A DNA stretch of 45,094 nucleotides from Paramecium tetraurelia (Eukaryota): positions 248,001 to 293,094 of the forward strand of contig CT868002.1 in assembly GCA_000165425.1 (NCBI GenBank). The letters run 5' to 3'. The translations under genes were made by a program, and so were the position numbers. Every line of letters begins with the position of its first letter. The stretch's first letter is position 1. Below, piece after piece: positions 1 to 45,094 of the stretch. The notes beneath the pieces were generated by a model. That model was not told the origin of the DNA and did not search any database. It saw only the letters and a list, made by a program, of their open reading frames with translations.

Positions 1-157
1 GCTGAAGTGACAATTAAAATTAATTAAGAATCCCTTTCAGAGATAAAATTACAATTAAATTATAAGAAAAGGAGCTAAAATTATAGGTTAGTAAAAGTAA
101 GGAATGAATGCTGAATATAACCAACAATAGCAACTTAAATAAAAGGTTTTGGACTGA
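1..157 (+). CDS. 3' end of a gene truncated by the window edge (hypothetical protein)
   Basis: Removing a putative 22-nt intron (7-28, gtgac..taag) gives the code-6 frame ..AENPFQRQNYNQIIRKGAKIIGQQKQGMNAEYNQQQQLKQKVLD, ending TGA at 155-157, convergent with the next gene. Confidence 0.4.
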
Positions 158-252
158 TATTTAATTTAATTTAGTAGTATATATTATTGTAAAATTAATA
201 TTAGTCTTTTGATAGTTGGTTATGATAATTAAAGTATTGATATATATTTAGA

Positions 253-3200
253 TCATGTCATTTTGCATAAGACATTACCCATATGATGTATATTATTGCT
301 AGTTAATTTTTGGGTTGTACTCAATAGGTTAAATAAATTATTATTATAGAATTTAATGACTGCTTAGTGTTATTTCAATTCTTTTAACTGAAGCATTTTA
401 AAGTCATTGGATCTAATCACATCATCTCTTTAGAAACTAGAGTAATGTTGATTAAATTATATAGAATTTTTGGAGACAACTTATCTTGATAAAATCTTTA
501 GGTTATTAAATGATTACCTTTTTATAAATCTGTAATTCGGCCTTGTGATTTTTTAATTCTTGTAATTTGGTTTATCTATTTTGGATTTCTAATTGTAACT
601 CTTAATTTTTCAGGACTTTATCACAGAATTCAATCCACTTTGGATTTTGATAAGGATTGTCGATTCCTAAATCTGTTAATTGGTTTAGCAGATCTTAGGT
701 GTGTGAATCACAATTCAATTATTTTAAAATGTTGTCTTCGACTTTTTCAGATTTCAAGCGAACAAACTTAATCTTGATCTCGTTTCCACTGTTGCTGACT
801 TCAGTATTAGAATGAACGGCATTAATTTACTACAAATTTAAATGTTTCTTATTTGTATCTAAAAAATAAGAATTTTCTATATTTGAAATCATACCTGGAG
901 ATGGGGGTATATTTTAGAAATAGGTTAATCTCCTCGATGCTTCTAATTAATGTTAAAGCTATTTTTTTTCTTATTAAACTTTTTTTGTTTCTATTTTGGA
1001 TTTTTATTTAATTGATTAAACTTTCTCACCCAATTCCCTAATTATAGTAATTTATTCAGTAATCAATTTATCCAAATTCTTTGAATGCTTAACTAATTAT
1101 TAGGCCCTATCTTCATTATAGTCCTGATTCTATTAACACAATTTCCAAACGATATTCATTCTTTTCATTTCCAATTACACCACCGATAGATTCTCTTATT
1201 GCTTCTTCAATTCTTCTGATAGAAATTTGTTGATCTCCAAAGTTTTCTGAGTTTCCCCATTTAATTCTTCAGGATACATATTCTATTTGATGGTGGTATA
1301 ATCTTTCAATCTATTTTTTAACACCTAACTAATGTTATCAATCAAACAATTACTTCTAATAAATAATCTAATCTAATTTCTTTTGGAATTGAACTTTCTA
1401 TAAACTTGGCAAAGAAATCTTCTTGCTCAGACTCCTCTCTGTTTTATTGTGTTCAGAATCTGCCCTTGTTTTTAAAATATTAGTGTTCCTAGTTGTATCC
1501 AAAGGACTAAACTATCTCAATCGAATACTCGAATTAATAGAAGGTAATTTGGTTGCTAAATAAAATAAATAACAATAGAAATTACAATTGTGATCCTTCA
1601 TCTATTTGGTCTACTTGGCAATCAGAGCCAACTTTATAGCTTTCTAACTAATTTGCAATTCTTCTGACATAGGTATATTATTTGTATTGTAATAGTCCAT
1701 TAATTTTGAATAGTTATTCTTTTGAGTCAATGCCAACCAAGGAAATTGAACCCATATCCACCTCTTGTAATAGTAATTCTATTGATTCCTTGTATTCGTT
1801 ATGATTTTGTCTAAGATATACTCTTATTTTGTATTAATATATTCCTACACTAGATTTTAATCGAATTGACTGATGTAATAATTAATAAAGAAATCTCGAT
1901 TGGCTTTGATATCCATATTCAAAGTTTCGATGTTACCTTGTTATTAAGGGAAATAATCTTCATTCATCTATTTAGTCTTCTTTTTTGCAATCATCTTCAA
2001 CTATTTCAACTCATTATACAAACCAATCTCATCAAACTCAATAGATTGTCCTCTTAATTCAGGATGTTTGTAAGGGGGAGTGTGATCGCTAAATATGATA
2101 TTATATGAAATACTTCTCAAAATTACTAAATTCTCTTAAGAATCTACATATTTGTAACATTATGTAAAATAGGCCTTCATTGGTTGGTTTATAAAGTGCT
2201 TAGAAATTTTCGATTGCTTTATTGTATTCCATCACTAGATCATATCCGTTTTGTTCTAGGGTTTCCCATAAATGACATAATTCAAATTTGTGATTTGGAC
2301 TACACAACATTAAGAAGTTCTCTACATTAATCAGAACTTCTTTAAGTTTGAAATATCTCTTTGTCCTAGTATATTGATAGATTAGTTCTTCCAATTTTCT
2401 AATTGAGTTTTATGAGTGTTCCATTGTAGTAATGAATTGGTGATATAATTGTTTATTAGAAGGTAAGCATTGAATTAATGCATTTTTAAAGGAGATACTG
2501 AAAATACAATAAATCTATTGTTTTTCCATTAGAAATACTCTAAAGAACTCATAAACAAAAGTAATATGTTCTTTCTCACAACTACATATTTAAACAATCT
2601 CATCCAATGAAACTCCCTTAAAAACAAAAGTAAGTACTGTTAAAATAGAAATATAATGTGTTTCTGAAAAGTATTTCAAAAATGATTTTATCAAAATGCT
2701 AAAAAAATCACCTTCACTTTTGATATCTTATAATCAAAATATAAATCTTACTTTCCATTTAAGATATAGATTCTTTTATAACATCCTGAAAATCTTCATT
2801 ATTATTAGTGAGAGTGAGTTCAAAAGACTTGCAAAAATATGCTTAGTCAGCCAGATGCGAAGGTATTTTTGCATACAATTTCTATTTGATATATATTCGT
2901 AATATACATAGAGACGATCCTGGCTAAAAAGTCTTTCTAGAAATTCATCTTTGTTTTGGTCACTATACAATGTGAGTGAAAGATATTTACATTTAAATGA
3001 TGGTTCCGCCTTAATTACAGTATTATTCATATGCTTTGGACTCAGTCTTCCCAGTTACTATTAACTTGAAAATTTGAATTAATAATTACTTTAACATTTT
3101 CAGGCAAAACTCTAGGTAACCAGTAGGATGCTCGTACTTCACCATTCTAATCACGAAATCTGTCGATTCCTTAGAATATCAAAATCAACTAATATAATAT

Positions 3201-3681
3201 AGAGACATATTATACTCTTTTATAAACGCATTTTGAATCACTAAATACTTGATTCTATATTTCTCGACTGTAAAATTCAAGCCAATATTGAAAAAACTAT
3301 TTCAATTTTTCTCCTTCGATTTCCACTTTTTAAGAGATGTTAAAAATTGTCTTCAATATGATTTTTATTATTACTTTCAATCTTGATAAAACATAAAAAA
3401 TGGCATATTAGTAATTCTAATTCTCATGTTCTACAAAATATGGTATGACTATATCTTTCTAAATGGAAGTATTATTTCAAATATTATACATTGAGACCTT
3501 TCATCCAATATGAAATCAAACATTAAATGTCATTTCCCTCCTCCTCACAAATGAATAACGCCTTATTTTGTTTCTATTTGTATAACCATTCTTCTATTTT
3601 AAACTTAAATTAATCTAGACCATCAGGTGTGGGATGTTTCAAACAACTTTCAACAATTTAATCTGATTTGCTTTCAAGCAT
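253..3681 (-). CDS. Large multi-exon protein with degenerate NACHT-like (NPHP3/NWD/TEP1-type) N-terminal region and coiled-coil C-terminus
   Basis: ATG at 3681 (MLESKSDQIVESCLKHP..). After removing short introns it reads LILIFQGIDRF..YWLPRVLPENVKLIVTG, resembling the Walker-B/'WLP..LP.NV.LIV' segment of that family, and ..EELIYQY..FELCHLWETLE. No clear Walker A seen. Probable TGA at 253-255; some internal splice sites not resolved. Confidence 0.55.
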
Positions 3682-3819
3682 TATAAATATTTAATAATTA
3701 TATATATGTATATAATAAACTTAATTTGACCAAAACTTCCTCTCATGTCTAACACAATCATTTACATATTTTATATAATAATATTAATTCATTCTTTTCA
3801 TTCATTTATGATATCTATA

Positions 3820-4560
3820 ATGGTAAACCTTTTCTACTATTCATACTTAGGATTCACAATAACTATCCTGGAAAATATCAAGAATCTTAAACAAGAACTA
3901 TTCATCTTATAAGCCATTAGAACCAAAAGCATAAGTAATTTATTCTCTCTACTCTTCTAATAAGGTGTTAATTTAAAATAATTTGGAGCATTTACAATAG
4001 AAGTTATATCAGATTATGTTAAACCATTATAACATTCATGTTTTAAAATAATAGAAGATCTAGAAATCCAAAGGGTTGATCGTAAACATGTCCACTCAAT
4101 CAGGTATTTGAAATTTATTATGAAGACGATGTTTCATTCCAGATAATTAGTTCAAATACTTCTTATAGAGATATCCTGAAAGGAAGAGGTATTTAAACTT
4201 TCGAGTCGACATTCAATTTATTAAAAAGGATTTGGAATGAACTTTTGTAATTTTGATTGCTGCTTCGTTGGAACTCTCGATCAGTTCATTTTATAGTTAT
4301 TTAGGTAAAGAAGCTTTAATCTATTCATTACTCTTTAATTAAAGCTATTTAAGATCTAACTAGATTTGGACATGATTTTTATATTGATTTTGGATTTATT
4401 AAATTAAGTGTTTTAAAGAAAGCTCTAAAATACAAAGATAAATAATCATTTATTAATAGATTGAATAAGACTGATTACGAATTAAAAGTAATAACTCACT
4501 TATAGTTAAAATTAAAAAGTAAAATTACTAGCATTAAGCAAACGAATTAAAATTATAAAT
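3820..4560 (+). pseudogene. Frameshifted CCDC81-like (HU-like domain) gene remnant
   Basis: Segments GVNLKQFGAFTIEV..RKHVHSIRRCFIPDNQFKYFLQRYP, KEEVFKLSSRHSIYQKGFGMNFCN and SIHYSLIKAIQDLTRFGHDFYIDFGFIKLSV lie in different frames with no intron to join them (break near 4178, TGA near 4238). Family call is from remembered similarity only. Confidence 0.45.
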
Positions 4561-4569
4561 CAAAATATT

Positions 4570-6830
4570 TCATATTTAAATATTGTTCTCTATGCAAGCC
4601 ATATATAAATGATGTGAAAACTATTAAAGCTCCTATTTTTATTTTGATACTATTATATAAATGCTAAATGTACTTTAATCCAAATTCTTCATGTACTTAT
4701 TCAGCTCTTTTTCATAAATCTAATTCCTCTATTCCTATCTGAATAAGTTTCTTTTAAGTTCATCTTTGGTGGGACTCTGATATAGTCTCTGTCTCTCTCT
4801 CTTCTTGATTAAAGATTCTTGTTTATTTGATTTCTCAGAATTCATTTTCCATGCACTAAATAAATTAATACAAATTTTACTTTTCTTTTTTATCATCATT
4901 TTGAATTTCACTTAACCTTTCTTATAAATCAAATATCGATTTGTGAAGTACAAAATTGGCTCTCTCTAATTCAGTATATTCTTATTCTTTCTTGTCAAGG
5001 AAGTTACGGAGAATCATATTCTATTTAGTTTATTCAATTAACTAAGTTTAAAGAGTAGCTATTTACTTATCAATAATATATACTTAAGAGATTCAGTGAT
5101 TCTAAGTATTAATTAGTTTTTTAAAGACTTTTTTATAACCATGTTTTGGCTTCTTTTTAGTTTTCATTTTATCCATTCAAATCTTTATTTGATTAAAATT
5201 TTAAGTTCTTTGCAGGTGTAAACTCCTTATTTTTCTTAATTCCTGAAACCATATCTTTAACATCTTAAATCTCGTATGAGAATTTATTCTTCATCTCGCT
5301 AATTTATTATTTGAGTGAAACATTTTCCTATTCCAATACTTTAATTTATTAATCAGCTTCACAACTATCAGTTTAAGTTATACATTCAACCATAAGTTTA
5401 GGATTCAAGACTCCTTTAGTTTCAACTATATTTCTAAAATAGTTAAGGTAATTTGAATTTTCATTTGATGTAGAAATTAGTTCTTAATTACATCTTTATA
5501 ACTAATTAATTTAATCTTATAGACGCTACTTTTCAATATTTTATTCGGTAATTGTTTTCAATTAATCTTCAATCAGAATATTTTTTTCCATAACCAATTC
5601 TTTTATTTATTTGATAGTATTTTACTCATCCACACTCTTGTTTTTATAAATGTCTAATTATTACTACATTTCTTGTAACTATGTTTGATAATTTTCCACT
5701 TATTCAATCATCTCATTATAGGCTTCACTCTAAAACGTATTACATTCTTAAATTTCATTGGCATTTACAGTATTTTTCAATGCACCAGCAGACATTCCAA
5801 ATCTCATTGTGTTTACAGATTCTAAATAATTTTCATTATTCTGACTAATAGTTAATAGCATAACAGTCAATGAATTACCATTCAAACTAGGTTTGAGTAT
5901 TTTAGTTAATTTTGAGTCTCTAAAATTGACGAATTAATCCTTTTTATTTTCCTTGAGTTTCGAAACAACATTTTGAAGTGCCAATAAACTTTTATTAATG
6001 AGAAATCCTTCTTTTCTTCTCAATCCTTCAGCTTAAGTCTTTAATAACCCTTCAGAACCAGCCAAATCAACTAAGTGGAGATAAGAGTTGCGAATGATAA
6101 ATGGAGGACACTTCTATCTTGTCTCAATGGCAATCTACAAGATGACATGAGATCTTGAAGAATTGTCATTCATTTTAGTTTCTCCAAAATGTCTTTATTC
6201 TTCCCCCAATTTACTAAAATAAATGAGCTAAATTAATACAAAATTTCATCGAATTAAATTAATGAATTGATGGTTTCCCATCTGTATTCATTAGATGTGT
6301 TAGGTTTCATTTCTTAAAGATCTCTAATCAAGAGATCATAAATATTTTCATTGTAAATCTCTATATATGAAATCTTTAAGTTGCTGAAGGTATCTGTAAT
6401 CTATGATCACATAGAATTTAAACTTTATTAATGGATTGAAGCAGATAATCAATTGATAACTAAATCAGTCCTGGTTCCTTATTGCTCCCCTTCATTGTGT
6501 ATGTTTTTCCAGAACTTGTTTACCCATATGCGCAAATGGAGCCATTATATCCTAATAGACATTTCTGTACAATTGGTTAGACCATTTTAGTGAAGATATC
6601 TTTTGAGGATGCAGCTTCATCGAATACCTATTCTCAGTTGAATAGATTACATTATCAAAAGAAAAGCGCTCATTAGATTTTTTAACAATGACTGATTTCT
6701 CGTTGACAATATTGCATATTTTATCATTGGAATCTGTGGGTCTTAATCTCAAACCAACTAATACATTTTCAACATGTGGTTCATTATACTTAGACTTGGT
6801 TTATTATTCTACACCTTTGATGTTGCTCAT
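4570..6830 (-). CDS. Kinesin motor protein, CENP-E/kinesin-7-like, N-terminal motor plus coiled-coil stalk
   Basis: Motifs FSFDNVFD, GYNGSICAYGQTSSGKTYTM (P-loop), SYIEIYNENIYDLL, HFGETKMNDNSSRSH (switch I), LVDLAGSE (switch II), INKSLLAL, FRDSKLTKILKPSLNGNS. ATG 6830, TGA 4570-4572, several 23-27 nt introns. Confidence 0.92.
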
Positions 6831-6902
6831 TTTAAATTTAAATTATATAAACACACATATATTTCACAATAATTTACTTTACCATTAATTAAAAATATAA
6901 AA
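6831..6902. promoter_or_regulatory. 72-bp divergent (bidirectional) promoter region between kinesin and DEAD-box helicase
   Basis: Head-to-head ATGs at 6830(-) and 6903(+) separated by an AT-rich spacer; function inferred from geometry. Confidence 0.55.
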
Positions 6903-8609
6903 ATGAGCAGTTCAGAAATACAATCAGATTCTGAAGATCTAATCTAAGGACAAAAAGATTTTGATTTCTATGCTGATCTCTTGAATCCTGCTGAAAAGCT
7001 TAAAAAAAGAATTCAATAATCAACATAGAATCAAATTAATAAATTGGTCAAATCATAAAAATTAAATGAAAAGACTTAGAAGAAATCTAAACAATTGGTT
7101 TAAAAGGTTAAAAATGAAGAAGTCTAAGAGAATGTTAAACCTTAATATGATCCCAAAATATTTGCTACTAACACTGACTTCCAATAATTGAAACTAAACA
7201 AATCATTGGTTAAAGCTTGTCATGAATAGGGATACAAATATCCTACTAAGATCTAAGCCTAAATCGTTCCATTGGTACTAGCTGGAAAGGATGTTCTAGC
7301 AAGTTCATGTACAGGCTCAGGGAAAACTGCAGCATTTTTGTTGCCCTTAATGCAAAGATTCGGAAACACTAAAAGCTAAAAATACTCAAAAGCCTTGATT
7401 GTGATGCCCACAAGAGAATTAGCATTATAATGTTTCGAGATGTTTTAGAAATTGAATCAATTTTCACATTGTACTGCTGCCCTTGTAATTGGAGCTGTTC
7501 CCATCCAATAACAAGAAGCAGAATTAAGAAGATACCCTGATATCATTATTGCTACTCCAGGGAGGATAGTTGATATAATGAAAAATTCATTTAGTATTGA
7601 TTTATCAAGGTAATGCTTATTGACCATATCATAGTATCGAAGTACTTGTCTTAGATGAGGCTGATAGATTGATGGAAATGGGATTTGAAGCAGAAATTAA
7701 AGAAATCCTATAATAAACACCCAGAGATAGATAAACAGTATTAGTAAGTGCAACACTCAAAGCTACAGTAAAATAACTTTCATTATTGGCTCTCCATAAA
7801 CCAGTTAAGGTTAGTGTTGATTATGTTGATGGTTTAGCCTATGGTCTGAAGTAATATATACTTAGGATAGATTCTGATGAAGAAAAGGATAGAGAAGCTA
7901 CGTAAATTAATATATTTATAAATTAGACTTATTGCCTTGTTACAATAGAAATTCATCGAAAAAACTATTATTTTTGTTAGAACTAAACATGATTGTCATA
8001 GATTGCAAATCCTTTTAGGTCTCAAAAATTTAAGCAGTTGTGAGTTGCATGGAAATTTAACTCAGCAATAAAGAATCCAAGCATATGAAGATTTCAAAGT
8101 ATCTTACTTTTTATATTATATTTAAGGAAGGAAAGTTCTAGTATTTATTGGCTACTGATCTTGCTGCCAGAGGATTGGATATTGCTAATGTTAAGGCTGT
8201 CATCAATTTTGAAATTCCTTATGAGACTTCTAGATATATTCATAGGGTTGGTAGAACTGCTAGAATTGGAAATCAAGGTGTTTCAGTGACAATCTGTTTG
8301 AAAAAAGAAGTCTCTTAATTTAAGTAAATGATTAAGGAGTCTAAATAAAAATTATTTAAATTGAATTTCAACATCGAATCTATAGAAGAAATTAAATCTG
8401 ACCTTAAATCATTAGAACCAAAAATTAAAAAGATTATAAAAGGTGAAGTATTTGAAAAAGAAATCCATTAAACTGAAATTCTAGCATAAAGGGCATAAAA
8501 TTTGATACAACACAGAGTTGAAATCATGAGGAAACCTAAAAAAGAATGGATTTAATCAGCCTAGTAAAAGAAACTAAGAAATCAAATTTAACAGGAGGAA
8601 GATGATTGA
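6903..8609 (+). CDS. DDX27: DEAD-box RNA helicase, DRS1/DDX27-like (60S biogenesis)
   Basis: Q motif [95 protein letters not shown]-terminal '[19 protein letters not shown]' typical of DRS1. Three short introns; TGA 8607-8609. Confidence 0.88.
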
Positions 8610-8674
8610 ATTTGTTGTTTATATTTCGATAAGATTAATATATATATTTAACTATAAAGTTTTAGTTATTTATT

Positions 8675-11600
8675 TCAATGATTTTGTGAATCACTACTGA
8701 GATAACTTACATTTAAATTTTCTTTTAATTATTCATTAAGTCTGCAATTCTCTTGTATTAATGCTGAATTACTTTTTGTCAATCGATCAATCTATTCTTC
8801 AAATGATTTAACTAAATTTAATTGGAAATGTACTTATTTTTTAATGATCGAGTATTTCAGTTCTGTTCTACTCCAATTCGTTTTACAATTATTATATTAA
8901 ATCATCCTTACTTTATGTAACTAAACCACCTTAGCCTTTCAATTAATCCTATAATATTTATATTTATTCTTCTAGCCTTTTGTTTTTCCTATTATTCTAA
9001 TTAACTTGACTATCTTTTATTGATAATTATTAGGACTTTCTTAATATCTCATTTTCAAGAGTTTCAACCTTACTCTAACATTCAGATAACTTTTATTCTT
9101 ATTATTGATTTTATTTTTCGAGCATAAGAATTGCATCTTATAATTGTTATGTTTACTTAAGAAATTCTTCCTCTTTTTATGCTACAGTTGAGTCTGAGCT
9201 TTCAATTATCAACAATTGTAAATTCTTTATTTTCTCATCCTTCTTTTAAATCTCTTAATTTAATACTTAATTTAATTCTTCTAGTATTTCGAGCTTTTAT
9301 TAAAAATCTACAACTTTGGTTATTTATAATCTGATTTCATCATTTAATCTTTAGTTTGATTATTCTAACCCTTATTTTGCCATTAATTCTTCTTCCAGCC
9401 TGTCAATTTATTATTATTATTCATTTCTATTAGATTCATTATAGCAAGGCAAACTATGTGATTTTTGATCTTCTTAGCCTATTATTTCGAATTAACGATT
9501 AATTTCAGAATTTTAACATGGATTATAAATGGGTATCATCTATATTTACTATTCATATTCTTATTTCTATTGTATTATAACCTATTTTAATTATTCAATT
9601 TCTTATTTTAAAATTTTATTCTCTTAAACGCTTTCTTATAAAGTTTATTCAAATTGTTGATATTAAGATTATCTTTTTCTATCGCTTTCATAAATATCAT
9701 GTGATTAATATTAATGTTATAAAATTAATTCGCTATCTAGGTTGTATTTGGAATTGAAACTTTTATTTATTAGATATGTTTCTGAGCTTCTATCTAGAGA
9801 AAATGATTTGTCTTATTGTTCTTTTAAATCATCATATAATTTATTAATTTATTGTAATAATCCATCATTTTATTGAGTCAAAATTTTGATTTATTCCTAC
9901 TATTTCTCTACCAATTGATTTTTTTAATTTATTGTCTATTCTTACTAAGCTATCTTTTCATTTAATCCCTAATCGAAAGGCTTGCATAATGAATTATTTT
10001 TTGACCTAACAGGGGATTTCTCTCTACTTATGCTTAAAATTTATTATTCCATCTACGCAAGTTATTCTTATAAACTCTCAAATTATTGATTTAGTTGATT
10101 TAATTATTACTTCAAATTAGGAATAATGTCATTTTCATCTTTATTAATTTACTCATTCAATTAATCTATTTAATTATTTAAATCATTAATTTGATTATCC
10201 TTCTTTAAGATTTCACCTTCTAGACTCTTAACTTAAACAATTTATTATTATATTTCGTTTTCTTTATTAGAAACCTAAAGTGTTAATTCTCCAAACTTCT
10301 TTTTGTAATTTGAATCTTTTTATTATTCCTTATCAAGTTCTTTACTCAAATACTAGAGTTCTTGTTCAAGTGACTTTATTTATTGATCTTTTTATTTTAA
10401 TAATATTTGCATTTCTTTTTGCTATTGTTCACTAGAATGTAATTTAATCTCGAATTCATCTTTATCATTCGATAACATCTCAAAATTACTTTATAAATTA
10501 TCTATTAATTTTCTGTTATTGTTCGCATTAAATATTTTAATTTTTACTTTTCCTTCTCCATTTATTAAAGTTGTTTTTATGAGTCATTCAGTTCTTTATC
10601 TTTTGTAAGTTACTATATATTCGATACCTCATGGATTTTATTATTTAATTGCTAATTTTCTCTTTATAATTTTTCACATTCCAACTATGATTACATTTTC
10701 AATTTCGTAATTGCTTTATTACTTTGAATTTACTCATCCAAATCTGATTACAAATCCTAAATTTATATTTGTTACTTTTAAATAATATCAGATAACTCTG
10801 AATTTTCTTAAGTTAATTCTTCCTTAATCTCTTTTAGTTGTACTAATTCATTCTCTAATACTTATTATTTTTCAAATTGTTTCTATGCTTAATCTTTTCT
10901 AGTTTTTTCAAGTTATTATTAACTTTAAATAAACTCGCGCTTATAAAATTCACAATCCTCCATTGTTATATTTAATTTACCTTTGATCACTTATATTTCT
11001 TTCTGATAATGCATTATTTCATCTTCCAATTATAGCAATTTAACACTTTCTTATTATCTAATAATTTTTTAGTGTTAATATAATTGTGACTGCTATGTCT
11101 GCTCAAGAGTTTATATTTGAATTCTTAGTGATTATATCTCGCTTTATAATTCTTGGTTTTCACTCTCTCTGGCATCAAAATGGGATTTAGAAAATGATTG
11201 AGAAAGACTAGCCATCTTTAATTCTTACAATTCAAAATTCAAATTATTTAATTGTAATGCAAGTGATTTATTTTATTGTATTAATTGCTCTACTTAATTT
11301 GATTTCATTAACAAATCATCTTCTTGCTACTTATTTATTTATTCCTTCTTTCTTATTTCTTCTGATATTCTGTTTATTTATATATCCTTCTCTTTTAGCT
11401 ATTCAATTAATTTATTAATCTGTGCTTCAAGTCGAGATTTGATTGAATTGTGCACTTCATTAATATTTTTATTTTCTAATCCTAGTTTACTAATCACCTA
11501 TTATAATTCTTCCATTGTATTTTGACTATTTGTTTAGATAATCTTTAACTAATGTGTTTTATCTGCTAATTGATTTTTCAGTTATGCAATTTCACTATCT

Positions 11601-14600
11601 TAACTTTGGTATTATTTCTTTTCATTTAAATTGATTACTACGGACTCTGAATACTATTTTGATGATGCTATTTCTCTTGAGAGTTTATTATTTTCAAATT
11701 AAAGATCAGATAATTATGTCTATGACCTCCTAACTTCAGTATCATACTATAATTATAATCTTTAAATCTATTAATTTAATTATCTATTTTCACTTTCCAA
11801 TCTCAATATTTCTTATTATTTCTAAGAATAATCATCAGATTTGTTATCATTAACAACAATTCTATATCTACTTTCATTTATTGATATATTTTATAATTGT
11901 TAATTTAGCTTATCAATTTCACTTTGTAAAGTTATTATTTATCTTGAATGTGATTCTTTAATTGATATCAATTATTAACTTAATAGATCCTTCTCATTTT
12001 ATAAAGATTTAACTTACTCTTAGAATTTAAATTAATCATTAACCTTCTATTACTCTTATCTGATTTCCAATTTTAATTATTGATTTTCATTAAGCAATAA
12101 TTCCTTCTGATTTTCTAATAATTTGTACTCTTTTGCCTCATAGACTTTTGAACCTAAAACACTGTCATTGATTGAAAAGTTACTTTGATTCAAATCTTTT
12201 AAAGCATTTTGTTGTGATTGTAATCTGACCACTTCCTCAGTTAAATTTTTATTTTATGTTTGTAATTGTTGAATTTAAATACTGAACTGTCTTTCAGCAC
12301 TTTAAGGGAACAATTTAAGTGTTCTATTTTCTTCTTGTAATTACATTTGTTTTTATTTTAATTCAAATATAGAGTTTTCCAATTATTTAATTTTTCCATT
12401 TAAGTATTCCTTATCTTACATTAAGGTAGAATAATCATCTCTTAATTTAATATTGTCTCTCATTAAATTATCTTTGGTATTTTAAAAATCATCAATTTGA
12501 TTTTGAAGTAGTTTAACTTCATTACTTTCTAAATTATTGTATTCCATATCTCTTATTTAACTTTTATATTTAGCCACTTCTAATTCTAATGTTTTTATTT
12601 TGTCCAATTATTGGGAATCCCTTTACAATTGAAAATCAAGCTTAGATTATAGTTCTTCATTCTTTCTTTTTAGTACAATCAATTATTACTCTAATTCTTT
12701 GTATTGGTCACTATTAAATATCTTAGAATTCAACATATTATCAGAAAAGGATCGAGAGGTATTGATATCAGCTAAATTTTTAATTTATTCAGTCAAATGT
12801 GTATTCTCTTCAACTAATCTCTTATTTTATTTTATTAATTATTCAAACTATTTTTTAAATTGATTAGCTTCTTATAAATCAGTTGTCAATTTTTCTATTT
12901 TCTTTTTCATTTTCTAAATCTCTAAATTATGTATTTATTGCATTCGTTCAATCTGTTGTTCCAATTGATTATTAACAACATTTTCTTATATTTATGAATC
13001 TTTCATTGAACCTTATAAAACAGATGAATAATCAAATTTCTCTCTTAATTATCTGATCTCTTCAAATAATTTCAAGTTTTCCTCCAAATAACGTTTATTA
13101 GCTTCAGTTAACTTCTGTATTTATAAGTCTCTATCTGATTATTATTTTTATGGTTTTTGTTGTTTCTTCTTTGACAATTCTTCTTCTAAAATAGATATTT
13201 TTTTTTATAAATACTGATTCTCTTACTCTAATTATTCAATCTTAGTTTTCATAACAGGATCCTCCATCATAGACATAGACATACTGATTCTGCTCATGTT
13301 TTTCATCATTTCTAATTCCAATTATAATTCTTTAATCTTATTTGTTGATGTTGCTATTTCTTACATCAATTTCTAATTCACTTATAATAACCTCTCCTTC
13401 TCTCCATCAATATTTTAACTAGTTCTTGAAGATGACCCAAACTTCTAATATTTATTTAATTCTTCTTGTAGTCTTAATTTCTCATTATTGCATTCTTATA
13501 ATTTCTCTTAATATTGTTTTTCTTTGAATTCATCCAAAAATTAAGATTGAGATAACGATTTATCACATTTCTCATTCAAAGCCATAGTCAGTCTACCGTT
13601 TTAATTCATCAAATCAGTTTCTCTCTATTTCAATGAGTATACTTCGTTTTTTAATGATTGAATTAATCGATCCATACTGTCTAATTAGTCTTTTGATGCT
13701 ACATTAGATCTACCATTCATTTCTATCAATCAATAATATGAATTCAATACCTAATTCTTTGTTGTCTTTCATTAATTTATCGATCTATTACTGTAATTTC
13801 TGTTTCTCATTCTAAAGTTGAGTAACTTCCTATTTAAGTTGGTTCATCTGAATTTAATTATTTGATCTTATGTCCTAACTAGTTGCCATCATAATATTCG
13901 ATTAAATTGGCTCAAATTTCTTGATTGGCATAGCTGATTTCTCATTTATTAATTACAATATTTATGCATTCAACAATTATTAAAAATTAACTTGTTTCTA
14001 ATTCAATTTCCCAATGTTATAAGCTATAAATTTCAAATGCACTCTTCTTAGAGATTACATTGAAATAAAGAACGCGCAAAACGCATCTAGTATTTACATG
14101 CAAATTACCTTTGTCATCTTTACTTCTGAATTTCATTATTTGATTGTTGAACTAAACTTATAGTTAATTCTAATTTGACAGAATACATTAATCTGCATAT
14201 TAAATTTTTTATTAGGTCGTACTATTTTCTAAGTATTCTAAGCAAAATACCCAATTCTAATCATTGCAAATGATCTATTATCTAACATACTCTACTTAAT
14301 AGTTACTTCATATTGTTATGATATAATTGTGAGAGTTTATTCTCTAATGAGGTCGATATTTGAATTTTTTAGAATTCTATTGTAGCCTATCCCTCATAGC
14401 CCTATTCGAATGGTTGTACGATTGCCTCAATCTTATAGCCAATATCGAATATGCTACAAGGATAAATATTGCCCTAAGTCTCTATTTTAATGCGTTCATT
14501 ATCTAATTTCTTAAACCATTAAAATTTGCATCCTAATGGGATTTGGTTAATTTTTGATGAGAATGCATTAATTGTAATGTTAGTTGTTTCATTCAATTAT

Positions 14601-14653
14601 GATGCTTAGATTTCTAGATGATAGTTAAAGTTCCCCTTAATTTAATAATTCAT
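8675..14653 (-). CDS. Giant (~1950 aa) coiled-coil protein with N-terminal Ig-like (AIR9/SCAB-like) domain
   Basis: ATG 14653; N-terminus ..CKFQWFK..IYPCSIFDIGYKIEAIVQP resembles A9/SCAB Ig-like modules (inference). It is followed by about 5 kb of Q/E/K/L heptad-rich sequence in code 6; TGA 8675-8677. One frame discontinuity near 10513-10547. Confidence 0.72.
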
Positions 14654-14948
14654 ATTAAATATATGTTAATTTAAGACGATTTAGATTTATTCATTAAAAA
14701 AAATTCATTCATTAAGAAAATCCTAAAAAAACAGACATTAGCAGAAAATTATTACATTTACAGCCTTTTTTCTTATTATTACCTAAGGAGTCAAAAATGA
14801 ATTGTAATTTCCTTATCAACCCTTGTTATAGTTGGAATAATATAATTATAACAATTGGTAGACTTCCACATTTTAAATGATAAATTGTCAATCAATTTAT
14901 GAGATCAAATGATGATCAAATAATAATAATGATTATATATAATTAGCA

Positions 14949-15884
14949 TCAATTTTTTGATTCTTCCTATTTTTATGATTCTGCAGCCTCCAAAGGATTG
15001 TCATAAGCCCATTCATCAAAGTCTTCAATTTCTTGATCTGTAAATTTAGTACTCTAATTTCCAATTAACAGAATACTTTGATTTTATTTAGGTCATTTTC
15101 ATTAAGTGCTCCTACTTTTTTTGCATCTCTTAATTTTTATAAGATCATTTTATTCTTCTTTACAGTCTTGTATTCATTCTCTGCCAATTAGGCTAGTTCT
15201 TGATTTTTTGCTTTATAGAATCTGTACATGACTTTAATCTAAGGGATTGTAGATATGGAGAATTTACATTTTCACACTTTTTCAGAAGTGGGTCTTCATT
15301 GATTTCGGGTTCAAAATAGAAATAAATGGGTAATTAGAGTTCTTCCTTTGGATTAAGTAATTGTTAATTGAAGCAGAAGCATTGAATTTTTGCAAAATAA
15401 AGTCCTGCATCTTCAGGAAATATTTAGTAAGTAGCAAAACCTTAAATAATAATTATATAAAACCTACTACTGCTTTGTCATTTCTGTTGTATGCTCTATA
15501 AAAGACTAAAGCAGTTTCTCCAGCATGAACGGTGACATTCTATTGGACAGGGAGAAATTCCCAGTTGGCTTCAGGATCAGTTTCTGCTCCAAATTCAATA
15601 TGATATTTTCTGAAGACATCCACTAGAAATGAGAGGATAGATATACATTTTTTGCCTTTCATTGAATAGTCCTTTTTATCAAGGTCACCCTCCAAGCCAA
15701 AATGCTCACACCACAATCTATAAAATGGGACAGCACCAAAGGCACATCCAAAAGCAGCTCCGTATAAACCAATGTTATAGAGTAATTCCTATCGTCTTTT
15801 CTTTTTAAAGGATGTCAGATTATGTTAAATATTGGATCGACTTGAATGTTTGAATGAATAAAACAATTTGGATAGTTTGAACAT
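14949..15884 (-). CDS. COX11: Cytochrome c oxidase copper chaperone COX11
   Basis: Basic N-terminal targeting-like peptide, TM ..AFGAVPFYRLWC, WEFLPVQQNVTVHAGETALVFYRAYN, GFATYQIFPEDAGLYFAKIQCFCFNQQLLNPKEELQLPIYFYFEPE (CFCF copper motif). Four short introns; TGA 14949-14951. Confidence 0.95.
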
Positions 15885-15934
15885 TATTAATATAAAAATT
15901 GGAATAAAATTGTTAGATATAGACTAATAATAAA

Positions 15935-18171
15935 TCAATCAATTTCAGCCAATAGATCCTCTTCTTCGTGTTATAATTGATCAACTAATTATTTATGACT
16001 AATATCCTCTTTATTTAGGAACTAATATTATAATAATGAATTACTTCTTGTGCTTCATCAACAGAAACATGAGATTTCTAATTCTCAATGTTGCTGATTA
16101 AAGTGATTCCTTATTGGACAATCTGAGCCCAGAAGACAAGTTGACTGTACTTCTCTTTAAGAACATGCAAGTATTTATTGAATACTGGGGCTTCATCTTC
16201 TGTGATACAGGCTTTCCTCATTTCTTTGAGACACTCAAGTGCTTTTGGATAGAAACTGCCTTTGAGAGATTGATCCACAAATTAAATAATGACTTTTTGA
16301 ATTTATTGTAAGGCAGTGTCAACTAAGTCGACTCTCTTTTCAGTAATCATCTTCCTGAAATCTGAAGTGGGATCAACAGTGCCGATTTCCTTAACTATAT
16401 CGTCATTGAATCCTAATTTTTATTTGGCAAACATATTAACCATCTCTTCTTCTTCTTAATTGATTTCAACTACTTCATCCTCCACTTACTATTAAATTTA
16501 TTCTGTAGATTGATCTTCAAATAGTTATTTCCAAAACACTTTCTTATCCCCTTGTTTTTTGATTTCGTTGATTTTGAATTTGAAAGCAGCCTTGACTTTT
16601 TGAAGTGCCTCTTTTGCATAATCGTAAACCCTCTTTTCAGGATGTAAATACTCCAAGATGAGAGGGGAGATAGGAGGCAATACATCAGATCTAGTGATGG
16701 CTTTGTGCATGACCACTTATTGGAAGTATTATCTCGTAGGATTGGCAACATACTTCATTTTAAGAAGTTCTTCAAACTGTCCATCTTCCGTGGGCATCTT
16801 TTCTAGATCCATACAGTCAATCATAGCAGAGACTGCCATCTATTATGGAGGAGTAGATCTCTTCAAAGCAGCAAATTGAAAATGCCTGATGTCTTCAGTT
16901 GTAGGCAAGGATATCATCCAGAAGCACTAAGAGTTCTTGGATTTATGGGGTAATAACATAATCAATTTAGGTGCTGTTTTCTCTCTGCCTACAAATCTGG
17001 CAAGAGCTACTTTCCTAGTTGCAATGAGTGCAATGACTAGAGCAGCCAGAGCTTTCTATTACTTCTGATTTTCTACAGCAATGACCATGTCAACAGTTGA
17101 GGTATAATAATATCTAGGTATATGGGATCGATCTACAAAGCCTAATAATTAAAATTAACGAGGACACTAGTATTTCATTTTGTCCTCCATGATTTAATCC
17201 ACTGGAACCAGATTCCTACCATATTAGTATCCTCTTATTATGTTGTCCTTTTCTATTGGAGTCATATTGGGATCTTCTGGATTGTAATAGATGAGATCAT
17301 TCCTCACATGATTCTTATTGGTATCAGTTTGAAATTCTCCAAGGGTAGAATGTTTTCTAAGAGTAGGCAATCTCTCTTCAAAACATCGTTTATATATTAG
17401 AACTTGTACAGAGATCTCATCATTAATTTGGAAATCCCCCCTGAATGATGCTCTAGCTTACAAAGATCTGGTATGAAATTGGGAATACAATTCAAAGGCA
17501 ACATTTGCTGGGAATATTCTCATGTTGTTCCTCAATTCTTGGACCATCAAAAAAACATAACGAGAATTGATAGATTGTTCTTAACATTGATATGAAGCTG
17601 TAAGCATTCTATTATTAAGTGCTTCGAATTCTTCAGGTTTTTCAGGATCATCCATATCTCCATTGTAATCATTCATAAAATCAAGAGCTATGAAATTTAT
17701 CTTAACATCCACTTTCTCAATCATCTTGATTAATTTGGTTATCTACTTTTCACTGTAATCAGTCTGTCCACAACCAGCTGTTAATATAAAGATCTTCTTT
17801 TCCATTTTTTTTGTCTTTGCATGATCATCTAAAGCATGTACTGCCTTGTCCAATGCATCAAATATATCTCCACCCACTTATTATCCAACATCATGGTTAG
17901 GTAAATCACTAATATTCCTAAAGAAATCTAAATCTGGGATTGACAAATCTTGGATGTACAATGTCTTGCCATCAGGAGCTTCTTCTGTTCCAAATAAAAT
18001 CAATCCGACTTCGTGATTCTTATAATTAAAAATCTTTTATTGAATCATCAATCCTAAACAATCTACTGCCAATTCCAATCTGCTCAACTTTTTACTTCCT
18101 CCCTATTAATATTGACCATACATTGAGGCTCCAACATCCAATAATATTAGAGTAGCTTCTTTTCCAGACAT
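15935..18171 (-). CDS. KU80: Ku80 (XRCC5) NHEJ DNA end-binding subunit, 737 aa
   Basis: vWA start MSGKEATLILLDVGASM..HEVGLILFGT..GDIFDAL; beta-barrel core IRGYQYGRNLVPV, FQLLGFV, VALARFV..APKL, LPTTEDIRHFQF, NPTRQYFQQ; C-terminal domain IGTVDPTSDF..KALECLKEMRKACI; DNA-PKcs-binding-type tail EEEDLLAEID. Single 23-nt intron 16022-16044; spliced length 2214 nt. Confidence 0.97.
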
Positions 18172-18256
18172 CTTTGCACTTATTTTTTATATATATCTAC
18201 AAATTCATTATTGAAATTTGTATATTAAAAAATTGCCTGTATTATTTATCTATTTA
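18172..18256. promoter_or_regulatory. 85-bp divergent promoter region shared by KU80 and the WD40 gene
   Basis: Head-to-head ATGs at 18171(-) and 18257(+); function inferred from geometry. Confidence 0.55.
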
Positions 18257-19771
18257 ATGTAAATCTAAGAAAATTAACTTATCATCGATTACATCAAGAA
18301 ATTACTATGTCCATATCACAACAAGCCCATTAGATACATGAGTTATTCCCCAAATGTCCCCCTTGGCTATAAACTCATTTGTTCTGATTGTGCTGAGGAC
18401 CGCGGCTTAAATAACTATAAAGAAGTTGAAAGTTGTGTTAAAGAAATCAATAAAGACAGAGTCCCTCAACCAATCAGAAATGCATGTTAACAACTAATGG
18501 AGTTTTTTGATAGAATGAAAAATCAAGTTGCTGCTCCTCTTAATCAACACACATATTTCCTTCGAAATACACAAAATGAAGGAGGACTTATTCAATTCTA
18601 GGAGGAACTTAAATAATATTATCTAGATGGCCTAAATTCAAACTATGGCCAACAATTAATTGCAAATGGAAAAAAAATAATTTTTAATTCTATTAGGTAA
18701 CTTGAAGCATTCTCAACTGATCTGACATCACTTTTAACAAATTCATAATACGAGTAGTAAAGCCTTACAGAAATATGGAAAAAAGAATATTAAAAATAAC
18801 CCTCAGTTATCGAGGTTGATTTCTCAGATTAAGAATTCTTCATCTTAAGTGATGAAAAACTTGAAGTCTACAATACTTAAGTAGATGGCATAAGACTTCA
18901 GCAATAACATCACCTTGATAAAAAAATTAATTGTATGATCAAAGCTCAATCTAAACCATTAATCTTTTTAGGTAGGTATGATGGAATTGTGGAAGTATTT
19001 GAGTAATTAACTAATGGCGATTATGTATCCTCCCATAAAATTGAAGCACATTCATCCGGTAAATTCTAATATGGAGTCAGCTGTATTATTACCAATTCTG
19101 ACAGTTCAGAAATAATTACAGGAGGATATGATGCTCTTGTCAAATCATGGAGATTTAGAAATCGCTAATGGTAACTTATCTCTACTCTAAATCAGCATAA
19201 AAATATTATCAATTCTTTATCTTATAACTCAGATTTTAACATCATTGGATCAGCCAGTTAGGATCGTTCATTTTCATTGTACAAATCAAACTCCTAATAT
19301 CTCTATTTAAATTCGTTCACCTAAACCAATACAAATCGTGTTAATACTATATGTTTTGTAAGTCCCACTAATTTTGTTATTTCTCTAAATTAAGACACAA
19401 GTATCTATTTGTATACAATTCAAAATACATTGGATTAAATATTTAAAATCGAAAATTTATAGACTATCCAACTTAACAAAATCAATACTGATATCACTAT
19501 TACTGTCTAGCCAAGATATTATGAATCCTTAAAATTATTGATCTTCTAAAGTAATAATCAAACCTATTACCTATGCTAAGATAGTCAAAATAAATTTCAA
19601 TTCTTTCCTATCAGCAGATATGTTTCCAGAAACTAATCGTAAGATAATTCGGCATAACCAGAAAATTCACTCAAAGGATCTATGTTTAGACTTATGGAAT
19701 ATGGATAATAATCAATTTAGTTGTTTTAAGAAGGTTCTTCATATGTTGTGCGTGCATCGAAATTTTAATGA
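18257..19771 (+). CDS. Intronless 504-aa WD40-repeat protein with N-terminal CxxH..CxxC Zn-binding-like module
   Basis: Continuous code-6 ORF of 1515 nt: LCPYHNKPIRY..KLICSDC, helical linker, then WD blades (LIFLGRYDGIVEVF; AH..GVSCIITNSDSSEIITGGYDALVKSW; QHKNIINSLSYNSDFNIIGSASQDRSFSLY). TGA 19769-19771. Confidence 0.85.
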
Positions 19772-19822
19772 TATTTTCTATATTTTATATAGAATAATTA
19801 TAATTTTTAATTTAATATCATA

Positions 19823-22800
19823 TCATATTCTTTATTATGAAGGATAAAATTTAGTCAGGAGTCTTTATGTAATAAATCCAACCGTTGCTGTCCCTATTAC
19901 AACTGCAATCATAATCCAATTAAATCCTTTATAGCTATAAATTATAGATTTAGATTACGTATTATCGTTAATATCTATCACTTTTAACCATTTTCCACCT
20001 TAATTAGGGAAAATTGCAGCCAAAAAAAATATCACAAAACCAATAATAGTCCATACTAATAATAGCTTATTTTAATAGTATCTAAGTTTAAATGGACTTG
20101 ACACATAGAGATTAATAGCGAAGGTCATAAAGTAAAAGATAATACTCAAGAACATTATGGATTGAATATCACCTGATTACTTTAAACTATTAATTGGTTT
20201 TGGAATACAATTATCAATAGGTTCTTTGAATTAACAAGTGTGAACATCACGTGCTTACTAAGAGAGGAAATAATTAATAATTAAGCTAAAAAAAGGTTAA
20301 GTTATAAGTGATACCCTACTGATGCCCAAAAGAGATTATTATAAATTTACAATTGATTTCTTAAAGCAAATTAGTCATCTATAGGATTTTGATCTGCTAA
20401 GGTATCACAAGGTCCTGACATGCATAAAAAGGTCAGTAAAGGAATTATTGCGATTAAACTAGTGTATGTGAATTAAATGTCAGCAAAAGTTTCAGCTTCG
20501 AGAAATGTAATTAGAATAGCAATAAATTTGATTACATTAACACTAATCAAATACTGAAAAACTTCAATGAAATTTCTTTTTGATACCTTACCCTATTAAA
20601 GTATCTTAATAACGCAATCAATTGAATTGGATCTACTAATAAATGGTGCTGTATAAGAGGCATCTGCTTCATTGAATGATATACCCACTTAGGCTTACGA
20701 AATTGCAGACTAAATTATGCTTTAATATATTGATTACACAATCATTAGCTCCATCTCCACACATTAATACTTGTTTACCAAGACTTTACAGAACCTAAAT
20801 TACATGCTTCTTTTATTCTGGTTTCTGTCTAGCGAATACTTTTGTTTTTTTTATAAGATTAAATAGAAATTTCTTAACGTTTACATCTTCTGTGTCTATT
20901 TAAGCAATTTCTGTAAATACCATATTCTTACCGCTTGCTTTAGCTAATTAATTATCATTTAAATCATTAATATCTTTTAAATTACCCTGAGTAATCACGT
21001 AATCTAAAAATTTACCAGTTATTGCCAGTTCAGACTTATCATCAATTATTGTGTCTAATTAATTGAAAATATTTTATTATTAAATTTGTATGACCTTCTT
21101 ATCATTGTTGGATTAAATTGTAACTGATTAATCTTATTCATTATAATCTATAAATGAAATATCTTGATCAGCAGTTAATATCTAAGCCATCTTGCTGCAT
21201 TAAATTGTGGTTAATGGATTATCCCCTGATATTACTTTAATATCAAGCCCACTCTTCTTTAAAGCTGCTATTACATCTGCAGTGTCTTATTTTAATGGGT
21301 TTTCCATTAATAATAAGCCTACAAAATTAAGTGATTACTCTAACTATTCCCTTGTTAGGTCGATTTGATTACTTTGAAGTTCCCTATAAGCTAATCCCAA
21401 GATTCTATAACCTTTAGTGGCATTAATATTAAACTCATTAATTAAATCATCCCTTTTACTTAGAGCAATCTAATTGATCGACTCAGGAGTACCTTTTGTA
21501 TATAAGAAGTATTTCTGATCGACTGAAACAATAACGCTCATCATAAAATTTTAAGTATTGAAATCAAATATCTTATGTATCACAAACTATTTATTATTTC
21601 CATTGATAATAGTACGTTATTTATCGAAATCACATTACCAGCCTACAAATCTGAGCATCTCAATTTCTAATGGATCTCCAATTATATTCCCATTAACTTT
21701 TAATAAATGATGACAACAACCCATAATAGCGTTCAATATTGGTTATTCTTCTTGAGGAATAGCTTTGACAACTTTGAATCCTAAAGTTGTTAATGTACCA
21801 GTTTTATCAAAACAACATGTGTCTATTATTCCAGCTGACTCTATTTTCTCTGCATTATTTCCAATTATTCCTTTTTTCTCCAATTTTACTAAACTAAAAG
21901 TCTTGCATACCTAAAAAAAAATAGGCATAGAAGGAGGTATAGACCAAACTATATTATCCAAAAATCTTAAGACTAATATACTTGGTTCAAAATCCATAGG
22001 AATATAGCTGATTAAAAAGAATCCAAAAATTGCTGCCATGATCAAACCATTTCCTAAAAGAAATTTTGCTGCTTAAATATAAAACTTCATTGACTGCGGA
22101 TGTGGATAAAGTACATTTCTAAAATATTATCCCCTCAAAGTACTAAATCCTGTTCTTAATACTATAGCAACACCACGATTGACTTGAATTAGCTTTGTAC
22201 CTTCAAATAAACAATTTTAATTCATTTTTTCAAATGAAAATTCGACATTTTAATTCTGAAAAGCACATTTAGGAATGGGAATGTCCTCTCCTGTTAACGT
22301 TGCTTCATTCACTAAAACATCACCTTCAATTATTGCACAGTCACAATTTAAAACCTGATTCTCTTTCAAAACCAATAAATCCCCTGGCAATAACCAACTA
22401 CTTGGTACTTTCTGATAAATTTGATTTAATTTTAATTTATCTCTATCATAAATTTCAACATTCTACTCATAATTTGCCAATTGTTATAATCGTTTTCTAG
22501 ATCGAACATATAAAAAATAGTTAATGTAAACTGACAACAAAGTAAAAATGAGAATCAATATTGATGGTAAAATAATGTTTTCAGCAATCCATATAGCAAC
22601 TGCAAAATATTGCAATAAATTGAAAGCCCCTGTGAAGGCATTAAACGAATAGACTAAAATAGAATCTATTGGTATTTGTATAGAACAATAACCAAAATAT
22701 TCACGTTTTACATTCCTGTCTTATTTATTTCGAAGTTTAATCATTTCAGATATGATTCTACCTTTACACTCAAACTCTATAGGCTCAAAACTTTAGATTT

Positions 22801-23167
22801 AAGAATTGAAACCATATACCAACATTCTATTGTTAATTGTAAATTTTTACCTAAATGTAAAATAGGATTTTTCTTTGATTAAATGTTTTGGACATACAAA
22901 TTACTCATTTTTTGAAGTTGTAATCAGGTAATGTGTCGCTGAAACTTCATCGTCGACTTAAATAAATAGGAAATTAGTATATAGTTTATTCGAATATTTT
23001 AAGGCCAACGCAAATAGAAAAGCAGTTATTAAGGAGAGCAGAATCTAATATATAATTTGTAAAATGAGTACGGCCAATATAAGTCTAATTTTGCTTAGTT
23101 AAGCAAATGCTACAGAAATAAGAAGATGTTGTCCTTCGACATCAGAGTTTTTAACAGGATATGACAT
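19823..23167 (-). CDS. P5-type ATPase (ATP13A/P5B-like), apparently intact
   Basis: VNEATLTGEDIPIPK (A domain), VLRTGFSTLRGQYFRNVLYP, IPPSMP (TM4), CFDKTGTLT (phosphorylation site), GDPLE, KGTPE, SGDNPLT, MCGDGAND. ATG 23167, TGA 19823-19825. Confidence 0.92.
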
Positions 23168-23199
23168 CAGCCTTAAATAATTTACTAAAACGAATTAAA

Positions 23200-26100
23200 T
23201 GATTTAAAATTCAACATTAAATACTTTTATAAGCATTTTTTAATTGATTATATTAAAGAAAATTTAAGTTTTAAAACTGCTTAGCTGAAATAACACACTG
23301 CACTTGTACAGAGAATGATAAAAACACCAATACATCAACATGCTTAGAACTAAAACATTTTTCATTATAATTACAGCCTTTTCGATATCTACAATTGATA
23401 GCCAACATCTTGTAGATCTATTAAACGTTACAATACACGCTAATAGACCTATATGACTAAAATTAAAACAATCCATGCTAATAATGAGTAATTACGATAC
23501 AATGTTCTAATATAAAAATATAGACTATACTTTAAAAGGAGTTGATTAGTAAATAATTATGCAAATTTTCATGTTAAAAATAAAGCCATTTTATCAAAAT
23601 TATTTTTCTTATAAATATAATGTTCTGGATATTTGATTTTAATATATTTTATGGTCCTTCCTGAATACATAATTTTAATAAAGCTCAAATAATTCCTTTA
23701 AATAACTATATTGATTTGCTAACATAATAACAGAGTTCAGTGGACCTTTTTAAAAATAGGATTTAAAATGGTTTGGTAAGGTGGAGCTTCAGAATTATCA
23801 GCTACAATAAAGAATATGATTAAGCAACTTAATGAAGTCAGGACAAAGATATTATAAAACTACAATTAATTATTTATTTAAAAGATGTTATCATTAGGAA
23901 TTGCATCAGTTAATTGATTTTCTCGTTAAGATAGAGTCAATAAAATTAACACTGGAATACTTGACAGGTAGTTCATGTTGTTATATTAAAAATCGCCAAA
24001 GTTCATCTCTTAAAATTATAAAAGTGCTGTTCCTGTGAATTTAAGAACACTAACCAATATGTAGTAATGGAATATTTCTATAATAATACTTAGAGTGGCC
24101 CTTCCTTAGAGTAAGATAAATTTAATGCATTCAAATTGAATCCTTTTTATAACTAAAAGGTGATGTACACCCACTAAAGCTTCAACTATTGCTGACTATA
24201 TTAAAGCACCATCTCCGACCATCATTACATTTTTATTTAGTTGGTTCTACAAATATTATACAATTTCTTTTTTTTAATGAAGTTTCATTCTTGTAAGGAT
24301 TTTTGTCTTTTTAACCAAATTTTTTAAACATGTAATTAATTTGATATCAATGTCATCTGTTTATCTCAATTATTTGTAATATTATTAATCAATACTATAA
24401 TTCAAGGAAATATCACTTACTTTATTTGATAACAGATATCCCCATAAATTACCTGTTATGGCAAAATCGCTATTTCTATTTAAAATTAATTCCAACTATG
24501 TAATTATAAAATTAATCTGAGACCCTAATTTCTAGTCTAACTATGTTTTGGTTTAAAATTTTTAATTTAGATCTTATAATAAGAGCAACTCTTTTTTTCA
24601 TCATAACCTAATATAAGAGTATTAATTTATTCTTAATCAAATTTGATTCAAAAGCGCAGTGTACTGTTGTCAAAGGATTATCTCCTGAAATTATTTTTAT
24701 ATCTAAGTTTGATTCTAATAACTTTTCAATAATCTAGGATGTATCATCTTTTAAATTGTTTTTCAAAGTAAATAATCCAATAAAGTTTAATTTACTTTCC
24801 AAGATATTTCTATCCAATCCAATCTAATCATGCATTAATTATTTTTCAGCTAAACCAACGACCCTTAAACCTTAATAAGTCTATTACTGTAATTAGACTA
24901 AAAGAGATTTATCATATTGTTGATTTGATAATTCTTGACAAATAAATGATACTGATTTTCAAATTCATTAAAAACGATAACACTCATTATTTACAGATGA
25001 GAACTAAATTCAAATATTTTTATCACCAAAAACTCTTTTCGTTTTTTGAAACTTTGAAGTACTTTTAGTTATCAAAATTGATATTCCAATCAGTTAATTT
25101 AAAAATTTCTAATTCTAATGGATCTCCATTTAACTCCTCATTAATTATAGTCAAGTGATGACAATAAGCCATGATTTCCAATAAAGACTCTTGATGAGGA
25201 ATATAATAATTCGCCTATAAACCTGATGTAGATAGTGTTCCAGTTTTATCAAAGCATACAGTGTCAATTTTACCAGAATCTTCAGTTTTAATAGGATTTG
25301 ATCCTACAATATCTATTTATTTTAGTTTTAATAGAGACATAGCTTAATTTAATGAAAAAAAGATCAGTAAAGCAGGTGGAATTATCCAAGTTATTGCATC
25401 AAGATATCATTGTAATATATATTTAAATTATTAATACGAAAGATAATTGATAATGATAGGACAATATCTAACAATAATTAGTTTAATGGAATAATTCATG
25501 TATTAATATTTTGTTATGAGTAATATAGTGAAAATAGATAGAACAATGAGACCCAAAATGACTAAGAATTTATATGCTTAGACATAAACTCTCTAGATGG
25601 AGGTGGAGGAAATATAACATTTCTAAAATACTACCCCCTCATTGAAGCATATCCAGTTTTTATTACTAATCCAATATTCTTTTGATAAGGAGATATCTTA
25701 ATCACTTTAGTACCTTCAAAGAGAGTATTTTCATAAAATCATTCGATAATTTAATATGGCTTATTTTGGAATTGGTACTGTTTCCCTTGCTAGGGTAGCA
25801 TCATTCACCATTACATCACCTTAGATTAGTAGACAATCACAATTCATTTAGAGGTGTTTTTCAATAAAGAATTAATCTCCAACCACTAATTCACTTCCAT
25901 CTATTAATTTATTATCAATTAATTAAACATGTTATTTGATATTTGCTAATTTTTCTAGTTATATTTTAGATTTTCTCAGGCTGAAATGAGTCATGAATCA
26001 GTTAGTATTTTAAAAATCATTGTATATATGTAATGAATACCTATAGTTAAAATAAGAAGTATTGTTAATCACTATCTTTTGAGAAATGCTCTATTAATTA

Positions 26101-26351
26101 TTTGAATTAGTTACTAGGTAATGAGTGCAGGATTATTCATTGATTTTGACAAATAGAAAACTTCTATAGAGCTTGCTGCTCCATTTCATTAGTAATGCAA
26201 ACAGGGAGCAAGTGATAATGGACAGGATGATCTTATTTATGATTGTAAGTAGTATAGAAATGAAAATTCGAGATCTGCTTAGAATGACAGGAATAAATTC
26301 GATTAGAGAATGTTGTCCTTCAATATCAGAGGATTTAACTTTAAATATCAT
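23200..26351 (-). pseudogene. Tandem paralogous P5-ATPase pseudogene
   Basis: Starts MIFKVKSSDIEGQHSL (cf. MSYPVKNSDVEGQHLL of the neighbour) and keeps CFDKTGTL, GDPLE, SGDNPLT, MVGDG. Lesions: ~270-nt deletion of TM1-2 near 25982, TGE->ARE, loss of the KGxPE motif (~24935), frameshift plus TGA near 25025-25040, and a stop-containing 60-bp insertion. 3' end approximate. Confidence 0.85.
25405..25466. other. 60-bp TA-bounded IES-like insertion retained in the P5-ATPase pseudogene
   Basis: aagaTA-tcattgtaat...gataggacaa-TAtctaac. Removing it leaving one TA restores IIVRYLDAITWIIPP, colinear with the paralog's LVLRFLDNIVWSIPP. It contains an in-frame TGA and has no GT..AG ends that would restore the frame. 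Confidence 0.55.
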
Positions 26352-26368
26352 AATAATATTATCTTCAT

Positions 26369-26999
26369 TCATTTGAGTATTTTTTTAACAATATCTATAT
26401 ATAGGAATTTACCCTCATTTTTAGGATCTATGAATTTCATGTATTCATCAGCTTCATCTTCAGTGAACCTATAGCCCATTGTCATGAGCAATTCTTTGAA
26501 GTATTCACTCTAAATATACCCAGTGTTTTCCAAATCTACAGACTTAAAAGCTAGAATCATTAGATCAAATATCATACCTTCAACTAGTTGTTCTTCTCTG
26601 TCTTATTCCCTCTTCTTTTTGCTAACCAGAATGAATAGAGCATCAGATCTGATTCCTTAGCCCTCTGAATCTTCAAGTTCTTTGTATAACTCACTCAATT
26701 CCTATTCTTCATAAATGTATCCAATGGATGTCAATAATTCTTGCAATTCAGTAAAACTAATTCTTTCATCGCCATCTCTATCAAATAATTAAAAGTTTTC
26801 TCGATATTTCTTATCTTCAGCATCTGAGAATAATCTATCTTCATTATCGTAACTGATACTTCTTAAAGTTGTCATCAGAGTACAAATGGCTTTTAAGTTC
26901 TTCGATTACTACTCTTGGTTCAATCTTAGGCAATCCATCATTTAAAGCCACCTTCTCTTTTTGTCTTACTTGAGATAAATTAGTTTACGTTTAATTCAT
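26369..26999 (-). CDS. Calmodulin/centrin-like EF-hand protein
   Basis: KYRENFQLFDRDGDERISFTELQELLTSIG, EEQLVEAFKSVDLENTGYIQSEYFKELLMTMGYRFTEDEADEYMKFIDPKNEGKFLYIDIVKKILK*. Two introns (25 and 27 nt); ATG 26999. Confidence 0.85.
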
Positions 27000-27023
27000 A
27001 TTAATTAAATATAATATTCATAA

Positions 27024-28747
27024 TCACCCATTTAGAACAATATCAAGATTTTTGTATATCTTTACCTATAATAGAGATGGGCCTAAATATACTCAATATT
27101 CTTACATGTATCTTAAAAGAATGAAGTAGTAGTAACTTCAGCTTTAGGACCTACTAATTATAATCCTTTATATATCATTTAAATAATAAATGTATTCTAT
27201 CGCAAAAACTCTAAAGAAATGAATCCTTCAATATAAAAATTAAAAGCCATACATTATTCAGTTTCAATCTTACTCAATTCCACCTTAATATGTTTATGAG
27301 ACTTTTATATGAGAAATAAATATAAAAGATTTGAGAATATAAATTAGATGATATGTTATATAGATGTAATAACAAAATGGTCTGTTGAATCAGATTCGAA
27401 TTAAATGGATTTATTTTCTACATCAGCCACATTGTTCATAATCATTAATGATTAATAAATGATATTCTTGAGGGAAAATGTTTACAGTTCTGAATAATTA
27501 ATTTTAATATAGTAAATCTAAAATGCATCCAAGATCATTTTAATTTTTGTGTTCGAAATAATCTGTGCACTTATTAAAGATTCGCTGACCTTAAAGTAAT
27601 ATCTATCATCCGAATTTTATTATAATTAACATAATTAGAATAACTATTTATTTGTTCTAGTATTAATCTTATCTAACCTGCTAGACAAAAGTTTAATTTC
27701 CTATTCTTTTAGCTTCAATTAGGTGTCATCATGCAAGATATCCTATTTCTATTCCATCAACATAAGGAGTTCTCGACTCTCATTTTGATAAGCAAAAACT
27801 TTCAGGTTGTATAATTATTTTGAATTATTTTTTTGGATGGTCAATTCTATTTTTTTTTAAGGGGATTTTGATTATATCATTTTATCATATAAATATTAAC
27901 CAATATTTTGACAATCCAACCCAGTACTGCCCTAAATATTCTATTTTTATTTTGAATTTCCTTTTGGCTATAATTGAGTATCCTAAATTGAATATTAATG
28001 TAGGAAGTCCTTAAAATCTTGATTGCATGAGATTCCAAGTCTCTGCTCTGCATAATGGTTTGCATACTTTAATTCAAATTAAAATGATTTTTAATCAAAT
28101 TTAAACTGGATATAAATATCTTAGATAATTTCATTTAAAACATTTCCTAGTTTAATAGTGATAAGATAAATACTTATTTCTTTTTCGTTCTAGTATTAGA
28201 TGAATAGTGTTCTCTTTTCATATGATTTTTTATACAGAAGAATGAATAAATAGAATGATACAACTATATAAAGTACAGCCATTCCATCAAACTTAAAGTA
28301 AAAAAGAATATAAAATAAACGAGATATAGTAATAATAAGTAATGCAAATGCATTCCACACAAAATCATAATGCTCCAATAATGTGATATTGATGATTATA
28401 ATTCCACATCCTGACACATATGCATTATCATAGGAAGGCGTGTTTCTATCCACCAAAATCTATATAGCAGTCATAATTAGATTATTAATCACAAATAGAT
28501 TGCAAGTGTTCTTACCTTTACGATATTTTAAAATATATGGAATTTGTAGGATAAAAAACAAGGTGGCGATTGATTCGAATAACCCATTTATGATCTAACC
28601 TTCTTTTAGTTGTATTATGGCAACTCCTAAATTAATAATAATTAAGATAGGCTGATAACATTTAAAATGAAATAGGGATTATTCTCTTGTAAACTCTTCG
28701 TATTTTTTCTCCATTTAGGATGGAAAACGTAATGTAAATTTGTTCAT
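27024..28747 (-). CDS. Multi-pass transmembrane protein of an expanded Paramecium family (possible degenerate sensor/His-kinase-like C-terminus)
   Basis: N-terminus MNKFTLRFPSQMEKKYEEF, several hydrophobic helices (including track ORF 28196-28456), soluble C-terminal part ending ..KIYKNLDIVLNG* after a 23-nt intron. Functional label is weak inference. Confidence 0.65.
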
Positions 28748-28881
28748 TTTAATATAATAATAAATCCTCAGTAGATTATTTCATTTATTCATTTATCGTA
28801 CTCTTACATATAATAAAATAATAGGATGATGAGACTGGATAATTTAATTAATTAAAAATCACCATATCAATAAAGCATTTC

Positions 28882-28916
28882 TATATACATATCAACAATT
28901 TATTGATATGTATATA
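28882..28916. repeat. Perfect 14-bp inverted repeat with 7-nt loop in intergenic DNA
   Basis: TATATACATATCAA-caattta-TTGATATGTATATA; an extra partial copy CATATCAATAAA at 28863-28874 is complementary to 28899-28910. Confidence 0.9.
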
Positions 28917-28972
28917 AAGTGAAACACTTTTTTCTGTTTCATATTTTTGGTTCATTATTAATTGATTTTAAA

Positions 28973-30333
28973 ATGGTATCAGCTTTTTCAATAGGTTAAG
29001 CAAAGAGATCTGATCCAGCCATCAGATCTTCAGCACCTAGTCCAAATGCCTATTTACCAAAATTACTTCACAATTAAAAGGCCCCTAATGGACGTAATAT
29101 ATGATTATCAAATATAGGATTGGTGGAGCAGTCCAAAGAGTAGGGAGATCAACCTCTTATGGACCAGGACCAGGCCAATACTAATATCAATAAAATGTCA
29201 TAGAAGGCCCTAAATATTCTATAGTTGGCAAACATGAAACCAAATAGTTTTCCCTATCTCCATGCCCTGGAAATTACAATGATGAGAGTTTTACCACGAT
29301 ATATAGAAGACCACCCATATACACACTTGGAATGAAGCATTATACATCAGCAAAAGAGTTTCCACCAAGACCTGGTTAATATGATCTCAATAGCTCATTT
29401 GTGTCCAACAACTCAATTAAGTTCCTACTTAACAAAGATTAATATCCTTAGAAGGAGGAATGTCTCCTGGTCCTGGATGTACTATAATTATAAGTTTAGA
29501 GTACAATATTGATAAGGCAGTAAAGTCGACAATGGAGAAAACTTAACCTTCATGGGTGATTGGTGCATCTCAAAGATAATAGGAATTAAAGAAATCTCAA
29601 GTTTCTCCAGGTCCAGGAGCTCATCAAATGAGTAAAATGCTTAACCTGTCAAAGAATTTCACCATCAAACAAAAATTGTAATCGAAAGATCCAAATGTAT
29701 CTGCTAAAGGACCTGGTGCATACGATTTGGATGTTTCTATATTTAAATCCCACTATCCTACTTTTAAAATTGGAACTGAAGAAAGAAGCACAAAGAATTC
29801 GCTTGATAAGTTTTTTCCTAGTCCTGGATAATATTATAGAGAGTAAACCTTTTTCTTATAAAAAGGAGAGTAGATAGTTTGAGTTCTTTACAAAAGTCAG
29901 CTCCATCATTTAAAATTCCGCAAGCTTTAAGGAAAGATCTCAATGACTCGATTACGATTACTACAGGTCCAGGCTAGTATCAAATAACAAAAATAAGAGA
30001 CATTTAAATGATTACAATGAAGGGTTTTAAATATAATCCAAATAACTCTGTTCATTTCCTGGTACTGGCTAATATAATCCTAACGATTCAATATGCAAAC
30101 CAAAGGATGGATCGGTTAAGATAGTTCCTGAATAGAGATCAAAAGCAATGTTAACTCAATATGTTCCAGGACCAGGCTAATACTCAATAAAATCTACTCT
30201 TGAAGGACTTGCTTGGGGATTCAAGAAAGAAATTAGATCTAAACTCATCAGAAAAGATTTTAATCCAGGACTAGGATCTTATAATATTCCTCCGAATATT
30301 AATGAAGTTCCTCGATATTTATTACAGAAATGA
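28973..30333 (+). pseudogene. ODF3/SHIPPO-1-like PGP-repeat (axonemal) protein gene with frameshifts
   Basis: About 12 repeats of the (S/T)PGPG-x-Y type (GPGPGQY, SPGPG, SPGPGAH, VPGPGQY). 1-nt frame breaks near 29088, 29424 and 30055, and many eroded cores (PSPN, PCPG, PRPG, PGTG, PGLG). TGA 30331-30333. Confidence 0.75.
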
Positions 30334-30357
30334 TCATTACATTTTTTATTAATTTAA

Positions 30358-31116
30358 ATGATTAATAAATGCCTCAAATATTTTTATATAAAGTAACACA
30401 CTCTTATTTCGATTGAAGGCAACATAGGATCAGGGAAAAGTACACTCCTCAAGTTGATGTAGCAGAAATACCCTTAAGTAAGATATTTCAACATAAACTA
30501 AGATGCATTACTTACCAGAACCAGTTAATGAATGGTAACAAATTAATGGAAATCCTAAACTGAATTTACTTGGATCTTTTTATCAGGATCCTCATCGCTG
30601 GGCATACACTATGCAAAATTATGCTTTCTATAGTAGATTGAAGCATTGGAAAACTGTTATGGCTTATTTGAATCAATCAATTATTTTGAGTGAAAGGAGT
30701 ATCTAAGCAGATAAAGAGATCTTTGCAAAAAATGGTTACATCAATGGATTAATGAATGAGATGGAATTTGCAATCTATGAATAATTCTATGATTGGTTGG
30801 TCCAAGAAGTTTTTGGAAAATAGATAGCTAAATAATTGATAGTCTATCTTTAAGTGAATCCTAATGTTTGTTTAGAGAGAATGCTCAAAAGATCTAGAGA
30901 TGAAGAAAAAGTATTAGTAAAATTCTATATTAGAATTCAATTTCCAAAGATTACTTGGTTTAGATTCATCAAAGACATGAGGAATGGCTAATAAATGCAA
31001 AAGATTAGAATTAGAAAGTTCTAATTTTAAATGGAGATAAAGAATTTGAAGGTGATCTCAAATAATAGCAAATTATGTTCGATTAAATAAATCAATTCTT
31101 TTCTGGATTAGTCTGA
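30358..31116 (+). CDS. Deoxynucleoside kinase (dCK/dGK family)
   Basis: ISIEGNIGSGKSTLL (P-loop), PEPVNEW, FYQDPHRWAYTMQNYAFYSR, ERSIQADKEIFA, IVYLQVNPNVCLERMLKRSRDEE (lid), DYLVQIHQRHEEWL. Two introns; TGA 31114-31116. Confidence 0.93.
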
Positions 31117-31180
31117 TTAAATTTATAAATATATTGATGCTATTATATTAGTTTTAATTAATTTTTATTGTTAATTTAAA

Positions 31181-32255
31181 ATGGCCACTAACAATCTTCC
31201 GACCTTTTACCCAGGATAATAATCAATGACAAATGTTTAACCTTCCCTATATTAACAACAAGGAGGTTTAGAATATTGTATATTAGAGTAGCACCTTTCT
31301 ATTAAAGTAATCAAGGCCTTCCATAAGTCTTAGGATCTCCTTCTGGCATTTAGCAAAATCAATAAATATCTTATGGAAATTGTATTAAATGTTGTTCATA
31401 TTAGAATACGGATTAAATGTGCCCAACTAAGGTGTCCCATCATATTAGACTCCTCAAAGAATTGTTTCTTAAAGAGTTATGTAATAATCCCCTTAGGTTG
31501 TTACATCTCCGATAATTTAATAATAAGTTCCTATTATTCAATAATAAGCTCAAAATATTTAATCATCAGTGCAGCAACCATCAGTTGGTAACGAAATAAT
31601 AATAAAATTAAATAGTTCATAATGTGGAACACGTACCAGTCATTCATGAATTACATCACGTGAATCGACCAATAAATGTTGTTTCAGTAGATGAGATTGA
31701 AGGTCCTTGGAGAAGTAAAGTATTATTGTTGGAGAAATAATTAATTGAATTGTAATTGATGTTAAAGAAGGGTCCCGTGAAATAGGTTCAATCTAAATAA
31801 GTAGTAGTAGAAGATGAGGGAAAGGTATGCTAAATCAAATACTATCAACTAATTAGATAAGACAATTGCAAAGTGAAATCGAGAGACTACAAGCCATTTT
31901 AAGGGAGAACCAAAAAGAGATTGATGAATTGCAATAACAAATAAATGATGCAACATTTAATCTAGAAAATGCTGAGGAATAGGCATCTTCTCAAGTGGAA
32001 GCATAACAGGAAGAATTAGCTAAATGGAAGAAGAAGTTCTCAGATTTAAACAAGAAGTTCCATGATATTGAAGAAGATATAACTATGACTGAGGCTTAAA
32101 TAGAAAGTATTTAGAAAAGAAAAATGATCACTTAAACTACATCTACTGTTAAGACTACTGCAAAAACTTCAGGAGTATAGCTTTATATTTATAATTAGGG
32201 TACATATGGGGATGGAGATGTCAGAAAGAGCGGTTTTAGCAATAGGAATTATTGA
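31181..32255 (+). CDS. Q/V/P-rich plus coiled-coil protein, probably cortical/cytoskeletal
   Basis: MATNNLPTFYPGQQS.., low-complexity QQVPIIQQ/VEHVPVIHE region, then heptads ..LAKWKKKFSDLNKKFHDIEED..; about five short introns; TGA 32253-32255. Confidence 0.72.
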
Positions 32256-32279
32256 TTTATTCAAAAATTATAAACATTT

Positions 32280-33316
32280 ATGCTAAATACAAATTCAAAT
32301 TAATTTGTTCATTCCAAATTAATATACGCATGTGCCATATCTCCTAAAAGTACTATAGATAATTAGAGAATTATTTTGGGGACTATTGGCTCAGGAGGAC
32401 AATAAATTATATGTAATCTACCAATTAATCTATAATATAGAATTGCAATCTGCCCAAGAAGGTTATAAAATTAAAACCTATCATTTGCATAATGCATTCA
32501 GTGCTAAATTATTATTTCTCAATCAAAATGAAGGAAATGAAAGATTTGTATCTGCAGGAGAAAAACTTTAAATATTTAAATCAGAAGACTAAAAAATCAG
32601 TCATATTTGTGATCTAATCCCTTTAAGTAAGGAGTATGTCGGTCCTACGTTCGCCTTAGATTTTCATTATGAATAGCAAAATAGATTAAGTATTGATTTC
32701 CCCATATCTCGCTTTTAGTCTCTGGTTCTCTGGATCCAACAATAAGAATTTGGGATCTTGAAAAGAGAAAGTGTTAGTATCAATTTATTGCATATGACAT
32801 ATCAAAAGAACCAGATTAATACACTTTAGATTTAAATATAGGTCGCGATACCAACATTTTAGCATTTCTAAACAATTATAACTAAATTGGAATATATGAT
32901 ATCAGATCTAAAATGGGTATGCACAAAATCAAAGGCAAATTGTAGTATAATCAAGTGATCTGGAATAAAAAATAAGATAATAATTTGATTGCCATAGATT
33001 ACGAGGCGGGTCTTATTGATTTTTATGATACCCGAGATTTTAAAAATAAATATATAAAAGAATTAGAACTGACCATAGATAAATTGTGAAAGCTGAATGG
33101 TTTTAGGATAGAAAGTAGTTAAGCATTATAATAATTAGTTCTTTGGTTACTACAGGATTAGATAGATAAATTATTCTTTACGAGGGTGATAAATATCTGG
33201 AGCCTTGCTTTGGATTAACTAAGAATTATGATATAGACAATTTCTGTTGTCAAAACAACCTATTTGGAATTGTCTCAGAATATACTTTCGAGGTTTTTAA
33301 CTTTGAAACATAATGA
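32280..33316 (+). CDS. DCAF7/WDR68(TTG1)-like WD40 protein with one frame break (possible young pseudogene or sequence error)
   Basis: IYACAIS..IILGT, RFVSAGEKLQIF, GPTFALDF, SGSLDPTIRIWDLEKRKCQYQFIAYD, IGIYDIR, IDFYDTR. The frame hits TGA at 33087-33089 but the -1 frame continues DHRQIVKAEWF..SLVTTGLDRQIILY to TGA 33314-33316. Confidence 0.65.
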
Positions 33317-33342
33317 ATTTTTATTAAAATTATTTATGATAA

Positions 33343-34490
33343 ATGAGTCATACTTAATTGTCATCTGAATCGATTCTAATTCAGCAAAATCATTAAAAAC
33401 ATATCTGATTATTATTAAGATCAAAACAATTCAGTAATGGCACTGCATTAAATCTAAGGGGGGAAATGACCAAAATCAAAAAGAAAACAAATCAATCAAC
33501 TACAGCCTAAAATAAAGATCTATAAATATATATAAGCAAATATCTGTTTTTGAAGATGCCAAATAATTAATTGGTATGGGTAGTTCCTCAGATGAAACAG
33601 CAATGTAAATTAAGAAATTTAAGTACATTTAATATAACAAATTTAGTCTTAAATGATCACATAATACAACTTAATGTTGAAGTGAGAGTAGGGGTTTGAG
33701 GTAGAGAAGGTTCATTATTTGCTGAAGATAAAATTGGGATGATATAGAATTATGCTAGTATCTAAAATTAAGATTTTAGAGCAATTATATAATTTAAATA
33801 TCTTTAGGTACACTTAATGTGATTGCGTTGTAAACTTATTAATAAGGACTATTATATCAATACAAAAAGACACCCAAATGGGTCAAGGTTGTAAACAGGA
33901 TTCTATAATTCAACGGTGATAATTTACATTAACAATTGATGTGAATCTGAAGTAAGGTAACTTAATTTCCAGATTTTCTTTACAGAAGTATTAGAGTTCC
34001 AGAAACAGACACTAAAAGGAAGAATAAATTCCAGCAAAGCCTCCATGATTGTATTTTCAAAGGTAACGGATAACTTTCAATTATGTGACAAAGATATGAA
34101 ATGTGAATTTATTAGAGCAAGTGGACCAGGTGGTCAACATTTTAATAAAACCAAAAGTGCTTGTAGAATTACTCAAATTCCCACTGGAATTCAATTATAA
34201 ATATGGGAGACAAAAACTAACAGAGAAATAACAAAGAGCAAATCAAATTTTAAGAAACTTAAACTAGGAAAATTTAAGTTGCTGGATTCCTGATAGAGGT
34301 GATAAATTAGAATCTATAATTTCCTTAGGAACGAATTAACGATTATAGAATTAACTTATGATAGATTTCATTCTCCTTTTTATAACAATGTATTGTATTG
34401 AAAAAATGCAATATTAGGCCAATTCATTAAAAAGTATTTGATGAAAATTCATACTGAAAATTACAGGATTATTAGATGAATTGTAAATGA
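33343..34490 (+). pseudogene. Mitochondrial (bacterial-type) peptide chain release factor 1 pseudogene
   Basis: EVRVGV*GREGSLFAED (in-frame TGA 33697-33699), RVPET (RF1 PxT motif), FIRASGPGGQHFNKTKSACRITQIPTGI (GGQ motif near 34129), remnant of IRTYNFPQERITDHRINL; multiple frameshifts. Ends approximate. Confidence 0.85.
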
Positions 34491-34535
34491 AAATAAGAAA
34501 TGATATATCGATGTATATGTTTATAATTTGTACTA

Positions 34536-35636
34536 TCATTCATTAAATCTTTCTTAGAAGTGTCTATTTCTTTTAATTCTATCTTGATAGGCACTAGAAT
34601 CATTTTAATTATATATTTCTTTCCTTATTTTGTTTAAAAATTATCCTCCTCCTACTCCTTATTATTATTATTTAGGTTCTTCATCAATTTATTTTAATTA
34701 TTGTTGAAGTCTTTGTTATCCATCGGCTGCCATTTAATTACGTAGTTCCTCCTAAGATTACTATGGATTTAAGTTTTTTCTATATTTTTTTTTCATCAGA
34801 CTGAAATCTGCTTTAACATTTCCATGTTCGTCTGTGACTGCAATATTTCCCAATCTTTCTTTTAAATATTATTAATAAATTTAAGATTTAGAAGAACCTG
34901 TTGAAATGGCTGTAGAAATCTCTTATTCCTTAGAACTTGAAGATGAAGATCTAGAACTACTGCTTCTATTATGTTTCTTACTTTTTTTTGATGACTTTTT
35001 ATCCTTCTTACCATTCTTTTTTTTACTTTTATCTTTTTTCTCTTTATGTGATTTTTCTTTCTTTATTTTTTTATTTGCTTCTATCTTCTCTTACAATTAT
35101 TTCACTTTCAAAGGATTCTGCAATAAGACTTATTTTATTTGTTATTCCTAAAATTACTATTATATAACATACCCCTTTCATAATTTAGAACATAGGATCT
35201 TCATGCACAAGCACAAAATCTTCACATTTTGCATTTGTTGTTTCCTCTTTAAAAACTGTTTGATATTATTAAGTTTGTTTAGCCTTTTCTCTTTAATCTG
35301 CTAGTTTTTCCACTTCTTAAGATGTAGCAGTCTTACCAAGAAGATATCTAATAATATAAATAATTCATACTCTTCTGCTGAATTTTGATTTTATTTTTCA
35401 AGTTTGCTGACATCATACATCCATTCCATTCTATCCAAATGACTTTTTGGAATTAAACCTGCTTCAACTTAAATTCTTTTTAATTCCTCTATGTTTTTTT
35501 CTTCTGCCAATTTTTTTGCCCTTTCTTGCTCCCTCTTTATTATATCAGCTTGGATTTGTTCTCTAATCCAAACAATTTCTTAATTCTTCAAAGAACCTGG
35601 ATGCCAATTTTTCTTTTATAAATAATTCAATCCCAT
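34536..35636 (-). CDS. CWC25: Pre-mRNA splicing factor CWC25
   Basis: MGLNYLQKKNWHPGSLKNQEIVWIRE, DRMEWMY, HEDPMF, K/S-rich low-complexity middle; TGA 34536-34538. Confidence 0.9.
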
Positions 35637-35751
35637 TTAAAATATATATAATAATATTTATATATTTTATGTAATTTCAATAATCTATATATAAGTATCA
35701 ATAGTGTGTTTGCATTTATAATTTAAATTTTGATTTATTCTACTTCAAAAA

Positions 35752-36716
35752 ATGAAAAAAAAAGAAACCAAATTCAAAAAAATTTAAGTAAACAAGAAGA
35801 TCTACCCTAATTTCTTGAAAATGATTGACGAAAGAAATGTAATAAATCAAATTATTGTTAGTTTGATCTGTTTATATCTTCATTTCGTGATATTCATCCA
35901 GAAAACTTTACTCATTGCGGATTTATTTATACTCATAAACAAAATGAAAAGTTATCAATTAATGAGGATGCTGCCTTTGTATTGGATAATAAAATTTGGT
36001 TTGCAAGAATTGAAGAAATAGTGAAAATTATAATAAATGGTGAAGATGCAGGATTTATTAAAGGTCGTATCTATTTATAAAAGCCAGATTTAATTGGACT
36101 GCATGAGAAAATAAAGGAATGTACAGAAGATGATTTATTTCTCACCGAACAAACCAAATGGTTCTTTTGTAAAGAATTAAGAAAAAAAATAATGGTGTAT
36201 AATCTTAATGATATCATTCAAAACAATATTGATACGAAACCTGGCTCATTTTATACTCGTTCAGAATTTAATGTTGAATTCCAAAAATTTATAACACCTG
36301 TTGAAGAGTGGGCGACTGAATGTATTTGCTAAAAATTATTCGATAATTCTCTGGGCTACTTATAGTGTGATAGGTGTTAAAGATGGATACATTATGATTG
36401 CAGTGGGTTACCAAAAGATGTACTTGAAAACTTGAATGATCATAATTTTAATTGTAAGATTTGTGTAGGCGAAATGAAGGTAGAAAAAATTAAGATAAAA
36501 TCAAATGAAAACGAAAATTAATAATAAGTGGTGAAACAATCTAAGAATGCTGCTAAAAAGGAAAATTAAATTATTGAAGAGAAGATAAAAATTGAAATGT
36601 AAGAAAGAAAACCACTTAAAAATAAATCAGTATTAAATCAAAGTATGAATTACAATAAGCAGTTTATAAATGAAAAAAATTCAAAGAAGCCTATTCAAAA
36701 AATTAAAAGTAATTGA
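35752..36716 (+). CDS. BAH-PHD chromatin reader (EBS/SHL-like architecture)
   Basis: After one 23-nt intron: BAH-like IWFARIEEI..GRIYLQKPDL..DDLFLTEQTKW..KKIMV..FYTRSEFNVEFQKF, directly followed by PHD CICQKLFDNSLGYLQCDRCQRWIHYDC..FNCKIC and a K-rich tail; TGA 36714-36716. Confidence 0.85.
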
Positions 36717-36740
36717 GCAAATATAATTAATATAACTAAT

Positions 36741-37604
36741 TCAATTTTAGATCTATTAAAAGTTTGGAGTGACTACTTAAGTGAGCTATCTTTATTCCTT
36801 TCTCTTGACTACTTTTGTTCTTGTATAATCATTTTCATCATCAAAATAAACTTTTTTAGAAGGGAAATATTATTTAAATAGCTATTTATCAATTTTAGCC
36901 AAATTCATTGCAATTGATATCACTATTTCATTCTCTAAATTTTCTCTTTATCTTGGGAATGTTCCTGTCCTCATCTTATATAATATTAAAAATTATTATA
37001 GATGGCTCATATTCTCAAATTTAGTTTATGATATTGTTCCGTAAAAGTTAAATGGATCATTGAAAACACTAAATATCTCATCCTCCTCTTCATCTTTCAA
37101 AGGAATGAGTGCAAATGATTTTATCTGTATTTTTTTATTTTGAAAAGGTGAAGAATCAGGAGATGAAAAATTAGACAAAGTTTTCCATGATTCTTGATTT
37201 TAATAGGTTTATTATGGAATTTAAACCTAGACTGGTCTCCTTTTTCTAAAAGCAAGCACTATCTAAGGAATTTCTCTTTAATTATAAGAGACACTTCCAT
37301 AGAGTTATATATCAGAGCTTTTCTAAGTGTAATCAAGATCGTATGAAGTAATCGATAAACCAGGAGATACAACTTAATAGGAATTAGTTGGTTTTGTATC
37401 AAAATCATCAAATTGCAAATCTACATCATTTGAAGAGAACATTTTCTCATAGCTTAATTTATCTGTCTCAATATCTTTATTTGATTATGTCTGAGGACTT
37501 TAATCAATTGAATTACAGACAATAATATTAGTATCAGATTAAGTTTTGTGACCTGAATATATGAATTTTGTAATTTTAGCATCACTAATTTTTTAATTTA
37601 TCAT
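36741..37604 (-). CDS. Hypothetical protein
   Basis: Long TGA-free code-6 frames ending ..VVTPNFQQIQN* at 36741-36743; start and intron structure uncertain; no recognisable domain. Confidence 0.45.
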
Positions 37605-37679
37605 AATCAATATACATAATTAAATAATTCAATCTTAACATAATTTCTGACACTTTCTCTCTCTTTTATGGCAGTACTT

Positions 37680-38590
37680 TTTAAAGTTAAAGTACATAAG
37701 TATTATGAATTAATGTCTATTTTAAACAATATTTATTCTTTTTATCATTAATTTTCATGATATATCATTTTTCAGATTTTTTAGTCGAGTAATTTTTGTC
37801 TTAAGCAAATAATAAGGATTTTCATAATCATTAATATAATAATTCTATTAGTATCGCTGTTTATGATAATTTATTCTCTATAGAAGTTGAGGTGATTATT
37901 CAATTCAGATAAATTCCAATTCATTCTGATGCCCTCATTTTTCCTTGATTTTAAGAATAAAAATCTAAACCATTAAAAGATAAAAAATATAAGAAAGTGG
38001 GATCTTTAATAATTCTTTATTGAGTGTTTGATGTTTTACCACAATTAATTTAAGATAAACATAAGCATGCATAAGTAATTTTATAATAATAGCGTTATAT
38101 TTTTAAACTTGAATAGAATGAGACAAGTGATTATCTTTATAATTGATTGTGTAACATATCAATATGCTTGATAATATATCAAATTTAATTATTTCTAGTC
38201 TTTAATGTAAAATCTCTAAAATGACATAATTTATATGGTCTTTGGTATTATCCCAAGAGTAAAGTTAATTATCTTTTCTGAAATATCTTTAATTGATTTA
38301 ATCTAACATCTTAAAATACTAAAATTTAATAAATAAATTTTTTTTATTAAATATCAACTTTTCTCAAATCGAATTGATGCTTGACTCATTCCTATATTGA
38401 ATACTTTGAGGTAATATATTTGGAAAACCTTTTAATTGCCTGATAATAAACTTACTAAAACTTTTAGTTGATGAATCCCATATACATGTGAACATTTCTG
38501 TAGCTTTCATTTTAATTCTCAAATTCTTTAAACTACACCTTTAGCTATAGAAAGTATTTATACAATAAAAGTTTCTACTTGATTCTCATA
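37680..38590 (-). pseudogene. Highly degenerate coding remnant, family not recognised
   Basis: Coding-like stretches (MRIKQKLLLYKYFLQLKV..) interrupted by several TGA codons without usable introns. Confidence 0.3.
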
Positions 38591-38949
38591 ATTTTTAAAT
38601 TTAAAAAATAATAGACAATTAATTTAATTATTGATTTAGATATTAGTTATCATATTCTTTTTTTTAAATATTAAGAATGCTTATATGAGGTTAAAAGTAG
38701 GTTTTTACATATAAGTTAAAATGAAGTATTTTTAAAACAAACCTATGAAAATCTGTAGAATTATTTAGGGTTTGATAGAAGGAGTTCAGGCTAAACTTTA
38801 TAATATGAGTTGAAATAAAATAAAATAAGAAAGCAACAAAAATATATGCTTAAATTCAATAGGATTTGAGTAAGCAAAAGAAATATAGAAATCACTTTCA
38901 TTATTTTATTACAATCAAGATTTGATATTCTTGATCATATGATTAGGTT

Positions 38950-40030
38950 GGTATAGGTAACCCTTGTATTGACTATGTAAATTTTATTTGATTAATATTT
39001 TTTTAGAGTGGATAACTCTTCTTAATTGTAGATATTTTAGGTTTGAATTATAAATTTTAAGATCAATATATTTTCTGTTACAAAGGCTAAGTCTAAATTT
39101 TTGATTCAAAAATATTTAATATAACCTCCTTCCCTTACGCTGGAATTGCAGGTATAATTACGTTCTTCAATCAATACGGAATATATTTACTCACAAGAGA
39201 TATGAATACTCCATTCCTATAAATTGGCCCAACTTTCTAATATTATAATAAAAAAGATGCTTATGAAGCCTTATATAAAGCAGGTTAGACTATAAAGGAT
39301 AGAGGACTTCCTCTTAAGTTTGGTTTGCCTTTAATAATTTTAGTAATGGGTCAGACATACACATGATATTCACAAAGCATTTAAATCCTAAGACTATTAT
39401 GCCAATAAATTAGATTATGAATCAATCTTCCATTAGAAATACTTACCTTATCTCAGTATTCTCGTTCATGATATTTATTGGGTATAAAAAAAAACTTTTC
39501 CCGATATATTACTGATTTATAAATTAAAGTAGGAATATCCCTAATTTTAGGAATTAGTTGAATCTGGAAATAGTAGGTTGGAAGATGTTACGTGTGATTT
39601 AAAGGGTTCCATCAAATTTTTAAAGAAGTTTACTAACCCTGATCACCTTGTGTACTATTACAATCCGTTGTCTCGATAGATTAATGACTAAATAGATGTT
39701 TAGTTTGAAAATGACATCATTTATATGACTATTGCTTTTTTACCTTCCTAAATGCCATATGAAGCAAGTATGGATTTTGGAAAAGCATTAAGAGATATTT
39801 TACCGCACTTAGTCTATTCAGATCCGACAAAACGATTGGAAGAAAGCTGTTACATGAATTTTTGTAAAATGCAACCGTTACATTACATGGAAAACTCACC
39901 TAAAAATTTTAATACATTAATGAATTAAGGAGAATTAATGAAACAAAAAATGACCAATAACAATTTAGATCGATTAAATCTCATTATTCGGACAAAATAA
40001 TTGCAACTTAAGAACATATCTCAACAGAAA
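38950..40030 (+). pseudogene. AASS: Alpha-aminoadipic semialdehyde synthase (lysine-ketoglutarate reductase domain) pseudogene
   Basis: YAGIAGIITFFNQYGIYLL..TPFLQIGPTFQY..GLP, SIFHQKYLPYLSILVHDIYW, DVTCDLKGSIKFL, LPSQMPYEASMDFGKAL, GKLTQKFQYINELR match LKR. There are internal deletions, a TGA near 39364, frameshifts, and no recognisable SDH domain downstream. Confidence 0.85.
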
Positions 40031-40392
40031 ATACTTCTCTATCATAGTCACAACCATATCTTTTTCTTATTTAATTTTAGATCACCAAACTCCAATTCAT
40101 AAGAAACGAAGGATGATGGAGCTTAACTAGAAGATTCACCAATAAATTTGAATATGCCTTCTAACGAAGGAATAACTAAATGCTCAATGATCAACTAGCT
40201 TTCGATTCACGAATTTAAATTTAATGATTATTATCAATTTAGCTATTATTCTATTTTTGATTTTTATTTTTACAATCCCTTAAATTATTATCAAGATACA
40301 TTTTTTAAAATAATTATTAGGTTTAAAGATAGAAACGTAATCCATTTTATTGCGATAAAAGAATTCCAAAAACTCTTTAAATTGTCACTAAA

Positions 40393-40404
40393 CCCCCCCC
40401 CCCC
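40393..40404. repeat. C12 homopolymer
   Basis: aaCCCCCCCCCCCCaaaag in otherwise very AT-rich non-coding/degenerate DNA. Confidence 0.9.
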
Positions 40405-40610
40405 AAAAGATTTGTGAAAAACAAAATGGATATTTAATTCCTTCATAATGGCGATTCAAATAGACAATATATTATTTCAATCATTAAAAATCGTCGAAAA
40501 ATTTGATCTTTTTATTGTTATTTAACCAAATAAAGAAAGGCAAGGGATAAAAATATAAGAAGAAGATAATTAATTTTTTTCTACAAAATTATTGAAAAAA
40601 ACATAAATTA

Positions 40611-42526
40611 TCATTTATTTGATAAATGCTTTTCACATTATTATTTTTAATCTTGAGCTTCTAGATGATTTGGGTTTTCTTCCAGAAGTTATGTGTAACA
40701 TTAAAGTGCCTTTTAGTAGTTTTTGGTGAAAAATAAACAATTTCCTAAAATAATATGTTATCATTACCTTTTGTTAATAATGATTTTGGATGATGTTAAT
40801 TTAATTTCAAAGCTTATTCTAAAACTTAAATGGCTTATAGTTCCATATCATTCCTATATAGACATTCACCTAATTAATAGAGAAATATTTACCCTTCATC
40901 CACAAAAGATCTATATTATTTTAATTGTTTCCTAACACTTTATTTATTTCAACTAAAGCTTTTGAATACTCTCTTTATGCCATTAACAGTTCAACTATAA
41001 TTTACACATTTTTTACTCTTTTTCAAAATCAAATCTAGATTGTTTCCATAGAAAATAAGAGCTTGATTTATAACTTTTAGGCTTTCTTCCACTTTTCCCA
41101 AATTAAATAAGCATTCTGCTATTAATTATTAATTTTAATCATACATTTTATAATTAATGTTTGCAAATCTTATGAACTTATTCTTTCAATCATTTCGATT
41201 GCTTCCTTTTTCTTTCCTAATAGGCTCAAGCATTTAGCTATTTATGAACTTAGATAATACCTCCAATCCTTAATAAATTTATATGATTTTTATCAATTAA
41301 CAATCCTTCATTTATCCATATCATAGCTTCTACTTACAACCCTAATAAACTTAAGCACTAGGCTAAAATTTATTGTTAGAAAAACCTTTTCTGCTTAGTG
41401 TGTTAACATGTTTGGGATTGACATTCAAAATGACATCAGCCAATTTTATAGCTTCTTAATGCTTACCTAATAGACTTAAACACTCAGCTAATAAAATTAA
41501 AGATATAGTCTTACCCTTTCTCCACAAAAAATCTGTATTGTTAGGATATACCATTAAAATTTCGTCTAATATTTCGAGAGCTTCAATTTGTTAGCCTAAT
41601 AAGCTTAGACATTCAGCTTTTATTTATACTTAGAGATACCTTTTCTGAACCAGGAATCAATACATTCAGGATATATAGATACTGCTTTTTCGATAATTAT
41701 CAGTGCTTCTTTATGCTTTCCTTATTAATTTAAACATTCTGCTATTTCTCATTAATATATCATACACTTTCTACATAATGAATCCAAATCGCTATCATCT
41801 AGAGATAGGGCTTTGTCAATCCATTTGATAGCCTCACTTTAATTACCCAATAAGCTTAGGCAAGTAGCTAATCAATAAAATTGACAATTACATTTACACC
41901 AAAGAGAATCAATATTCTTCTCATTATATTTAAGAGATTTCTCTATAACCTCTATTGCTTACTAAAATTTATCAATTTCGTATAATTTATAACCTTATAT
42001 CATAAATATGTTAAAAACCTTATTCATAGTAATAATCAGATAATTATTAATTGTCGTCGGCTTTTTGGATGCAATTTATATTATTTGCTATTTAAAAATC
42101 GACTATATTCTTAATGAGCGTTTAGAAATTTTCAAGTAAATTGCTGAATTATTCCATAATATCTGGTAATTTTACTAAATCGCACAAGTATTTATTTAGT
42201 TGAACTCCATTATATTTTTCAATTTTAATTTTAGGTAAAAAATATTTTAATTCCAATCCACCTCTTAATTGTATAAAATTTGATTAAAGCACTTTGAACT
42301 ATTCATCTAGTTATTCAATAATATCTATTTCGCAATTTTTTTATTTTTTTTCTATAAATTCGAATATTTCCTTTATTTTTTCCCAACCTTTATGGGTAGC
42401 TATATGTCTTTGCTCTCTTTCGCAGGTTTCACACATAAGTCTAGTGGGTTCAGCGCAATTATAAAAATGACAGAATCTTTCAATATTATTTTCATGATTT
42501 TAAATTGGGCATTTTATTTGATCCAT
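40611..42526 (-). CDS. TPR-array protein with N-terminal Cys/His Zn-binding-like module; one TPR unit per exon
   Basis: MDQIKCPIQNH..FCHFYNCAEPTRLMCETC, helical linker, then 11 TPR units (e.g. AECLSLLGKHQEAIKLADVILNVNPKHVNTLSRK). Eleven phase-1 introns: 41994-42018, 41868-41891, 41742-41765, 41617-41639, 41488-41514, 41363-41385, 41238-41260, 41119-41144, 40995-41016, 40870-40892, 40745-40767. TGA 40611-40613. Confidence 0.93.
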
Positions 42527-42859
42527 ATATATTAAGAAAATTAATTTATTATTAATTTATCCTTTTTATGATTATGCCTCCGGTCATCCTTTCGTCATCC
42601 AATGCATTAAATATAAAATGTTTCAGTTTATATCTAAATATATATGGCTCTCAATTTATTGTCATAAATTAATGAATTTGCAATATAAAATTATCAAGAC
42701 CTTTATTTATTATCAAACTTTTCCTATAGCCAAAACCAAATTTAATATTTGATTTGAATGCTAATTCAAATTTAATTAGGATCGTCTCACAATATGATGA
42801 AACAATTGAAATTAAATGATGAATTCTCATAATTATAATATCTCATAAAATCAATCAAT

Positions 42860-45033
42860 CAAAGTATTTCAGCTTCAAAAACAATTGAAGCAAATAATTG
42901 GTGAAGTATGATGGCTAAGATAAATAAAAAAATGGATGTACTGAGATTAAACCAAGAAAATTTCAACTATATAATCATTTGAAATTAAAAGAAAATGGTA
43001 AAATCTATTTCCAATATGAAGAACCCTAAAAATATCCTGATTATGTATAGATGATAGTGAATAATATTTTATAACAGGATAAAATATGGGAAATATTTCT
43101 GTTTGATGTCAAAATAAAAATGTATTTTTTGTAGTAGACTAAATTAATAAATTTTTCAAGTAGGTTAAACTACGAAATAAAGTAGAATTGTATTTATAGA
43201 TTAATTTATAAAAGGGGTTTTTGGGTGTGTAATTACTTTAATTGAAACATAATTATTGTAATAGAATTAGGAATAGATAGAAAACTAAATAATATTAAAT
43301 GTCTTCATTAATTGATATTGTTTCAAAAGATGAGAGGATATTTAATCTAAGGAGAAATAATTTAGAAGAAACTTAGTCTCTAATTAAAAATACCTTAATT
43401 GCAAAATGTCAAAGAAATTGACTAAAATAAAATAAAAGCCTTTCTTAGAGAGGTTGATCTTGATTTGGAATATTATGGCAATCTTCCTCTGTTACATTAA
43501 GCATCACTAGAATACCACAGAGTAATGGGGACAGAATTAGCATTTAATATAGAAAATGCCTAAAAGTGGATTTAATCAACAGAATTTATTGAACTTACTT
43601 ATGCCTTAAGATGGGTATATGAGATGTCTTCATACAAAGATAGATAAGAAATCTAGATAGAATTTGATCCAAAAGATTAAATTCTTAAGAAGATAATACT
43701 CCTAAATATAGGTTTGGAATAGAAAAAAGAGATTTCTTAAATTAATTTAATTGAATTGGTTTGTGATAATAGTGAAATATTGTATGGCTTGTCTTTATAT
43801 ATTTAAAACAGGATTGAAACTCAGGATATTTCAACTTATCTCCCTCTTCTCTAAAATATGATGTAAGAAGGTGATAAATCAGCAATTAATTAATTAATCA
43901 TCATTGAACTAATTGACAAAGTACTTAAAAAATATTCAGGATAGTAAGACGAATAAATAAAGAAATTGAAATTAACCAACCAAATAATAAGATAAATAAA
44001 ATGGGAAGAGGATTATAAATAATACACTTTGTAAGAATTAGAAAACCCAAACTTTTAACTTAGAATGACAAAATAGGTATATCTATATACAAAGGAATAA
44101 TATGAGGTCAAAATTAGCATATTTAAGAGTTAATGGGAAGATTTGTTTACTGAAATTATAACGTCAACTATCATTCAGCCTTTAGATATATTGTGCTCTT
44201 CTCTTGGTGAAGAAGAGGAAATAAATAAAGAAATGAATAACCCTACTTTTAGAAAAAAATATTATAAATTAAAAAGCAGTATTAACTAACCCAATCCCCT
44301 TTAGAGTCAGATAAGAGTAAATCTTCCACCTCCGCTACCTCTTCCTAAAGTAAAGTCAACTAATATTTCTAACTCCATTTATGTTAAGTTTAATTATCCT
44401 ATTCTTGAAAATTAATTAGATGGAACAATCTGGAAGGTGAATTTGATAGGTTATGAGACTAAAATCGATAAATAAATTTTAAAATATTTTGAAAAGAATC
44501 AAATAAAGTAGACAAAAATAAACTTAGCTAAAATTGTTGTTTTAAAAGATGAAGTTGAATATGGAAATTCAGTCTTTAAGAATTAAACCGAAATAGAATT
44601 AAAAAGGAAGAAGTTTGAGAAAATTAATTTAGACGAAATTTTGGAATAAGTAAATCAACTTGAATTTATAGAGAAAAATTAAGATAAGAATATCAGAGCA
44701 TATATTTAGCTTCTTAATTCTTCTATTCAATTTATATCTAAAGATAATGTCAAATAAATAGAATAAAACATAAAAGAGACCAAATAAGCAGAGTAATGAA
44801 TTTAGAAAAAGAAAACTTGAAGAAGAAGACGAATTATAAAAACAGGAAAGGGAAAGATTAAAAGACCTATAAAAAGAAGCAAGAGAATAAGATATTTTAA
44901 AATACGAATCAGCTATCCGTTGAATACAGAATGATTAATTACCTATTCTTGAAGAAGATAATAATTCAGAATTAGCCACCCAGAAAGAAAGCTATAAGCC
45001 TAGATTAAACACATAGATGACATAGATGTGGTG
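42860..45033 (+). pseudogene. Large degenerate gene, possibly formin-like (short proline tract plus FH2-like start)
   Basis: Open code-6 frame 43246-44796 containing LPPPLPLP..VKFNYPILENQLDGTIW..IDKQILKYFEK, reminiscent of the FH1/FH2 junction. TGA at 44797; a charged coiled-coil continuation follows in another frame with a further TGA near 44921. 5' end unresolved. Confidence 0.42.
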
Positions 45034-45094
45034 ATACCTCCAATTCTCCTACCCTTTATCCGTCTGCAGTTTTTCCGCTACCAGTTCCTTACCT

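Follow-up and report, generated by a model that had tools for sequence, protein, structure and literature searches.

The locus analysed here raises the question of whether an array of equal-length exons, each carrying one TPR unit, is a repertoire that is still being diversified or the settled product of an older duplication. It lies on the minus strand of the window, the whole 45,094-nt stretch of Paramecium tetraurelia DNA (contig CT868002.1, positions 248,001 to 293,094) in whose numbering all coordinates are given. The window is AT-rich, with a GC content of 0.23-0.35, and reads as ciliate nuclear DNA in which TAA and TAG are sense codons. The original prediction had placed an exonised TPR array at 40611..42018 and had taken it for part of a modular Paramecium TPR repertoire, diversified by exon-level recombination or splicing and possibly acting in recognition or defence. 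The array was confirmed over that extent, whereas the gene runs further, to 42526, and includes a long first exon.

Gene structure and register of the TPR units

Under genetic code table 6, in which TAA and TAG are read as Gln and TGA is the stop, a 12-exon gene can be laid out on the minus strand from the ATG at 42526 to the TGA at 40611-40613, with a spliced frame of 550 codons (Table 1). Without intron removal, the same strand falls into frame pieces of about 30-200 codons. The predicted introns (n = 11) are all of the GT..AG type, all in phase 1, and 22-27 nt in length; the nine that separate internal exons measure 24, 24, 23, 27, 23, 23, 26, 22, and 23 nt. The coordinates and lengths of the ten internal exons had been correctly predicted, nine of them at 102 nt and one at 93 nt, as had the length range and phase of the introns between them, to which two further flanking introns, also in phase 1, can be added. 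The proposed junction motif, K before the intron and A/G/S-E-C-L after it, is present in most repeats. All of the internal exons are phase 1-1 and have lengths that are a multiple of three, and the frame symmetry that had been claimed, by which an exon can be removed or doubled in frame, therefore holds. With nine of ten internal exons equal in length and a single phase shared by all 11 introns, the regularity is much greater than chance could produce. We infer the splicing of the 11 predicted introns from the logic of the sequence, and it is highly probable that the locus is an intact protein-coding gene of an aurelia-group Paramecium, with a predicted product of 550 residues.

The TPR tests were made per exon peptide or on database relatives. 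A profile of the 11 exon peptides, compared with PDB sequences, matched consensus TPR proteins at E values of 8e-46, 3e-26, and 4e-25. The matches of designed consensus TPRs to this profile (E 8e-46 to 1e-15) step by 34 residues, and 34 residues is also the spacing of the units in the spliced frame. Searched singly, the exon peptides gave sub-threshold Pfam TPR matches in a constant register, exon residues 2-26 corresponding to profile positions 10-34, and three of the 11 gave no Pfam TPR match at all. These 33-residue peptides score 12-26 bits against curated Pfam cut-offs of 23-28, which is expected for lone repeats. Leu is invariant at position 11 and Ala occupies position 20 in at least 90% of the units, while position 32 is Pro or a polar residue in some of them.

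In this register, residue 1 of the exon peptide is TPR position 9, and the codon split by the intron is position 8 (Ala, Ser, or Gly). The introns therefore lie inside helix A and not at the repeat border. It had been proposed that each exon holds one repeat; the period is right, but the repeat borders are not, and on the predicted gene model each exon is a circular permutation of the structural TPR repeat. Together, the eleven TPR units should form a superhelical scaffold, with protein binding as the presumed function.

Table 1. Predicted features of the TPR gene and sites of germline-only DNA within it (window coordinates)
Feature	Position	Strand	Remarks
Whole gene	40611..42526	-	12 exons, 550 codons under table 6
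Exon 1	42019..42526	-	508 nt; N-terminal Cys/His module (B-box-like spacing), then long helical hairpin
Intron 1	41994..42018	-	25 nt, GT..AG, phase 1
Exon 2, TPR unit 1	41892..41993	-	102 nt
Intron 2	41868..41891	-	24 nt, phase 1; retention gives in-frame TGA
Exon 3, TPR unit 2	41766..41867	-	102 nt
Intron 3	41742..41765	-	24 nt, phase 1; retention gives in-frame TGA
Exon 4, TPR unit 3	41640..41741	-	102 nt
Intron 4	41617..41639	-	23 nt, phase 1
Exon 5, TPR unit 4	41515..41616	-	102 nt
Intron 5	41488..41514	-	27 nt, phase 1; retention gives no in-frame stop
Exon 6, TPR unit 5	41386..41487	-	102 nt
Intron 6	41363..41385	-	23 nt, phase 1
Exon 7, TPR unit 6	41261..41362	-	102 nt; ends ..RIG, not ..K
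Intron 7	41238..41260	-	23 nt, phase 1
Exon 8, shortened TPR unit 7	41145..41237	-	93 nt; best match is the seventh P0001 unit, alignment 29/31 residues
Intron 8	41119..41144	-	26 nt, phase 1
Exon 9, TPR unit 8	41017..41118	-	102 nt
Intron 9	40995..41016	-	22 nt, phase 1
Exon 10, TPR unit 9	40893..40994	-	102 nt; most divergent unit
Intron 10	40870..40892	-	23 nt, phase 1
Exon 11, TPR unit 10	40768..40869	-	102 nt
Intron 11	40745..40767	-	23 nt, phase 1
Exon 12, TPR unit 11, short tail and stop	40611..40744	-	134 nt; TPR_2 E 6.5e-06
IES-like insertion site, exon 2	TA 41983..41984	.	28 nt, TA-bounded, Leu codon of TPR position 11
IES-like insertion site, exon 5	TA 41606..41607	.	28 nt, TA-bounded, Leu codon of TPR position 11
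IES-like insertion site, exon 7	TA 41352..41353	.	28 nt, TA-bounded, Leu codon of TPR position 11
IES-like insertion site, exon 11	TA 40859..40860	.	28 nt, TA-bounded, Leu codon of TPR position 11
Germline-only insertion site, exon 12	40734..40735	.	27 nt, position-11 codon; TA on one side only (TG..TA, gene strand)
Probable sixth, longer IES, exon 1	TA 42353..42354	.	Deduced from X16 contig breaks and short junction contigs

The N-terminal module and its family

A search of 1.84 billion representatives with the exon 1 peptide returned 17 proteins at E<=1e-3 (E 4e-75 to 6.5e-4). Ten of these 17 relatives were looked up, and all ten come from P. sonneborni, P. primaurelia, P. pentaurelia, or P. 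octaurelia and are named as TPR proteins or, in the case of P0010 and P0011, as WD40 proteins. Judged by these matches, the gene is a member of a P. aurelia family in which a putative zinc-finger/coiled-coil head is joined to a TPR (or WD40) tail. Eight Cys and His residues of the head (C6, H11, C19, C24, C32, C35, H41, and H44) are conserved in at least 90% of the 17 aligned sequences. The peptide has no Pfam family and no match to zf-B_box (PF00643) at E<=1. In its structural model (pLDDT 78), a small head rich in strands is joined to a long helical hairpin. The B-box/coiled-coil of TRIM5alpha (4tn3) ranked first in a Foldseek search with this model, at E 0.51 and TM 0.28, values that are not significant; there was nothing at E<=0.001, and isolated B-box domains came at ranks 34, 36, and 45 with E>2. 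VIA-align of the model returned generic helical hairpins (Z<=8.5), in rows that cover the helical part alone (residues 50-154). Exon 1 may encode a putative zinc finger, at most a candidate B-box by the spacing of its Cys and His residues, and after it a helical hairpin or coiled coil. The arrangement is like that of TRIM proteins such as TRIM5alpha in that eight Cys/His residues at B-box-like spacing precede a long antiparallel helical hairpin. Unlike TRIM proteins, the gene encodes no RING, and the C-terminal domain is TPR or, in P0010 and P0011, WD40.

Family members with clean models have five or six detected units at 34-residue spacing, the range over the family being two to six detected units compared with 11 in the gene here. 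In the family alignment, the gaps that set members apart are exactly 34 or 68 columns wide, which indicates that whole units were gained or lost over the history of the family. A word-index search with exon 1, aimed at longer proteins, gave no match and missed even P0001, the best relative, so that it is uninformative. When residues 410-829 of P0001 were used as the query, the next match after P0001 itself was from P. bursaria, with 36% identity over 21% of the query; this search found no close relative besides P0001, and the remaining matches were generic TPR proteins. Scans of metagenomes found no relative.

Germline insertions at one codon of the repeat

Of four sequencing runs aligned to 40400-42800, the germline-like run X16 yielded one contig, 5071 nt long, that matches 40400-42354 without a mismatch and holds five extra segments of 27-28 nt; the insertions are seen in this one contig of one run. 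Four of the five are 28 nt long and TA-bounded, as in Paramecium IESs, and the 27-nt insertion in exon 12 has no placement that is TA-bounded on both sides. All five (exons 2, 5, 7, 11, and 12) occupy a TA that lies 9 nt into the exon from its 5' end and belongs to the Leu codon at TPR position 11. This TA occurs in ten of the 11 repeat exons, which have 124 TA sites among them, out of 236 in the whole gene. Five sites drawn from the 124 would all belong to that class with a probability of 1e-6, and 200,000 random draws produced no same-offset coincidence at any offset.

The pairwise similarity of the five insertions equals that of shuffled controls (mean 11.85 vs a null of 12.4, SD 1.8). Sellis et al. 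2021 (PMC8354472) assign IESs that share a position in the codon to a single ancestral insertion, regardless of how similar they are. By this rule, all five elements go back to one insertion in an ancestral unit, and it is from their position only that we infer the common descent of these IES-like elements. In addition, the X16 contigs break within exon 1, at TA 42353-42354, which is flanked on either side by short junction contigs; judging by these breaks, a sixth, longer IES probably lies there. This would bring the germline insertions within the 1.9 kb of the gene from five to a probable six.

In P. tetraurelia, no other genes are as densely populated with IESs as the TPR genes, which reach 10 per kb and contain 1135 of the 44,928 IESs, and the TPR-motif proteins have no known function (Vitali et al. 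2019, PMC6771405). The TPR coding exons and the periodic IESs of these genes are also in print there. The gene here resembles that family, of which PTET.51.1.G1500001 is an example, in its very high IES density and in the periodicity of its IESs; unlike the elements that the text describes, one of the five here is without TA on one side. TPR repeats have been listed among somatic tandem repeats (Guerin et al. 2017, PMC5405496), and where an IES occurs in three to six identical copies, the copies have been traced to TPR or WD40 repeats that expanded or recombined (Arnaiz et al. 2012, PMC3464196). As far as the text of PMC6771405 goes, the gene falls in a family already known for one TPR per exon and for periodic IESs. 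Exon length, intron phase, and the exact IES codon are given here and not in that text, and no explicit 102-nt/phase-1 statement for Paramecium TPR genes was found in the text of the literature, although the figures or supplements of PMC6771405 may show one. What is added here is the exact register, with the intron in codon 8 and the IES in codon 11 of the repeat.

Origin of the array

Between any two of the repeat exons, identity is 40-61% at the DNA level (mean 50%, where composition alone predicts 30%) and 18-52% at the protein level (mean 32%). Tandem Repeats Finder reported no array within the gene body, and a repeat HMM applied to six frames of the window found no units outside the gene's own exons. 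Considering the mean DNA identity of 50%, the lack of a Tandem Repeats Finder array, and the lack of other units, there has been no recent duplication or homogenisation. The introns, at 22-27 nt, hold no silent or spare exons.

The order of the units could be compared with that in P0001 from P. sonneborni, which is 43% identical in exon 1 and may be an orthologue or an older paralogue alike. Its gene model is doubled, partly mis-framed, and ends after unit 7, and the comparison covers units 1-7. Units 1, 2, 3, 6, and 7 have their best P0001 match at the same rank (22/34, 22/34, 16/34, 20/33, and 14/29 residues identical), and the ..IG ending of unit 6 is common to both genes. A garbled stretch of 67 residues in P0001, located after its third and before its fourth readable unit, corresponds to units 4 and 5 in order, read from the first base of the exon and hence in the wrong frame; it has 20/34 and 13 residues identical to units 4 and 5, respectively, and the other two frames score far lower. 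In this one relative, the unit order therefore matches units 1-7 of the window by rank in 7/7 cases, and the junctions in its model are also 34 codons apart. The original prediction had suggested that exons are shuffled in this gene and had named a fixed, colinear order across species as the outcome that speaks against it; the order found in P0001 is of that fixed and colinear kind.

The systems to which the gene had been likened are real ones, namely the 90-bp phase-2 LRR exons of Tetrahymena (2019, PMC6564038) and the 126-nt TPR exons of Ectocarpus (Zambounis et al. 2012, PMC3341825). The Tetrahymena LRR genes are likewise ciliate repeat genes with tandem equal-length exons and introns of one phase, and their arrays have been explained as the clonal expansion of an exon-intron unit. 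They differ in that the repeat there is an LRR of 90 nt in phase 2, with introns of at least 56 nt, whereas here it is a TPR of 102 nt in phase 1, with introns of about 24 nt. Tens of thousands of exons are involved there, and no retrotransposon association was seen here. Since it has no nucleotide-level repeat, the gene here is most like the old "group II" state described in Tetrahymena. The NB-ARC-TPR and ROCO-LRR loci of Ectocarpus similarly have one TPR per exon and equal exon lengths that are a multiple of three, but their TPR exons are 126 nt (a 34-residue TPR plus a linker) and are attached to NB-ARC, and the inactivated exons in long introns and unalignable paralogues reported there are both lacking here. 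As presented in these accounts, active shuffling shows itself in repeats at the nucleotide level, expansions peculiar to a species, silent exons within long introns, and unalignable paralogues (PMC6564038, PMC3341825). None of them is present in the gene here; equal-length, frame-symmetric exons are.

These observations bear on the idea of an actively diversifying recognition or defence repertoire whose symmetric exons are now being duplicated, deleted, shuffled, or skipped. Such activity would agree with internal exons that are all phase 1-1 and a multiple of three, with a family whose members differ by exact blocks of 34 or 68 columns and have two to six detected units vs 11 here, and with the identical IES copies ascribed, in the passage cited above, to recent TPR expansion or recombination elsewhere in the P. 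tetraurelia genome (PMC3464196). We nevertheless consider it unlikely, because no exon pair exceeds 61% DNA identity or forms a Tandem Repeats Finder array, the unit order is that of P. sonneborni P0001 for 7/7 of its units, the introns are too short for silent exons and none lie elsewhere in the window, and a Pfam search found no NB-ARC, ROCO, kinase, or other signalling domain. The evidence gathered on the gene also contained no hint of exon skipping and no link to a recognition or defence role. What survives of the proposed modular Paramecium TPR repertoire is a multigene modular family, as the 34- and 68-column gaps indicate, and not ongoing exon recombination at this locus, given the 40-61% identity and the colinear order.

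If introns had instead been gained independently, at a proto-splice site recurring in a TPR array that at first had none, 11 gains at one nucleotide of the repeat would be needed and also five independent IES insertions at one codon, when a single duplication history explains both. A suitable context does exist, since each repeat's exon ends in ..AAAG or ..AAG before GT, a sequence that results from a conserved Lys (position 7) followed by a small residue (position 8); even so, we regard parallel gain as very unlikely. The gene model itself might be wrong, with a pseudogene or chance frames in place of a gene and "introns" that are never spliced. Searches of protein collections did not turn up the protein of this gene itself, and no spliced junction was found in the aligned runs, where a likeness setting of 90 may have excluded a fully spliced contig, which would have about 264 gap letters in about 1900. 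No contig of run X17 aligned to 40400-42800, whereas runs X19 and X20 each gave a single RNA-library contig on exon 1, at 42257-42518, and no RNA contig covered the repeat exons in that alignment. These two contigs, the TGA-free frame of 550 codons that appears only after the removal of 11 canonical tiny introns, the strong TPR profile signal in exactly that frame, and the unit-by-unit conservation in the P. sonneborni relative make a wrong model extremely improbable. Runs X17-X19 hold 0.61-0.62 of the sampled 31-mers, and a fully spliced mRNA would correspond to 0.60-0.64; this similarity was not counted as evidence.

We therefore return to duplication as the source of the array. In all likelihood, a genomic unit of about 125 nt, made up of a 102-nt exon and an intron of about 24 nt, was duplicated in tandem long ago. 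When an exon-intron unit is duplicated, the position and phase of the intron are copied automatically. In the germline, the unit would also have carried an IES of about 28 nt, 9 nt inside the exon. Afterwards, the copies would have diverged and their order would have become fixed. The protein would most likely be a TPR scaffold held by a zinc-finger/coiled-coil head. Both the duplication history and the scaffold function are to be taken as presumptive.

Tentatively, the same design could extend to the whole Paramecium TPR family, with 102-nt exons, phase-1 introns in codon 8, and a minimal-size IES in codon 11, the unit of expansion being an exon, an intron, and an IES of about 154 bp in total, and with the exon 12 IES being precisely removed with one TA boundary. 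If this family-wide rule is true, it would provide a second ciliate case of clonal exon arrays and a route by which IESs multiply without transposition. The Tetrahymena authors thought uniform exon arrays unique to Tetrahymena LRR genes (PMC6564038), and a genome-wide peak of 102-nt, phase-1 exons in Paramecium, if confirmed, would weaken that claim. The gene itself shows no sign of a diversity-generating mechanism and fits the published statements on TPR genes. The locus is of modest importance, as a clean example of a repeat protein that would have grown by duplication of an exon-intron unit, with germline IESs travelling along.

A germline-only segment in exon 12 and a probable one in exon 1

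The germline contig from sequencing run X16 carries a 27-nt segment in exon 12 of the TPR gene that is missing from the window, and no placement of this segment allows a TA at both ends. Its boundaries on the gene strand are TG..TA, and within the repeat it occupies the site where exons 2, 5, 7, and 11 carry the canonical IES-like insertions, four TA-bounded segments of 28 nt. The segment is divisible by three in length, and its retention would result in stop-free read-through. Excision in Paramecium is held to need TA at both ends. The one-sided TA of the segment may also reflect divergence between strains or an error in the contig.

A TA in exon 1 is both an end point and a start point of X16 contigs. 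It is crossed by one short contig, while two other contigs run on into sequence that has no match. Coexistence of IES-containing and IES-free forms would produce such a pattern, and we therefore suggest that exon 1 probably contains a sixth, longer IES at this site.

Intron 5 and the neighboring frames

Three introns of the TPR gene (introns 2, 3, and 5) have lengths that are multiples of three. Introns 2 and 3, of 24 nt each, contain an in-frame TGA; intron 5 is without an in-frame stop, and its retention would add nine residues. Stop-free introns of such lengths are described as disfavored in ciliates (PMC13685798). Two long frames unrelated to the TPR gene were also found, one of which is convergent on its 3' end and terminates in a stretch of consecutive C encoding Pro, which is unusual for DNA of 25% GC.

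Features in and around the TPR gene (frames read with table 6)
Feature	Position in the window	Strand	Size
Long frame, convergent	39257-40417	+	386 codons
C run ending this frame	near 40396-40409	+	
Exon-12 germline-only segment	40734-40735		27 nt
Intron 5	41488-41514		27 nt
Exon-1 TA, putative sixth IES	42353-42354		
Long frame	43330-44799	+	489 codons

Gene models and repeat scaffolds of the relatives

Among the relatives matched by the exon-1 peptide, the database model of P0001 (P. sonneborni, 829 aa) consists of the same approximately 405 residues twice, head-to-tail, with two TPR units per copy in the wrong reading frame. Either annotation has fused two tandem genes, or the doubling is an assembly artifact. 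Stretches of mis-framed appearance are also present in P0006, P0008, and P0017.

Two further relatives, P0010 and P0011 (P. sonneborni, 475 aa), carry WD40 repeats, not TPRs, behind the same N-terminal zinc-finger/coiled-coil module, indicating that a single type of head occurs with two different repeat scaffolds.
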